A stretch of 64,000 bases of DNA from Thermodesulfobacteriota bacterium (GCA_965232155.1 OZ246948.1:1258938-1322937), one strand, 5' to 3'; counted from the stretch's first letter, positions 1 through 64,000 are shown. Program-made: numbers and translations. Notes: generated from the sequence alone by a model not told the origin.

Positions 1-644
1 CTTTCCCGGGCCTCTACGAGGGGGGAGTTCCAGAAGAACCTAGCTCCGCCCCGGATACTTCTTCCTTGCAAACGGAAATTCCTTTACAGTTTAAATACAT
101 GGAACCCCTTTACGGCAGGGAAGATAAGCGAGAGCGGACGGAGATTTCCCCGCTTCCAGATCTGTTTTCCCCGACCGACCGCCTGAAAGACCCCGAGAGG
201 GCGGGGAGCATAATGCACAGGTTCCTTGAAGTCTGGGATTTCAGGGAGGAAACGGCTGAGAAAGAAATTGAGTTCGTTCTGGGAGAATTTCTCGTCTCAA
301 ACCCGAATATGAAGGAACTTCTGCTTGAACTTTCCTCGAATTTCCTCGAATCCGAGCTCTTTTCCTTCATAGGCGAGGCTCAGGAAATCAGAAGGGAGCT
401 TAAATTTGTCTTCAACCCCGGAAAAGACTCTCCGAAAAGGGGCAGAATAGACCTTCTGACCGAGGAGGATGGGGGAATCCGTCTTTTTGACTATAAGTAC
501 AGAAAATCAATCGATGACGATGCTCATGAAGCTTACAAAGAGCAAATGGACGGTTACTGCGAGGCCATACGCTCAAGATTCGAAAAACCGCTGCTTTCGC
601 GCCACATAGTTCTTATCCCGCGGGTTAAGCTCGTCTCCATATAA
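1..644 (+). CDS. C-terminal part of a UvrD/AddA-type helicase-nuclease (PD-(D/E)XK, RecB-like nuclease domain); the 5' end lies outside the window
   Basis: The frame is open from base 3 with no stop before the listed ATG at 66. GRIDLLTEEDGGIRLFDYKYRK fits the D...D/E-x-K nuclease core. GSIMHRFLE and YKEQMDGY fit the flanking conserved helices. Confidence 0.55.
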   Translation, partial: FPGLYEGGVPEEPSSAPDTSSLQTEIPLQFKYMEPLYGREDKRERTEISPLPDLFSPTDRLKDPERAGSIMHRFLEVWDFREETAEKEIEFVLGEFLVSNPNMKELLLELSSNFLESELFSFIGEAQEIRRELKFVFNPGKDSPKRGRIDLLTEEDGGIRLFDYKYRKSIDDDAHEAYKEQMDGYCEAIRSRFEKPLLSRHIVLIPRVKLVSI

Positions 645-651
645 AAGTTCC

Positions 652-1344
652 ATGGAAAAGACGGTCGTGATAATACCGGCGTTAAACGAAGAGCGCTCCA
701 TAGGAAAGGTAATCGGGGATATTTCCCGGGACCTGGTAACGGAGATAGTGGTTGTCGACAACGGTTCGACCGACTCCACCGCATGCGTTGCCTCGGGCTG
801 CGGAGCCACGGTTGTAAGCGAAGAGAGGAAGGGATACGGCCAAGCTTGTCTTGCGGGGATAAACTACATTAAAAATTCTCCCTATCTACCTGATATCATA
901 GTGTTTCTTGATGGGGATTATTCTGATTATCCGGGGGAAATGAAAACCCTTCTCTCACCGATAACCGAGGGCGGATACGATCTCGTAATAGGGTCAAGAA
1001 CCATCGGCGAAAGACAGAAAGGGGCGCTTTTGCCCCAGGCCGTTGTCGGCAACTACGTGGCGACCAGGCTTATAGAACTGTTTTACGGAGTGAGCTTTAC
1101 CGATCTTGGTCCCTTCAGGGCAATAAGATACGACAAGCTCCTTTCTCTTGATATGAGAGACGAAACCTTCGGATGGACGGTTGAGATGCAGGTAAAGGCC
1201 GCCAAGAAAGGACTTCGCTGCACAGAGGTTCCGGTGAGTTACAGGAAGAGAATAGGAACTTCAAAGGTAACCGGAACAATTACGGGAAGCTTTATGGCCG
1301 GGGTGAAGATCATCTGGATGATATTCAGGCAGCTTCTTTCGTAA
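652..1344 (+). CDS. Family 2 glycosyltransferase (dolichyl-phosphate sugar transferase-like)
   Basis: N-terminal VVIIPALNEERSIG...VVVDNGSTD...DGDYSD pattern is typical of the GT2 fold, including a DxD-like motif. Confidence 0.8.
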   Translation: MEKTVVIIPALNEERSIGKVIGDISRDLVTEIVVVDNGSTDSTACVASGCGATVVSEERKGYGQACLAGINYIKNSPYLPDIIVFLDGDYSDYPGEMKTLLSPITEGGYDLVIGSRTIGERQKGALLPQAVVGNYVATRLIELFYGVSFTDLGPFRAIRYDKLLSLDMRDETFGWTVEMQVKAAKKGLRCTEVPVSYRKRIGTSKVTGTITGSFMAGVKIIWMIFRQLLS

Positions 1345-1359
1345 GGTCGCTTGCTTGCG

Positions 1360-1433
1360 CGTCCCCGGCAGGATTCGAACCTGCGGCCTCAGGATTAGGA
1401 ATCCTGCGCTCTATCCAACTGAGCTACGGGGAC
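1360..1433 (-). tRNA. tRNA-Arg (anticodon CCT)
   Basis: The reverse complement folds by hand as a cloverleaf: acceptor GTCCCCG/CGGGGAC, D arm GCTC-AGTTGGATA-GAGC, anticodon arm CAGGA-TTCCTAA-TCCTG, T arm GCAGG-TTCGAAT-CCTGC. 74 nt, no encoded CCA. Confidence 0.9.
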
Positions 1434-1472
1434 ACAGAAGGGAAAATGAGTCTACCCGCCAGGGTTTCCGCT

Positions 1473-2327
1473 TCAAGGGGAAGCGGAATTGAATTTTATC
1501 TCGAAAACCTCAGACCAATTCTTTCCGGTGACAAGGAAAGTGCGGGAAGAGGGTTTCCAGGCGATTCCGTTCAGTACTCCGGCATTGTCAGAAAGACTGA
1601 GCCTTTTTCTAAGGTGCCCCAGGTTTATCCGTTTCTCAACCATGCCGCTTTCCGGGTCTAGGACCACTATATCGTCCGAGTGCCATATGTTGCAGTAAAT
1701 CTTTCCCTCTACGTATTCTAGCTCGTTTAGCCTGGCAACTGCCGACCCGTTCTCCTTTACGCTTAAGACTTTCGTTACCTCGAAGCTCTTTGGGGAGAGG
1801 AAATACAGTTTTTCGGTTCCGTCGCTCATTATAAGCTGCGTTCCGTTGTCGGTAAGCCCCCAACCCTCAGTGGAGTAGGTAAATGATCCCTCGCGCTTCA
1901 GTGTTTTCTTCCCATATATGAAGCCTTGGCCGGACTTCCATGTGAGCTGGTATATTCTGTCGCCTATTACGGTGAGACCTTCGCCGAAAAATTCCCGGGG
2001 AAGATCCCTTTTGGTGAGTACTTTCCCGGTGGCCGGATTCGTTTTTCTAAGAGATGACTTTCCATGTAGCCCGGTGCTTTCGTAAAGCAACCCGTCTCTG
2101 TAGACAAGACCCTGGGTGAAGGCGGTCGGGTCGTGAGGAAAAGAGTTAAGCACAGTGAAGCTATCTTGGGACTCTGAGGTCTTTTTTCCCTCGGAATAGG
2201 GAGCCTTGTCAGTATTACTTCCTGAGTTCTGCGTTTCGGAATAAGAGGAAAAAGGAAAGAGGGAAAAACAGAGGAAAACCACAAGGCCCGGAACAAGGTT
2301 TTTTATTCTGCCGCGGGGTTTTCGCAT
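1473..2327 (-). CDS. Glutaminyl-peptide cyclotransferase (beta-propeller, plant/bacterial type), secreted
   Basis: FPHDPTAFTQGLVYRDGLLYESTGLHGKSSLRK and later YQLTWKSG, EGWGLT and NGIAW repeats match the glutamine cyclotransferase family. I chose the start at the internal Met (MRKPRG...signal peptide) because the longer ORF to 2414 would run through the divergent promoter. Confidence 0.8.
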   Translation of the reverse strand: MRKPRGRIKNLVPGLVVFLCFSLFPFSSYSETQNSGSNTDKAPYSEGKKTSESQDSFTVLNSFPHDPTAFTQGLVYRDGLLYESTGLHGKSSLRKTNPATGKVLTKRDLPREFFGEGLTVIGDRIYQLTWKSGQGFIYGKKTLKREGSFTYSTEGWGLTDNGTQLIMSDGTEKLYFLSPKSFEVTKVLSVKENGSAVARLNELEYVEGKIYCNIWHSDDIVVLDPESGMVEKRINLGHLRKRLSLSDNAGVLNGIAWKPSSRTFLVTGKNWSEVFEIKFNSASP

Positions 2328-2377
2328 GGGGTTTATTTTAAGCCATAAGTGCTTCTTTTTGAAATCTGAATTTTTGC

Positions 2378-2405
2378 TTGACAGGGGGTTTGTTTTTGCT
2401 AGAAT
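2378..2405 (+). promoter_or_regulatory. Candidate sigma70 promoter for the metal-regulator/transporter operon
   Basis: TTGACA (2378-2383), 16-nt spacer, TAGAAT (2400-2405), about 85 nt upstream of the ATG at 2490. Confidence 0.45.
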
Positions 2406-2455
2406 TAAAAACAAATTTAGACAAGACTAAAATATTTTTTTGCCTGTCTGAATAT

Positions 2456-2472
2456 TAAGCGGTTTTCGCTTA
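2456..2472. promoter_or_regulatory. Perfect palindrome TAAGCG-N5-CGCTTA; possible operator for the DtxR/MntR-family repressor
   Basis: Inverted repeat read directly in the leader between the candidate promoter and the regulator start codon. There is no match to a known box that I can verify. Confidence 0.25.
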
Positions 2473-2489
2473 GATAAGAGAGAAAAAAG

Positions 2490-3149
2490 ATGCTTTCGCA
2501 ATCAATAGAGGATTATCTTAAGACCATTTATGAGGTTGAGACTTCCGAAGGGAAGGTTTCGACCAGTGCGCTTTCGGAAAAACTGGGCGTGTCTCCGGCT
2601 TCGGTGACGAGCATGATGAAAAAGCTCTCGGAGAAAAAGCTCATAACCCATAAGCGCTACCAGGGGGTGAAGCTTACTCCCGCTGGCAGGAAAATAGCTC
2701 TTGAGATAATCAGACATCACCGGCTTATCGAGCTTTACCTCAAGGAGGCGCTCGGTGTTCCCTGGGACCAGGTGCATCAGGAAGCCGAGAAATGGGAACA
2801 CGTGCTCTCAGAAGACCTCGAAGACAGGATTGACAAGTTTCTGGGTTATCCGGTCACCGACCCGCACGGTTCGCCGATTCCGCGCCGAGACGGCACAATG
2901 ATCGTGAGGGAGTGCGACGCTCTTGTGGATGTGGAGCCTGACACCTTGGTAAAAGTGGTTGAAGTGAGCGATCATGACCCGGAACTGCTTCGTTACCTAG
3001 GCGGGATAGGTCTCTATCCGGAAACCGAGATGACGGTTATTTCGAAGCAGCCCTTTAAGGGCCCCATAATCGTCGAGCTCACCGGGAAGGAATATCCCAT
3101 AGGGCGAAACGCAGCCAAGTACATACTGGTTGAGAAAGCTAACAACTGA
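2490..3149 (+). CDS. DtxR/MntR/TroR-family metal-dependent transcriptional repressor with a C-terminal SH3/FeoA-like domain
   Basis: MLSQSIEDYLKTIYE...VSTSALSEKLGVSPASVTSMMKKL...HHRLIELYL is the family's wHTH plus dimerisation helix. It sits directly upstream of a metal ABC importer. Confidence 0.85.
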   Translation: MLSQSIEDYLKTIYEVETSEGKVSTSALSEKLGVSPASVTSMMKKLSEKKLITHKRYQGVKLTPAGRKIALEIIRHHRLIELYLKEALGVPWDQVHQEAEKWEHVLSEDLEDRIDKFLGYPVTDPHGSPIPRRDGTMIVRECDALVDVEPDTLVKVVEVSDHDPELLRYLGGIGLYPETEMTVISKQPFKGPIIVELTGKEYPIGRNAAKYILVEKANN

Positions 3150-3159
3150 GAGAGGAAAA

Positions 3160-4143
3160 ATGAAAATGATAACGGGCATAAGGTTTTTTCTGCTTTTTTC
3201 GCTGCTGGTGTTCTCCGGGGCCTGCGCTGAGAGCAGCGGAAGCGTAAAAAGGGAAGGCACAATAAAAGTGGTTACGACCACCGCCATGATCGGGGACCTC
3301 GTAAGAAACATCGCCGGGGAAAAGGTGGAAGTCATCTCGCTTATGGGAACCGGGGTTGACCCGCATCTCTACAAGGCAAGTGCCGGGGACGTGGAAAGGC
3401 TTGCCGGGGCCGACATGATTTTTTATAACGGCCTTCACCTTGAGGGGAAGATTACGGATGTTCTCGCGCAGATGAAAAAAAGCGGGATATTCACGGTGGG
3501 CGTCGCGGAGGGAATCGACAGGTCCCTGCTTCTTTCTCCCGAGGAATACGAGGGATACTACGACCCGCATATCTGGTTTGACGTCACTCTTTGGAAAAAA
3601 GCGGCCAAGGTTGTAAAGGAGGCCTTCTCTCTCTACGACCCTGAAAACGCAAGTATCTACAAACAGAATACAGAATCCTATCTGAAAGAACTGGACCTGC
3701 TGCAGTCTTACGTACAGAAGAAAATCGCCTTGTTACGTCACGAAAGAAGGGTGCTTATAACGGCCCACGACGCGTTTAATTATTTCGGAAGAGGTTACGG
3801 GTTTGAGGTGATGGGGCTTCAGGGAATAAGTACCGATTCCGAAGCGAGCGTCGCGGATATACAGAATCTCTCAAGGGTAATCACCGAGCGAAAAATTCCG
3901 GCCGTTTTCGTCGAAACCTCCATTTCTCCCAGATACATGCAGGCCCTTCGGGCCTCGGTTAAGGCAAGAGGTTTTGATGTCCGGATAGGCGGCAGTCTTT
4001 ACTCCGACTCTATGGGCGGCCCGGGAACGGAAGAGGGCAGCTACATAGGGATGTTCAGGAGCAACGTGGATACTATCGTCGAGTCCCTGAGCCGCAGTAT
4101 CGAGGTTGCTGATTCCAAAGCCGAAGCTGCCGGAGATGGGTGA
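3160..4143 (+). CDS. Metal (Mn/Zn/Fe) ABC transporter substrate-binding protein, TroA/ZnuA/MntC cluster A-I
   Basis: Signal peptide ending in ...FSGAC, then TTTAMIGDLVRNIAG...GVDPHLY...DPHIWFD, the metal-binding histidine motifs of the family. Start taken at MKMITG after a GAGAGGA RBS. Confidence 0.85.
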   Translation: MKMITGIRFFLLFSLLVFSGACAESSGSVKREGTIKVVTTTAMIGDLVRNIAGEKVEVISLMGTGVDPHLYKASAGDVERLAGADMIFYNGLHLEGKITDVLAQMKKSGIFTVGVAEGIDRSLLLSPEEYEGYYDPHIWFDVTLWKKAAKVVKEAFSLYDPENASIYKQNTESYLKELDLLQSYVQKKIALLRHERRVLITAHDAFNYFGRGYGFEVMGLQGISTDSEASVADIQNLSRVITERKIPAVFVETSISPRYMQALRASVKARGFDVRIGGSLYSDSMGGPGTEEGSYIGMFRSNVDTIVESLSRSIEVADSKAEAAGDG

Positions 4144-4910
4144 TGGGCAGCAAAGGGCAGGATCCGGCAGTCCGTGTGACGGACCTTACCGTCGCTTACG
4201 GCGACAAGACCGTTCTCTGGGATATAGATCTTGAGATTCCAGGCGGGTCGATGACTGCCGTCGTGGGACCAAACGGCGCCGGGAAGACAACGCTGATAAA
4301 ATCCATCCAGGGACTTGTTCCGCGCGTCGCGGGGGTCGTCTCAATCCACGGCAAACCCTACGAAAAGCAGAGAAAGGAAGTTAGCTATGTTCCCCAGAGG
4401 GGTTCTGTGGACTGGGATTTCCCCACCTCCGTGGTGGATACGGTGAAAATGGGGAGTTACGGAGACCTTGGCTGGATAAGGCGTCCCGGAAAAAAGGAGC
4501 ATGAAAAGGCGCTTGGGGCACTTGAAAAAGTCGATATGCTTGAGTTTGCCCAGAGGCAGATAAGCCAACTCTCAGGAGGGCAGCAGCAGAGGGTTTTTCT
4601 CGCAAGAGCCCTTGTTCAGAGCGCATCGGTTTACCTTCTTGATGAACCCTTCCAGGGGGTTGACGCCACGACCGAAAAAGCTATAGTCAGGATACTCAAG
4701 GAACTTGTCGCCGGGGGAAAGACCGTGCTCGCGGTTCATCACGATCTTAACACCGTTTCCGAGTACTACGAGCGGATCGCCATTCTGAATGTGGGACTCG
4801 TGGCCTCGGGGAAGGTGAGTGAGGTCTTTAATTCCGAGAATCTCATGAAGGCTTACGGCGGCAAGACCTCCTTTTTCCCCGAAAGAAAATCGGCCGTAAG
4901 GGCAGTGTGA
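4140..4910 (+). CDS. Metal ABC transporter ATP-binding protein
   Basis: Walker A GPNGAGKTT, signature LSGGQQQR, Walker B VYLLDEP. Start overlaps the upstream stop. Confidence 0.9.
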   Translation: MMGSKGQDPAVRVTDLTVAYGDKTVLWDIDLEIPGGSMTAVVGPNGAGKTTLIKSIQGLVPRVAGVVSIHGKPYEKQRKEVSYVPQRGSVDWDFPTSVVDTVKMGSYGDLGWIRRPGKKEHEKALGALEKVDMLEFAQRQISQLSGGQQQRVFLARALVQSASVYLLDEPFQGVDATTEKAIVRILKELVAGGKTVLAVHHDLNTVSEYYERIAILNVGLVASGKVSEVFNSENLMKAYGGKTSFFPERKSAVRAV

Positions 4911-6034
4911 TGCTTGAGTTTGTGGTTGAGCTTTTCTCTGACTATACGGCCAGGACCATTCTCTTGGGAGCGGCTTCCCTTGGGATTGTAAGCGGCGTGG
5001 TCGGTTCATACGCGGTGCTTAGAAAGCAAAGCCTCGTGGGCGACGTCATGTCGCACGCGGCCCTTCCCGGAATAGTGCTCGCCTTCATAATAGTGGGAGT
5101 CAAGGATCAGCTGCCGATCTTTATCGGGGCCGCGCTCTCCGCCGTCCTGGCCGTTTTTCTGATCAACCTGATTACCAGCAACTCAAGGATAAAAACCGAC
5201 AGCGCGATGGGGATGGCGCTTTCTGTTTTCTTCGGGCTTGGGCTCGTTCTTCTTACCTACGCGCAGAGAATGCCGGATGCCAACCAGGCGGGGCTTGATA
5301 AGTTTCTTTTCGGCCAGGCGGAGGCGCTTGTCGAAAAAGATGTCCTCGTTATAGGTGTTACGGGGCTTTTCGCCCTTTTGGTTGTGGGACTTTTCTGGAA
5401 GGAGTTCAAGCTTCTTTGCTTCGACCCGGATTTCGGGGGCACTATGGGTTTTTCCATGAAGTCTCTGGATCTGCTCGTTACGGCCGTCATAGTTTCGGCG
5501 ATAGTGATCGGGCTGCAGACGGTAGGGGTCGTGCTTATGAGTTCGATGCTTATTGCCCCCGCAGTCGCGGCCAGGCAGTGGACCGGCAACATGGGCTCGA
5601 TGGTGATTCTCGCGGCCTTAATAGCGGCCGTCTCCGGCGTAACGGGCGTTGCGCTGAGTGCCGGGCTTGAGAACGTGCCGACGGGACCCGCGGTTATAGT
5701 CTGCGTTAGTCTTATCGCTTTTTTCTCGGTCCTTTTCTCGCCGAACGGATTTTTCACCCTGAGATTCAAAGATGCAAGGAGCAGAAGGGAGATAAAGAAG
5801 GATTACGTTCTTAAGGCCCTCCACGATCTGGCTCTTGAACATAACGACCCCGGCTACGCCCATTCAGAGAAGCTGCTTGCGCTTGGAAGCGAGAAGGGGT
5901 TTAACGTTAGAAAAAGTCTTTTGCAGCTCCAGACGGCCGGATACGTGGAGAGGGCGGGAGAAGAGAACTGGCGGCTTACCCCAAGCGGCATTCGCGAGAT
6001 CAGAAGGCTTTCACCGGTGGGGAGGAGCGGATGA
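4907..6034 (+). CDS. ABC-3 family metal transporter permease (TroC-like) with a C-terminal winged-helix-like extension
   Basis: Multi-TM ABC-3 body, then a roughly 90-aa soluble tail: ...KDYVLKALHDLALEH...LLQLQTAGYVERAGEENWRLTPSGIREI. Confidence 0.8.
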   Translation: MMLEFVVELFSDYTARTILLGAASLGIVSGVVGSYAVLRKQSLVGDVMSHAALPGIVLAFIIVGVKDQLPIFIGAALSAVLAVFLINLITSNSRIKTDSAMGMALSVFFGLGLVLLTYAQRMPDANQAGLDKFLFGQAEALVEKDVLVIGVTGLFALLVVGLFWKEFKLLCFDPDFGGTMGFSMKSLDLLVTAVIVSAIVIGLQTVGVVLMSSMLIAPAVAARQWTGNMGSMVILAALIAAVSGVTGVALSAGLENVPTGPAVIVCVSLIAFFSVLFSPNGFFTLRFKDARSRREIKKDYVLKALHDLALEHNDPGYAHSEKLLALGSEKGFNVRKSLLQLQTAGYVERAGEENWRLTPSGIREIRRLSPVGRSG

Positions 6035-7131
6035 GCCCCCATCAGGTCGATATACAGCTGGTAGCCGTCATAGTTGCGGCTTCATGCGCCATACCGGGGG
6101 CATTTCTTGTCCTCCGAAGAATGTCCATGATGACTGACGCGATCAGCCATTCCATTCTGCTCGGTATAATCCTCGCTTTTTTTCTAGTAGGGGATCTTTC
6201 CTCGCCGATTCTCATAATAGGGGCCGCCGCGAGCGGGGTGCTTGCGATCTCGCTCATAGAGGCGGTTAACCGCGCGAGGCTCGTGAAAAAGGACGCGTCG
6301 ATAGGGATAGTCTTCCCGTTTCTTTTCAGCGTGGCGGTCATACTGCTTTCCAGATACGCGCGAAACGTGCATATCGATACCCACTCCGTGCTTCTCGGGG
6401 AGATAGCGTTTGCTCCTTTTGACCGCCTGATTCTCTCAGGGATGGACCTGGGACCCAAATCGGCTTTCGTAATGGGTTCGATTCTTCTTTTGAACCTGCT
6501 TTTCATCTGCTTTTTCTACAAGGAGCTCAAGGTGTCTACCTTTGACGAGAGCTTTGCGTCGTCAATAGGATTCCGTCCCCGGCTCATCCACTACCTGCTT
6601 ATGGCTGTAGTGTCGCTTACATGCGTCGGGGCGTTTGACGCTGTGGGCTCGATACTGGTTATAGCGCTTATAGTGATTCCGCCTTGCTGCGCCTACCTTC
6701 TTACGGATTCTCTTTTCAGGATGATTTTCCTGAGCGTGGTCTTTGGAATCTCGGCTGCCGTTTCAGGGTTCTGGGTCGCCAACTGGCTTGACGTTAACAT
6801 AGCGGGCTCAATGGCTTTTGTGTGCGGGGTGTTTTTCCTCGCGGTCTTTCTCCTTGCTCCTCAAAGGGGGCTTTTCGGCATAATGAGAGAAAAAAGGAAA
6901 CAGAGAATGGATTTTGCCGAGGCTTCACTTCTCGTGAGCCTTTACAACCAGGAAGAAGGGGTGACGGTAAAAAACCATCCCGACAGCAGGGGCATGTTCC
7001 GGTCGGCTGATTTCGCATCAAAAGTGGTTGGATTTCTCAAGCAGAAAGGGGAAATAGCTGTTGCGGGCGAGGGGCTTTTTCTTACGGAGAAAGGAAGAGA
7101 GAGGGTGCGGATTACCATGGAGGGAAGGTGA
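6031..7131 (+). CDS. ABC-3 family metal transporter permease (TroD-like) with a C-terminal winged-helix-like extension
   Basis: Multi-TM body with DAISHSILLGI. The tail is ...FASKVVGFLKQKGEIAVAGEGLFLTEKGRERV. Confidence 0.8.
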   Translation: MSPHQVDIQLVAVIVAASCAIPGAFLVLRRMSMMTDAISHSILLGIILAFFLVGDLSSPILIIGAAASGVLAISLIEAVNRARLVKKDASIGIVFPFLFSVAVILLSRYARNVHIDTHSVLLGEIAFAPFDRLILSGMDLGPKSAFVMGSILLLNLLFICFFYKELKVSTFDESFASSIGFRPRLIHYLLMAVVSLTCVGAFDAVGSILVIALIVIPPCCAYLLTDSLFRMIFLSVVFGISAAVSGFWVANWLDVNIAGSMAFVCGVFFLAVFLLAPQRGLFGIMREKRKQRMDFAEASLLVSLYNQEEGVTVKNHPDSRGMFRSADFASKVVGFLKQKGEIAVAGEGLFLTEKGRERVRITMEGR

Positions 7132-7162
7132 TTCCGGGCTGATAGAACAAAGGCAAGCCTGT

Positions 7163-7849
7163 TTACAGTATTTCGACTAAATCTGCCTCTACGGTTTCGC
7201 CTATGCCCAGTTTGCCATCTATCCTGACTTTGCGTTCAACGACTATTTCTTCGCACGGAAGATCCTCTTCATCTCCTCTCTCAATATCGGTTCTTGATGT
7301 GAGGTTGGCTGTTACTTCCGTTTCATTGCCCTCAGATAATATTTTTACCCTTATGGTTCCCCCTGATGAAGTGTCGTTGACACAGTTCTTCGAATCCACT
7401 TGCCCCTCGAAACTTATGTTGATGTAATCCCATCTTGGGGCTCTATCCTCGATTACGATATCCTGAATATCGATCACCGCTCCCGGGAAAACTGGAACCC
7501 TTATCGTGCCAAGCGAGGAGTCTCCATTCTCAAAAAATTCAAGTTCTACTTTCGGGTCGAGGTTGTTTTCTATGTGGAAATCATCTCTTACGGATGTCGT
7601 GTCTTCACAGCAAAATACTGTCTCATCTTTTACTACGCTTGCCCTCACAACGAGGTTTGAACCTTCGGCTATATCAGGAATTATTTCCTCGATAAATCCC
7701 GTGACTGTCTCATTCGCTTCCACATCGCCATCTGCGGTTCCACCGCCGAAATCGACATCCAGCCCGCATCCCGAAACTGCGAATAAGGAAATAAAAAAGA
7801 AAAGCAGGTAGATTTTCACGGCGCTTGCGCGGGTTTCTGTGTGCATCAA
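7163..7849 (-). CDS. Hypothetical acidic lipoprotein
   Basis: Signal peptide with the lipobox ...FAVSGC. The mature part is Asp/Glu-rich. I recognise no family. Confidence 0.5.
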   Translation of the reverse strand: MMHTETRASAVKIYLLFFFISLFAVSGCGLDVDFGGGTADGDVEANETVTGFIEEIIPDIAEGSNLVVRASVVKDETVFCCEDTTSVRDDFHIENNLDPKVELEFFENGDSSLGTIRVPVFPGAVIDIQDIVIEDRAPRWDYINISFEGQVDSKNCVNDTSSGGTIRVKILSEGNETEVTANLTSRTDIERGDEEDLPCEEIVVERKVRIDGKLGIGETVEADLVEIL

Positions 7850-7960
7850 GATCCCTCGATTTCTAATTTGCCAGACATAAAAGATAACATGAAATTCGTA
7901 TTAGTTTATTTTTCTTTTCCGTTTTGACACTCCGGGGATTTTACCGCAATATCAGCCGAT

Positions 7961-9169
7961 ATGAAAAAAACGAATGTACTTTTCATCAATCACTCGGTAA
8001 GGGACGGAGGACCGGGAAGAAGCCTTCTCTACATACTGAAGTACATTGACCGGGACAGGATAAACCCGTTTGTGCTCGTCCCGAAACACGACATATTCTC
8101 TGAGAGCCTAAAATCCGAGGGCATCTTTGAAAACGTCATAGTGGATCCCAGGTTTCCAGAGAACATACAGAAATCAACAATGGTTGCGGACACCACATGG
8201 GCCCCTGGTCTTATGAGAGTTTTCTCCATAATCGTAAACATAGTAAACATGCTCCGCCTGCTTTTCGGTTCCCCCAAGATAATCAGGGAAAACGGAATCG
8301 ACATTGTCTACTGCAACGGAACCCTTGCAAAAATCGTGGGAACCCTGATCGGAAGGAAAAATAAAAAACCCGTCATCTGGCACGTAAGGAACATACAGCA
8401 GACGCGGTTTATGAAATCTTTAATGGAAACTCTCTCCGGGTTTCAGTGCGTTAAGAAGATAATATGCGTTTCCCGCGCCACGGCCGAGCCGTTTAAGAGA
8501 GCAAAAAGCAAGGTTCACGTTGTCTATAACGGCATTGACCCGGCGGATTTCGACAGGGATTCCGTTGGGGGGTCTCTGAGAGAGGAGTTCTCCATACCCC
8601 CGGACACCGTGCTTGTCGGAAACACAGGAAGGGTGGTTCCGAGAAAGGGCTACGTGGAATTAATCGACACTGTAAGCCGACTTGCTTCAGATGGCGATAT
8701 CGACGAGAAAACAAAGTTCGTTATAGTCGGAGATACCCCGTGGTTTTTTCCGAAAAATCACCTGCGGGAGCTTGAGGATCATGCGGAGCGACTTGGGGTG
8801 CGGGAGAGCTTTATCTTCACCGGGTACAGAAAGGACGTAAGACCCTGTCTTAAGGATTTTGACCTTTTCGTCATCCCATCCAATTACCCGGACCCTTTCC
8901 CTAGGTCCGTGATAGAGGCGATGGCGTTCAGTCTTCCCGTCGTTGGCTTTTCAATAGGGGGGATAGCGGAGGCCGTTGAGGACGGGGAAACCGGTTTTCT
9001 CTGCGCTCCCGGAGATTTTCAGAAGATAGGGGAGAGCATCTCGATTCTCGCGCGGGACGCGGGGGCCCGGGGTGAAATGGGCCGAAACGCGAGACGCAGG
9101 GTGATGGAAATGTGTTCCGCCGCAGAGCGGACAGCGGACATACAGAAGATAATACTCGAGGTCCGGTGA
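7961..9169 (+). CDS. Family 4 (GT-B) glycosyltransferase
   Basis: C-terminal SVIEAMAFSLPVVGFSIGGIAEAVEDGETGFL matches the E-x7-E region of GT4 enzymes. Confidence 0.8.
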   Translation: MKKTNVLFINHSVRDGGPGRSLLYILKYIDRDRINPFVLVPKHDIFSESLKSEGIFENVIVDPRFPENIQKSTMVADTTWAPGLMRVFSIIVNIVNMLRLLFGSPKIIRENGIDIVYCNGTLAKIVGTLIGRKNKKPVIWHVRNIQQTRFMKSLMETLSGFQCVKKIICVSRATAEPFKRAKSKVHVVYNGIDPADFDRDSVGGSLREEFSIPPDTVLVGNTGRVVPRKGYVELIDTVSRLASDGDIDEKTKFVIVGDTPWFFPKNHLRELEDHAERLGVRESFIFTGYRKDVRPCLKDFDLFVIPSNYPDPFPRSVIEAMAFSLPVVGFSIGGIAEAVEDGETGFLCAPGDFQKIGESISILARDAGARGEMGRNARRRVMEMCSAAERTADIQKIILEVR

Positions 9170-9170
9170 T

Positions 9171-10517
9171 CTAGACTTCCTTTCCTTCCCTGTCCCGGAA
9201 CAGAAGCCTGAGAGGAGATCCCGCGAAGTCCGTGTACTCCCTTAACTGGTTTTCAAGAAACCTTCTGTAGTTCTCCGGGATGCCTTTTGCCGAATTCGTG
9301 AAGATCGTGAATGTCGGCGGTGCGGTGAAGGGTTGTGAGATGTAGAAAAGCTTGATCTCCTTTCTTCTGTATACAGGTGGGGGATGGCGTTTTGTGATGT
9401 CTTCAAGGAATCTGTTTAACTTTCCTGTGGTTATCTTTTTTTTGAAATTGCTCTCCACCCGCTCAAGAACGTCAAAAATTCTTCCGACTTTCTTGCCGGT
9501 AAGCGCTGAGATCGTAAGCACGGGGGCGTAGTCAACCCCGGTCAGCTTCTCCTTCGTTATCTCCTCAACCTCTTTGGGGTCCGCTATGTCTTCGGGGGCG
9601 AGATCCCATTTGTTAAGCAGTATCAAAAGAGCCCTGTTTCTGTCTTTTACCAGTTCCGCGAGGCGCGAGTCATGGTGGGTCGGGCCCTCTTGTCCGTCTA
9701 TCATCAGCAGCACGATGTGGGCTCTTTCTATGGACCTTATGGCCCGGAAGACGCTGTGTTTTTCAACCGGGGCGTCTATTCTTGACTTTCTTCTTATGCC
9801 GGCCGTGTCGATAAAGACGTATTTCTTCCCGTCTTTTTCATAGACGGAGTCAATGGAATCGCGGGTCGTGCCGGGTGTGGAACTTGTTATGAGTCTTTGT
9901 TCTCCGAGTATTCTGTTAACCAGGGTGGATTTTCCCACGTTGGGTTTGCCTATAACGGCGATTCTCGTCTCTTCGGATTCTTCAGGTTCTTCTTCCGGCT
10001 GCCCGGAGGTTTCTATGCGGGAAGCGATCCGCTCCACAAGCTCATAGATATTTTTGTTGTGAAGCGCGGAGATTGCTATTAAGTCATCCGTGCCCGTACC
10101 GTAGAATTCGTAGGTTTTAAGCTCCTGTTTTATGTTTTCATGATCGATTTTGTTTACGGCGTAGATGACTTTTTTCTCGGTTTTTCTAAGATACCGTACT
10201 ATCTCTGAGTCCTGAGGCATAACCCCGTCCCTGCCGTCAAAGAGCATCACCACGAGATCGGCCTCCGAGATAGCTGCGTCTATCTGCTCTTTTACGAGCG
10301 AATAGTCCTGGTCGTCTTCCCCTGGAGAAAGCCCGCCCGTGTCAACCAGAGTGAATTCCTTTTCCTTCCATCGGGTGTCTTCATAGACCCTGTCTCTCGT
10401 GACGCCGGGGAGGTCCTCCACTATCGTCTTGTTCCACCCTATTATCCTGTTAAAAAGGGTGGACTTGCCGACATTTGGTCTTCCGACTATGGCTACGATC
10501 GGCTTTTGCCCGTTCAT
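9171..10517 (-). CDS. der: Ribosome-biogenesis GTPase Der (EngA), with tandem GTPase domains plus a KH-like domain
   Basis: Two G1 motifs (GRPNVGKST and GKPNVGKST), two DTGG/DTAG motifs and NKxD motifs (NKID, NKWD). Confidence 0.92.
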   Translation of the reverse strand: MNGQKPIVAIVGRPNVGKSTLFNRIIGWNKTIVEDLPGVTRDRVYEDTRWKEKEFTLVDTGGLSPGEDDQDYSLVKEQIDAAISEADLVVMLFDGRDGVMPQDSEIVRYLRKTEKKVIYAVNKIDHENIKQELKTYEFYGTGTDDLIAISALHNKNIYELVERIASRIETSGQPEEEPEESEETRIAVIGKPNVGKSTLVNRILGEQRLITSSTPGTTRDSIDSVYEKDGKKYVFIDTAGIRRKSRIDAPVEKHSVFRAIRSIERAHIVLLMIDGQEGPTHHDSRLAELVKDRNRALLILLNKWDLAPEDIADPKEVEEITKEKLTGVDYAPVLTISALTGKKVGRIFDVLERVESNFKKKITTGKLNRFLEDITKRHPPPVYRRKEIKLFYISQPFTAPPTFTIFTNSAKGIPENYRRFLENQLREYTDFAGSPLRLLFRDREGKEV

Positions 10518-10568
10518 TGCGTTTCTCCGTTCCCGTCTCCGGGGCGAATCTCCCCGGACTCTGGTTTC

Positions 10569-13500
10569 TCAGAAATTGAAATTGTAGAAAAAGTCGACTC
10601 CGGGGTTCTCTCCCCCCATCTGGCTTTCGATCGAGAATTGTCTGTTCAGCCGCCATTCAAGATTGAGCTTGTTGCGCATCTGCACCGTCTGGTCAACCGA
10701 GATCCTGGAGGGTGATCTCTCGTAGCCGACGAAGATATCTCTTGTGACGTAGGAGCCGACTTTCAGTGTGCTGTCCTCAAACCCTCGGTCTCCTTCCTGT
10801 ATGCTCAGGAGATCAAGACCTATCTCAGAGCTTAAAAGCTCCGAGATTCCGCCCGCGGCAACCGCAGTTGCGAATTTTCCAACAAAAGCCCTTTGCTGGT
10901 TCTGGAGCCTGTTGCTTGAAGCTCCGAAAACCATATAGGAGATTATTTCGATTTCTTCGAGGCTCGGATTGCTTGAGAGAGACAGGTCCGGCTCTCTTAG
11001 GTCTCCCGTAACGTTTACGTACACGTCAACATCACCGGCGTCGTAATACGCCTTGACGTTGAGATCGGGGTTGTTAGATGCCCCAGTAAAATTAAGCGTG
11101 GCGTCCTCTATGTCGAAAAGCTTCCCGAACACGGTGTAATATCCCTCGGATGACACTATGTTTCCCTGCATGTCGAGATCTCCGCCCGGTTCTTTCTTGA
11201 GTCTCAGTTTTCCTCTTGTATTGAAGTTGGCTTCCTTGGTTTTAATCCACGTGCCCGAGGAGATGTCAACTGAGATATCCATTGCGGTTTTCTCTCTGTA
11301 AAAACCGGTTTCGTTCTGCGCCTCGAGCGAAAACTCATCGGCGAAGCTCTCGCTTCTTTCTATGAAACTGATGTCTTTTATGCTTTTTATCCTGCCTGGA
11401 TACAGGCGGATCCTTCCCGAGGTAACCCTGGTATTTCCCGTTATCTCCAGAAATTTGTTTTTCTTTTCTAACCTGAGATCGCCTGAGAGATCGGTTTTTA
11501 TCGAATGCGGATTAAAACGGATTTTTTCCATCTCAAGATCGGCGCGGTAGGTGAAATCAGAGATGTTCATTCTGCCCCTGAGATAGGCTTTCCCCTCTTT
11601 TGAACGGATTTCCGTTCTTGGCAAGGACAGTTTTTCCCCGCTGAACGAAAGCTTCGCTTGCTCGGTGAACAGGCTGTTTCTAAGCTGGGTAAGAGAGAGT
11701 CTCATGTTGCTTAGCTCAACATCCCCCCTTACGCGCGGTCTCGAGAGAGTGCCGCCAAGAGAAAGACCGCCGGATGAAAAATTGCCCTCGATTTTCTTTA
11801 TCGAATTTGAAAAAATCTTCATGAAATCAAGGCCGTATCCGTTCGACTTCAACTCAAGATTCATCGAAGTCCCCATTACCGCTTCAAGCGGGCTCTGCGC
11901 ATTTTTTGGAACCAGCAGATCTCCGCGCAAGCTCAGGCTTTCCTTTTGTGCCGGTGAGGATAGCAGCTCAAGAGAAAGTTTTCCCTTCTTCCCACTGAGC
12001 CTGATCTTCATATCTCCGTATGCCGGGAATCCGTAAGAAAAGCCGTTTGATCTTATTTCGGTCTCGATTGAAGGAGCGCTAAAAGAGCCGCTGGCCCGGA
12101 CTTTTCCGTCAAGAGTTCCTCCCAAGTCGTGCCTTAGATTAAGAGCCTTTGATATGATCAGGGGATCAAAGTTCTTTATGTCGGCCCGCAGTTCGGCCGT
12201 TTTTTCTTTGCTGTCGATTTCTCCAAGAAAGTTGGAGATTTTCCCCTCTCCGTAGAAAAATTCATCTCCCCGAACACTTTTTCTGTCAGGAGATATACTA
12301 AGGAAGATATCTCCTTTGTTTTTAAACGGCTTTTCCTCCAGAAGACCTTCAAGATAGGTCACCCTTAATTTTTTCTCGTCTTCCAAGAGGCCGCTGACGC
12401 TTAATTCTGAAGAGGCGTAGGAACCGTTTTCCTTGCCCAAAAGGACGCCCGCATTAAAGTTGGCTTCCGTTCCCCGAAACTTTGTCTCGATCGTGTCAAA
12501 GTAATTGCCGAGAACTCGGGCCCCCGCTCCCAGCAGATGTATATCAAGCGATACCTTGGGGGCGTTTTTTAAATCAACCCGGGTGCTTGACCGAACGGAC
12601 ATGTCCTGAACCATGAAATCTTGATAGGCGAAGCTCTCTACGCGCGAGTTTGCCTCGATAAGCGGAGTGAAAAAGTCTCCGCTTATTTTTCCGCTTGAGT
12701 CTATTTCTCCTAAAATCAGGGGAATCCTTTCGTCAATCTCGGAGAGAAAACCCAGGTCCTGCGTTTTGAATTCAAAAAGGCAGTCAAGACCCTTCTGCGT
12801 TTCTTTGGTTTTTTCCGCGGATAAAGAGAATTGATCGGACAGCACCTTAAGCCTGTTTATCGTCAGGGTTCCCTTCTCGATGCCGCCGTCTATCTTGGAG
12901 TTTATGTTCGTTATTCCGTAAAATCCGCCTGTTTTCAGATCGGCGTTCACGTGCAGGTACTTGTCTTCAAGGAATTTGCCTTTTTTCGGTATCGCTCCCT
13001 TAAAAGCCGCGCTTCCGTCGAAATAGTTGTCAATTCTAATCTCCGGGAATTCGAATTTCAGCTTGAATTCTTCTGCCTCTGAGGTGAAATCGAAATCCGT
13101 ACCGTCGTTTCTGAACGTCACGTGACCTCCGATCCGGAGACTGCTTTGCTCGCTGTCTATTACGTCGAGATAATCGGGTTCGATCCGGAGGGAATAGATT
13201 TCCCTGCTCTCCCAGCTGCCGCTTGCCCTGAGATTCGAGCTTAATCTTGAGTTCTCTCCGAACTTAAGGGGGTAGGGCGTGCGGTTGAGCACTTCGGTCA
13301 ACTCATCCGTGTTCGCGCCGTCTAGCTCCGCGGTGAAATCAAACAAGTTCTTTTCTTCTCTCGCGAGCCACTTCTTAAAGTCGATGCTGCCCTTCAGTTT
13401 TGACTCTCCGAATCCGCCGCTTACCGTGCCCTCTATGAAGCTCTTTGTCCCTTTGATGATTACAGGTCCGAGATCCGTCCGAAGCGGGTTTCCGTTAAGA

Positions 13501-14381
13501 AATGAATTGCGGGTCGAGACCTCCATCGTGCCGACCAGATTGTCCACGGAGTGCATCTTGACCTTCGTTTTTGCCTGGAGGTTAACTTCTCCCTTGCCGT
13601 TTATCCCAAGCCCGTCGAAATACACGGTCATATCGAATTCCGGGTTTCTAAGGCTTCTCGCTATGCCGCTTCCCCTGATCGGCACGCCCTGAACCTTAAA
13701 CCCTGCGTCTTTGAATACGCAGTCCCACGAAGCTATATCGATTTTTCCCTTGAGGTTCCTTATCCTTATTCCGCGGGACGCGTAGTCGAAATTTATGTCC
13801 TTTGCGTCAAGTTCGATCTTTTTCGTCAGCTCAATGACGTTTATCGAGAACAAAGATTCCTCGACTAGGTCAAATTCCCAGAGCTTGTCTCTCTCGCGGT
13901 CAATAATCGTGATGTGGGAGTCGCGGATTCTGTTATTCGCGAAAATGAGGCTTATTCTTTCCCCCTGCGGATCCTTTGCGGTTTTGTCTTCGTTCTTCAG
14001 TTTCTTAAAATCCCATACCCCGCGGCTGTCCTTTGAGAGAAGGACCTCAAGACCCTGTATCTCCGTGTCGGACAAGTAGAGCTTCTTTTTTGAGATTATC
14101 GAGTAAAGAAGCGGAATCGAGTAGTTCGTCGAGAGCTTTTTGATCTTCATGTAGCTCTCTCCGGCTATTTTTACTTCAATATCATCTATCTCCATTGTGG
14201 AGATTATGCTTCCCCTGATATCTCCAAGGCTGATATGGAAATTGGGGATTGAGTTCAGCCTTTTCTCTATAAGGTTTTTTGCGTACTGGCGGCTTTGCTC
14301 GGTCTGGGAGAACAGAAAAAGTCCTAGGGCAGAGACGCAGATTACTGCCGTCAATATAAAAAAAATCGTTCTTCGACGCAC
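10569..14381 (-). CDS. tamB: TamB-like translocation and assembly module protein (DUF490 C-terminus)
   Basis: 1270 aa with an N-terminal membrane anchor and a long beta-rich repetitive body. The C-terminus ...NLEWRLNRQFSIESQMGGENPGVDFFYNFNF is typical of TamB/DUF490. Confidence 0.75.
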   Translation of the reverse strand: MRRRTIFFILTAVICVSALGLFLFSQTEQSRQYAKNLIEKRLNSIPNFHISLGDIRGSIISTMEIDDIEVKIAGESYMKIKKLSTNYSIPLLYSIISKKKLYLSDTEIQGLEVLLSKDSRGVWDFKKLKNEDKTAKDPQGERISLIFANNRIRDSHITIIDRERDKLWEFDLVEESLFSINVIELTKKIELDAKDINFDYASRGIRIRNLKGKIDIASWDCVFKDAGFKVQGVPIRGSGIARSLRNPEFDMTVYFDGLGINGKGEVNLQAKTKVKMHSVDNLVGTMEVSTRNSFLNGNPLRTDLGPVIIKGTKSFIEGTVSGGFGESKLKGSIDFKKWLAREEKNLFDFTAELDGANTDELTEVLNRTPYPLKFGENSRLSSNLRASGSWESREIYSLRIEPDYLDVIDSEQSSLRIGGHVTFRNDGTDFDFTSEAEEFKLKFEFPEIRIDNYFDGSAAFKGAIPKKGKFLEDKYLHVNADLKTGGFYGITNINSKIDGGIEKGTLTINRLKVLSDQFSLSAEKTKETQKGLDCLFEFKTQDLGFLSEIDERIPLILGEIDSSGKISGDFFTPLIEANSRVESFAYQDFMVQDMSVRSSTRVDLKNAPKVSLDIHLLGAGARVLGNYFDTIETKFRGTEANFNAGVLLGKENGSYASSELSVSGLLEDEKKLRVTYLEGLLEEKPFKNKGDIFLSISPDRKSVRGDEFFYGEGKISNFLGEIDSKEKTAELRADIKNFDPLIISKALNLRHDLGGTLDGKVRASGSFSAPSIETEIRSNGFSYGFPAYGDMKIRLSGKKGKLSLELLSSPAQKESLSLRGDLLVPKNAQSPLEAVMGTSMNLELKSNGYGLDFMKIFSNSIKKIEGNFSSGGLSLGGTLSRPRVRGDVELSNMRLSLTQLRNSLFTEQAKLSFSGEKLSLPRTEIRSKEGKAYLRGRMNISDFTYRADLEMEKIRFNPHSIKTDLSGDLRLEKKNKFLEITGNTRVTSGRIRLYPGRIKSIKDISFIERSESFADEFSLEAQNETGFYREKTAMDISVDISSGTWIKTKEANFNTRGKLRLKKEPGGDLDMQGNIVSSEGYYTVFGKLFDIEDATLNFTGASNNPDLNVKAYYDAGDVDVYVNVTGDLREPDLSLSSNPSLEEIEIISYMVFGASSNRLQNQQRAFVGKFATAVAAGGISELLSSEIGLDLLSIQEGDRGFEDSTLKVGSYVTRDIFVGYERSPSRISVDQTVQMRNKLNLEWRLNRQFSIESQMGGENPGVDFFYNFNF

Positions 14382-14696
14382 TGTCTTTAGTGAAAACGCA
14401 GGGAATTTCTCTTCGGTTACGCTGTAAGGATCTGGATTTTCCTAACGAGCCTATTATACTTAAAAGCCGCCAAATAAAAACAGAACCAGCTTGAGGTGCC
14501 CGGAAGGTGCTTTCCAAAAAAGTGTTCTGTTTGCTGCGGGCTTTTCCCCGTAAAACCGGATCGTGCGAGAGGCAAGTTTGAGGTTCCTGGGGCGGTGCGG
14601 AGACAGGATTTCTTTCTGATTCACTTGCGCTATCCGGGCTGCTCTTATGATGTGATAAGCGAAACTGCTACAGCAATTCGAAGGAGGTTGTTTTAA

Positions 14697-16080
14697 ATGC
14701 TAAAGGTGTCCGGAAAACAGATTGCGGCTGTTTTTGGGATTTTGCTTTTGATCCTTGCTCTCATAAAGGTTATTTCCATTGCCGAGATGAGTCCTCCCGT
14801 CATATCCATTGAGCGGGATGTTAAGAGTCTCGGTTTAGAGCCCTTTGAGGTGACGGTGTCCGATGAGGGTACCGGGCTTGCCAAGGTGCGCATCTATCTG
14901 CTTGACGCTTACGGGGAATCCGTTCTTGTTGAAAAGGAGTACAAGAAAGGAACTAAAAGCGATGTGATAAGCGTGAGGATCAACCCCGAGAAGCTTGGCA
15001 TAAAAAGCGGCACGTCTGAGTTTTTCATAGAGGCGACTGACCGTTTCATGAATGGTCTTCTTCCCGGAAAAAAAGCTGTTTTCAGCCAGAAAGTCACCCT
15101 GGATTTCACCCCTCCCCAGATAGAGGAACTCTCGCCCATGCTGTACATAAGACACGGGGGCGCGGGAGTTGTCATTTACAAAGTTTCTGAGGACACGGTC
15201 TCAAGCGGCGTCGGGATAAAAGATCTTTTTTTCGAGGGCTACCCCGGGTATTTCGAAGACCCCCTGATGTACATTGCCTTTTTCGCCTATCCGTATAATG
15301 CGGAGAGGGGCGAGAAGATAGAAATCTTTGCAACTGACGCGGCCGGCAACGAAGCGAGTGAATCTGTTTATTACCGGCTTCTTCAGGCGTCGTACGTAAA
15401 GGATCAAATAAACCTCTCTGAGTGGTTTCTTAAGAACAAGGTGCTTCCGCTTTTTAACAAGGTTTACGGCTATTCCCCCCTCGGGGAGGACGGGAACCCT
15501 GATCTCCTAAAAGGCGTTTCTCAAGATTAACAGCGAGACGAGAAAGCAAAACGACAACAGGATATATGAGGTCGGAAGACAGAGCGGGGGCGAGATGCTC
15601 TGGAAAGGAAAGTTCAGCCAGCTCCGAAATTCCAAGGTGGGCGCCACATTTGCGGATCACAGGGATTACCTGATGGACGGCGACTCGGTCGACAATCAGT
15701 ATCACCTCGGCTACGATCTCTCGGTTACCAAGAAATACCCCGTTCCCGCCTCTAACAGCGGAGTGGTGGTCTTCGCGGAACACCTCGGCATATACGGCAA
15801 TACGGTTATGGTCGACCACGGAATGGGGATTATGAGTCTTTACTCCCATCTTAGCTCGATAAGTGTGAGCGTCGGAGACAGCGTGGGGAAAAAAGATATC
15901 GTGGGGAGGACAGGCACTACAGGGCTTGCCGTTGGGGACCATCTGCACTTCGGGGTTTACGTCCAGGGAGTTCCGGTGAGACCTCTTGAGTGGTGGGACG
16001 CCAAGTGGATTCAGGACAACATATTTTACAAGATCAACTACGTTAAGAGGAATTTCGGGGTCGGGGAGAGCACGCGTTGA
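14697..16080 (+). CDS. M23 (LytM) family metallopeptidase, read in two frames (one frame disruption near 15513)
   Basis: The N-terminal ORF is 14697-15530 and the C-terminal ORF is 15595-16080. The latter contains HLGYDL...GNTVMVDHGMG...SLYSHLS...GTTGLAVGDHLHFGV. Frame +1 is already open from 15511 (KAFLKINSETRKQNDNRIYEV), so one extra base in ctaaaaGGcg explains the split. Confidence 0.75.
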
Positions 16081-16809
16081 TTGTTTACGGCAAGAACTCA
16101 GTCGCCGAGCTTCTCCGCAATTCTCCCCGGGAGATAAAGAAGATCATGGTCTCTGAGAACTTCGATGTCTCTTCTGACCAGAGGATTAACGCCTCGATCA
16201 GGAAATTCCGCATAAAACTTACCCATCTTCCAAGAAACGCGATTACTGATATATGCAAAAGCCCGAATCACCAGGGCATAGCGGCCGAAATCTCTGACTT
16301 TACCTACAGTTCGGTTGAAGAGATTCTCGGTGTGGCCAGGGAAAGACAGGAGAAGGTTTTCCTTCTTGTTCTGGATCATATAGAAGACCCGCAGAATCTC
16401 GGTGCCATAATAAGGACGGCGGATTTTCTCGGAGTCCATGGAATCGTGATACCCGCTGACCGGGCATGCGACGTGAATCCGACTGTGGTGAAAGTTTCTT
16501 CCGGGGCTTCGGCCAACATGAAGATTGCCCGGGAGACCAATCTCGGCCGGGTGATCGATACTCTTAAGAAAAAAGGGGTCTGGGTAGCGGGAGCCGATGC
16601 GGATTCCCGGGACGCGGTCTGTGACTGCGACTTCGCTTCACTAGACATAGCCGTTGTGATCGGGAACGAGGGCAGGGGGATCCGGAGCAAGACAAGGCAG
16701 AAATGCGATTTCCTTCTTTCCATTCCAAGAGAAGGGAAGGTGGAGTCTCTAAACGCATCTGTTGCCGCGGGGATTTTTCTCTACGAGGTGTACAGACAAA
16801 GGCACGGAA

Positions 16810-16823
<14 letters not shown>
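16077..16823 (+). CDS. rlmB: 23S rRNA (guanosine-2'-O)-methyltransferase RlmB (SpoU/TrmH family)
   Basis: N-terminal IVYGKNSVAELL substrate-binding domain. SpoU motifs LVLDHIEDPQNLGAIIRTA, VIGNEGRGI and SLNASVAAGI. Confidence 0.85.
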
Positions 16824-18876
<2,053 letters not shown>

Positions 18877-18887
<11 letters not shown>

Positions 18888-20597
18888 GGCTTGCTAGCCA
18901 TCCAAGGAGTTCTGAAAGACCGCAGGTGTTTACGACGTCTGTTTTCTTTACCCATCCCCGCCTTGCCGTTCCGACCCCGAAAATTATTCTTTCAAGGTGC
19001 TGCGACTCTGTGGGCGTCGGTGGAAACTATGATTTTCACCCCGGCCTCAACGGCTTTTCTTGCGTGGATGTCCTTGAGATCAAGCCTCTTGTAAGATGAG
19101 TTTACCTCAAGCGCCTTATCATGATTTCTCGCTGTTTCGATAACGGCGTCTATATCGACCTTGTAAGGCTCTCTCTGTCCTATCAGCCTTCCGGTCGGGT
19201 GTCCCAGGGCGTCCACATTGGGGTTTTCTATTGCGTCAGCATATCCGTTTTGTCATTTTCTCCTCTTCCATGGAGAAGGAGCCGTGAACCGACGCGACGA
19301 CGAAATCAAGTTCGCGAAGCACTTCATCGGGATAATCAAGAGAACCGTCTGGCAGTATATCGACCTCGGAACCCATAAGTACTCTTATCGCTCTGCCCTC
19401 GGAGTTTATTTTCTCCACTTCTTCTTTTTTCTGCCAAAGTCTCTTTACGCTGAGCCCGTTTGCTATCCTTGAAGAGGGCGAATGGTCTGTTATGGCTATA
19501 TATTCGTAGCCGAGCGAGGCCGCCTTGTCAGCCATCTGCCGTATGGTCGATGCTCCGTCGCTCCAGGTTGAATGGGCATGAAGGTCTCCCCTTAAGTCTT
19601 CTTTTGAAAGCAGCGCGGGAAGTTCCCCTGCGCGCGCCGCTTCGATCTCTCCGCGGTCTTCACGCAGCTCAGGGGAAATGTAGTCTAGCCCGAGAGATTC
19701 ATAGATTTCTTCCTCGGAAGAAAAGTATCCACTACCCTTGCGGATCCCCACGGGGTCAGCTTCAAGACCCTTTGCCGCCGCGATTTCCCTTATTCTCGCG
19801 TTATGGGAACGCGAGCCCGTTATGTTTTGAAGCGCTGAGCCGTAGCAGTGCGGTGCCACGACCAGAATATCGGTTTGCACCCCGGTCTGCGTAAGAATCC
19901 GCACGCTGTTTTCGGTTCTGCTGAGAACTTCCTTGGTGAAGCCTAGAGCTATGAATTCCTCGATGACTCCCCCCTCGTCATCCGCCGAGGCGATTATGTC
20001 TATGTTCGCCACGGTTTCCCTCATCCTTCTAAGCGAACCGGCGAGTTCGGCTTTCAGGACGCCGGGGATTCCCTCTGTTTCCTCTTTTATTGCCGTCGCG
20101 AGAGGGTGGGCTTCAGTAAGCCTCATTCTCTTTTTCCCGCCCTCGAAGACCTCTATAGAGCGCGATATCTGCTCGATTTTCTTTTTCCCTATGCCGTCTA
20201 CATCAAGAATGTCCGGACTGGCGATGGTTTCTTTCAGGCTTTCGATGTCCGTTACCCCGAAGCGCTTTACGAGAGTGCGGAGAAATTTCGGTCCGACTCC
20301 TCTTATGTCGAGAAGTTCCGCGAGTTCGTCGGGAACCTGTTTTTTTATCTCCTCGTAGTAGGCGATCTTTCCGGTGAGCCTATGCTCGATTATTTTTTGG
20401 GAAAGATCCTTCCCGACTCCCGGTATCGTCGAGAGTTCCTTTTCCCCATCGAATTCATCAAGGGAGTCCGGCATTGAGGAGATGTTGCGCGAGGCCTTTC
20501 TGTACGCGTTTATTTTGAAGCCGTTCTCATCCAGGATATCAAGAGAATCGGCTATCCTTGCGAATATTTTTGCGATCTCATTGTTTACGCTGTCCAT
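18877..20597 (-). pseudogene. polX: Family X DNA polymerase with a C-terminal PHP phosphoesterase domain (PolX), in three frame segments
   Basis: The N-terminus is IAKIFARIADSLDILDENGFKINAYRKA, with HhH motifs. The PHP domain is GDLHAHSTWSDG...ITDHS...SVHGSF. It continues in other frames as AIENPNVDALGHPTGRL...STDAH and then QHLERIIFGVGTARRGWVKKTDVVNT. Frame breaks lie near 19236 and 19000. Confidence 0.8.
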
Positions 20598-20612
20598 AAA
20601 GTACGCGGGGTC

Positions 20613-22349
20613 TCAGGAGACTTTCTGGCTCTGCATTGAGTACTTCTTTATTCCCAGAATTATTCCGTTCACTATTCTTTCTATGTAGGCTTCGCTCTTC
20701 AGTCTTTTTTCCTCTCTGGGGTTTGTTATGAAAGAGGCTTCAACCAGCAGGCTTGGTACGTCGGCGCCGATCAGTACCACAAAAGGCGCTTTTTTCACTC
20801 CCTTGTTGTTTACGTACTTGTATTTTCCGGAAATGTTCTTGATTATGGATTTCTGCACGTAGCCGGCTACCTGCTGGGACTCCTCTTTCTTGGCGCTGAG
20901 TATGTATTGCTTGAGCGTGCTTCCAAGCTCATTCAGTCCCTTGGTCGTGGTGGCGTTCTCCCTGGCCGCGAGCTGCAGGGAGGTCTGGTCGTCCGTAAAG
21001 CCCAGTATGTAGGTTTCTACACCGTGCGCCTTCTTTGATCTCGCCCCGTTGCAGTGTATGGATATGAAAATGTCTGCTTTTCTTTTTCTCGCTATGGCCG
21101 TGCGCTCTTCAAGGGGAATGAACCTGTCGGTGCTTCTTGTGAGGTAGACATTTTCTATGCCGAAGCTCTTTCCCTCTTCTATAAGCCTCTCCCTCAGTCT
21201 CTTGGCTATCCTGAGGTTTACGTCCTTTTCCCTGAGGCCGCTTGGGCCTACGGCGCCTGGATCATGTCCTCCGTGGCCCGGGTCGATCACTATGGTTCTT
21301 ACCTTGAGTCCCAGGGCCTGCTTGAGGCTCGCTATCTGTCCTTCGGGAACCTTGGACTCAAGAGAGAGTTCCGGCTTGCCGTAAGAAGGAGCGCCATCCG
21401 CGAATATCTTATCAGGCTGCGCTCCCGCTCCCCTTATGTCCATCACCAGCCGGAAAGAAGGGTTCTGTTCTGATCCTGGCAGTGAGAAAACCTTGTGGCC
21501 TTCAAGAGCCGTTATGTAGAGCACGACGCGCGATACTCCCGGGCGGTTGCTCGCGAAACTTATCTTCTCCAGAAGCCCCTTCGTGATAGGCTCGATGTTT
21601 ATCGCATCTGAAAAGACGGTTTTTTCAAGGTCGACGTAGAGGCGGGGAGGGGTTTTCAGCTCCGGGTCGGGACGCAGCATCCTTGATGTGTACTTGACCG
21701 GTTTGTCGGTCTCTATCACGACCCGCGTATAATCGTCCGTTGACCAGTGCCTTATTTTATTTATAACGGCATATCCCTTGGGATGTGGTTTTGACGGGGC
21801 TTTTCTCTGCGCCGCGGGCTCTGTTTTCTTCGAAGTTTTTGTTTCTGTGAGTGCCGCCAGTTTCTTCTTGGCTATCTCGTAGGTGTCAGATTCCTCCATT
21901 CCATAGACGATTCTCTGGTAGGCCGTGGCGGCTTCCTTTTTCTTTCCCCTGCGCTCAAGGATTTTTCCCACCCGAAGCCACGAGTCGTCAGCCAGGCTGT
22001 CCTTTGGATATCTTTTCAGGAATTCGCGCGAGTACTTAAGCGCTTTATCTGAGTCCTCAGGCGTTTTGAACCTGAGGGACTTTTTCTCGTAGACCCTTGA
22101 AGCGGCGAAGAGACAGAGCGGGGCGTTTTTCCACTCGGGGTCCTGCGAGTACAGCTTGTAGAAAGTGCTTCCAACGAGATCCCATGTGTCGCTTCTTTTG
22201 GCTTTCTCGGAATTTGATTCAAGCTGGCGGTAAAGCTTGAAATTCTCTTCGAAGAGAGCCTTGTTTTTCTCATTCGCCGAGGCGAAAGAAAGAGGAAGCA
22301 GGCAGATAGAAGCTATTAGGAAGGTAAAAAGTTTTATGCGGCTTTTCAC
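20613..22349 (-). CDS. N-acetylmuramoyl-L-alanine amidase (AmiC-like) with an N-terminal TPR-like region and an AMIN domain
   Basis: Signal peptide, then an AMIN-like INKIRHWSTDDYTRVVIETDKPVKY...LYVDL. The catalytic domain has IVIDPGHGGHDPGA...ISIHCN...SLLVEASFITN. Confidence 0.85.
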   Translation of the reverse strand: MKSRIKLFTFLIASICLLPLSFASANEKNKALFEENFKLYRQLESNSEKAKRSDTWDLVGSTFYKLYSQDPEWKNAPLCLFAASRVYEKKSLRFKTPEDSDKALKYSREFLKRYPKDSLADDSWLRVGKILERRGKKKEAATAYQRIVYGMEESDTYEIAKKKLAALTETKTSKKTEPAAQRKAPSKPHPKGYAVINKIRHWSTDDYTRVVIETDKPVKYTSRMLRPDPELKTPPRLYVDLEKTVFSDAINIEPITKGLLEKISFASNRPGVSRVVLYITALEGHKVFSLPGSEQNPSFRLVMDIRGAGAQPDKIFADGAPSYGKPELSLESKVPEGQIASLKQALGLKVRTIVIDPGHGGHDPGAVGPSGLREKDVNLRIAKRLRERLIEEGKSFGIENVYLTRSTDRFIPLEERTAIARKRKADIFISIHCNGARSKKAHGVETYILGFTDDQTSLQLAARENATTTKGLNELGSTLKQYILSAKKEESQQVAGYVQKSIIKNISGKYKYVNNKGVKKAPFVVLIGADVPSLLVEASFITNPREEKRLKSEAYIERIVNGIILGIKKYSMQSQKVS

Positions 22350-22454
22350 TTTACGCAGAAAGTATATTGATTGTCAGGCTATTGTAAATTTATTTTCGGA
22401 AGATTTGTGTGTTATGTTCTTACACCATCAATTCTACCATGTTTGGCGTGTTCT

Positions 22455-23222
22455 ATGAAGGTGAGAGTGCTTGGATGTGCCACTTCAACCGGCGTTCCCG
22501 TAGTGGGCTGTCGATGTGACGTATGCACATCGGATAATATTAAGAACAAACGTACCAGGAGTTCAGTGGTCGTTGAGGTGGCCGGAAAGAAAATACTTAT
22601 TGACACCTCGACCGATCTCAGGGCCCAGGCGCTAAGGGAAGGCATAACCAGGATCGACCTTGTTCTCTATACCCACTCCCACGCGGACCACACCCACGGA
22701 ATAGATGATCTTAAGGCGTTTAACTTCATAAATTCAATGGATATAGACTGTTACGCGAACCCCGTTACCCTGGGTGACATAAAGCGGAATTTCGCCTACA
22801 TATTCGATTCCTTCCCCGCCGCCGGAGGAAAACCAAGGCTTAACTTCAAGGAGATAAACGGGGAGATCAGATTCGAGGGAATCAGGATAGAACCCATCGA
22901 CATCTATCACCACGACTGGCAGATACTTGGCTACAGGATCGGGTCTTTCGGTTACGTTACCGACTGCAGCGCCATCCCCGAAGACTCCTACGAAAAGCTC
23001 TCGGGGCTTGACCTTCTGATACTCGGCGCGTTGAGATACAAGCCCCACAGGGCACACTTCAATATAGAGCAGGCTGTAGAGGAAATAGAAAAGCTGGGGC
23101 CCAAAAGGGCGCTTCTTACCCATATGGGGCATGAGCTTGAGTACGAAAAGCTCCTCGCGGAACTCCCGGATCATATAGAGCCGGCGTATGACGGAGCCGA
23201 AATAGAGCTGAGGGACCCCTGA
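22455..23222 (+). CDS. MBL-fold metallo-hydrolase (PhnP/PqqB-like)
   Basis: MKVRVLGCATSTGVPVVGCRCDVC...LYTHSHADHTHGIDDL, which includes the HxHxDH motif. Start taken at the internal Met after the divergent intergenic region. Confidence 0.75.
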   Translation: MKVRVLGCATSTGVPVVGCRCDVCTSDNIKNKRTRSSVVVEVAGKKILIDTSTDLRAQALREGITRIDLVLYTHSHADHTHGIDDLKAFNFINSMDIDCYANPVTLGDIKRNFAYIFDSFPAAGGKPRLNFKEINGEIRFEGIRIEPIDIYHHDWQILGYRIGSFGYVTDCSAIPEDSYEKLSGLDLLILGALRYKPHRAHFNIEQAVEEIEKLGPKRALLTHMGHELEYEKLLAELPDHIEPAYDGAEIELRDP

Positions 23223-24481
23223 TGTTATCTCCGTCGAGGAGGCGGACAAGGAAGAAAATGCAGGATCTGGTATCAAAACTTGTTGAGAAAAATTCCTCGA
23301 AGATAGTTCTCTGCGTCCTTGACGGACTCGGGGGGCTTCCTGTTGACGGAAAAACGGAACTTGAAGCGGCCAGGACCCTGAATCTTGACCGGCTCTCTTC
23401 TGCCGGGTCTCTGGGGCTGCATGTGCCCGTGGAGAGAGGAATAACTCCTGGAAGCGGCGCCGCTCATCTTGCGCTTTTCGGTTATGACCCCGTTAGAAAC
23501 GAGATAGGAAGGGGGGTGCTTGAAGCGCTTGGCCTCGGCATTGATCTCGGCCCATCGGACGTGGCGGTTAGGGGTAACTTCGCCACCGTTAGATACGAAG
23601 GAGATAACCCGGTCGTTACTGACAGGAGAGCGGGCAGGCTCAGCACTGAGGAGAACAGGAGGGTGATCTCCAAAATCTCATCAGCTGTTGAGGAGATATC
23701 CGGGGTAAAAGTAAGTTTCTATCCGGGTCTTGAGCACAGGTTCGTTGTGGTTTTCTCTTTTCCCGAGAGGCTTTCTGAAAAAGACGCGCTTGTCTGCGAC
23801 ACAGACCCGCAGTCAGAAGGCGCGGTTCCTATCAGGCCTGAGGGAGAGAACCCCGATTCTCGGAGGACAGCCCAAATTGCCGCGGAAATGATTGACCGGG
23901 CCTGCGAAGTTATAAGAGATGAGCCAGTTGCCAATTACATGCTTCTTAGAGGCTTTTCCGTGAGACCTGATCTTCCGACTTTTGATGAGGCTTACGGGCT
24001 TCGGGCCGGATGTGTTGCCGCCTATCCGATGTACAGGGGAGTATCGAAATTGCTCGGGATGGACGTGCTTGAGGTCTCAGGGGATTCCATAGGTGATGAG
24101 ATCGAGACGCTTTCTGCTAATTTTGGGGACTATGACTTTTTCTACCTCCACGTAAAGAAAACAGACAGTTACGGAGAGGACGGGAATTTTGGGGCGAAGG
24201 CAGGAGTAATAGAAGAATTTGATTCGCTTCTCCCTGAAATCACAGGACTCGGGGTAGACGTTCTTGCCGTTACGGGTGACCATTCGACCCCGTCGACGAT
24301 GAAGTCGCACAGCTGGCATCCTGTGCCTCTTATGATCAGTTCTAAATACTGCAGGGGAGTGGGTGTGGAGGGTTTTTCCGAATCGTCCTGCCTGTCCGGT
24401 GATCTGGGGATCATAAAGGCGACTGAGATAATGCCACTTCTTCTTGCCCACGCGGGACGGCTTCGCAAGTTCGGCGCTTGA
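23222..24481 (+). CDS. apgM: Cofactor-independent phosphoglycerate mutase, archaeal-type (ApgM family)
   Basis: KIVLCVLDGLGG at the N-terminus and VTGDHSTPSTMKSHSWHPVP near the C-terminus. The TGATG overlap with the upstream stop suggests coupling. An alternative start is Met13 at 23258. Confidence 0.8.
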   Translation: MLSPSRRRTRKKMQDLVSKLVEKNSSKIVLCVLDGLGGLPVDGKTELEAARTLNLDRLSSAGSLGLHVPVERGITPGSGAAHLALFGYDPVRNEIGRGVLEALGLGIDLGPSDVAVRGNFATVRYEGDNPVVTDRRAGRLSTEENRRVISKISSAVEEISGVKVSFYPGLEHRFVVVFSFPERLSEKDALVCDTDPQSEGAVPIRPEGENPDSRRTAQIAAEMIDRACEVIRDEPVANYMLLRGFSVRPDLPTFDEAYGLRAGCVAAYPMYRGVSKLLGMDVLEVSGDSIGDEIETLSANFGDYDFFYLHVKKTDSYGEDGNFGAKAGVIEEFDSLLPEITGLGVDVLAVTGDHSTPSTMKSHSWHPVPLMISSKYCRGVGVEGFSESSCLSGDLGIIKATEIMPLLLAHAGRLRKFGA

Positions 24482-24522
24482 AATTTGTCCTTTGCGTGAT
24501 ACTTTTTACAATCCGATTTTGT

Positions 24523-24608
24523 GCCGAAGTGGCGGAATAGGCAGACGCGCTATCTTGAGGGGGTAGTGCCCTACGGGCGTGCGGGTTCGACTCCCGCCTT
24601 CGGCACCA
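24523..24608 (+). tRNA. tRNA-Leu (anticodon GAG), class II with a long variable arm and an encoded CCA
   Basis: Hand fold: acceptor GCCGAAG/CTTCGGC, anticodon arm CTATC-TTGAGGG-GGTAG, variable arm GCCC-TAC-GGGC, T arm GCGGG-TTCGACT-CCCGC, then A-CCA. Confidence 0.88.
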
Positions 24609-24624
24609 CTTTTTGATAGCGCTG

Positions 24625-25026
24625 TTAGCGCGACACGCAATTGAAAAATTGGCTTCCCTTGATCTGGACACCGGGTTCAACATGTGAGAAATCGAGGTAC
24701 ACCCCAGTACCATCTGGCTCAATAACAAAGGCGTAAGAGTACGCACCCGTTCTTGTTTCTTTACCAAAATCCCACCGTCTATTTAACCCCTCAACTCGAA
24801 AAAGTGCCTTGTGAGTGACGCCAGCTACCAACACCTCACCAAATCCAGACCTCTCGTCCTTTTCTATTGTCCGAGTCAGTTTTACCAAGGCCGTCTTCTC
24901 GTAAGAATCCCACAAATCAAAACATTGCCACTTCTCAGTTGTAGTGCTACTACTTTCTTTTGTTTGAACGAAGATACAGCTCCCCATTAGCGCGACACAT
25001 ACGACAAGTCTTAAGATCGTCCTCAT
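24625..25026 (-). CDS. Hypothetical small lipoprotein in AT-richer DNA next to tRNA-Leu
   Basis: The internal start MRTILRLVVCVALMGSC gives a signal peptide plus lipobox. I recognise no family. The longer ORF to 25143 lacks support. Confidence 0.45.
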   Translation of the reverse strand: MRTILRLVVCVALMGSCIFVQTKESSSTTTEKWQCFDLWDSYEKTALVKLTRTIEKDERSGFGEVLVAGVTHKALFRVEGLNRRWDFGKETRTGAYSYAFVIEPDGTGVYLDFSHVEPGVQIKGSQFFNCVSR

Positions 25027-25201
25027 AACAAAGATAGTACGACTAAAGCTTTTCAGAATCAAGCTTGCATTCCGCCAATAACCATTGGCTGAAACGCTTT
25101 TGTGCGTCCGGTTTGCCATGGAGATATCGAAGTTAAGCGACACCGGTTTTTACGCAAATATTTGTCTTAAGTGGATTGTTTTTATTGTGGTTCTGATCAG
25201 T

Positions 25202-25819
25202 TTATAGACCAGCTTCGCTTGGCGTCTCGCTACGGATTTTCTCCGCTTTTTCGGGTTCTCCGGTCTTTTCGTACACAAGACTCAGGTGCCTTCTCGCTTG
25301 GACATAGTAGGGACTTCCACTTCCGTCCACTTCGGAGAAGTGTTCTTTGCTTTTATCCCAGTTCTCAAGTTTGAAAGCGGATAGTCCGATCACTAGGTTT
25401 GCGCCGTCACGGAAAATACCGTCTTCGGGGTCATCATCAAGGAAAAGCTCAAGATGTTTTATCGCTTCTTCGAAGTTTCCAAGCTGGTAATTGATCATCC
25501 CCATCTGGTAAAGAGCCAGAACTGACACCTCGGTTCCGGAATGCTCTTCATGCAATGTTTGAAACTGCGAGAGAGAAGTCTCCATTTCTCCGCTGTTGTA
25601 GCTCTCAATAGCCTTGCGGAGCTGCTCGTTTGCCAGGAGGTCTTTTTCTTCCTGTTGCGAGGAAACAAAGCAGACTGCGAGCAGGGCCACTACTATGACC
25701 CCTATCCCGATAAGTATCTTGTTGAAGTACTCCGAGAGACCTTCGAGTGATTCCACCAGGATCTCTCTGAATTTGTCGGGGCGCTTAAGTTCTTTGGTCG
25801 TGTATTTTATCTTGGGCAT
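25202..25819 (-). CDS. Membrane-anchored tetratricopeptide-repeat protein (YfgM-like)
   Basis: N-terminal KELKRPDKFRE, then one TM (ILIGIGVIVVALLAV), then TPR-like helices (ALYQMGMINYQLGNFEEAIKHLE...). Confidence 0.6.
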   Translation of the reverse strand: MPKIKYTTKELKRPDKFREILVESLEGLSEYFNKILIGIGVIVVALLAVCFVSSQQEEKDLLANEQLRKAIESYNSGEMETSLSQFQTLHEEHSGTEVSVLALYQMGMINYQLGNFEEAIKHLELFLDDDPEDGIFRDGANLVIGLSAFKLENWDKSKEHFSEVDGSGSPYYVQARRHLSLVYEKTGEPEKAEKIRSETPSEAGL

Positions 25820-25895
25820 GAATCGTAATTTCTTGCTCGGCAGAAAAACGGCAGGCCTGTGAACTCCGTGTCGTTAATGCCGGATTTATCTGCTG

Positions 25896-25904
25896 TGTTA
25901 AAAT
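25896..25904 (+). promoter_or_regulatory. Extended -10 element (TGtTAAAAT) upstream of the nfeD-stomatin pair
   Basis: Read directly in the sequence. It lies only 10 nt before the first listed ATG (25914), which argues for a downstream start codon. Confidence 0.35.
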
Positions 25905-26024
25905 ATTTCCTGAATGAACATGATACGTTTTTTTCTCAGGCAATGTCAAAGGTTCTCGGGGAATTATCGGGGGAATCGAGAGAGGTTTGATTCCATGGTC
26001 CGAAAGTCCGGACGAAAGAGGGTT

Positions 26025-27407
26025 ATGCCCCAAGCGGGCAAGGGTTCCCTTCTGCGGATTTCAGTTTTTTTCCTGATTCTTTCCGCGATTCTGGGTTACC
26101 AGGTGTCTGCCGCCGATCCGGAAGTTCCTCCCAGGGCGGGAGAAATAGTCGAGATCGAGATAAACGGTTCCATAAATCCCTCGACCGTGGACTACATTAA
26201 AACCGGTCTTTCAGAAGCGCAGGCCCGCAATGCCACCGCCCTGCTTATCCTTCTGGATACTCCCGGAGGGCTTCTCAATTCCACAAAGGACATAGTGAAG
26301 ATCATTCTTAATTCCGAGGTTCCTGTGATAGTTTACGTCTACCCGAGGGGAGCGACGGCTACTTCCGCGGGAGTTTTCATCACGCTCTCAGCCCACGTGG
26401 CGGCCATGTCTCCCGGAACGAGCATAGGGGCGGCTCATCCCGTGATGCTGGGGGGCGGCCAGAGGGCCCCTGGCCCCGGTAAGCCGGAAGAAAAAAAAGA
26501 CGATAAGTCTTCTGATGTAATGAGCGAGAAAATCGAGAATTTCGCGTCGTCTTTTATCGAAAGCATAGCGGAGGAGAGGGGAAGAAACGCAAAATGGGCA
26601 GTTGATTCGGTGAGAAAAAGCGTTTCGGTGACAGCGGATGAGGCGCTTAAAAAAAATGTGATTGACATCATATCGCCCGATATTCCCTCGCTTCTCTCCG
26701 AAATAGACGGCAGGGAAATAAAAACAAGCGGCAAGAGCGTCCGCCTTGAGACGGCCGGCGCCAGCACGCAGCGCCTTGAGATGAGCCTGCGGCAGAAGGT
26801 GGTCAATATTCTAAGCACCCCTGACATAGCGTTTCTGCTTCTCTCCCTGGGTTCGCTCGGAATATTCCTTGAGTTCTACAACCCGGGAATGATTTTCCCG
26901 GGAGTCGCCGGACTTATCGCCCTGCTAATCGGGTTTGTCTCCCTCCAGATCCTTCCTTTTAACTACGCCGGCCTCATACTGCTTTTCGTCGCCATGGCGC
27001 TTTTGATATCGGAGGTGTACGTGACGAGTTACGGCCTTTTGAGCCTTGCTGCGCTCGCGTGCCTTGTGTTCGGGGGGCTTCTGCTTTTCGATACGCCGGA
27101 ATCTGATCTCGGCGTGAGTAACAGTGCCATAGCGGCAGTGGCCGTAACAATTGGATTGCTTTCGGTTTTTATTGTATATTTAGGCGTGAATTCGTTCCGA
27201 GTTCCCGTTCAGGGCGGTTTCGAGGGGATGGTAGGTCAGAAGGGGGAAGTCGTTTCCTGGTCACAAAGAAGCGGAAAGGTCTACATCGGGGGAGAATACT
27301 GGGAAGCGACGGGCGATCGCGAATTTTCACCCGGGGAAAAAATAAAGGTTACAAAGAGCACGGGAGATCTTGCCGTCAAGGTCTCCGGCTATGAAGACGA
27401 GGGGTAA
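26025..27407 (+). CDS. NfeD-family membrane-bound ClpP-class serine protease
   Basis: Signal/TM segment, a ClpP-like domain (LLILLDTPGGLL...GATATSAGVFI...AAHPV), several TMs and a C-terminal OB-fold NfeD domain (GEVVSWSQRSGKVYIGGEYWEA). The start could also be 25914 or 25995. Confidence 0.8.
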   Translation: MPQAGKGSLLRISVFFLILSAILGYQVSAADPEVPPRAGEIVEIEINGSINPSTVDYIKTGLSEAQARNATALLILLDTPGGLLNSTKDIVKIILNSEVPVIVYVYPRGATATSAGVFITLSAHVAAMSPGTSIGAAHPVMLGGGQRAPGPGKPEEKKDDKSSDVMSEKIENFASSFIESIAEERGRNAKWAVDSVRKSVSVTADEALKKNVIDIISPDIPSLLSEIDGREIKTSGKSVRLETAGASTQRLEMSLRQKVVNILSTPDIAFLLLSLGSLGIFLEFYNPGMIFPGVAGLIALLIGFVSLQILPFNYAGLILLFVAMALLISEVYVTSYGLLSLAALACLVFGGLLLFDTPESDLGVSNSAIAAVAVTIGLLSVFIVYLGVNSFRVPVQGGFEGMVGQKGEVVSWSQRSGKVYIGGEYWEATGDREFSPGEKIKVTKSTGDLAVKVSGYEDEG

Positions 27408-27413
27408 CGTAAC

Positions 27414-28166
27414 ATGTCAATAACCGCAATTGTAGTTCTCGTAATTGCTTTTCTCATCATCATATCGGGACTTAAGATCCTTTATGAATACGAAAGGGGC
27501 GTGATATTCCGTCTCGGAAGAATAGTCGGAGTCAGGGGTCCCGGGTTTATAATCGTCATCCCGTTTCTTGAAAGAATGGTGAGAGTCAGTCTGCGGCTCG
27601 TAACCATGGACGTGCCTCCACAGGACGTGATAACCAAGGATAACGTTTCGGTAAAGGTAAACGCGGTTGTCTATTTCAGGGTGGTTGAACCGAACAGGGC
27701 GATCCTTCAGGTTGAAAACTATCTCTACGCGACTTCCCAGCTTGCCCAGACAACCCTGAGGAGCATCCTCGGGCAGGTAGAGCTCGATGAGCTTCTCTCT
27801 GAGAGGGAGAAACTTAACCTCAAGCTCCAGGAAGTCCTCGACAAGCAGACCGACGCCTGGGGAATCAAGGTTACCATGGTTGAGGTTAAGTACGTTGACC
27901 TCCCGCAGGAAATGCAGAGAGCGATGGCCAAGCAGGCCGAAGCCGAGAGGGAGAGAAGGGCGAAGGTAATAAGCGCCGAGGGAGAGTTCCAGGCGTCGAC
28001 CAAGATTGCGGAAGCCTCAGAAATACTGGCCGCAAATCCGGTTTCTCTTCAGCTAAGGTTCCTTCAGACGATAAATGACGTGTCTTCCGAGAAGGCTTCA
28101 ACCATCATCCTGCCTCTTCCGATTGACATGTTGAAGGCCTTTACGGCAAAAGACGAAAAGAACTGA
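27414..28166 (+). CDS. SPFH/band-7 (stomatin-like) protein
   Basis: [15 protein letters not shown]...[18 protein letters not shown]...[17 protein letters not shown]. This is the classic partner of NfeD. Confidence 0.9.
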
Positions 28167-28209
28167 TTCACAGGCTTCGTGCCGGACTGAAACTCTTTGT
28201 AAAAACTTC

Positions 28210-29830
28210 ATGGGAAAATTTCTGCGTCTCTTTGCACTCGCATTGCTGGTCGCGTCCGCGGGGTTCTTCTCTGCCGGATGCTCCCGGAGCACGGACTGTC
28301 AGAATAAAAACGATAACGCCTCGCTTGTCGGCAATGCTGACCCGAAGGCTTTTTCCGCCGGGGGTTCGCTCATAAGGGAACTCGGCGAGGAGCCCGCAAC
28401 CCTTAACCCCGTTATAGCCACGGATGTCTACGAAGGCATCGTTAACGGCGGAATCTACGAGACGCTTATAAGAAGAGATAACGAAACCCTTGAGTTCGAG
28501 CCCCTTCTTGCAAGTTCCTGGGAAGTTTCAGAGGACGGGCTTTCCTACACTTTTCACCTTAGAAAAGACGTGAAATGGCATGACGGCACTCCTTTTACCG
28601 CAGATGACGTGGTTTTTTCCTATGAATCCATAAGAAACCCCAAGGTCGCCGCCGCCCACCTCCAAAGCTACTACCAGGACGTAAAGTCCTACACCAGGAT
28701 TGATTCCCACACCGTAAGATGCGAGTACGGAAAACCCTACTTCCGCGCTTTTGAGTTCTGCGGGGGAATTCCCATAGTGGCGAAGCACATATTCGGGAAA
28801 GGGGATTTCAACACGAACCCCGCCGGCAGAAAGCCCGTCGGGACGGGGCCCTACGTCTTTGAGCACTGGGAGACGGGAAGGGAGATCAGGGTCAGAGGAA
28901 TCCCGATTACTGGGGCGAGCCCGCGTGGCTTAGCGAAGTGGTCTACAAGATCGTGCTTGATCCCACGGTTAAGCTTCAGCTTCTTAAAAACAGGAGCTTG
29001 ATCTGGGAGGCCTTCTTCCTCTTCAGTGGTCAAAGCAGAGCTGCGGGGAATCGTTTCGAAAAAAATTCTACAGGGCTTCTTATACTACCCCGGGTTACAA
29101 CTACATAGGCTGGAACTCAAGGAAGCCCTTTTTCAGCGATAAAAGGGTAAGGAGGGCGATGACCCACTTTGTCGACAGGGAGACCATCCTGAGGGAAATT
29201 CTCCTGGGCCTGGGAGAGATAGTGACCACGACTTTTTACGTTAACAGTCCGGAATACCCTAAGGACATAAAACCGTATGCCTATGACCCGAAGAAGGCGA
29301 GGGCGCTTCTTGACGAGGCGGGATGGAGCGACAGCGACAATGACGGAATAAGGGACAAGGACGGCGTCCCGTTCCGTTTCGAGTTTCTGCTGCCCACGGG
29401 ATCTGAAACCGGTGAGAAAATAGCGACCATACTTAAGGAGGAACTCTCCCGCTCCGGCATAGAGATGAGCATAAGGAAGATAGAGTGGGCGGTTTTCATC
29501 CAGAGCATAACCGAGCGGAAATTCGATGCCGTGACCCTGGGGTGGAGCCTGGGAGTGGAAAGCGATCCCTACCAGCTCTGGCATTCCTCCCAGGCCGAGG
29601 AGGGCTCGAATTTCGTGGGATTTGAAGAGCCCCCGCGCGGATGTTCTGATTGAGGAGGCAAGACAGGAATTTTCGATCGGAGCGAATTAAAAAGTACGAT
29701 GAGTTCTGGCATTCTTCGAAGAGCAGCCGAGGCGAGGACGGTGGTAGTGCACAGAAGGTTTTTCTATCCGCTTGGACTTGACGCCAGGGAGTGGTTTGAG
29801 CGCAAATACTCAGAAAGGGGAAGAGCCTAA
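28210..29830 (+). pseudogene. Peptide/nickel ABC transporter substrate-binding lipoprotein (family 5, OppA/DppA-like), heavily frame-disrupted
   Basis: Lipobox FSAGC. The family-5 sequence can be followed only by hopping frames: ...GREIRV | RNPDYWGEPAWLSEVVYKIVLDPTVKLQLLKN | ELDLGGLLPLQWSK | AELRGIVSKK | FYRASYTTPGYNYIGWN...GSNFVGFE | PRADVLIEEARQEF | ...VVVHRRFFYPLGLDAREWF. That is at least six breaks, and there is an apparent internal deletion near 29720. Confidence 0.75.
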
Positions 29831-30782
29831 TGACGATCCTTATTAGTTCTCAAGAATAGCGTCGTAGAGAATCATCTTCATCGAACAATCCACAAGTTTT
29901 TTCCTTTTTGGTGCGGACGAAGGAGATCTACAATCACTGCCTAACGTTAAGATCCAAGAATCACAAAAGAGTAAGCCAAATTGTTTCAGGATGTGCCAGC
30001 TTACCGCCAACTATCCCATCCGAAGAACCGGTTTTCGGATTCTGCGCACGCTACGATTCACGATGACCTGTTCGCGAGCGAAATCCACTTTAGTACGACT
30101 GAGTTCTAGGTCGTGAGGATTGCACTTAGACTTATTGAGATTCCATTCAACGTAAAGGCTCTAGGGGTGAGTGAGTTGCCGCAACTTGCAAGACGTCTCT
30201 GGTAAGCAGGATACGGAGGGATAATTCTGCCTTCTGAATAGGAGCTATGATGTTTTTGATGAAAAAGGAGCCAGGGAGACTATTGTCCATGCTGACATTG
30301 ACCTTCCACGGTAGTTGCCCGAAGTCCATATCTGGTAAAACTGGGCACAGGTACTTTTCGAAGAACCAAACGTCGAACAAGTCGGGGCAGATGCACTAAA
30401 GAGACGACGGCTGCAGCAACTAGCGGTTCCATCTTAGAAGGGAATCTTGGGGTATTTTCTGCCTGGTTTGCTTGTTCCGAATGAAAGACTATATCCTGAA
30501 ATAGACTTCGTGCCTTCGGAAAAAGATGATTCCCATTGCTGGTTTTGTTTCGATCAAGGACTAGTAAGGCCACTACCCTCTTTGCCCGATATTTGTCAAA
30601 CTAGTATCATTAGTTCGCTGGAAAACCCCTTTCTGTCAATGATTCTTGAACCAAATCGTCTCGCTCATCCGTGAGATCCTATTGACTTTAAAGCCAGAGT
30701 ATACGGAATGTTAGAGAATACTTTCTGAACTTTCTCGCGGGGCTTTTTATGTGTATAATTTTTTTTCCAAGGGCTTTTCCCA
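29831..30782. other. AT-richer non-coding spacer between oppA and oppB, carrying decayed minus-strand ORF remnants and a perfect TATAAT at 30754-30759
   Basis: No ORF longer than 97 aa. Protein-like minus-strand stretches are spread over three frames. Neighbouring genes in this operon otherwise overlap or abut. Confidence 0.5.
30480..30540 (+). repeat. Degenerate duplicate of the oppB 5' end (pseudo-start: M K D Y I L K stop)
   Basis: aatgaaagactatatcctgaaa is identical to 30782-30803. It then matches agacttc, tgc and gatgattccca, interrupted by indels. Confidence 0.8.
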
Positions 30783-30830
30783 ATGAAAGACTATATCCTG
30801 AAAAGACTTCTGCTGATGATTCCCACGCTG
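30782..30830 (+). repeat. Authentic oppB 5' end, partner of the duplicate 302 bp upstream
   Basis: See 30480-30540. A 22-nt exact match plus extended imperfect homology. Confidence 0.8.
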
Positions 30831-31784
30831 TTCGGGATCACCCTTATCACTTTTCTGGTGATACAGCTTGCCCCGGGGAGTCCCGTTGAGAGCAGGATGT
30901 CGATTGACCAGGGAATAAAAAGCGATCAGGTGACCAAGGAGATAGTCGAGCAGACCAAAAAGCTCTACGGTCTCGACAAGCCCGTTCACGAGAGATATTT
31001 CATATGGCTCCGCCAGATCGCGACGCTTGATTTCGGAAATTCCTACAAGGACCACCGCCCCGTTATAGACAAGATAGCGGAGAGACTCCCGATTACCCTC
31101 ATACTGAACGTTCTTTCGATCTTCCTCGTCTACCTGATAGCCATACCGATCGGGGCCTGGTCAGCCGTGCGGCAGTGGAGTTTTCCGGAGCGCGCAACGA
31201 CTTTCGTTCTTTTTCTTCTCTACTCGATTCCGAGTTTCTGGATGGCCGTGGTGCTTATCTATTTCTTCGGCGGCGGGGGAGCTTTCGATATCTTTCCCAT
31301 ATACGGCGTGCACTCGAGGGGATATGAGGATCTTCCCTTCTTCGAGAGAACCCTCGATTTCCTGTGGCACCTTGTTCTCCCCGTGTTCTGCCTTACCTAC
31401 GCGAGCTTGGCGTCGCTTTCCCGCTACCAGAAAGGAAGCCTTCTTGAGGTGCTCAGGGAGGACTACATAAGGACCGCCAGGGCCAAGGGACTTGCGCCCA
31501 ACAGGGTGCTTTTCAAGCACGCCCTGAGGAACTCTCTTATTCCCATAGTTACGATAATCGCCTCGATTCTTCCCGCCATGATAGGGGGAAGCGTTATCAT
31601 AGAGACCATATTCTCGATCCCCGGGATAGGAAGGCTCGGCTTTGAGTCGGTGCTCTCAAGGGACTACCCCGTCATAATGGCCGTCGCCACCATATCCGCT
31701 TTCCTTACCCTGATCGGCATTCTCATATCTGACATAACCTACGCCGTGGTTGACCCGAGGATAGGTTTTGAGAGGAAGTCATGA
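30783..31784 (+). CDS. Peptide ABC transporter permease (OppB/DppB-like)
   Basis: MKDYILKRLLLMIPTLFGITLITFLVIQLAPGSP and the EAA loop ...YIRTARAKGL. Confidence 0.9.
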   Translation: MKDYILKRLLLMIPTLFGITLITFLVIQLAPGSPVESRMSIDQGIKSDQVTKEIVEQTKKLYGLDKPVHERYFIWLRQIATLDFGNSYKDHRPVIDKIAERLPITLILNVLSIFLVYLIAIPIGAWSAVRQWSFPERATTFVLFLLYSIPSFWMAVVLIYFFGGGGAFDIFPIYGVHSRGYEDLPFFERTLDFLWHLVLPVFCLTYASLASLSRYQKGSLLEVLREDYIRTARAKGLAPNRVLFKHALRNSLIPIVTIIASILPAMIGGSVIIETIFSIPGIGRLGFESVLSRDYPVIMAVATISAFLTLIGILISDITYAVVDPRIGFERKS

Positions 31785-32779
31785 AGCAGGACTCGGGAAT
31801 CGGATACTGGGACAGGGTGTGGATCGAGTTCAAGAAGGACTCCCTCGCGTACGCCTCGTTTTTCTTCATAGTTCTGCTCGCTGTGACGGCGCTTTTTGAA
31901 AGTTTCCTCGCGGGCAACAGGCCCATAGTGCTCGTTGAGGAGGGCAAGTACTATTTTCCCGTGGTTATCGATTATCCCGAGTTTCGCGGAGAGGATCTTC
32001 GGGGCATGTATCTTGACGATCCGGATTCGTTCGCGATTTTCCCCCCCGTTAAGTACAGCCCCACGGAAAGCGATTTCTTCTCCGTTCTCGCGGCTCCCGA
32101 CGGGAACCATTTTCTCGGCACGGACGACAGGGGAAGGGACGTTCTAAGCAGGATGATTCACGGGGCGAGGATATCGCTTTCAATAGGGGTGGTCGCCGTC
32201 GGGATAGCCATGGTGATAGGAATAATGCTGGGGGCGATTGCGGGTTATTACGGCGGCTGGATTGATTTTGCGATTTCAAGGCTGATAGAGGTGATGATCA
32301 CTTTTCCTGTCTTCTTTCTCATTCTCACCATCCTCGCCTTTACGGAGCCAAGCATTTACAACATCATGATAGTGATAGGCGTTACGGGCTGGACGGGCGT
32401 GGCGAGGCTCGTTCGCGGGGAGTTCCTTAAGCTTCGCCAGACGAACTACGTCGAGGCGGCGTGGGCTCTTGGAAGCGGGGACCGCAGGATTATACTAAGA
32501 CACATGCTTCCAAACGCTCTTGCGCCCGTTCTGGTAAGCGCCACCTTCGGGGTGGCGGGAGCGATACTGGTTGAATCGAGTCTCAGCTTTTTGGGGTTCG
32601 GGGTGACGCCCCCGGAACCCAGCTGGGGAGAGATAATCTCGCAGTCCCAGAAGTACGTGGATTTCGCGTGGTGGCTTGTTCTTTTCCCCGGGCTTGCGAT
32701 TTTCGTTACGGTTACGGCGCTTAATCTTGTGGGGGAGGGATTCAGAAACGCGATAGACCCCAAGCTAAAGGAGAGATAA
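31781..32779 (+). CDS. Peptide ABC transporter permease (OppC/DppC-like)
   Basis: HFLGTDDRGRDVLSRMIHGARISL and YVEAAWALG. Overlaps the oppB stop. Confidence 0.9.
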   Translation: MKQDSGIGYWDRVWIEFKKDSLAYASFFFIVLLAVTALFESFLAGNRPIVLVEEGKYYFPVVIDYPEFRGEDLRGMYLDDPDSFAIFPPVKYSPTESDFFSVLAAPDGNHFLGTDDRGRDVLSRMIHGARISLSIGVVAVGIAMVIGIMLGAIAGYYGGWIDFAISRLIEVMITFPVFFLILTILAFTEPSIYNIMIVIGVTGWTGVARLVRGEFLKLRQTNYVEAAWALGSGDRRIILRHMLPNALAPVLVSATFGVAGAILVESSLSFLGFGVTPPEPSWGEIISQSQKYVDFAWWLVLFPGLAIFVTVTALNLVGEGFRNAIDPKLKER

Positions 32780-32788
32780 TATTACGTA

Positions 32789-33781
32789 ATGGCGAATTCA
32801 AAGCTGCTTGAGATAAAAGAACTTAACGTGTCCTTTCCCTCAGAGAGCGGGGAGCTTGAGGTCCTTGGGGACGTGAGCCTCAACATAGGGGAGGGGAAGA
32901 TAGTCGGAGTCGTTGGAGAAAGCGGCTGCGGGAAAACCCTCACCGCTCTTTCCGTCATGGGGCTTTTGCCGGTGCCGCCGGCCAGGGTGAACTCGGGAGA
33001 GGTCATATACAAGGGAGAAAATCTCCTTTCGCTCACCGAGCGGGAACTCAGGCATTACCGCGGAAACAGGATCTCCATGATATTCCAGGAACCGATGAGT
33101 TCCCTTAATCCCGTTTACACCGTGGGAGACCAGATAGGCGAGGTCATAAGGGTTCACGAGAATGTCTCAAGGAAAGAGGAGAAAAAAAGGGTGATTGATC
33201 TGCTGGACACAGTCGGCATTCCCTCTCCCGCGGAGAGATACTCAAGCTACCCGCACGAAATGAGCGGGGGGATGTGCCAGAGGGTAATGATCGCGATGGC
33301 CCTTGCGTGCAGCCCGGAGCTGCTGATAGCCGATGAGCCCACGACCGCCCTTGACGTGACCATTCAGGCGGGAATTCTGTCTCTTATAAAAAGCCTGCGG
33401 GACAGGATGGGGATGGCGGTTATGCTTATATCCCATGACCTAGGGGTTATCTCCAACGTTGCGGATGATGTCTATGTCCTTTACGCGGGAAAGGTGGTCG
33501 AATGGGGAAGCGTCGAGCAGCTTTTCTCCGCTCCCGCTCATCCCTACACCATAGGGCTTATAAACTCGATCCCCGGTCAGTCCTCAGGCGAGGAGCTTCA
33601 CTCGATAAGAGGCTCGATTCCCTCTCCCGGGGAGTTTCCTGCGGGATGCAGGTTCAACAACCGCTGTGATTACGCGGAGGGGAAATGTTTTGAGACGCAG
33701 CCGGAGCTGTACGGTGTTTCGGATTCTCACGGTTCGGCCTGTTTCCGCTACGAGATGTTTTTGAAAAATGGATCGGAATAA
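32789..33781 (+). CDS. Peptide ABC transporter ATP-binding protein (OppD/DppD-like)
   Basis: Walker A GESGCGKT, signature MSGGMCQR, Walker [13 protein letters not shown], and the C-terminal oligopeptide-type Cys motif ([10 protein letters not shown]). Confidence 0.9.
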
Positions 33782-33919
33782 TTGCAATGGTTTCAACAGA
33801 ATTGATCTAACACACTGCCGGTTTTTCGCGGGCAACTTGAAAGTACGTTTGGAGAATCTAGCACTTGGAGATTTATAAAGTGCAAGGTTTTAACTCATAA
33901 TACGTGCCTAGTGCGGCAA

Positions 33920-34454
33920 ATGATCTTAAGAAATTGGATTTCTACCAAAGAATTTGAAGCAATCAAGACGATTCATGAGGCACTAAAACCCTTGGGGGTT
34001 GAAGGTCAGGAACGAATCATAAAGTACATAAGTAGTCTTTTGGGTATCAGAAATGTTGAAATCACATCAGATTCAATTGACTCGAATTTGGTGTTAAGAC
34101 CTAGTTCTATTCCGAAACCTATGCATACAAAAAAAGAAAGATTTAGTTCGTTTCCTGAACTATATGACGCAGTATGGTCCGAATACCCATGCTGAGAAGG
34201 CGTTGGTTGCAGGATATTGGTTGCAGGTTTGTGAAGGAGGAGAAAATTTTGACTCTCACTCTGCCAACAATGAACTGAAACATCTTGGGCATCGTTTGCC
34301 GAACATAACCGCAGCTTTAACAAGGCTGAAAGAAGCGAAGCCAGCTCTAGTTCTTCAACTTAAGAAAAGCGGAACAACCATGCAAGCACGGAAAACTTAC
34401 AAACTCACGATGGCTGGAGTGAAGGCATTGCACGAGATGCTTGCTTCGCATTAA
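33920..34454 (+). CDS. Hypothetical protein 1 of the cassette (N-terminal helical region plus a winged-helix-like module); one frame break near 34175
   Basis: ORFs 33911-34195 and 34164-34454 join as ...ERFSSFPELYDA|GPNTHAEKALVAGYWLQVCEGGENFDSHSANNELKHLGHRLPNITAALTRLKEAKPALVLQLKKSG...YKLTMAG. Confidence 0.5.
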
Positions 34455-34468
34455 GGAGGATAAAAAAT

Positions 34469-35045
34469 ATGACTGAGTTAAAACAACAACAAGAGCTAAA
34501 ATAAGGGTCTCTTCATAACGGTAGTGTTGCGTTCGGAGGGTTCAGAAGCACCTTGTTCGTGCGTAATTTAGATGAATACAAGGTCCTTCTCATCGGTGAT
34601 GTGGCGACTAGCGATTCTAAACCCGCGCAACTTCAACACCGCCGTCACAAACACAGAAGAGCACTTCGACGAAATCGAAATCAGGTAATAAAAAGAAGAC
34701 GTCAAAAGTCAGTGCGGAGCGTTTTGATATGCACGGAGTGATAATACTTGTAGTCTTGAGGATTTCATAAAAGAGAAAAACCCAGGCCGTTCCAATGCCG
34801 AAAAAATGGTCGTTATTGGATACTACATCTCTGAAATTCTTGGTGAGAAGAAATTTTCAGAGGGGCAAATTGAGTACGCATATAAGATGCTGAATTACGA
34901 GCGTCCCGGACACCTGCGTCAAATTATTATCAATGCGAAAAACGAAAAAGACTGGTTTGAATCACATGACAAAAATGGCACGTGGTTCCTTACACGAACA
35001 GGCGATATCTTTGTGTCTGATGAGCTACCTAGGCTTGAATCATGA
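34469..35045 (+). CDS. Hypothetical protein 2 of the cassette (paralogous winged-helix-like module); several frame breaks or stops in its 5' half
   Basis: A strong RBS AAGGAGG sits 9 nt before the ATG at 34469, but a stop follows after 11 codons. The frame containing the 34806 ORF is open from 34728 (…SLEDFIKEKNPGRSNAEKMVVIGYYISEILGEKKFSEGQIEYAYKML...WFLTRTG). The intermediate sense pieces are NTEEHFDEIEIR and KKKTSKVSAERFD. Confidence 0.4.
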
Positions 35046-35770
35046 AACTTGAATCATTTGTAGAAAAAGACTTCTTCGTAAAGGCAAAAGAGCTAGAAAA
35101 AATTGAACTGCTAGCTTATTACCACGATAAAATTATGCAACAACGCGATTTCTCAGTGAATGAGTTTTGTAACCTCCTTGTAGAGTGTGGTTTATCGAAG
35201 CCAAACTCCTCAAGACTCATTAAAAAAATAAAAAAATCACGCAGTATTGTTAAGGGAAGTGTCAAAGATACGTTCAGGTTGTCTATTCTTCGGAAAAAAG
35301 AACTAGTAGAAAAAATCGGCCACCTGGATAAATCTTGAAATTAATTCAGATGACTCCATTCTACCCGAAGCTCTCTTTGAAAAAGCGGGTCGGTCTTACT
35401 TACAAAAACTCGCTCAACAAATTAATGCGTCATATGAAAATAATCTTTTCGATGGAGCCGTAATGATTATGAGGCGACTACTCGAAATACTTATTATCCA
35501 AAGTTTCGAAGCTGTTGGAAAAGTGGCAGAAATCACAGATGCAGATGAAAATTACCGAATTTGAAATCGCTTATAAATACCATCAAGGATAGTAGCGATA
35601 TATCGTTGTCAAAGGGGTCAAGGGAATCAATTGATCGATTTCGTGAACTGGGAAATTTATCCGCTCACAAAATCCATTACAATTGCAGACGTGATGATAT
35701 ACGTAAATTGCAATTGGAATATAGAGCATTAGTGGAAGAACTCTTGTACAAAGCGAAGTTGATAAAATAG
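35042..35770 (+). CDS. Hypothetical protein 3 of the cassette: N-terminal winged-helix-like module fused to a DUF4145/HEPN-like C-terminal domain; two frame breaks (about 35310-35336 and about 35548)
   Basis: ATGA overlap with gene 2. The pieces are 35042-35338; frame 0 from 35337 to 35564 (EINSDDSILPEALFEKAGRSYLQKLAQQINASYENNLFDGAVMIMRRLLEILIIQ...); and 35549-35770 (KLPNLKSLINTIKD...SIDRFRELGNLSAHKIHY...LVEELLYKAKLIK). R-x2-G-N-x3-H matches my recollection of the DUF4145 signature. Confidence 0.5.
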
Positions 35771-36209
35771 AGGAATTGCTAACCCCAAAAATAAAAAGCT
35801 GGGAATTTTATTGGTAAAAAACTTGCGTATAAAGAGTTTATTGCTGCTTTAACTTTAAAATAGGTTAGTTCTTTTCCTTTGCCTATGCAGCATTTTATTC
35901 CATCTTACAGTTTAATTATTTCAATTTTATGAGGAACAAAGCAACTGGTACATCGGATTCATTTCGAAACTCGATTAAGTCCCGGCTAGCGTCGTGTACT
36001 GTCTTGCATCAACAAACGGAGTCTTTTTCCCCTTAAGTCAAAAAAGTTTTGGCAGGAAGATAACGAAAACCGGAAATCCTAACCCTGATCCTAGATTAGG
36101 AGAGCCAAATCGGGTACTTTCCATTGCAAGCCCTTCTTTTGGTTTGCATTTAAGGGCGGGTAACCGCCTCACTAGAGGACAGTAAGAACCGTTTTTTCCT
36201 CTTATCGAT

Positions 36210-37186
36210 ATGACTAATGAAACTATAGTAAGCGTAAGGGGACTTAAAAAATACTTTCCGGTTCGCAAGGGAGTTCTCTCTAGAGTTTCCGATTACGTCC
36301 GCGCCGTTGACGAGTTGAACTTGAAGTGAAAAAAGGCAGTACGGTGGGTCTTGTGGGGGAAAGCGGAAGCGGCAAGACTACATTTGGAAAAACGGTGCTG
36401 AGACTCCTTGCCCCGACCGCCGGGAAGATCTTCTTTGAAGGAGAAGACATAACCGAACTTGACTCGGCCCGGCTTCGTTCCCTGAGAAGGGAGATGCAGA
36501 TGATATTCCAGAATCCCTACGGTTCGCTTAATCCGAGGATGAACGTGGGCTCGCTTGTTTCCGAGGGAATAAGCATCCATAACACGGTAAAGAAAAATGA
36601 ACGCCACGAGTTCGTGGCCAAGCTCCTCGGCGAGGTGGGTCTGGGTGCCGACGTTATGGGTCGCTACCCTCACGAGTTCAGCGGGGGACAGCGCCAGAGA
36701 ATAGCCATAGCGCGCGCCATCTCTCTTCACCCTAAGTTCGTTGTCTGCGATGAGCCCGTCTCGGCGCTTGATGTGTCAGTGCAGGCGCAGATAATAAACC
36801 TGCTTAAGGATCTTCAGAAAAAACACGGTCTATCCTATCTCTTCATATCCCATGACCTCCGCGTCGTAAAGCACGTAAGCGACCTTGTGGCCGTGATGTA
36901 CCTCGGAAAAATAGTCGAGATTGCCCCAAGCGAGGAGATCTACTCAAACCCCGCGCATCCTTACACCAGGATGCTTATCTCCGCCATTCCCGAGATAAAA
37001 ACAACCAGGAGCGAAAACGGCGGCGAAGCATCCATATCGGGGGAAATAAAGAGCCTTGTTGATATTCCCTCGGGCTGCAGTTTTCATCCGAGGTGCCCTC
37101 TTGCGACCGAGGTGTGCTCAAGGGAGACCCCTCTGCTCGAGAAAAAAGGAGCCGACGGGCGAAGCGTCGCCTGTCACAATGTCTGA
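36210..37186 (+). CDS. Peptide ABC transporter ATP-binding protein (OppF/DppF-like), one frame break near 36321-36326
   Basis: The ATG at 36210 gives MTNETIVSVRGLKKYFPVRKGVLSRVSDYVRAVDELNL and then a stop. The listed ORF from 36326 continues VKKGSTVGLVGESGSGKTT (Walker A), FSGGQRQR and VVCDEPVSALD. Confidence 0.85.
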
Positions 37187-37214
37187 GCGCTTTCCCTGTT
37201 TTTTCCCGAATAAC

Positions 37215-37242
37215 TTGCAATAAAGCGATTGTGGTTTATATT
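37215..37242 (+). promoter_or_regulatory. Candidate sigma70 promoter for yceD-rpmF-fab genes
   Basis: TTGCAA (37215-37220), 16-nt spacer, TATATT (37237-37242). Confidence 0.35.
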
Positions 37243-37273
37243 AGAGCAATTTTTGCAGGCGGGTTTCCGCGCG

Positions 37274-37783
37274 ATGATCGTTAACGTATCGGAAATAAAG
37301 GACGGGGGATTGAGTCTTGATCTCACCAGGGGGCCGGGATGGCTCGGCGGTTCCGAGAAATCAGAAGTCGCGAGCGTGGACTCCGATATAGAGTTTCACA
37401 TTGATCTTTTACGCACGGCGGGCGAGATAAGCGTGCGGGGTAGAATCGGATTCCTGGCGGTCGCCCGGTGTTCCCGTTGCTTAAGCGACGTGAGCGTTGA
37501 TACGGATCTTGAGGTAAAACTCATTCTTTCGCCTTCTGAGGCGGAAAGAAAAGAGGAGGCAGGCGGGGAAATAGATTATGAAACTTACCGCGGGAGGCAG
37601 ATAGACCTTAACGATTACATGAGAGAGCAGGTGAATCTTTCGCTTCCCTACAAGGTGGTCTGCGCCGAGGACTGCAGGGGACTTTGCAGCGGGTGCGGAC
37701 AGAATCTTAACGAACGGCAGTGCGGCTGCGAGACCCAGAAGGAGGACTCGCGCTTCGCGGTGCTTAAAGATATAAAGATATAG
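37274..37783 (+). CDS. yceD: YceD/DUF177 family protein (large-subunit ribosomal accumulation factor)
   Basis: C-terminal ...LSLPYKVVCAEDCRGLCSGCGQNLNERQCGC, and the conserved position upstream of rpmF. Confidence 0.8.
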   Translation: MIVNVSEIKDGGLSLDLTRGPGWLGGSEKSEVASVDSDIEFHIDLLRTAGEISVRGRIGFLAVARCSRCLSDVSVDTDLEVKLILSPSEAERKEEAGGEIDYETYRGRQIDLNDYMREQVNLSLPYKVVCAEDCRGLCSGCGQNLNERQCGCETQKEDSRFAVLKDIKI

Positions 37784-37803
37784 CTTAAAGCCAGGAGACT
37801 GAG

Positions 37804-38007
37804 ATGGCATTACCCAAGAGAAAGACTTCAAAATCGAAATCAAGAAAAAGAAGAACCCATTACAAAGTCGCGTTGCCGGGGGCCTCGTTCTGTCCCGAGT
37901 GCAACGAGATGAAACCTCCCCACAGGGCGTGTCCCAGCTGCGGTTACTACAAGGGAAGGAATTTCTTCAGACAGGCTTCTGAAACTGAAGTCGTTGCGGA
38001 AGACTAA
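37804..38007 (+). CDS. rpmF: 50S ribosomal protein L32
   Basis: MALPKRKTSKSKSRKRRTHYK plus the CPECNEMKPPHRACPSCGYY zinc ribbon. Confidence 0.92.
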   Translation: MALPKRKTSKSKSRKRRTHYKVALPGASFCPECNEMKPPHRACPSCGYYKGRNFFRQASETEVVAED

Positions 38008-38021
38008 AACACACTGAATCC

Positions 38022-38957
38022 ATGATAGCTTTTCTTTTTCCAGGGCAGGGTTCCCAGTACATAGGCATGGGTGCGGATTTCTGCGCCGAGTTTGCTGTTG
38101 CGAGGCAGACTTTCGAGGAAGCAAACGACGCTCTTGGAATTGACCTGGCGAAGCTCTGCTTTGAGGGCGAGGCGAAGACCCTTGCCCTTACCGCGAATGC
38201 CCAGCCGGCCATACTTACCGCAAGCGTTGCCGCCTTGAGAGTTGTTCTCGAGGAAACCGAGATAAGACCCGACCTGGTCGCCGGACACAGTCTCGGGGAA
38301 TTCACGGCCCTTGTCGCTTCTGAGTGCCTCGGCTTTGGCGACGCCGTGCGTACCGTGAGGAAAAGAGGGGAGTTCATGCAGGAAGCGGTTCCCCCGGGAG
38401 TCGGGAAAATGGCTGCCGTGCTTGGCCTTACGTCCGGGGAAGTAAGCGAACTATGCGCCGAGGTCGCGGGGGAAGAAAACGTGGTTTCTCCCGCTAATTT
38501 CAATTCGCCCACGCAGACCGTTATCTCAGGAGAAGCCCGGGCCGTAGAGGCCGCTTCTGAGCTTGCGAAGGAAAAAGGGGCAAGACGGGTTGTGGAACTT
38601 GAGGTGAGCGCGCCTTTTCACTGCTCCCTCATGGAGCCCGCGGCCGCGCGCCTCCGAGACGTTCTTTCGGAAATAGATTTTAACCCTGTTAAGTATCCTG
38701 TGGTCACAAATATCGAGGCGGAGGCAAATTCTGATTCCGCCAGGGTGGCGGACATTCTGGTGGCGCAGGTTGTAAGTCCGGTGAGATGGGCTGAGTCCCT
38801 TGAGTTTTTAAAGAACTCCGGGGTTTCTGAATTTCTAGAGATCGGCCCCTCCAAGGTTCTTAGCGGTCTCGTTAAAAGAACCCTTAAAGGCGTTTCTTGC
38901 GCCGGTATTGAAAAAACTGAGGAGTTAAATCATATTAAGACAGATGGAATTAAGTAA
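38022..38957 (+). CDS. fabD: Malonyl-CoA:ACP transacylase
   Basis: FLFPGQGSQYIGMG, the active-site GHSLGEF, and ANFNSPTQTVISG. Confidence 0.92.
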   Translation: MIAFLFPGQGSQYIGMGADFCAEFAVARQTFEEANDALGIDLAKLCFEGEAKTLALTANAQPAILTASVAALRVVLEETEIRPDLVAGHSLGEFTALVASECLGFGDAVRTVRKRGEFMQEAVPPGVGKMAAVLGLTSGEVSELCAEVAGEENVVSPANFNSPTQTVISGEARAVEAASELAKEKGARRVVELEVSAPFHCSLMEPAAARLRDVLSEIDFNPVKYPVVTNIEAEANSDSARVADILVAQVVSPVRWAESLEFLKNSGVSEFLEIGPSKVLSGLVKRTLKGVSCAGIEKTEELNHIKTDGIK

Positions 38958-39687
38958 CCAGGTTGCGCTTATAACCGGCGGGTCGCGCGGGATAGGGAAG
39001 GACATTGCGAAAAAACTCGCTTCGCGCGGGGCCTATGTTCTTGTTAACTACATCACCAACAGCCAGGCGGCCGAGGAGACCCTCGGGGAGATAGAGCGGG
39101 AAGGGGGCAAGGGCAGGGCGGTCGGCTTTGACGTTTCCGATTTCGACGAGGTTCAGCGATGCGTGGGGGAACTCTCGGGTGAACTGGGCGGAATACATAT
39201 ACTTGTTAACAACGCGGGAATAAGGAACGACGGGCTTTTGATGAGAATGGGGGAGAAGGACTGGAGCCGCGTGATGGACATAAACCTCAAGGGAACGTTT
39301 AACTGCACCAAGGCGGTTTCAAGAGGAATGTTCAAGAACCGTTACGGAAGAATAATAAATATCACCTCGACCGCGGGTGAGGTCGGAAACCCGGGCCAGG
39401 CGAATTACGCCGCTTCAAAGGCCGGGGTAATAGGTCTTACGAAGGCGACCGCCAAGGAATTCAGTTCAAGGGGCATAACCGTGAACGCCGTAAGCCCCGG
39501 TTTTGTCGAAACTGATATTATCGCGGACCTTAACGAGGAGATGAGAAAAAAATATCTGGAAGCTATACCCCTCGGCAGATTCGGGCGCGTTGAGGATATC
39601 TCGAACGTGGTGTGTTTCCTGGTTTCCGAGGGCGCGTCGTACATAACCGGGGAGGTTATAAAGGTTAACGGCGGAATTTACATGTAA
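38944..39687 (+). CDS. fabG: 3-oxoacyl-ACP reductase
   Basis: [15 protein letters not shown], and the S...YAASKAG catalytic triad region. Confidence 0.92.
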
Positions 39688-39710
39688 AATCTAGAGGAGG
39701 TTTGACTCAC

Positions 39711-39977
39711 ATGTCAAAGGATAATGCCGAAATTTTAGCTAAGGTAAAGGAGATGGTCGCGAGCCATCTCGGCAAGGCCGAGGATGAGATAACTCCCGAT
39801 TCTTCCTTTATAGAGGATCTCGGAGCCGACTCGCTTGACCTCGTGGAACTTATAATGTCCATGGAGGATCATTTCGGGATTGAGATCTCGGATGAAGACG
39901 CGGAGAACATAATAACGGTTCAGGACGCGATCAACTTTATCCAGAGTTCAGTTGAATCCGCTTCGGAGGATAGCTGA
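39711..39977 (+). CDS. acpP: Acyl carrier protein
   Basis: [13 protein letters not shown] phosphopantetheine-attachment motif. AGGAGG RBS 10 nt upstream of the ATG at 39711. Confidence 0.92.
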
Positions 39978-39984
39978 GGAACAG

Positions 39985-41217
39985 ATGTCAAGAAGGGTAG
40001 TGGTTACAGGAATAGGGCTCATAACGCCCGTCGGCGTGGGGAACGACGCCACGTGGTCTTCGATCTGCGAAGGGACACCCGGAGTGAGCAGGGTTTCGTC
40101 CTTTGATCCCTCGGGTCTTAAAACGCAGATAGCCGGGCAGGTCCGGGATTTCGATCCCGAGCTCTACATGGAGCCCAAGGACGCGAAGAGAAACGACAGG
40201 TTCATCCAGCTCTCAATCGCGGCCGCCAAACTGGCGCTTGAGGATGCCGGGCTTGAGGTTACCGATGATATCTCCGGGCGCACGGGAACTTTCATCGGAT
40301 CGGGAATCGGCGGGATGAAGACCTTCTACGATACCGTCCTCACGTTGGAGAACAAGGGTCCGAACCGCGTCTCTCCGTTTTTCATACCCAATATAGTGAC
40401 CAACATGGCTTCGGGGTACGTCTCGATAAGGTTCAACGCCAAGGGCCCCAACTGTTCTTCGACGACCGCGTGTTCCGCAAGCGGTCACTCACTCGCGCTT
40501 TCAGCCAAGATAATAAAGGACGGGAAGGCGGACGTTATGATAGCCGGCGGATCCGAAGCTCCGCTGATACCTCTTACCTTCGCGGCTTTTAATGCCATGA
40601 AGGCGCTTTCGACCAGAAACGACGAGCCCGAGACCGCGTCAAGGCCGTTTGAGGCGGGGCGCGACGGGTTTATCCTTTCAGAAGGGGCCGGAGTGCTGAT
40701 TCTTGAAGAGCTCGAATTCGCGAAGAAAAGGGGTGCCAATATATACGCCGAGGTGCTCGGCTCTGGAATGAGCGCCGACGCCTTCCACATCACGGCGCCT
40801 TCGCTCGAGGGTCCTGCCAGCTGCATGGGGGCGGCCCTTGAGGATTCGGGCCTTAATCCCGGAGACGTGGATTACATAAACGCCCATGGAACCTCGACGC
40901 GTCTTAACGACGTTAACGAGACCAATGCGATCAAGGAAGTGTTCGGCGAGGACGCCCGGAGAATTCCGGTGAGTTCCACGAAATCCATGACCGGTCATCT
41001 GCTCGGCGCGGCGGGCGCGGTGGAGGCCGCGATCTGCGTGCTCGCGCTAAGAGACGGCGTTTTGCCGCCGACCATAAACCTTTTTGAGAACGATCCTGAA
41101 TGCGATCTGGATTACATTCCGCACACCGCGAGGGAGAGCGACATAGAGGTAGCTCTCAGCAATTCCTACGGTTTCGGCGGAACGAACGTAAGCGTCGCGC
41201 TTCGCAAGTTCAGCTGA
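39985..41217 (+). CDS. fabF: 3-oxoacyl-ACP synthase II
   Basis: RRVVVTGIGLITP, the active-site cysteine context SSTTACSASGHS, then NAHGTST and KSMTGHLLGAAG. Confidence 0.92.
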   Translation: MSRRVVVTGIGLITPVGVGNDATWSSICEGTPGVSRVSSFDPSGLKTQIAGQVRDFDPELYMEPKDAKRNDRFIQLSIAAAKLALEDAGLEVTDDISGRTGTFIGSGIGGMKTFYDTVLTLENKGPNRVSPFFIPNIVTNMASGYVSIRFNAKGPNCSSTTACSASGHSLALSAKIIKDGKADVMIAGGSEAPLIPLTFAAFNAMKALSTRNDEPETASRPFEAGRDGFILSEGAGVLILEELEFAKKRGANIYAEVLGSGMSADAFHITAPSLEGPASCMGAALEDSGLNPGDVDYINAHGTSTRLNDVNETNAIKEVFGEDARRIPVSSTKSMTGHLLGAAGAVEAAICVLALRDGVLPPTINLFENDPECDLDYIPHTARESDIEVALSNSYGFGGTNVSVALRKFS

Positions 41218-41365
41218 CGTTCTCAGGTTGCAAAAAACCCTCCGTAGTTCCCAAACCGCTTAACTCACGCGCGCTGCGCGGGGAAGGTTTTATTTTTCCG
41301 CTCGTTTTGGTAAAATACCCCGCTAACTCCGCAAACGCGGAACCGAGAAGAGAGAGAGGTGTCAT

Positions 41366-44032
41366 ATGGTTTTGAGTAACGATCTTGGTACTCTGTCCGA
41401 CCTTTCGGTCGGCGACAAAACCTACAAGATATATTCCCTGGAGAAACTTGAATCGCGCTACGGCGTGTCGATTTCGAGACTGCCCTTTTCAATAAGAATA
41501 CTGCTTGAGAACGTGCTGAGGAACCTTGACGGAGAGACCGTGACGGAGCGGCACGTTGAGTCCCTCGCCAAGTGGGATCCCTCAAACGCAGAAGCAAAAG
41601 AGATTCCGTACAACCCCGCGAGGGTGATACTCCAGGATTTCACGGGAGTTCCCTGCGTTGTAGACCTTGCCGCGATGAGGTCGGTGGTCGAGAAAAAAGG
41701 GGGAGACCCCTCGCTTGTTAATCCAATAGTGCCCGTCGATCTGGTCATAGACCACTCCGTTCAGGTCGATTATTTCGCAAGCGGCGACGCTTTCGGCAAG
41801 AACGTCGAGGTCGAATACGAAAGAAACAGGGAAAGATACACATTTTTGAAGTGGGCCCAGGGGTCTTTTGATAATTTCAGGGTCGTGCCCCCGGGAACCG
41901 GGATAGTGCACCAGGTGAACCTTGAGTGTCTTGCAGGGGTAGTCGTCTCAAAGCAGGTCGGTTCGGAGTCCGTGGCTTACCCCGACACTCTGGTGGGAAC
42001 GGATTCCCACACCACAATGATAAACGGCCTTAGCGTAATGGGCTGGGGAGTGGGGGGAATAGAGGCGGAAGCCTGCATGCTCGGACAGCCGCTTTACATG
42101 CTTATACCTGACGTCATCGGGTTCAGGCTCACCGGCCGCCTATCCGAGGGAGTTACCGCGACGGATCTGGTTCTAACGGTGACCGAGATGCTGAGGAAAA
42201 AAGGCGTCGTCGGCAAGTTCGTCGAGTTTTTCGGGCCCGGAGTGAGCAATCTCGCCCTTTCTGACCAGGCCACGATAGCGAACATGGCTCCCGAGTACGG
42301 AGCCACAATGGGATTTTTCCCGGTGGACTCAGAAACCCTGAGATATCTCGGGACGACGGGAAGAAATGACGCCGCCGCGCTGGTTGAAGCCTACACCAAG
42401 CGACAGAAGATGTTCAGAACCGACGACGCGGAAGATCCTGTTTACACCGATACGCTTTCACTTGACATAGGAACGGTCAAACCTTCTCTTGCCGGTCCCA
42501 GCCGCCCGCAGGACAGGATATCGCTTGGCGACATGAAAAGCTCCTACCACGAGAATCTCGAGGCAAGGGGACTCGCCGCAAACGGGAGCGCGCAGCCCGC
42601 GGCAAACGGGATTGCGGACGGTTCGGTCGTAATAGCCGCCATCACGAGCTGTACTAACACCTCGAATCCCTCCGTCATGATAGGGGCGGGGCTTTTCGCC
42701 AAAAAGGCCGTTGAGCGAGGGCTAACCGTTTCACCTTACGTGAAAACGAGCCTGGCGCCGGGATCTAGGGTGGTTACGGATTACTTAAATGCTGCGGGAC
42801 TCACCCCGTATCTTGAAGAGCTGGGCTTCGATCTGGTCGGATACGGATGCACAACCTGCATAGGAAACAGCGGCCCGCTTCCAGAAGATGTGGACGCGGC
42901 CATAAGGGAAAACGATCTTACCTGCGCGGCGGTTCTAAGCGGAAACAGGAATTTTGAGGGCAGGGTGCACCCGCTTGTGAAATTCGCCTACCTGGCGTCG
43001 CCCCCGCTTGTCGTTGCGTTCGCCATAGCGGGCAAGGTCGGAATCGATCTCTACACGGAACCTCTCGGGACGGGAAGCGACGGGCAGGAAGTGTACCTAA
43101 AGGACATATGGCCGACGCAGCAGGAGATACTCGACACGGTAAGAGATTCAATCACCCCCGATATATTCAATACCCAGTACTCAAGGGTTTTCGAGGGCGA
43201 CGAGACCTGGAAGTCTCTTGAGGCTCCCGAGTCAGACATTTATGAGTGGGATACGGAATCGACCTACATACAGGAACCCCCGTTTTTCGATGACTTCCCC
43301 CTTGAGCCTGAGGACCCCGGGGACATAGAGGGGGCGAACGTGCTCGCGCTTCTCGGGGACTCTATAACGACGGATCACATATCCCCCGCGGGCTCCATTC
43401 CCAAGGACGGCCCCGCAGGCGGCTATCTTATCTCAAAAGGCGTTACTCCGAGGAGCTTTAACAGCTTCGGATCAAGGAGGGGTAACCACGAAGTTATGAT
43501 CCGCGGGTCGTTCGCCAACATAAGGATAAGAAACAAGATGGTTGGAGGAAAGGAAGGGGGGTTGACGGTTCATGTCCCCACGGGCGAGGAAATGTCGATT
43601 TACGACGCGTCCTCAAGATACATGAGCGATGGGACGGAACTTGTCGTGATCGGAGGGAAGGAATACGGTACGGGAAGTTCCCGTGACTGGGCGGCCAAGG
43701 GAACCGCTCTCCTCGGCGCAAGGTGCGTCATAGCGGAGAGCTTCGAGCGGATTCACAGAAGCAACCTGGTAGGGATGGGAGTTCTTCCGCTTCAGTTCGA
43801 AGAGGGGCAAAGCGCCGAGTCTCTCGGCATCACGGGCTTTGAGACCTTAAGCGTAAGCGGGATTTCAGAGGGTCTTCATCCGGGCAAACAGATGACCGTT
43901 ACGGTAACGGACGCGGACGGGGGGCAAAGGGAATTTAACGCCACGTGCAGGCTTGATACGCCGGTTGAGGTTGAATATTACCGAAACGGCGGGATTCTTC
44001 AGACCGTCTTGCGCCAGATGATAACGCAGTAG
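41366..44032 (+). CDS. acnA: Aconitate hydratase A (IRP-like)
   Basis: 888 aa. YSLEKLE...[30 protein letters not shown] and [10 protein letters not shown] cluster ligands. Confidence 0.93.
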
Positions 44033-44117
44033 GAGAGAGATCAATTTGAAAAGGGTGGTTTTTTCCATTATATTTTGAGATTTAAATTTTCGTTTAGCTA
44101 AAAAGGAGAGGTGTTCA

Positions 44118-45362
44118 ATGACAGTCCCAAGCGGAGAAAAAATACAGATTGACGAGGGAAGCAGAAAGCTTGTAATTCCCGATAACCCGATAATTCCTTT
44201 CATAGAAGGCGACGGGATAGGCCCCGACATCTGGCACGCGTCCCAGTTGGTGTTCGACGCCGCAATCGAGAAGACTTACGGAGGAAAAAAGAAGATAGCC
44301 TGGCTAGAGGTGCTGGCCGGCGAGAAGGCGCATGAGAAGACCGGCGAATGGCTTCCCGAGGAAACCACCGAAACGATAAAGGAGTACATAGTCGCCATCA
44401 AGGGCCCGCTTACCACTCCGGTGGGAGGCGGAATAAGAAGTCTTAACGTCGCGCTCCGCCAGATACTTGACCTTTACGCCTGCGTAAGGCCGGTCAGGTG
44501 GATCAAGGGAACCCCCAACCCTATTCTGGTTCCAGGCAAGCTTGACGTCGTGATATTCAGGGAGAACACGGAGGACGTGTACGCGGGAATCGAGTGGGAG
44601 AGCGGCACCGATGAAGCGACCGCCGTAAGGGAGTACCTCGTTGAGAATTACGGGGTTAACATCCGCGAGCTTAGCGGGATAGGAATAAAGCCCATAAGTC
44701 CTTTCGGAACCAAGAGGCTTGTCAGAAAGGCGATCGAATACGCAATAGAGTATAAAAGAAAGAGCGTCACCCTCGTTCACAAGGGCAACATAATGAAATT
44801 CACCGAGGGGGCCTTCCGCGAATGGGGCTACGAAATTGCGAAAGAGGATTTCCCCGAGATCACCATAACAGAGGATGAGCTCTGGGACGATTACGGCGGC
44901 AAGCAGCCCGAAGGCAAGATTGTCATGAAGGACCGCATAGCCGACAGCATGTTCCAGCAGGTTCTGACGAGACCTAGCGAGTACGACGTGATGGCCATGC
45001 CTAATCTTAACGGCGACTACATGTCAGACGCCTGCGCCGCGCAGGTTGGAGGTCTCGGAGTCGCTCCGGGCGGCAACATAGGCGATTACCTGGCGGTTTT
45101 CGAGGCCACTCACGGAACCGCTCCCAAGTACGCGGGACAGGACAAGGTAAACCCCGGTTCCGTAATACTCTCGGGAGTCATGATGTTCCAGTACCTGGGA
45201 TGGCACGAGGCGGCTGAGCTTGTTTTCAGGGCGATGGAGGAAACTGTTCAGCAGAAAACGGTTACCTATGATCTCGAAAGGCAGATGGACGGGGCTACCC
45301 TTCTTAAGTGTTCCGAGTACGGAGAGGCCATCGTGTCAAACATGGACAAGGTAATGGACTAG
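44118..45362 (+). CDS. icd: NADP-dependent isocitrate dehydrogenase (homodimeric type)
   Basis: [35 protein letters not shown] and [10 protein letters not shown]. Confidence 0.92.
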
Positions 45363-45402
45363 GGGCCCGCGGCACGCAAATCTTTTTAAAAGGAGTGGGA
45401 TT

Positions 45403-46350
45403 TTGAATAACGGCAGAGCGAAAATTTCTGTGATAGGTGCGGGAAACGTCGGGGCGTCGGCGGCGTTTCGGATCGCGCAACTTGAACTTGCCGACGTGGC
45501 TTTGATTGACATAGTGGAGGGAATTCCCGAGGGAAAGGCGCTCGATCTTGCGCAGATGTGCCCGATTACGGGAAGCGACATAAATCTCGTCGGTTCAACC
45601 AACTACGAAGACACCGCTAACTCAGACGTGGTGATAATCACCTCGGGTATTCCGAGAAAGCCCGGGATGAGCCGTGATGACCTTATCTCGACTAACACCA
45701 AGGTTGTAAAAAGCGTCACCGAGCAGGTGGTTGCTCATTCCCCTGACGCGATACTCATACTGGTTACCAATCCGCTTGACGCCATGGTCTACGTGGCGCA
45801 CAAGGTAAGCGGTTTTGCCGAAAGCAAGGTGATGGGAATGGCGGGAGTGCTTGATTCTGCACGTTTTCGGGCGTTTATCGCTATGGAGCTCGGGGTATCG
45901 GTTGAGAACATAAACGCATCGGTTCTCGGCGGACACGGAGATACGATGGTTCCGCTTCTTAGCAACACTACGATTGCGGGTATTCCCATAGCGGAGCTTG
46001 TCCCCGCTCCTAGGCTCGAGGCGATGGTCGACCGCACCAGAAAGGGAGGAGCCGAAATAGTGGGTCTCCTTAAGACCGGAAGCGCTTTTTACGCTCCCGC
46101 GGTGGCAGCGGTGGAAATGGCCGAGGCGATCATAAAGGACAAGAAAAAAATACTGCCCTGCTGCGTTTACGCGGACGGATATTACGGAATAGAGGATACG
46201 TTCGTGGGTCTTCCCGTAAGGCTCGGCGCAGAAGGGGTCGAGGAGATAATAGGGGTTGAGATCTCAGGTGAGGAGATGGATGCTCTGCATGTCTCTGCGG
46301 GCAAGGTGAAAGAGCTTTGCGAAGTAATTGACGGAATGGGAATCCTCTAG
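45403..46350 (+). CDS. mdh: Malate dehydrogenase (LDH-like family)
   Basis: [29 protein letters not shown] and GGHGDTMVP. Confidence 0.9.
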
Positions 46351-46433
46351 GGTTCCACTTGCATTCTGGCCCCCGGCGCCGTTTATAATCTCGGACGGAC
46401 GCTCCGGAAATATTTTTTGGAGGTTTCTTCAAT

Positions 46434-47171
46434 ATGGCTAACGGTACGGCTACGGCGAGCAAGGCGCTCACCATGAGAAAGGATATGTGGTGGATAGAGC
46501 CTCTCATAACCGGTGTGGTGCTTGGGGCTTTTGGAATCTACTCTACGTGGAGGGCACTTTCCAACCAGTTTTACTACACAGAACCCTACCTCTCGCCTTT
46601 TTATTCCCCGCTTCTGCTCTTTGACTGGTGGCCGGCTTCCCCGGCAATACTTATTCTCTGGGCGCCGCTTGGATTCCGGGCGACCTGCTACTACTACAGA
46701 AAAGCGTACTACCGGGCGTATTTCTTCTCGCCTCCCGGCTGCGCGGTAAAGCCGGTCGGAAAAAGGGCTTCCTACAGTGGAGAATCGAGCTTTCCGTTCA
46801 TCCTGCAGAATATCCACAGGTTCTTTCTCTACGCGTCTGTTGTCATTTTGCTGTTTTTGTGGATCGACTCGTATGAAGCCTTTTTCTTCCATGACGGGGC
46901 CGGAGTGGGCGTCGGAACCATCATCCTTACCTTAAACGCGTTCCTGCTTACCATGTATTCGTTTTCCTGCCACTCCTTTCGTCACCTTGTGGGGGGAAAA
47001 CTCGACGTGTTCTCAGGATGCCCGACTCGCTTTCGTCTCTGGGGTGCCGTAAGCGTCCATAACGAAATACATATGAAATGGGCGTGGACAAGCCTTGTTT
47101 TCGTGGCTCTCACGGACCTTTACGTATTTCTGGTAGCGAACGGAACAATTACTGATCTGAGGTTGATATAG
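46434..47171 (+). CDS. Putative membrane anchor subunit of succinate dehydrogenase/fumarate reductase (five predicted TM helices, atypical)
   Basis: Position immediately upstream of sdhA-sdhB and five hydrophobic segments. A Cys/His-rich stretch SFSCHSFRHLVGGKLDVFSGCP lies between TM4 and TM5. It does not resemble the classical SdhC/SdhD or FrdC sequences that I remember. Confidence 0.5.
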   Translation: MANGTATASKALTMRKDMWWIEPLITGVVLGAFGIYSTWRALSNQFYYTEPYLSPFYSPLLLFDWWPASPAILILWAPLGFRATCYYYRKAYYRAYFFSPPGCAVKPVGKRASYSGESSFPFILQNIHRFFLYASVVILLFLWIDSYEAFFFHDGAGVGVGTIILTLNAFLLTMYSFSCHSFRHLVGGKLDVFSGCPTRFRLWGAVSVHNEIHMKWAWTSLVFVALTDLYVFLVANGTITDLRLI

Positions 47172-47173
47172 AA

Positions 47174-48892
47174 GTGGAAAAATACGAAACACATACGCAT
47201 GACGTTATAATCATCGGCGCCGGCGGGGCAGGGCTTCGGGCCGCCATAGAGTCTTCCGCCAAGGGCGCCTCGACCGCGCTTATATGCAAATCCCTGCTCG
47301 GAAAGGCCCACACCGTGATGGCGGAGGGAGGCGTTGCTGCCGCCCTGGCAAACGTAGATACCAAGGACAACTGGGAAACCCACTTCAAGGACACCATGAA
47401 GGGCGGAAAGATGCTTAATAACTGGCAGATGGCCCTTTACCACGCGAAGGAGGCCCCGGAGAGGGTTAAAGAGCTTGAATACTGGGGAGCTCTTTTTGAC
47501 AGAACGAAAGAAGGAAGGATAAACCAGAGGGCCTTCGGCGGTCACACGTGGAAGAGGCTTGCCCACGTGGGCGACCGGACCGGTCTTGAGATGATAAGGA
47601 CCCTCCAGGAAAAGGGGATACACTCGGGCATAGACGTCTACATGGAGTGCACGATAACCCATCTCCTGAAGGACGGAGACAGGGTCGTGGGTGCTTTCGG
47701 CTACTGGAGGGAAAGCGGGAAATTCGTTCTTTTCCGCGCAAATGCGGTGGTCCTTGCGACGGGTGGGGTAGGAAAAGCCTACAAGTACACCTCGAATTCC
47801 TGGGAATACACTGGCGACGGTCACGCAATGGCGTATGAGGCGGGAGCCGAGCTTGTGGACATGGAGTTCATACAGTTCCATCCCACGGGCATGGTCTGGC
47901 CGCCTAGCGTAAGGGGAATCCTTGTTACGGAAGCGGTGCGCGGCGAGGGAGGCATACTCACAAACAGCGAGGGTGAGCGTTTCATGGAGAGATACGACCC
48001 CGAGCGCATGGAGCTATCGACCCGCGACGTGGTCGCGAGATCGATATACACAGAAGTTGAGCAGGGTCGCGGTTCTCCCCACGGCGGAGCGTTTCTAGAC
48101 GTCTCCCACAGGGGAGCCGATTACGTAAAGCGCAAGCTTCCCAGCATGTACCATCAGTTCATGGAGTTTGCGGACATAGACATAACCAAGGGCCCGATGG
48201 AAGTGTTCCCGACCACCCATTACGTAATGGGTGGAGTCAAGGTTGAAGGAGATACCTGCTCTAGCACCGTTCCGGGGCTTTTCGCCGCGGGCGAGGTTGC
48301 CGGAGGAATGCACGGCGCTAACCGTCTCGGCGGAAATTCCCTTTCTGATCTTTTAGTTTTCGGGAAAAGGGCGGGAGAAGGTGCGGCGGCTTACGCGAGC
48401 GGGAAATCCCACGCACAGATACCTGCCGAGCTTGTCGAGGGATACGCAAACGAGCTTAGAGAGCCTTTTAACAATACCCAGGGAGAGAACCCCTACACGA
48501 TCCATCAGGATCTCCAGGACGTGATGCAGCTCTACATAGGGGTGTTCCGCACGGAAGAGAACATACAGAAGGGCATAGACGAGATAGAGGGACTCAAGGA
48601 GAGGGCGAAAACGCTCAAGATAGAGGGCTCGGTGATGTTTAACCCGGGCTGGCATCTCTGCAGGGACCTTAAGTCGATGCTGATCGTCTCTGAGGCGCTC
48701 GCGAGATGCGCGCTTGCGAGAAAAGAGAGCAGGGGAGCTCACAGCCGGGTCGATTATCCTGAGAGCGACGACGAGACATGGGGCAAGCTAAATTTCATTG
48801 TTTCCTTCAGAGAAGGGGCGATGGACGTCGCAACGCGACCAATCATGGAGATGCCCGAGGAGTTTTCGAAACTGTTTACGGAGGATAAGTGA
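47174..48892 (+). CDS. sdhA: Succinate dehydrogenase/fumarate reductase flavoprotein subunit
   Basis: HDVIIIGAGGAGLRAA, the covalent-FAD histidine context GKAHTVMAEGG, HPTG, and RGEGG. Confidence 0.92.
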   Translation: MEKYETHTHDVIIIGAGGAGLRAAIESSAKGASTALICKSLLGKAHTVMAEGGVAAALANVDTKDNWETHFKDTMKGGKMLNNWQMALYHAKEAPERVKELEYWGALFDRTKEGRINQRAFGGHTWKRLAHVGDRTGLEMIRTLQEKGIHSGIDVYMECTITHLLKDGDRVVGAFGYWRESGKFVLFRANAVVLATGGVGKAYKYTSNSWEYTGDGHAMAYEAGAELVDMEFIQFHPTGMVWPPSVRGILVTEAVRGEGGILTNSEGERFMERYDPERMELSTRDVVARSIYTEVEQGRGSPHGGAFLDVSHRGADYVKRKLPSMYHQFMEFADIDITKGPMEVFPTTHYVMGGVKVEGDTCSSTVPGLFAAGEVAGGMHGANRLGGNSLSDLLVFGKRAGEGAAAYASGKSHAQIPAELVEGYANELREPFNNTQGENPYTIHQDLQDVMQLYIGVFRTEENIQKGIDEIEGLKERAKTLKIEGSVMFNPGWHLCRDLKSMLIVSEALARCALARKESRGAHSRVDYPESDDETWGKLNFIVSFREGAMDVATRPIMEMPEEFSKLFTEDK

Positions 48893-49623
48893 TGTCTGTA
48901 GCCAAGCTAAGAGTCTTTCGCGGAGATTCCCAGGGGGGAGAGGAAAAGGAGTACGAGGTCCCGGTAGATGAGGGGATGGTGGTCCTCGACGCGCTTTTCT
49001 ACATACAGGCAAACTACGACGGCGATCTGGCGATAAGATGGAACTGCAAGGCGGCCAAGTGCGGCTCCTGCAGCACCGAGATAAACGGAAAGCCGAAGCT
49101 TGCCTGCAAGACCCGCATGGACAGTTTCGCCGAGGGCGAAACGATTACCGTCTACCCGATCAAGGCGTTTCCCGTGATAAAAGATCTCGTAACCGACGTT
49201 TCATGGAACTACGAAGTAAGCAAGAAGATTCCTCCGTTTACCCCCGCAGAAGATACCGAGTGGATCATGTACCAGGAGGACGTTGAGAGGGGGCAGGAAT
49301 TCCGCAAATGCATAGAGTGCTTCCTGTGCCAGAACGTCTGTCACATACTTCGCGATCACAACAGAAAAGACGCGTTCGCGGGACCGAGGTTCATGATAAA
49401 GATCGCCGAGCGGGAGATGCATCCCCTGGATGTTCTTGACAGAAGGGAGTTTGCGCGCGAGGAGGCCGGAGTCGGCTTCTGCAACATCACGAAATGCTGC
49501 ACGGAAGTGTGCCCCGAGGACATACACATAACCGATAACGGAATCATTCCGCTCAAGGAGAGAGTGGTTGACAAGTACTATGATCCGCTCTCCTGGCTTT
49601 TAAGGAAGATCAAGGGGAAATAG
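48889..49623 (+). CDS. sdhB: Succinate dehydrogenase/fumarate reductase iron-sulfur subunit
   Basis: [24 protein letters not shown] (2Fe-2S), [11 protein letters not shown] and CTEVCP (4Fe-4S/3Fe-4S). Confidence 0.9.
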
Positions 49624-49637
49624 GAAAGGGTTCCAGA

Positions 49638-50804
49638 TTGAACGTACACGAATACCAGGCCAAAAAGCTTCTCTCTGATTTCGGAGTCAGTGTTCCGGGC
49701 GGGCAGGTTGTTTTCAGCGCGGACGAGGTGTCAGAGGTGCTAGATGCTCTTGACTCCGCGAAGTACGTTGTAAAAGCCCAGATTCACGCAGGCGGCCGGG
49801 GCAAGGGAGGCGGAATAAAGGTAGTTGACAGTGCCCAGGACGCTACGGCGGCCGCGGATGAGATAATCGGCATGAACCTTGTCACCCACCAGACGGGCCC
49901 CGAGGGCAAAAAGGTGGGAAGCGTGCTGATCGAGGAAGCCTCCAGTATAGAGAAGGAGTTCTATCTGGGCATGGTGATTGATCGCTCCCGGGAAAAAGTG
50001 GTCGTTATGGGAAGCCCTGAGGGAGGGGTTGAGATAGAAGAGGTGGCGGCCAAGTCTCCTGAGAAGATAATCAAGGAGCACGTCGATATCTCGCTTGGCA
50101 TTCAGCCTTACCAGTGCCGGAAAATTGCTTATTTCATGGGTCTTGAAGGCGGTGCCGTGAGGCAGGCCGTATCGTTTATTTCCTCTCTTTACCGGGTATT
50201 CATTGAGAAAGACTGTTCCCTCGCTGAGATAAACCCGCTTGTCCTTACCTCAGACGGAAACATAGTGGCTCTCGACGCGAAGATTAACTTTGATGATAAC
50301 GCGCTTTTCCGCCACCGCGACATCGCGGGGCTTAGGGACAGAAACGAAGAGGACTCGCTTGAGCTTGAGGCAAGCGACGCGGGGATAAGTTTTGTTAAGC
50401 TTGACGGAAACATAGGATGTCTTGTTAACGGCGCGGGGCTTGCCATGGCCACCATGGACATTATAAAGCACCACGGCGGAGAACCCGCGAACTTCCTTGA
50501 CGTTGGTGGAGGGGCCACCACGGAGCAGGTGACAAAGGCCTTTAAGATGATCCTGAGCGACGAGAACGTAAAGGCCATCTTCGTTAATATTTTCGGCGGC
50601 ATCATGAAGTGTGACACCATCGCCGATGGTATCGTAGAAGCCGCGGGCGAAGTCGGGATAAACGTTCCCTTAGTGGTCAGGCTTGAAGGAACCAATGTTG
50701 AAGCCGGAAGGGAAATTCTTTCTGACTCCGGTCTTGACATCCAGACCGGAGCTGACATGAAAGAAGCCGCATCCAAAGTGGTTGAGGCCGCTAAAACTGG
50801 CTGA
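49638..50804 (+). CDS. sucC: Succinyl-CoA synthetase beta subunit
   Basis: [28 protein letters not shown] and [18 protein letters not shown]. Confidence 0.93.
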
Positions 50805-50906
50805 TTTTAACGAGTTACAATAGATACTTAATTTGTTTTCTGCGGATATCTGTTCCCTTTAATAGAGCGTACATGCCATGGAGAGAAGGGGTCCTCACCA
50901 GTTGAA

Positions 50907-51770
50907 TTAAAATGTTAGATAAGTTGGCTTGGTATCAATCAAATCTTCGTCTCCATACTCATCGTCTGCGAAGATATCTGATTTGAGAATAGTCAGAGTC
51001 TTACCATAACGACCCAATCCTATGATTTCTTCAATTCCGGGAATACTACGCGAACCGCCGAACCAGTTTTTTAATTCTATCTTCTCTTGCACACGCTTGG
51101 CCCCGACAACGTTCTCTCGGGAGGAATTAAATATTTTGGTTTCGCTTCCTTCTGGAAGCGGGTCTCCTTTGCGTAACCACTCAAACCCTCTGAAATCTCG
51201 GAGGCTGTCAGACATAAAACAGTAATTGATTTTGTTATTAGAACTGACAATCATTGCCACCGGTATCTCCGCCTTTTCAACATATCTGCTAGCCGTGGCG
51301 ATTAAAGAAGTTACAAAACGTTTTGAAAGAGCTTCAACAGCAGCTAGTCCGTCTCCGAGAGATTTCATTTCCCTCGTGAACAGATCGTTAGGCATCAATA
51401 GGGATGCAGCGAATATATCAGCCTCCCGTTCAAATGGGTCATTTGTCGTGAATCCTGCATTTGAAGAGTGAATATCTTTGTGAGCGAGCACCGCGTCAAC
51501 GTGGCTGGGAAGGATGTAATGGCCAATCTCATGGGCTATGGAGAAACGCCTGAAGCCTTCATTCTGAATATGGGTGGCATAGCCAATGCAAAACTCGTTG
51601 CCTTTACGGATAAGCATACCGGAGACCCCACCGTCCGCAGGCATGGATTTTACCATGATATCAAAAGATTCAGCAATCTCAATGGGGTCAATCGGCAGAT
51701 CGGTAATCCCTAGTCTTTTGATAAGCTGTTCAGCTTCCCTGGAGGCTGCGGCCTCTGCCGGTTTTTCCAC
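50907..51770 (-). CDS. ImmA/IrrE-family zinc metallopeptidase (CapP-like)
   Basis: The HEXXH motif in FSIAHEIGHYILPSH plus the downstream EREADIFAASLLMP. It is 4 nt downstream of the XRE gene on the same strand. Confidence 0.8.
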   Translation of the reverse strand: MEKPAEAAASREAEQLIKRLGITDLPIDPIEIAESFDIMVKSMPADGGVSGMLIRKGNEFCIGYATHIQNEGFRRFSIAHEIGHYILPSHVDAVLAHKDIHSSNAGFTTNDPFEREADIFAASLLMPNDLFTREMKSLGDGLAAVEALSKRFVTSLIATASRYVEKAEIPVAMIVSSNNKINYCFMSDSLRDFRGFEWLRKGDPLPEGSETKIFNSSRENVVGAKRVQEKIELKNWFGGSRSIPGIEEIIGLGRYGKTLTILKSDIFADDEYGDEDLIDTKPTYLTF

Positions 51771-51774
51771 GATT

Positions 51775-52131
51775 TTACTCTTTCCCGCTACTTCTGGCAG
51801 CTTTCTCGGCCAGCATTTCTATCACATCTTCCGCAAACTTGCGATCTTTACCTTTAAGTTCGGTAAGATGCCGGTGGATTTCCTCTCCACCGGAGAGACC
51901 TGCCGGGTCATCAACCCTGCCCAGCAGGTAGTCGGTTGTTACTTTCAGTGCGTCGGCAAGCCGTTTCAGGTTATCAAAAGATGGCTTCCGCGCGCCGGTC
52001 TCGAAATGGGAAACTGCTGAAGTCAGAAGCCCCGAGATCTGAGCAAGTTGTGCTTGGTTAAGCTCGCGTAACTTGCGAGCTTCCCGCAGTCTATGAAGAA
52101 AAATCTCTGATGATTTAGTTGACTTTGGCAT
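51775..52131 (-). CDS. XRE-family helix-turn-helix transcriptional regulator (CapH-like)
   Basis: LREARKLRELNQAQLAQISGLLTSAVSHFETGARKPSFDNLKRLADALKVTTDYLLG is a canonical HTH_XRE domain. It is divergent from the nucleotidyltransferase gene. Confidence 0.85.
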   Translation of the reverse strand: MPKSTKSSEIFLHRLREARKLRELNQAQLAQISGLLTSAVSHFETGARKPSFDNLKRLADALKVTTDYLLGRVDDPAGLSGGEEIHRHLTELKGKDRKFAEDVIEMLAEKAARSSGKE

Positions 52132-52166
52132 GACGAAAGCGTAAAATTAATTTGACGTTATCGCCT

Positions 52167-52187
52167 ATATCATTTAGTCTTTGATAT
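52167..52187. promoter_or_regulatory. Inverted repeat ATATCA-N9-TGATAT in the divergent control region; candidate operator of the XRE repressor
   Basis: Read directly in the sequence. It overlaps the minus-strand -10 and a possible plus-strand -10 (TAGTCT). Confidence 0.35.
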
Positions 52188-52213
52188 TATACGGTAGATT
52201 AGCCGATATGCAA
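52186..52213 (-). promoter_or_regulatory. Candidate sigma70 promoter for the XRE-ImmA pair
   Basis: On the minus strand: TTGCAT (52213-52208), 16-nt spacer, perfect TATAAT (52191-52186). Confidence 0.4.
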
Positions 52214-52270
52214 GATTCTGGCAAAGTTGTCTTTAAGAAGGAAAAATTTAAACCATAGGAAGTTTATAAG

Positions 52271-53533
52271 ATGAATAAACAAAGAATCGGGAGATCTTCC
52301 CCACTTTCTGAACCAGTTGATCTGCTTTTAGCGGACATTGCGATTCACATTCAACTCAGCACCACAGATTTTCGTAAGATGGAGGAACGCTACAAAACTC
52401 TTGGAGACTACATTAACCGCCCGGGAAGTTTGCTTGGAGGCAGAGTCCAGCGTGTATATCCGCAGGGTTCAATGGCCATAGGAACAACCGTCGCCTCAAA
52501 GCTTATCAATGATGAGCACGACGTAGATTTTATCGTCCAGCTTCAGTTGAATCCCAATACAGCCCCGAAAAAAGTGCTCGACTTACTCTTCCATAGTATT
52601 CGCGGGAAAGAAGGTTCTCTTTATTTTGGTAAAGTCGAGCGCCGAAACCGCTGCGTAACCGTACATTATGCGGATAAAATGCATGCCGATATAACCCCGA
52701 TGATCCGGGTCCCCGGACCCGAGCGCGAGAGCTTTCTGTTTCATAACAAGCCTAATGCTCTTGAAGAAGACCAAGCATTGATTGCCAACCCTTTCGGTTT
52801 TGCGGAGTGGTTTAAGGAAATTACGTCAGTTGATAAGGAATTTGCCGAGATTTTTGCCATGAGGGCAGGTAGATATGAGGAGCGCATACTGAACATGAGG
52901 GCCGAAAGCGAAGAAATCCCCGATCAGGAACCTATCAATAGCAAGTCTAAAGCCGTTGTGGCTCTACAACTGATAAAACGCTGGCGCAACGTACTGTTCG
53001 ATAAACGTAGCACTCGCCGTCCACCTTCCGTAATGATGAGTAAGCAGGTAGCGGATGCCGCAAATAATACCAGCACGCTTTCCGAGGAATTGCTATATCA
53101 AGCACAGTGCATGCGCGACGAATTGTTTCGGTATCATCAGGCTAGACGGAAAATTCGGGTGTTTAACCCACGCTGTGGCAAGGATGAGTTTACTGACCGC
53201 TGGCCAGGTTCACTATATGAACAAGAAGTTTTCCTTAACGATTTAAACGCTCTTATTGCCGATCTTAACCGTATTAATGCAGGCTGTGACCTTAGAGAAA
53301 TGCGAAAGATAATGATCAGATTGTTCGGAGAAGCTCCTACGGGTGCGGTTTTTGAGATGTTTAACAAGGAACTAGGAAAACGGATAGAAAGCGGGCAGAG
53401 CTATCACAAACCAGACGGTGGGCGCATTTATTTACCTACGAGCGGGATTGTTACTAGCGGGCCTTCGAGATCCGGAGTACGGAGGACTCCAAGAAATACT
53501 TTTTACGGTACGGAAGGGAGGAAGAAGAAATAA
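52271..53533 (+). CDS. CD-NTase/SMODS-like nucleotidyltransferase (candidate cyclic oligonucleotide synthase)
   Basis: Pol-beta-type NTase signature YPQGSMAIGTTV...(14 aa)...DVDFIV, a third acidic residue in VHYADKMHADITPM, and operon partners typical of CBASS. Confidence 0.7.
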   Translation: MNKQRIGRSSPLSEPVDLLLADIAIHIQLSTTDFRKMEERYKTLGDYINRPGSLLGGRVQRVYPQGSMAIGTTVASKLINDEHDVDFIVQLQLNPNTAPKKVLDLLFHSIRGKEGSLYFGKVERRNRCVTVHYADKMHADITPMIRVPGPERESFLFHNKPNALEEDQALIANPFGFAEWFKEITSVDKEFAEIFAMRAGRYEERILNMRAESEEIPDQEPINSKSKAVVALQLIKRWRNVLFDKRSTRRPPSVMMSKQVADAANNTSTLSEELLYQAQCMRDELFRYHQARRKIRVFNPRCGKDEFTDRWPGSLYEQEVFLNDLNALIADLNRINAGCDLREMRKIMIRLFGEAPTGAVFEMFNKELGKRIESGQSYHKPDGGRIYLPTSGIVTSGPSRSGVRRTPRNTFYGTEGRKKK

Positions 53534-53562
53534 GAGTACTCCCAATCAAAGAACAAATAGAT

Positions 53563-53970
53563 ATGATGAGCAAGAGATGGCCTCAATTTAAGGTCTCTTG
53601 GCCAACAAGATGGTTTGTTTCTTGGGAAGGAGTACTTTGCCCCCTTAACAAAAGATATGTTATTCAGGTGGTTTATTGTCTCGGAGCAAATCTCGGCTCA
53701 GTCGAAATATCACCGAAACCCCCTCAAGTTCGAGTTCTTTTTCCTATGCTTGAAAAACGTCCTGAGAATCCAGAAGAATCGATTCCTCATCATTATTTCA
53801 ATCTTGGAAATCCCAACCATCCAATTTTATGCCTGTATGACCCTGGTAAAAAAGAATGGATTCCAAGTAATTATATTGCCGAAACTATACTGCCATGGAC
53901 CATTAACTGGCTGGCATGCTATGAGGGATGGCGTGCAACCGGGGAGTGGAGAGGAGGGGGAAGTCATTGA
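53563..53970 (+). CDS. Stand-alone E2/UBC-fold protein (Cap2-like, E2 only)
   Basis: The linear pattern mirrors the UBC fold: W-EGVL-P...YVIQVVY...PKPPQVRVLFP...PHHY...NPNHPILCLYDPGKKEWIP...ILPWTINWL. The putative catalytic cysteine is Cys90. Confidence 0.6.
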   Translation: MMSKRWPQFKVSWPTRWFVSWEGVLCPLNKRYVIQVVYCLGANLGSVEISPKPPQVRVLFPMLEKRPENPEESIPHHYFNLGNPNHPILCLYDPGKKEWIPSNYIAETILPWTINWLACYEGWRATGEWRGGGSH

Positions 53971-53982
53971 CAGTAAAAACAA

Positions 53983-55074
53983 TTGAAGGATATGAATAAA
54001 GAAATAAACCCTCCGAAGAGATCGTCAGGCACGCTTCAACGCCACCGCATCCTGCAACCTTGGCCAAAGAATCAAATTTTTCGCATCCTTTCCATTGATG
54101 GTGGTGGGATATGTGGAATATTTCCGGCAGTTTTTCTGGCGGAATTAGAAAAACGTTATCTCGGCAACACTTCCATAGCAAGATATTTTGACCTTATTAC
54201 TGGAACTTCGACAGGCGGAATCATTGCGGTCGGGTTAGGGTCCGGTCTTTGTGCTAAAGAGCTTTCCGAAATTTACATCAAGCGTGGATGTGAAATCTTT
54301 CCACCGTCGAATTCAGGATTAGCCGGTATGGTTCAACGTGGCATAAAGAAGTTAAGACATTCTTTACTGTACCACTATGACCGCAAGGCACTTATGGAAA
54401 TACTCCATGAAATCCTCGGCAAACAAAAACTCGGCCAGTCCTGTAACCGACTTTGCATTCCATCTTTTGATGGGCGTTATGGAGAAGTGTACATCTTCAA
54501 AACGCCTCACCACCCCGACTTCCGTAAAGATCATATTGAATTGATGACCAAAGTTGCCGCCGCCACGGCAGCGGCACCAACTTTCTTTAAACCACTTGAA
54601 GATAGAGGCTACACTTTCGTCGATGGCGGAGTATGGGCAGCCAATCCCGTTATGGTTGGCTTAGTTGATGCCGTGTCCTGTTTTGATGTACCAACGGAAA
54701 ACATACGAATCCTGAGCTTGGGATGCAGTAACCATAACTATGCAACAGTTAAAGGGTGGAAAATTTCGATGGGTGGCCTGCTTGTTTGGCGAAACATTAT
54801 CTACGCATCAATGCAACTGCAATCCATGAACGCCTTGGGTCAGGCCGGTCTGCTTATAGGACGGGACAAGATCATACGCATCGCACCTCCAGAAAGCCAA
54901 AGAGTGATCGCCTTAGACGACTGGATACGGGCCAGCGAAGAACTGCCATCTCTTGCGAAAGAGATGGCGGAAGAAAGGGGTATTCAGGTGGCGGAAATTT
55001 TTCTGAAAGATATAACTGACCCCTATGAACCACTCTATTCTGAGAATGAGGAGAACAGTTGCTCCAGTTTCTGA
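53983..55074 (+). CDS. Patatin-like phospholipase (CapV-like effector)
   Basis: Oxyanion-hole motif ILSIDGGGICGIF, nucleophile elbow ITGTSTGGIIA (GxSxG) and catalytic Asp motif FVDGGVWAANP. The start codon is uncertain (TTG at 53983 or ATG at 53992). Confidence 0.85.
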   Translation: MKDMNKEINPPKRSSGTLQRHRILQPWPKNQIFRILSIDGGGICGIFPAVFLAELEKRYLGNTSIARYFDLITGTSTGGIIAVGLGSGLCAKELSEIYIKRGCEIFPPSNSGLAGMVQRGIKKLRHSLLYHYDRKALMEILHEILGKQKLGQSCNRLCIPSFDGRYGEVYIFKTPHHPDFRKDHIELMTKVAAATAAAPTFFKPLEDRGYTFVDGGVWAANPVMVGLVDAVSCFDVPTENIRILSLGCSNHNYATVKGWKISMGGLLVWRNIIYASMQLQSMNALGQAGLLIGRDKIIRIAPPESQRVIALDDWIRASEELPSLAKEMAEERGIQVAEIFLKDITDPYEPLYSENEENSCSSF

Positions 55075-55227
55075 TAACCGTCTGGAAGAGTACGGAAAGG
55101 AAGGTCACAAGCACAGGATTCATTTAGGTGATTCGGTGGCGATGTGCCGGTCGGCTTATGCAAATCTCAGGCGATTGGATGCGTCAAACATTCTTTGGTG
55201 TTTAAAGAGACTGTTAAGATAACAATT

Positions 55228-55254
55228 GTGCAAACGAAAACTTGCACTTTTATT
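55228..55254 (+). terminator. Candidate rho-independent terminator after the patatin gene
   Basis: GTGCAA-acgaaaac-TTGCAC hairpin followed by TTTTATT. The stem is short (6 bp). Confidence 0.35.
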
Positions 55255-55405
55255 GAGTTAAATCAGTCGGACCGTGCTTTTTAAAACAGCTTTGTAAGTG
55301 GTAACCCCCGGATGGCGAGAGAAATCATTCTATTTCAGGAAATTATGACAAATATCTAATCTTGTTTCTATTAGTTTTTCTCTGTTTTTGTTTTATCCCG
55401 AAACC

Positions 55406-55433
55406 TTGACATAACCCTTTTGATGATTAGTTT
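55406..55433 (+). promoter_or_regulatory. Candidate sigma70 promoter for rpoH
   Basis: TTGACA (55406-55411), 16-nt spacer, TAGTTT (55428-55433). Confidence 0.3.
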
Positions 55434-55455
55434 GAAAAGTGGAGGTACATGTTAG

Positions 55456-56316
55456 ATGCAAACGGCAGTTGCCACGTGCGATTCTCTCTCGGTTTTCATG
55501 CGAGAGATGGAAAAACATCCGCTTATCTCAAAAGAGGAAGAGTATGCGCTTGCGGTCAAATATTACGAAAACGAAGATCTTGAAGCGGCCAACAAGCTTG
55601 TGGTGTCAAACCTAAGGTTCGTAGTGAGAATCGCTTCTGAGTACAGATCTTACGGTTTTCCGATGATGGATCTTGTTCAAGAAGGTTCGATAGGACTGAT
55701 GCGCGCCGTTCAAAAATTCAACCCTTACAAGGGGTACAGGCTCATATCCTACGCGGTGTGGTGGATCAGGGTAAGGATCCAGAACCACATAATGAAGTTC
55801 TGGAGCAACGTTAAGATCGGAACAACGCAGTCCCAAAGAAGGCTTTTCCAGAGAATAGAAGGGGCAAAGCGCAAACTCGGGATAACCGCCGCTAACATGG
55901 AAGATGACGACATAAGCCGCCTGGCGGACCATTTTGGCGTTAACGAAGAGGATATCTCCGAGATGCAGGTCCGCGCTTCCAAAAGGGATCTTTCCCTCTC
56001 GGAGCGTCCCGCAGGGGACGACTCCTCGGCTACTTACGTGGAGTTGCTTCCCGATCCGTCGGATAACCAGGAGCAGGTGCTCGGTGAACTCGGGTTTGAC
56101 AGTCTTGCCAGGGAGAATCTGCGCGAAGCTCTCGAGACGCTTTCAGAGAGGCAGAAAAAGGTGATAAACGAGAGGTATTTCACCGAACCTCCAAGAAAAC
56201 TCCACGAAATAGCCCGTGATCTCGGGGTTTCCCAAGAGAGGGTAAGGCAGATACAGGCCGAATCCATAGGGAAACTCAGGGGGTACATGGCCGAAAGACT
56301 TGAAATTCACCCGTAA
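55456..56316 (+). CDS. rpoH: RNA polymerase sigma-32 (heat-shock) factor
   Basis: Region 2 is DLVQEGSIGLMRAVQKFNPYKGYRLISYAVWWIRVRIQNHI, followed by the RpoH-box-like TQSQRRLFQRIEGAKRKL. Region 4 is LHEIARDLGVSQERVRQI. Confidence 0.85.
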   Translation: MQTAVATCDSLSVFMREMEKHPLISKEEEYALAVKYYENEDLEAANKLVVSNLRFVVRIASEYRSYGFPMMDLVQEGSIGLMRAVQKFNPYKGYRLISYAVWWIRVRIQNHIMKFWSNVKIGTTQSQRRLFQRIEGAKRKLGITAANMEDDDISRLADHFGVNEEDISEMQVRASKRDLSLSERPAGDDSSATYVELLPDPSDNQEQVLGELGFDSLARENLREALETLSERQKKVINERYFTEPPRKLHEIARDLGVSQERVRQIQAESIGKLRGYMAERLEIHP

Positions 56317-56342
56317 CAAGAAGAAAACCTAGGAGGAATTAA

Positions 56343-58262
56343 ATGGCTTCTAAGATAATAGGAATAGACCTTGGAACAACTAATTCATGCGTCGCCATTG
56401 TTGAGGGCGGCGAGCCGAAAGTGATAATCAACGAAGAAGGCACGAGAACAACCCCTTCGGTAGTAGCGTTTCTAAAGGGCGGAGAAGAGATTCTGGTTGG
56501 TGGACCGGCGAAGCGCCAGGCCGTTGCTAACCCCGAGAACACCGTCTACTCTACGAAAAGGCTTATGGGCAGAAGGTTTGAGGAGATATCAAGCGAAGCT
56601 GAAGGTCTTGCCTATAATGTAGTAAAGTCAGGCAAATCGGACGCTTGGGTCGAGGTCGAGGGAAAAGAGTACTCTCCCCCGCAGGTCTCAGCGCACGTGC
56701 TCATGAAGCTTAAGAAGGCCGCAGAGGATTACCTGGGTTCTGAAGTTACAGAAGCCGTTATCACGGTTCCTGCTTATTTTAACGACAGCCAGCGCCAGGC
56801 CACGAAAGACGCCGGAAAAATAGCTGGTCTTGACGTAAAGCGCATAATAAACGAGCCGACCGCTGCAGCTCTTGCCTACGGGTTTGATAAAAAGAAAGAG
56901 GGGATGATAGTTGTCTACGACCTCGGAGGCGGAACTTTTGATGTATCGGTGCTTGAGGTCGGAAACAACGTTATAGAGGTAAAGTCCACAAACGGCGATA
57001 CCCATCTCGGTGGAGACGATTTTGACAAGAGGGTCATTGATTACATCATCTCTGAATTTAAAAAGGATTCCGGGATAGATCTCGGGGCGGACAAGATGTC
57101 CGTGCAGAGGCTAAGGGAAGCCGCCGAAAAGGCCAAGATCGAGCTTTCAAATACCGTCGAGACGGAAATCAACCTGCCGTTTATAACGGCCGACGCGAGC
57201 GGTCCCAAACATTTGGTGCTTAAGATAACGCGCTCCAAGTTCGAACAGCTGATTGAAGATCTTGTAAAGGGCACCCTCAAACCCTGTGAACAGGCTCTTA
57301 AGGACGCGGGGCTTCGCCCGGGCGAGATAGCCGAGGTAATACTGGTTGGCGGGTCGACCAGAATCCCACTTGTCCAGAAAGTCGTGACTGACTTTTTCGC
57401 AAAGGATCCGAGCAGGGGAATAAACCCCGACGAGGTAGTCGCCATGGGGGCCGCCATACAGGCTGGCGTGCTCGGTGGGGACGTGACCGACATGCTTCTT
57501 TTGGATGTTGTTCCCCTCTCGCTTGGCATTGAGACTCTAGGAGGGGTCATGACCACCATTATCGAGAGAAACACGACTATTCCCACCAAGAAAAGCCAGA
57601 TTTTCACAACGGCTGAAGACAACCAGAACTCGGTTGAGATTCACGTGCTGCAGGGAGAAAGGCAGATGGCGGCTGATAACAGAACGCTTGCCAGGTTCAT
57701 TCTGTCGGGCATTCCCGCGGCGGCAAGGGGCATTCCGCAGATAGAGGTCACTTTCGATACCGACGCCGACGGAATACTCCACGTATCCGCGAAGGACAAC
57801 GCGACTCAGAAGGAACAGAAGGTGAAGGTTGAGTCCTCAAGCGGGCTAAGCAGCGACGAGATTGACTCCATGGTTGAGGAAGCTGAGAGCATGTCCGAGA
57901 AAGACAAGGAGAAAAGCGAACAGGTTCAGAAGAGAAATCAGCTTGACGAGCTTGTCTACAGGACTGACAAGAGTTTCCAGGAACTTGGCGACGGCTTCTC
58001 TGATGAGGAGAAGAAGGAACTCGAGCAGGCCCTTCAGGAAGGAAGGGAAGCCCTTAATTCGGATGACCTAGGCAAAATAGACCTTGCGACGGAAAAAATA
58101 ACCGCCGTCTCTCACAAGCTTGCAGAACTTATGTACAAAAAACAGCAAGAAGAAGCCTCTGCAAGCGCCGCAGAGGGCGGGGCTGGAGACCAAGCCCCCG
58201 AGCAAGGAAACTCGACCTCGGGCGACGATGTTATAGACGCCGAGTTTACCGAACAGAAGTAA
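56343..58262 (+). CDS. dnaK: Molecular chaperone DnaK (Hsp70)
   Basis: [24 protein letters not shown] and [11 protein letters not shown]. Confidence 0.95.
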
Positions 58263-58381
58263 TTACGAAGAGTTGCGAATTTCATCCGTCTTTTTGCGGG
58301 TGCTGCTTTGCGACCGGAAAAAGGAGCGTTGGTTTATTAGTTTCTTCCAAATGATAAAACAAAGAATCAAGGAGGGCTATT

Positions 58382-58777
58382 ATGTTTAAAGAGGTTTCTG
58401 TAGATTGGAAACAAGTCTCCTTTTATAAACCGGATGATATTCCCTTTCTGGACAAAACATTAAGCGGTGTCTATTTGATTTGGGATGGTAGAATGGGAGA
58501 AGTTATTTATATTGGGAGAGGAAATATATTTCAACGTTTAAGTGACAATTTTAGCGATGAACATCTTAAATTTCATCTTGACAATCGTTATATGTATTTA
58601 ACGTATTCTTCTGTTCCAGAACAAAAACAAGCTGGATTACTACGTTATTTGACAGAAAAGTATGAGCCATCCATAAGGAATTATGATTCACTCACGGAAA
58701 TCATTAAACCAAACTACGGTCCCCCCGAGATTCCTTATCTTAAAGTTTATCCAGCAGAGCTAAAACTGCTGAAATAA
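58382..58777 (+). CDS. Small GIY-YIG-like domain protein in an AT-rich spacer
   Basis: SGVYLIWDGRMGEVIYIGRGNIFQRL matches the GIY-(x10-11)-YIG spacing. AAGGAGG RBS upstream. Nothing else is recognisable. Confidence 0.45.
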   Translation: MFKEVSVDWKQVSFYKPDDIPFLDKTLSGVYLIWDGRMGEVIYIGRGNIFQRLSDNFSDEHLKFHLDNRYMYLTYSSVPEQKQAGLLRYLTEKYEPSIRNYDSLTEIIKPNYGPPEIPYLKVYPAELKLLK

Positions 58778-58986
58778 TAGGCTACGGCCAGCATTAAATA
58801 CAATGCCCTAAAAGTTTTGTTGGGCAACAGGGGACGTACAATTTCCTTCTGCGAGTAGTGATATTTTTCCCTTGCGGTTAAACTGATTTTCCGAATCTAG
58901 ACTTCCGCCTTTGACCCATTTTAAGTGTTCGGGGTTGGGTTCTAGATTGTAAAAACCACGCGGTTGTTTTGTGCCGCAAAATGCCT

Positions 58987-59011
58987 CGCGGCCCCGCTTC
59001 GCCGCGTTTTT
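58987..59011 (+). terminator. GC-rich hairpin plus T-run immediately upstream of aceE (terminator or insulator for the GIY-YIG transcript)
   Basis: CGCGGC-cccgcttc-GCCGCG followed by TTTTTA. Confidence 0.35.
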
Positions 59012-59018
59012 ATGGATA

Positions 59019-61688
59019 ATGGAAGAAGATCCTCAAATATCGGAAGAAGAAGCTGAAGACCGGGAATGGATCGAATCGCTTGAATACGTAATCGAGAATT
59101 CCGGGCGCGAGAGGGCAAGCGACCTGCTCAGAAAGCTCCGAATCTACTCCCAGAAAAAAGGCGTCAAGATTCCATACACCTCAAATACCCCATACGTAAA
59201 CACCATCTCCCTTGAGGATCAGCCGCCTTACCCGGGCAACTACGAAATAGAGCGCGCAATAAGAAACATAATAAGGTGGAACGCCATGGCCATGGTCGTG
59301 CGCGCAAACAGGATAAGCGACGACATCGGCGGACATATCTCTACCTACGCCTCAGCCGCAACGCTCTACGAGATAGGATTCCACCATTTTTTCAGGGCCG
59401 GTGATGAGAACTGGGAAGGGGACATGATCTATTTTCAGGGGCACGTTTCGCCAGGCATATACGCAAGGGCGTTTCTTGAAGGCACGGTCTCTATCGAGCA
59501 GATGCGCAATTTCAGAAGGGAGATTGACGGAGACGGTCTTTCTTCCTATCCTCACCCCTGGCTTATGCCGGGCTTCTGGCAGTTCCCGACGGTCTCAATG
59601 GGACTTTCTCCCATAATGGCGATTTACCAGGCCCGTTTCAACAGGTACCTCGAGGACAGGGGGCTCAAGCCCCGAACCGATGCCAAGGTGTGGGCCTTTA
59701 TCGGAGACGGAGAGACGGACGAACCTGAAACCTTGGGAGCCATCACCCTGGCGTCGAGAGAGAAACTGGACAACCTCATATTCGTGATCAACTGCAACCT
59801 CCAGCGCCTTGACGGCCCCGTGAGGGGAAACGGCAAGATAATACAGGAGCTTGAGAGAATCTTCAGGGGAGCCGGATGGAACGTCATAAAAGTTATCTGG
59901 GGAGGGAACTGGGATCCGATCCTGGCTCAGGATAAAGACGGCTTCCTGGTCGAAAAGATGGAAGCGACTCTTGACGGTGATTACCAGAGATACACTATTT
60001 CTCCCGGGAAGCACATAAGGGAGAAATTTTTCGGCGCCCGCCCTGAAATCCTCAAAATGGTCGAGAACCACACAGACGAGGAGCTTGAGAAGCTCACAAG
60101 AGGAGGCCACGACTCAGAGAAGGTCTACGCCGCTTACAAGGCCGCGGTTGAGAACACCGGATCTCCCACGGTGATCCTTGCAAAGACCATAAAGGGCTAC
60201 GGCCTCGGGGAAGCGGGGGAGGGCAAGAACATAACCCACCAGCAGAAAAAACTTAACGAGGAGGAGCTAAAAGACTTTCGCTCCAGGTTCTACATACCGC
60301 TTACGGACCAGGAAGTAAGAAGGGCTCCCTTCTACAGGCCAGCTCCCGACAGCCCCGAGATGAAGTATCTGCGCGAAAAAAGAGAAGCTCTCGGCGGACC
60401 CATCCCGAAGCGGACCGTACGGGCAAAGCCCCTTGAGAAAATCCCCGAGCGGGTGTTCGAGGAGTTCAAAAAGGCTTCCGGACCCAAGAGAAAAGTGGCC
60501 ACTACCATGGTAATCGTCCACATGCTCTCAAGGCTTATGCGGGACAAGGATATAGGAGAACTGATAGTTCCCATAGTACCTGATGAAGCGAGAACTTTCG
60601 GAATGGAGGCGCTTTTCCGCCAAGTCGGCATCTATTCAAGCGTTGGACAGCTCTACGAACCCGTTGACGCAGGCACCCTTCTTTACTACAAGGAGGCAAA
60701 GGACGGCCAGATACTCGAAGAAGGCATAACCGAGGCGGGCAGCATGTCTTCCTTTATCGCTGCCGGCACGGCCTATTCGACCCACGGGATAAACACCATT
60801 CCCTTTTTCATTTACTACTCCATGTTCGGGTTCCAGAGAATAGGGGACCTTATCTGGGCCGCCGCCGACATGAAATGCAGGGGCTTCATGGTGGGAGGTA
60901 CCGCCGGGCGAACCACCTTGGCGGGCGAAGGTCTTCAGCACCAGGACGGAAACAGCCATCATTTCGCCTACGCCTATCCCAACCTGAAGGCCTACGACCC
61001 TGCTTTTTCCTACGAGATCGCCGTGATAGTTAGGGACGGGATAAAGAGGATGTACCAGGACGGGGAGGAGATATTCTACTACATAACGGTGATGAACGAG
61101 CGCTACGCGCAGCCGGCCATGCCTGAGGGGGTCGAGGAAGGTATAGTAAAGGGAATGTACAGGTTCGCGGCTTCTGAGATCAAGGACTCCGGGAAAAAGG
61201 TTCATCTTTTCGGAAGCGGCGCAATCATAAACGAGGTTTTCTGGGCCAGGGATGTCCTTGAGAACGGCTATGGCGTCCCGACCGACGTCTGGAGCGTAAC
61301 GAGCTACAAGGAGCTTTACCAGGACGCAAAGGAAGCAGAAAGATGGAACCGCCTAAATCCCGGCGAGAAGAGAAAAAAAAGCTACATTTCAGAGTGCATG
61401 GAAGGGGAAGACGGAGTATTTGTTGCAGCGACCGACTATCTTAAAAGCCTTCCTGATTCCATTTCCGCCTACTTTCCCAAGCCTCTTGTTTCTCTCGGCA
61501 CCGACGGATTCGGAAGAAGCGATACCCGCGAATCGCTTCGTAACTTCTTCGAGGTCGACTACCGTCACATCGCGATCGCGGCGCTTTCAGAGCTTTGCAG
61601 GGAAGGAAAGATAGACGAAAAAACCGTCAATGAGGCGATAAGCGAATTTGGAATCGACCGGGGAAAACCCAATCCCGCGGTCACTTGA
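59019..61688 (+). CDS. aceE: Pyruvate dehydrogenase E1 component, homodimeric type
   Basis: DREWIESLEYVIE...RWNAMAMVVRAN...GGHISTYASAATLYEIGFHHFFR...YFQGHVSPGIYARAFLEG. Start taken at MEEDPQ, by analogy with the N-terminal spacing of enterobacterial AceE. Confidence 0.9.
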   Translation: MEEDPQISEEEAEDREWIESLEYVIENSGRERASDLLRKLRIYSQKKGVKIPYTSNTPYVNTISLEDQPPYPGNYEIERAIRNIIRWNAMAMVVRANRISDDIGGHISTYASAATLYEIGFHHFFRAGDENWEGDMIYFQGHVSPGIYARAFLEGTVSIEQMRNFRREIDGDGLSSYPHPWLMPGFWQFPTVSMGLSPIMAIYQARFNRYLEDRGLKPRTDAKVWAFIGDGETDEPETLGAITLASREKLDNLIFVINCNLQRLDGPVRGNGKIIQELERIFRGAGWNVIKVIWGGNWDPILAQDKDGFLVEKMEATLDGDYQRYTISPGKHIREKFFGARPEILKMVENHTDEELEKLTRGGHDSEKVYAAYKAAVENTGSPTVILAKTIKGYGLGEAGEGKNITHQQKKLNEEELKDFRSRFYIPLTDQEVRRAPFYRPAPDSPEMKYLREKREALGGPIPKRTVRAKPLEKIPERVFEEFKKASGPKRKVATTMVIVHMLSRLMRDKDIGELIVPIVPDEARTFGMEALFRQVGIYSSVGQLYEPVDAGTLLYYKEAKDGQILEEGITEAGSMSSFIAAGTAYSTHGINTIPFFIYYSMFGFQRIGDLIWAAADMKCRGFMVGGTAGRTTLAGEGLQHQDGNSHHFAYAYPNLKAYDPAFSYEIAVIVRDGIKRMYQDGEEIFYYITVMNERYAQPAMPEGVEEGIVKGMYRFAASEIKDSGKKVHLFGSGAIINEVFWARDVLENGYGVPTDVWSVTSYKELYQDAKEAERWNRLNPGEKRKKSYISECMEGEDGVFVAATDYLKSLPDSISAYFPKPLVSLGTDGFGRSDTRESLRNFFEVDYRHIAIAALSELCREGKIDEKTVNEAISEFGIDRGKPNPAVT

Positions 61689-61701
61689 CGAGGAATGTAA
61701 A

Positions 61702-63003
61702 TTGATAGAATTCAGGCTTCCCGAACTTGGAGAAGGAATTGAATCCGGGCAGGTGATAGAGGTTTTCGTTTCGCCCGGGGACAAGGTTTCACTTGAGCAG
61801 CCCCTGCTCGAGGTAGAAACGGACAAGGCCGCCGTTGAAATCCCTTCGCCGGCTGACGGAACAATTGTCGACGTGTGCGTAAGCGCCGGGGATACAGTGG
61901 AAATAAGCCAAGTGCTCGTGAGAATGGACGGGGATGAAGAGGGCAGGGAGCCTCCAGAAGATGCCCCCGCGGCTGCGAAAGAGGAAAAACCCGCTGGGGC
62001 GCAACCACCCCTTCCTGAAAAAGAACCCGAAGAAGAAAAAAAACAGACCCCGTCACCCAAAAGTGCGCTCAAGGACGATGTCGCCCCGCCGGGACCCCTT
62101 GCAGTGGCGGCGGCGCCTTCCGTGAGGCGTCTTGCCAGGGAGCTCGGAGTTGAGCTCTCATCCGTTACGGGAAGCGGTCCCCGCGGGAGAATACTTGAAA
62201 AAGACGTAAAGGCTCACGCCAAGGCCATAATAAGGTCTGTTTCCTCTGCCCAGCCGGCGGCCCCTCCGGAACCCGAGCTTCCCGATTTCTCAAAGTGGGG
62301 AGAGACGGTTACAGAGAGCTTCTCGACCGTGAGGAAGCTTACGGCCAAGCGCCTTTCACAGGCGTGGACGGCCCCTCACGTAACGCAGTTTGACAAGGCG
62401 GACGTCACCCAGCTTGAGGACCTCAGAAAACTTAACAGGGACAAGGTGGCGGAAGCCGGGGGCAACCTTACCGTGACCGCGATTCTGGTAAAAGCCCTTT
62501 CCCGGGCACTTTTGGAATTTCCGAAGTTTAATTCAAGCATACACATGGGCAGCCGCACGATCGTTTATAAAAAATACATAAACATCGGGGTCGCGGTAGA
62601 TACGGAAAGAGGACTTCTTGTCCCTGTGATAAGGGATGTCGACAAAAAGGATATAACGCAGATATCGGTTGAGCTTACGGAGATATCTTCTGCGGCGAGG
62701 GAGAAAAGGCTCTCTGCCGACAGGCTCCAGGGGGGCAGCTTCACAATAACCAACCTTGGGGGGATAGGGGGAACCTTTTTCACCCCGATTCTCAATCCGC
62801 CCGAAGTCGCCATACTGGGAGTCTCAAGATCCTCCTTTGAGCCCGCGTATGTTGACGGGGAGTTTGTACCGAGGTTCATGCTCCCGCTTTCGCTTTCCTA
62901 CGATCACAGGATTATAGACGGGGCGGAAGCCGCCAGGTTTCTAAGGTGGCTCTGCGAGATGCTTGAAAAGTCTCCCGATAGCATATTTGAGCAGGCGGTG
63001 TAG
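61702..63003 (+). CDS. aceF: Dihydrolipoamide acetyltransferase (PDH E2) with a single lipoyl domain
   Basis: Lipoyl domain LLEVETDKAAVEIPSP, a Pro/Ala/Glu linker, the E3-binding domain PSVRRLARELGVELSSVTGSGPRGRILEKDV, and the catalytic SYDHRIIDGAEAARFL. TTG start after a GAGGAA RBS. Confidence 0.88.
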   Translation: MIEFRLPELGEGIESGQVIEVFVSPGDKVSLEQPLLEVETDKAAVEIPSPADGTIVDVCVSAGDTVEISQVLVRMDGDEEGREPPEDAPAAAKEEKPAGAQPPLPEKEPEEEKKQTPSPKSALKDDVAPPGPLAVAAAPSVRRLARELGVELSSVTGSGPRGRILEKDVKAHAKAIIRSVSSAQPAAPPEPELPDFSKWGETVTESFSTVRKLTAKRLSQAWTAPHVTQFDKADVTQLEDLRKLNRDKVAEAGGNLTVTAILVKALSRALLEFPKFNSSIHMGSRTIVYKKYINIGVAVDTERGLLVPVIRDVDKKDITQISVELTEISSAAREKRLSADRLQGGSFTITNLGGIGGTFFTPILNPPEVAILGVSRSSFEPAYVDGEFVPRFMLPLSLSYDHRIIDGAEAARFLRWLCEMLEKSPDSIFEQAV

Positions 63004-63009
63004 CAGACT

Positions 63010-64000
63010 ATGGAGAGAGTAGTAACGGAAGTAGCGGTAATAGGAGCGGGTCCTGGGGGATATCCCGCCGCGTTTGCCCTTGCTGACAAAGGGAAAAAAG
63101 TCACTCTTATAGATCCTGAGCTAAACCCCGGGGGAGTCTGTCTCTACAGGGGGTGCATACCTTCAAAGGCTCTTCTTCACGCGGCGAAGGTGGCCGAGGA
63201 GGCAAGGGATGCGGCGGATTTCGGTCTTAGCTACGGGGAACCGAAGATCGACCCTGAGAAGCTTTTTTCATGGAAAGACGAAGTGGTCTCCAAGCTCACG
63301 GGCGGACTTCGCACGCTTGTTAAGGCGAGAAAGGTAGATTACTTGCGGGGAAGGGCGTCTTTTACCTCTTCAAGTACCCTTCGCATCGTGACGGCTTCTG
63401 GCGAGGAGCGGGAAGTTCTGTTTGAGAATGCCGTTATCTCCACTGGTTCTGTCTCGAGGCGAATTCCGGGAGTGGATTTCGCTTCCCCGAACGTGGTCGA
63501 CTCCGACGGCGCTCTCTCCATGGGAGAGATCCCGAAAACCCTGCTTGTGGTGGGCGGGGGCTACATAGGCCTTGAGCTTGGAACGTTTTTCTCCTCTATG
63601 GGTACGGAAGTCACGGTCGTTGAGATGCTTCCTCGACTCGTTCAAGGGGTTGACAGGGACCTTGCGGGCGTGCTTAAAAAAAGACTTGATGAAAAATTTC
63701 GCTCCATAATGCTTGAAACAAAGCTAGCTTCTATCAATGAGTTAGATAACGAAGTTCAAGTTTCATTTGAAGCTGATGGAAAAAGCTTCCAGGAGAGATA
63801 TGAAAAGGTCCTGATCTCGGTCGGAAGAGTGCCTTACACAGAAGGCCTCGGTCTTGAGAACACCCGGGTCGCGGTGGACGGGCAGGGCTTTATAGAGACG
63901 GACTCACAGAGAAGAACGGCCGATCCGGCGATTTTCGCCATCGGGGACGTTGCCGGGGAGCCCATGCTTGCTCACAAGGCCACTTATGAAGGCAGAATCG
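63010..64000 (+). CDS. lpdA: Dihydrolipoyl dehydrogenase (E3), with the 3' end outside the window
   Basis: I translated it by hand with no stop to the window end. VAVIGAGPGGYPAAF, the redox disulfide GGVCLYRGCIPSK, and a second Rossmann motif VVGGGYIGLELG. Confidence 0.88.
   Translation, partial: MERVVTEVAVIGAGPGGYPAAFALADKGKKVTLIDPELNPGGVCLYRGCIPSKALLHAAKVAEEARDAADFGLSYGEPKIDPEKLFSWKDEVVSKLTGGLRTLVKARKVDYLRGRASFTSSSTLRIVTASGEEREVLFENAVISTGSVSRRIPGVDFASPNVVDSDGALSMGEIPKTLLVVGGGYIGLELGTFFSSMGTEVTVVEMLPRLVQGVDRDLAGVLKKRLDEKFRSIMLETKLASINELDNEVQVSFEADGKSFQERYEKVLISVGRVPYTEGLGLENTRVAVDGQGFIETDSQRRTADPAIFAIGDVAGEPMLAHKATYEGRI

What the first reader, a model, noticed from the sequence alone, without database searches (positions are those of the whole stretch)
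50907..55254. CBASS-like anti-phage operon with a CapH/CapP-type regulator pair, inserted between sucC and rpoH
Five adjacent genes in AT-richer DNA form a coherent module. On the minus strand, an XRE HTH regulator (51775-52131) is followed 4 nt later by an ImmA/IrrE HEXXH metallopeptidase (HEIGH, 50907-51770). Transcribed divergently is a Pol-beta-fold nucleotidyltransferase with the GS...DVD and third-Asp pattern of CD-NTase/SMODS enzymes (52271-53533). It is followed by a 135-aa UBC/E2-fold protein (53563-53970) and a patatin phospholipase with the GGGxxG, GxSxG and DGG motifs (53983-55074). CD-NTase plus patatin (CapV) is the classic CBASS signalling and effector pair. An XRE-repressor plus ImmA-protease pair has been described as the DNA-damage-responsive CapH/CapP switch of some CBASS operons. 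An E2-only accessory gene corresponds to the poorly populated 'type II short' class. Finding all three layers together in one compact island inside a central-metabolism locus makes this the most promising system in the window.
Basis: partly seen in the sequence, partly recalled or inferred. Interest (0 to 1): 0.8.

Follow-up and report, generated by a model that had tools for sequence, protein, structure and literature searches.

The report
E2-type CBASS island with CapH/CapP switch
This is an intact, horizontally acquired five-gene anti-phage CBASS operon (cyclase, small E2-like regulator, phospholipase killer, plus a DNA-damage-responsive repressor/protease pair) of a type that has already been catalogued and biochemically characterised in other bacteria, so it is a solid but ordinary find.

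Summary
All five ORFs sit at the stated coordinates and each matches its CBASS profile strongly: CapP 2e-63, CapH 8e-23, cyclase 8e-140, E2 3e-41, phospholipase 1e-106. The cyclase is a clade-G-like CD-NTase, closest to BdCdnG (7LJN). Its GS, DxD, third-Asp and GTP-lid residues are invariant, and it keeps the conserved C-terminal Gly413. The small protein is the E2 of E2-only ("type II short") CBASS and matches SmE2 (8HSB) in sequence and fold. The effector is a CapV patatin lipase.

Synteny with two relatives shows sucC directly followed by rpoH-dnaK, so the 4.6-kb, low-GC block is a real insertion. A closer relative carries the same island at the same site. All five genes are under purifying selection (dN/dS 0.14-0.23).

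Lau et al. list 141 "Type II short" systems with CapH/CapP, many with phospholipase effectors.

The minor unusual points are:
- The E2 ends exactly at the pH-sensor His, so it lacks the Lys-bearing tail.
- The E2's ancestral start codon is lost although its N-terminal codons stay conserved.
- Divergence inside the island is mosaic.

Verdict: new member of a known kind, with low interest.

The parts
50805..55400 (.). Extent of the inserted island, from the sucC stop to just upstream of the conserved rpoH promoter.
   Evidence: L001 and L002 have sucC and rpoH only about 230-290 bp apart. The rpoH promoter/leader is conserved from window ~55404 onward. Island GC is 0.451 against 0.51-0.54 in the flanks, and GC3 is 0.34-0.48 against 0.59-0.67. 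No tRNA, integrase or flanking direct repeat was found.
50907..51770 (-). capP: ssDNA-stimulated Zn-metallopeptidase of the IrrE/ImmA fold (peptidase + linker + GAF). Predicted ligands are H80, E81, H84 and E114. It has no cysteine switch; His97 lies at that position.
   Evidence: PADLOC capP 2.4e-63, covering profile positions 4-241 of 242. Pfam Peptidase_M78 1e-13. PDB 7T5T CapP 1e-11 over residues 48-260. Motif positions.
51775..52131 (-). capH: XRE-type HTH repressor with a C-terminal oligomerisation region.
   Evidence: PADLOC capH 7.6e-23 over profile 4-101 of 103. Pfam HTH_3 1e-13. PDB 7T5U (CapH N-terminal domain) 3.5e-4. It is 95% identical in L082 and 69% identical in L086.
52132..52270 (.). 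Divergent promoter region of 139 bp (GC 0.32). On the minus strand the candidate capH promoter is TTGCAT (52213-52208), a 16-nt spacer, then TATAAT (52191-52186). On the plus strand the candidate CBASS promoter is TTGACT (52119-52124), a 17-nt spacer, then TAAAAT (52142-52147).
   Evidence: The sequence was read. The plus-strand site comes from the consensus scan. The minus-strand site was read by eye and is an inference.
52154..52165 (+). Candidate CapH operator GACGTTATCGCC. A degenerate second copy, GACGAAAGCGTA, lies at 52132-52143. Together they frame the palindrome CGTAAAAT-TA-ATTTGACG at 52140-52157.
   Evidence: The exact motif GACGWTATCGYC occurs once in the 64-kb window, here. It occurs once in L082 at the same place and at three sites in the L086 capH/cdnG intergenic region (CapH 69% identical). 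Only 3 matches occur in the other 81 loci. The palindrome is unique in the window.
52271..53533 (+). cdnG-like CD-NTase of 420 aa. Key residues are G66-S67, D84/D86 and D140, the lid D305...D309, a disordered loop at 211-222, the conjugation Gly413 in PRNTFYG, and a 7-aa basic tail TEGRKKK.
   Evidence: PADLOC Cyclase PDLC00800 8e-140. Pfam SMODS 3e-12. PDB 7LJN BdCdnG 4e-60 and 8HSB SmCdnG 1e-11, with PRNTFYG aligned to PKNTFYG. The AF2 model (pLDDT 77) against 7LJN gives E 6e-26 and TM 0.87. The listed residues are invariant in 41 homologs.
53530..53970 (+). E2 (CBASS E2-only regulator). The first ATG is at 53563 (135 aa), but the conserved frame is open from ATA at 53530 (146 aa). His76 aligns with SmE2 H87, Cys90 with C101, Ser134 with K151, and the C-terminal His135 with H152. 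There is no K159 loop.
   Evidence: PADLOC E2 PDLC00877 2.5e-41, or 1.9e-44 with the extension. PDB 8hsb_B 4e-8. The AF2 model against 8hsb_B/8yjy_B gives TM 0.66-0.68 at probability 1.0. Residue mapping, and the start-codon comparison.
53983..55074 (+). capV: patatin-like phospholipase effector with oxyanion hole GGGICG 40-45, nucleophile Ser76 (GTSTG) and Asp214 (DGG).
   Evidence: NCBIfam CBASS_lipase equivalog at 229 bits, above the 200-bit cutoff. PADLOC phospholipase effector 1.4e-106. Pfam Patatin 5e-20. PDB CapV 8ZR9 8e-33.
55228..55254 (+). Terminator-like hairpin GTGCAAacgaaaacTTGCAC followed by TTTTATT, downstream of capV.
   Evidence: Terminator scan and the sequence itself.

Best explanation
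This is a functional, horizontally acquired E2-type (type II short) CBASS anti-phage operon under CapH/CapP transcriptional control. Every step below is inferred by homology; none is shown for this locus.

1. CapH binds GACG-N4-CGYC sites in the 139-bp divergent promoter. This keeps cdnG-E2-capV (and probably capH-capP) at a low level.
2. Phage replication or DNA damage produces single-stranded DNA. The ssDNA activates the CapP metallopeptidase, which cleaves CapH and de-represses the operon.
3. The E2 (Cys90/His76) acts as a cysteine protease. It cuts the cyclase after Gly413, removing TEGRKKK, and takes the cyclase C-terminus as a thioester. It then passes it to lysines, forming cyclase chains, which primes or activates the enzyme. 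Because this E2 lacks the K151/K159 tail, it cannot park the cyclase on its own C-terminal lysine.
4. On infection, the clade-G cyclase makes a guanine-containing cyclic dinucleotide (3'3'-cUMP-GMP or 3'2'-cGAMP type). Cleavage of the exposed loop 211-222 by a phage protease may also contribute to activation.
5. The nucleotide activates the CapV patatin lipase (Ser76/Asp214). CapV degrades the membrane and aborts the infection.
For: - All five proteins match the specific CBASS profiles nearly end to end, and CapV passes NCBI's equivalog cutoff.
- The cyclase is closest to BdCdnG in sequence (4e-60) and fold (TM 0.87), and the E2 is closest to SmE2.
- The catalytic and regulatory residues defined experimentally in SmCdnG/SmE2 are C101, H87, H152, G406, D84 and D86. 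Their equivalents are present here and invariant in homologs.
- The donor-GTP lid motif (D/E)xxxD of clade G10 is conserved as D305...D309.
- The gene order, with capP-capH divergent from cyclase-E2-lipase, is the layout described for CapH/CapP systems. It recurs in L082, L085 and L086.
- dN/dS is 0.14-0.23 for all five genes against L082.
- The operator-like motif is confined to the capH/cdnG intergenic regions of loci with related CapH.
- The insertion and its foreign composition were shown.
Against: - There is no experimental evidence for this locus.
- The nucleotide product is not predictable: BdCdnG makes 3'3'-cUMP-GMP, while As-, Sm- and EcCdnG make 3'2'-cGAMP.
- The E2's canonical start codon is missing (ATA/GTA where relatives have ATG/GTG), so E2 may be made at low level or N-terminally shortened.
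- The E2 lacks the C-terminal loop, and deletion of that loop (K151-R162) abolished immunity in the Serratia system. That deletion also removed H152, which is kept here.
- CapP lacks the cysteine-switch residue on which the published ssDNA-activation model is built.
- The C-terminal E2-binding motif of the cyclase is modelled with low confidence (pLDDT below 50 from residue 389).
Confidence: 0.88

Rival explanations
1. The operon is a decaying or silenced relic. The loss of the E2 start codon and of the E2 C-terminal loop has disabled E2-dependent activation, so the island no longer defends the cell.
For: - The ancestral E2 start (ATG/GTG overlapping the cyclase stop in L081, L084, L085 and L086) is GTA/ATA in the window and L083, and GCG in L082.
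- Deleting SmE2 K151-R162 abolished immunity.
- Gene callers skipped the E2 in L082, L084 and L086.
Against: - All five ORFs are intact and every catalytic residue is present.
- dN/dS of E2 is 0.14 and of the cyclase 0.19 at dS of 0.43-0.65, which means long-term purifying selection.
- The 11 codons upstream of the ATG are still conserved as protein, and a GGAGG site sits about 9 nt before ATA 53530.
- Tail-less E2s ending in GGxH recur in 13% of family representatives, including natural cyclase-E2 fusions.
- An in-frame ATG at 53563 gives a 135-aa product that still scores 2.5e-41 against the E2 profile.
Confidence: 0.07
2. The XRE/ImmA pair is a generic ImmR/ImmA module left by a prophage or integrative element. 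It does not regulate the CBASS genes, and the juxtaposition is coincidental.
For: HTH + M78 pairs are common in phages and ICEs. Both proteins hit phage regulator PHROGs at 4e-17 and 4e-18.
Against: - The CapP-specific profile scores far higher (212 bits, full length including the GAF part) than any phage family (63 bits).
- No phage, integrase or ICE genes are in the island.
- The pair is divergently adjacent to the cyclase in the window, L082, L083, L085 and L086, as in the published survey.
- A motif shared with L086 lies only in that intergenic region.
Confidence: 0.03
3. The operon is a working CBASS whose E2 is produced, at least partly, as a cyclase-E2 fusion. A -1 ribosomal slip on the A-run at the cyclase stop (AAG AAG AAA TAA) would create the fusion, and the E2 domain would then cut itself free at Gly413.
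For: - The E2 frame is the -1 frame of the cyclase and stays open across the junction.
- An A-run followed by a stop codon is conserved in four loci (AAG AAA AAA TAA in L081 and L082).
- The canonical start is missing but the N-terminal codons are conserved.
- Natural cyclase-E2 fusions of 569-571 aa exist with NTFYG, a ~20-aa linker and then E2.
- SmE2 cleaves anything fused after the conserved Gly.
Against: - There is no canonical slippery heptamer in the window or L083.
- The GGAGG about 9 nt upstream of ATA fits ordinary (non-AUG or re-initiation) start selection.
- More distant relatives use normal overlapping ATG/GTG starts.
- There is no downstream stimulatory structure and no experimental data.
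Confidence: 0.05

Closest known systems
Serratia marcescens E2-CBASS (SmCdnG-SmE2; PDB 8HSB/8YJY; Yan et al. 2024; Xiao et al. 2026, PMC12948482)
   Same: - It has an E2-only accessory protein with no E1 or JAB.
- The E2 fold matches (TM 0.66-0.68), and the Cys (C90 = C101), catalytic His (H76 = H87) and pH-sensor His (H135 = H152) are all present.
- The cyclase C-terminus PRNTFYG aligns with PKNTFYG, including the conjugated Gly (G413 = G406).
- The cyclase is long (420 aa) with an extra C-terminal helix and strands.
   Different: - The effector is a CapV lipase, not 2TM-SAVED.
- The E2 stops at the His and lacks the 150-160 loop with K151/K159.
- The cyclase tail to be removed is 7 residues (TEGRKKK), not 1.
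- The cyclase shares only about 19% identity with SmCdnG over the Foldseek structural alignment of the model to 8HSB/8YJY.
- The Serratia operon was not described with CapH/CapP.
Bradyrhizobium diazoefficiens CdnG (BdCdnG, clade G10; PDB 7LJN) and its E2-CBASS operon
   Same: - It is the closest solved cyclase (E 4e-60; model TM 0.87).
- The GS/DxD/D residues and the (D/E)xxxD donor-GTP lid are the same.
- It belongs to an E2-CBASS operon.
- Lau et al.'s Table S1 lists Bradyrhizobium type II short systems with CapH/CapP.
   Different: - The structure-based alignment gives about 32% identity.
- The B. diazoefficiens rows seen in the part of Table S1 that was read carry an endonuclease effector and a 'minimal CapP', whereas here the system has a phospholipase and a full-length CapP.
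- The product of the window enzyme is unknown; BdCdnG makes 3'3'-cUMP-GMP.
CapH/CapP regulators of CBASS (E. coli MS115-1, Thauera sp. K11; Lau et al. 2022; PDB 7T5T, 7T5U)
   Same: - An HTH repressor plus an M78/IrrE-like peptidase with a GAF domain, encoded divergently from the core CBASS genes and sharing the promoter region.
- The HExxH and third Glu ligand are conserved.
   Different: - CapP here lacks the cysteine-switch Cys. His97 aligns with Thauera C113, and only 33% of CapPs have the switch.
- CapH has Phe43 where E. coli CapH has the CapP-contacting Trp35 (assigned by eye from the HTH motif, not from an alignment).
- The characterised examples control type III (HORMA) CBASS.
CapV, the cGAMP-activated patatin phospholipase (Vibrio cholerae, Acinetobacter baumannii; PDB 8ZR9 and related)
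   Same: Patatin fold motifs and the Ser-Asp dyad are present. It passes the NCBIfam CBASS_lipase equivalog cutoff.
   Different: The studied CapVs respond to 3'3'-cGAMP from clade-A DncV-type cyclases. This one is paired with a clade-G cyclase, so its ligand may differ.

Membership tests
CBASS (any type) | CD-NTase with the Pol-beta catalytic GS...[DE]x[DE]...[DE] residues and the CD-NTase fold | tested here: met
   SMODS 3e-12 and PADLOC Cyclase 8e-140. G66-S67, D84, D86 and D140 are invariant in 41 homologs. The AF2 model matches 7LJN with TM 0.87.
CBASS (any type) | Adjacent effector gene in the same operon | tested here: met
   capV lies 13 nt after the E2 on the same strand and matches NCBIfam CBASS_lipase at 229 bits, above the 200-bit cutoff.
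CBASS (any type) | Cyclic oligonucleotide synthesis and phage protection | not testable with these tools
   This needs LC-MS of products and plaque assays.
Type II short / E2-CBASS | Stand-alone E2-fold protein with the catalytic Cys and His, and no E1 (Cap2) or JAB (Cap3) gene | tested here: met
   PADLOC E2 2.5e-41. 8hsb_B matches by sequence (4e-8) and fold (TM 0.68). C90 and H76 are invariant in A1. The island holds only five genes, none of them E1- or JAB-like.
Type II short / E2-CBASS | Cyclase with a conserved C-terminal glycine for conjugation and a C-terminal E2-binding helix + beta-sheet motif | tested here: met
   G413 in PRNTFYG aligns with SmCdnG G406 and is invariant. The model shows helix 354-373 and strands 378-380 and 385-387, but confidence is low beyond residue 380, so the motif part is only partly supported.
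Type II short / E2-CBASS | E2 C-terminal loop with the isopeptide-acceptor lysine (SmE2 K159). This is a feature of the studied example, not of the class. | tested here: not met
   The protein ends at His135 (= SmE2 H152) and has no Lys after K97. Of 148 family representatives, 19 are likewise tail-less.
Type II short / E2-CBASS | Covalent cyclase-E2 thioester/isopeptide formation and C-terminal processing | not testable with these tools
   This needs co-expression with SDS-PAGE with and without DTT, plus mass spectrometry.
Clade G CD-NTase (CdnG) | Phylogenetic placement with clade G references, and the clade-G10 lid-3 (D/E)xxxD motif | tested here: inconclusive
   The best PDB hits by sequence and fold are BdCdnG and then SmCdnG. 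D305...D309 are invariant. No formal tree with the A-H reference set was built.
CapH/CapP regulatory module | XRE-HTH repressor plus M78 HExxH peptidase with a C-terminal GAF domain, divergent from and sharing a promoter with the defence operon | tested here: met
   PADLOC capH 7.6e-23 and capP 2.4e-63, both full length. HEIGH is at 80-84 and E114 is present. The divergent intergenic region is 139 bp. 7T5T aligns over residues 48-260.
CapH/CapP regulatory module | Internal cysteine-switch loop in CapP (present in about 33% of members) | tested here: not met
   His97 aligns with Thauera C113, and the only cysteines are C61 and C184. This is not required for membership.
CapH/CapP regulatory module | CapH binding to the promoter, and ssDNA-stimulated cleavage of CapH by CapP | not testable with these tools
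   The only support is a candidate operator motif restricted to the intergenic regions.
CapV patatin effector | Patatin GGGxxG oxyanion hole, GxSxG nucleophile and DG[GA] Asp | tested here: met
   GGGICG at 40-45, GTSTG at 74-78 and DGG at 214-216. PDB CapV 8e-33.

The most novel reading that the evidence does not exclude
This sub-lineage of E2-CBASS regulates its E2 in a way not yet described. The E2 has lost both its canonical start codon and the lysine-bearing C-terminal loop. It would therefore be made only by non-AUG re-initiation at the cyclase stop (ATAA), or by a -1 slip giving a self-cleaving cyclase-E2 fusion. It also cannot park the cyclase on its own tail. The E2 dose and the thioester-to-chain step, not the K159 'storage' bond, would then set the activation threshold.
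Probability: 0.12. Interest if true: 0.45.

Novelty: new member of a known kind. Interest (0 to 1): 0.2.

Why it matters
The find adds an intact E2-type CBASS with a CapH/CapP switch to an uncultured lineage. The nearest sucC relatives are a Dadabacteria MAG and a MAG labelled Spirochaetia, each only about 70% identical. The source contig is about 1.5 Mb.

It also shows that the sucC/rpoH gap is a variable insertion site in that lineage. For defence biology it is a confirmation, not a discovery, because the architecture, the regulator pair and the E2 mechanism are all published.

Two features could interest people working on E2-CBASS. One is the naturally tail-less E2. The other is the lost start codon with a conserved N-terminus. 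Together they offer a natural variant for testing what the E2 C-terminal loop and E2 dosage contribute.

Tried and rejected
- **Exact-sequence look-up of the window's cyclase:** it is not on record, so the source genome could not be named.
- **Mobility signatures:** there is no tRNA gene nearer than 24.6 kb (the window's two tRNA genes are at 1359-1433 and 24523-24608). There is no integrase or transposase ORF in the island, and no convincing flanking direct or inverted repeats; all repeat families look like chance. The insertion mechanism is unknown.
- **Rfam scan of 50600-55600:** no hits at E <= 1.
- **Plasmid collection (tblastn with the cyclase):** only relatives below 40% identity, so no known plasmid carries this cassette.
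- **Operator:** I first took the 18-bp palindrome CGTAAAAT-TA-ATTTGACG (unique in the window) as the operator. Comparison with L086 points instead to GACG-N4-CGYC sites, whose inner halves form that palindrome. Both remain candidates.
- **Sigma factor:** I considered that the sigma-70 gene next to capV might be the CBASS-associated sigma factor noted by Lau et al. in 24 systems. I rejected this because it is the core rpoH, present next to sucC and dnaK in relatives without the island.
- **Pfam on the E2:** no hit in the local copy, although relatives carry a precomputed PF26395 'E2-CBASS' label.
- **orf131:** no hit in Pfam, NCBIfam or PHROGs.
- **Word-indexed homolog search with the E2:** it found only 7 proteins. 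The exhaustive profile search was needed to see the family of 1312.

Full report
**1. The observation**

Four nucleotides separate the two minus-strand genes.

The quoted motifs are all present:
- CapP has HEIGH at 80-84.
- The nucleotidyltransferase has QGS at 65-67, DVD at 84-86 and a third Asp at 140.
- The patatin protein has GGGICG at 40-45, GTSTG at 74-78 and DGG at 214-216.

The block is AT-richer than its surroundings. Its GC is 0.451, against 0.544 to the left and 0.514-0.541 to the right. Third-codon-position GC is 0.34-0.48 for the five genes, against 0.59-0.67 for sucC, sdhA, rpoH, dnaK and aceE.

**2. Identity of the five proteins**

| Protein | PADLOC model and E-value | Profile coverage |
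|---|---|---|
| CapP | capP, 2.4e-63 | 4-241 of 242 |
| CapH | capH, 7.6e-23 | 4-101 of 103 |
| Cyclase | PDLC00800, 8.1e-140 | 4-418 of 420 |
| E2 | PDLC00877, 2.5e-41 | 15-139 of 150 |
| CapV | phospholipase effector, 1.4e-106 | 2-329 of 331 |

- Pfam agrees, with Peptidase_M78, HTH_3, SMODS/DncV-like NTase and Patatin.
- NCBIfam places the lipase above the equivalog cutoff of 'CBASS cGAMP-activated phospholipase' (229 bits against a cutoff of 200).
- Against solved structures, the cyclase is closest to 7LJN (4e-60), the Bradyrhizobium diazoefficiens clade-G enzyme. Next come a cGAS-named chain and SmCdnG of the Serratia CdnG-E2 complex (1e-11).
- The small protein matches only the E2 chain of that complex (8hsb_B, 4e-8).
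- The lipase matches CapV structures (8e-33), and the peptidase matches CapP 7T5T (1e-11) ahead of IrrE.
- AlphaFold2 models give the same answer by fold. The cyclase model (pLDDT 77) matches 7LJN with E 6e-26 and TM 0.87. The E2 model (pLDDT 70) matches 8hsb_B/8yjy_B with TM 0.66-0.68 at probability 1.0, and the next hits are insignificant.

**3. Residue-level checks against the characterised systems**

Yan et al. (bioRxiv 10.1101/2022.05.25.493364, the preprint of Nat Microbiol 2024) showed how SmE2 works:
- It is a cysteine protease and conjugating enzyme.
- C101 and H87 are catalytic, and H152 is a pH sensor.
- It removes the residue after G406 of the cyclase and carries G406 as a thioester.
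- It then forms an isopeptide bond to K159 in a C-terminal loop (residues 150-160) or to lysines of other cyclase molecules.

The window proteins map as follows:
- The cyclase motif PRNTFYG (407-413) aligns with SmCdnG PKNTFYG (400-406), so Gly413 is the conjugation glycine.
- Gly413 is invariant in 41 homologs, together with G66, S67, D84, D86, D140, D305 and D309.
- D305...D309 is the (D/E)xxxD lid motif. In BdCdnG (E305/D309) this motif reads the guanine of donor GTP.
- After Gly413 comes a 7-residue basic tail, TEGRKKK. Tails of this kind (e.g. TERRKKK) are typical of the clade.
- In the E2, His76 corresponds to H87 and Cys90 to C101. Ser134 corresponds to K151, and the last residue, His135, to H152.
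- There is no equivalent of the 153-162 tail and no lysine after K97.
- Close relatives also end in GGxH.
- In an exhaustive profile search the family has 1312 members at E <= 0.001. Of 148 representatives whose C-terminus was reached, 19 (13%) have at most two residues after that His. The rest have tails of 3 to more than 60 residues. Three are natural cyclase-E2 fusions of 569-571 aa.
- The tail-less form is thus a recurrent minority variant. None of the E2s in the papers read here (SmE2 studied biochemically; BdE2 and GjE2 only modelled) was described as tail-less.

CapP has HEIGH plus Glu114 (the equivalent of Thauera E129). It has His97 where Thauera CapP has the cysteine-switch Cys113. 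Only a third of CapPs have that switch.

**4. It is an insertion**

The two nearest sucC relatives found in one-genome-per-species contigs are L001 (a MAG labelled Spirochaetia) and L002 (a Candidatus Dadabacteria MAG). They share about 70% sucC identity with the window. Both have the order sdhC-sdhA-sdhB-sucC-rpoH-dnaK, with only about 230-290 bp between sucC and rpoH.

The rpoH promoter/leader is conserved from window position ~55404 onward. The sigma gene is rpoH by NCBIfam (283 bits against a cutoff of 241). It belongs to the core genome and is not a CBASS-associated sigma factor.

The wider flanks are aconitase, isocitrate dehydrogenase, malate dehydrogenase, sdhCAB and sucC on one side. 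On the other side are rpoH, dnaK, aceE and aceF.

No tRNA, integrase or flanking repeat marks the island.

**5. A closer relative and signs of exchange**

L082 is a closer relative: dnaK is 95% identical at the protein level, aceE 91% and rpoH 86%. It carries the same five genes at the same place, at 90% DNA identity over 4150 nt. It also has an extra DprA-like gene between sucC and capP. Upstream, sucC matches only from residue 124 and is preceded by RES-domain and other accessory genes. The sucC/rpoH gap is therefore a variable site in this lineage.

dN/dS between the window and L082 is 0.14-0.23 for all five genes, so the genes are maintained by selection.

Synonymous divergence is mosaic:

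| Genes | dS |
|---|---|
| capP, capH, capV | 0.12-0.19 |
| cdnG, E2 | 0.43-0.65 |
| rpoH, dnaK | 0.58-0.80 |

This points to recombination within the cassette.

Two other metagenomic loci, L081 and L083, have cyclase-E2-lipase at 76-91% protein identity. They sit next to DDE transposases in unrelated contexts, and their M78 proteins are only 31-38% identical and shorter. The core genes and the regulators are thus exchanged separately.

**6. The regulatory region**

The 139-bp divergent region (GC 0.32) contains several candidate elements:
- A near-consensus minus-strand promoter for capH, read by eye: TTGCAT, 16 nt, TATAAT.
- A plus-strand consensus match, TTGACT-17-TAAAAT.
- The motif GACGTTATCGCC at 52154-52165.

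The exact pattern GACGWTATCGYC occurs only once in the 64-kb window, at that position. It occurs once in L082 at the same position. It occurs at three sites in the otherwise unalignable, GC-rich capH/cdnG intergenic region of L086, whose CapH is 69% identical. It has only three matches in the other 81 loci held.

A degenerate copy, GACGAAAGCGTA, lies 22 bp away. The two copies frame the palindrome CGTAAAATTAATTTGACG. This is the best candidate CapH operator, but that is an inference.

**7. Comparison with what is known**

- E2-only CBASS is a recognised class, reported in 616 genomes, with 74% of its cyclases in clade G. The cyclases are longer because of a C-terminal E2-binding motif (PMC12948482).
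- CapH/CapP were described by Lau et al. as a repressor/protease pair. It de-represses CBASS when ssDNA activates CapP.
- Their Table S1 lists 141 rows of 'Type II short' systems with CapH/CapP. Many have phospholipase effectors, and one is drawn in their Fig. 1A.
- The same layout was found here in L086 (separate CapH and CapP) and in L085 (a CapH-CapP fusion).

**8. Most likely mechanism (all steps inferred by homology)**

1. CapH represses the operon.
2. ssDNA from phage replication or DNA damage activates CapP, which cleaves CapH.
3. The E2 trims the cyclase after Gly413, carries it on Cys90 and promotes cyclase-cyclase conjugation.
4. The cyclase makes a G-containing cyclic dinucleotide.
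5. CapV destroys the membrane.

The trigger of catalysis may also include cleavage of the exposed loop 211-222 by phage prohead proteases. That loop has pLDDT below 50 and lies between helices 189-210 and 227-243. Hobbs and Kranzusch report such activation loops in nearly all clade-G enzymes.

The product cannot be predicted. BdCdnG makes 3'3'-cUMP-GMP, while As-, Sm- and EcCdnG make 3'2'-cGAMP.

**9. One unresolved detail**

The cyclase stop TAA (53531-53533) overlaps an in-frame ATA in the E2 frame. The following 11 codons (I R V L P I K E Q I D) lie before the first ATG at 53563. They are conserved as protein in the window, L081, L082 and L083, with about as many synonymous as non-synonymous differences among them.

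Adding those codons raises the E2 profile score from 139 to 149 bits and moves the match start from profile position 15 to 5.

More distant relatives start there with an ATG or GTG that overlaps the cyclase stop. L081 has GTG, but the window and L083 have GTA and L082 has GCG.

A GGAGG sits about 9 nt before the ATA, and no Shine-Dalgarno sequence sits before the ATG at 53563.

There are three possibilities:
- The E2 starts at a non-canonical codon by termination/re-initiation.
- It is made shorter, from the ATG.
- Less likely, it is made as a fusion by a -1 slip on the A-run.

This does not change the classification. It is the only feature that might repay an experiment.

**10. Verdict**

The system is a new member of a known, already characterised kind, and interest is low (0.2).

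Noticed in passing
L082:1-8000 (ENA ERZ25070917 ctg123036), compared with window 50006-50906: A related organism carries the same island at the same site. It also has a DprA-like gene (DNA_processg_A, 2e-53) between sucC and capP. Its sucC matches only from residue 124, preceded by RES-domain, P4-cII-like and GIY-YIG genes. The sucC/rpoH gap looks like a hotspot for accessory DNA, and sucC may be disrupted there.
   Followed up: partly
window 50907-55074 vs L082 6636-10771: Synonymous divergence within the island is mosaic. dS is 0.12-0.19 for capP, capH and capV, but 0.43-0.65 for cdnG and E2. Core genes rpoH and dnaK are at 0.58-0.80. This suggests the cyclase-E2 pair and the rest of the cassette have different histories through recombination.
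   Followed up: partly
window 53515-53565: The E2's ancestral start codon is replaced by ATA/GTA, overlapping the cyclase TAA stop as ATAA. The 11 upstream codons stay conserved as protein and fit the family profile, and a GGAGG lies about 9 nt upstream. This points to non-AUG initiation or re-initiation, or possibly a -1 slip on the A-run. Gene callers skipped the E2 gene in L082, L084 and L086.
   Followed up: partly
window 53953-53970 (E2 C-terminus): The E2 ends at the His equivalent to SmE2 H152, so it lacks the loop with K151/K159. Of 148 family representatives, 13% are tail-less in the same way. Another 58 carry C-terminal extensions of more than 60 residues and unknown function, and 3 are cyclase-E2 fusions.
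   Followed up: partly
window 58382-58777 (+): A 131-aa ORF lies between dnaK and aceE in very AT-rich DNA (GC 0.34). It has no hit in Pfam, NCBIfam or PHROGs. By eye it has a GIY-YIG-like 'GVYLIW...VIYIGRG' motif. L082 has a different 91-aa ORF at that position, so this may be a second small insertion.
   Followed up: partly
L081:3614-4996 and L083:4003-5397: Cyclase-E2-lipase cassettes at 76-91% protein identity sit next to DDE_Tnp_1_4 transposases in unrelated contexts (NACHT and pentapeptide-repeat proteins). Their M78 peptidases are short (125/175 aa) and only 31-38% identical. Core genes and regulators are therefore shuffled independently.
   Followed up: partly
window 49638-50804 and L001/L002: sucC is not followed by sucD in the window, L001 or L002. 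rpoH, or the island, comes next. The succinyl-CoA synthetase alpha subunit must be encoded elsewhere in this lineage.
   Followed up: no
window 51480-51482 (CapP residue 97): His97 occupies the position of the Zn-binding cysteine-switch residue of Thauera CapP (C113). Whether a histidine could play the same autoinhibitory role is unknown.
   Followed up: no
window 52901-52936 (cyclase residues 211-222): A low-confidence, acidic surface loop (AESEEIPDQEPI) lies between two long helices. It sits where clade-G cyclases are reported to carry a protease-sensing activation loop. It is shorter than the ~30-residue loop of EcCdnG.
   Followed up: no
L085:7880-10981: A more distant member of the same CBASS clade (CapH-CapP fusion, cyclase, E2, patatin) lies next to a 1033-aa Eco57I/N6_Mtase type IIG restriction-modification gene, which is a typical defence-island context.
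   Followed up: no
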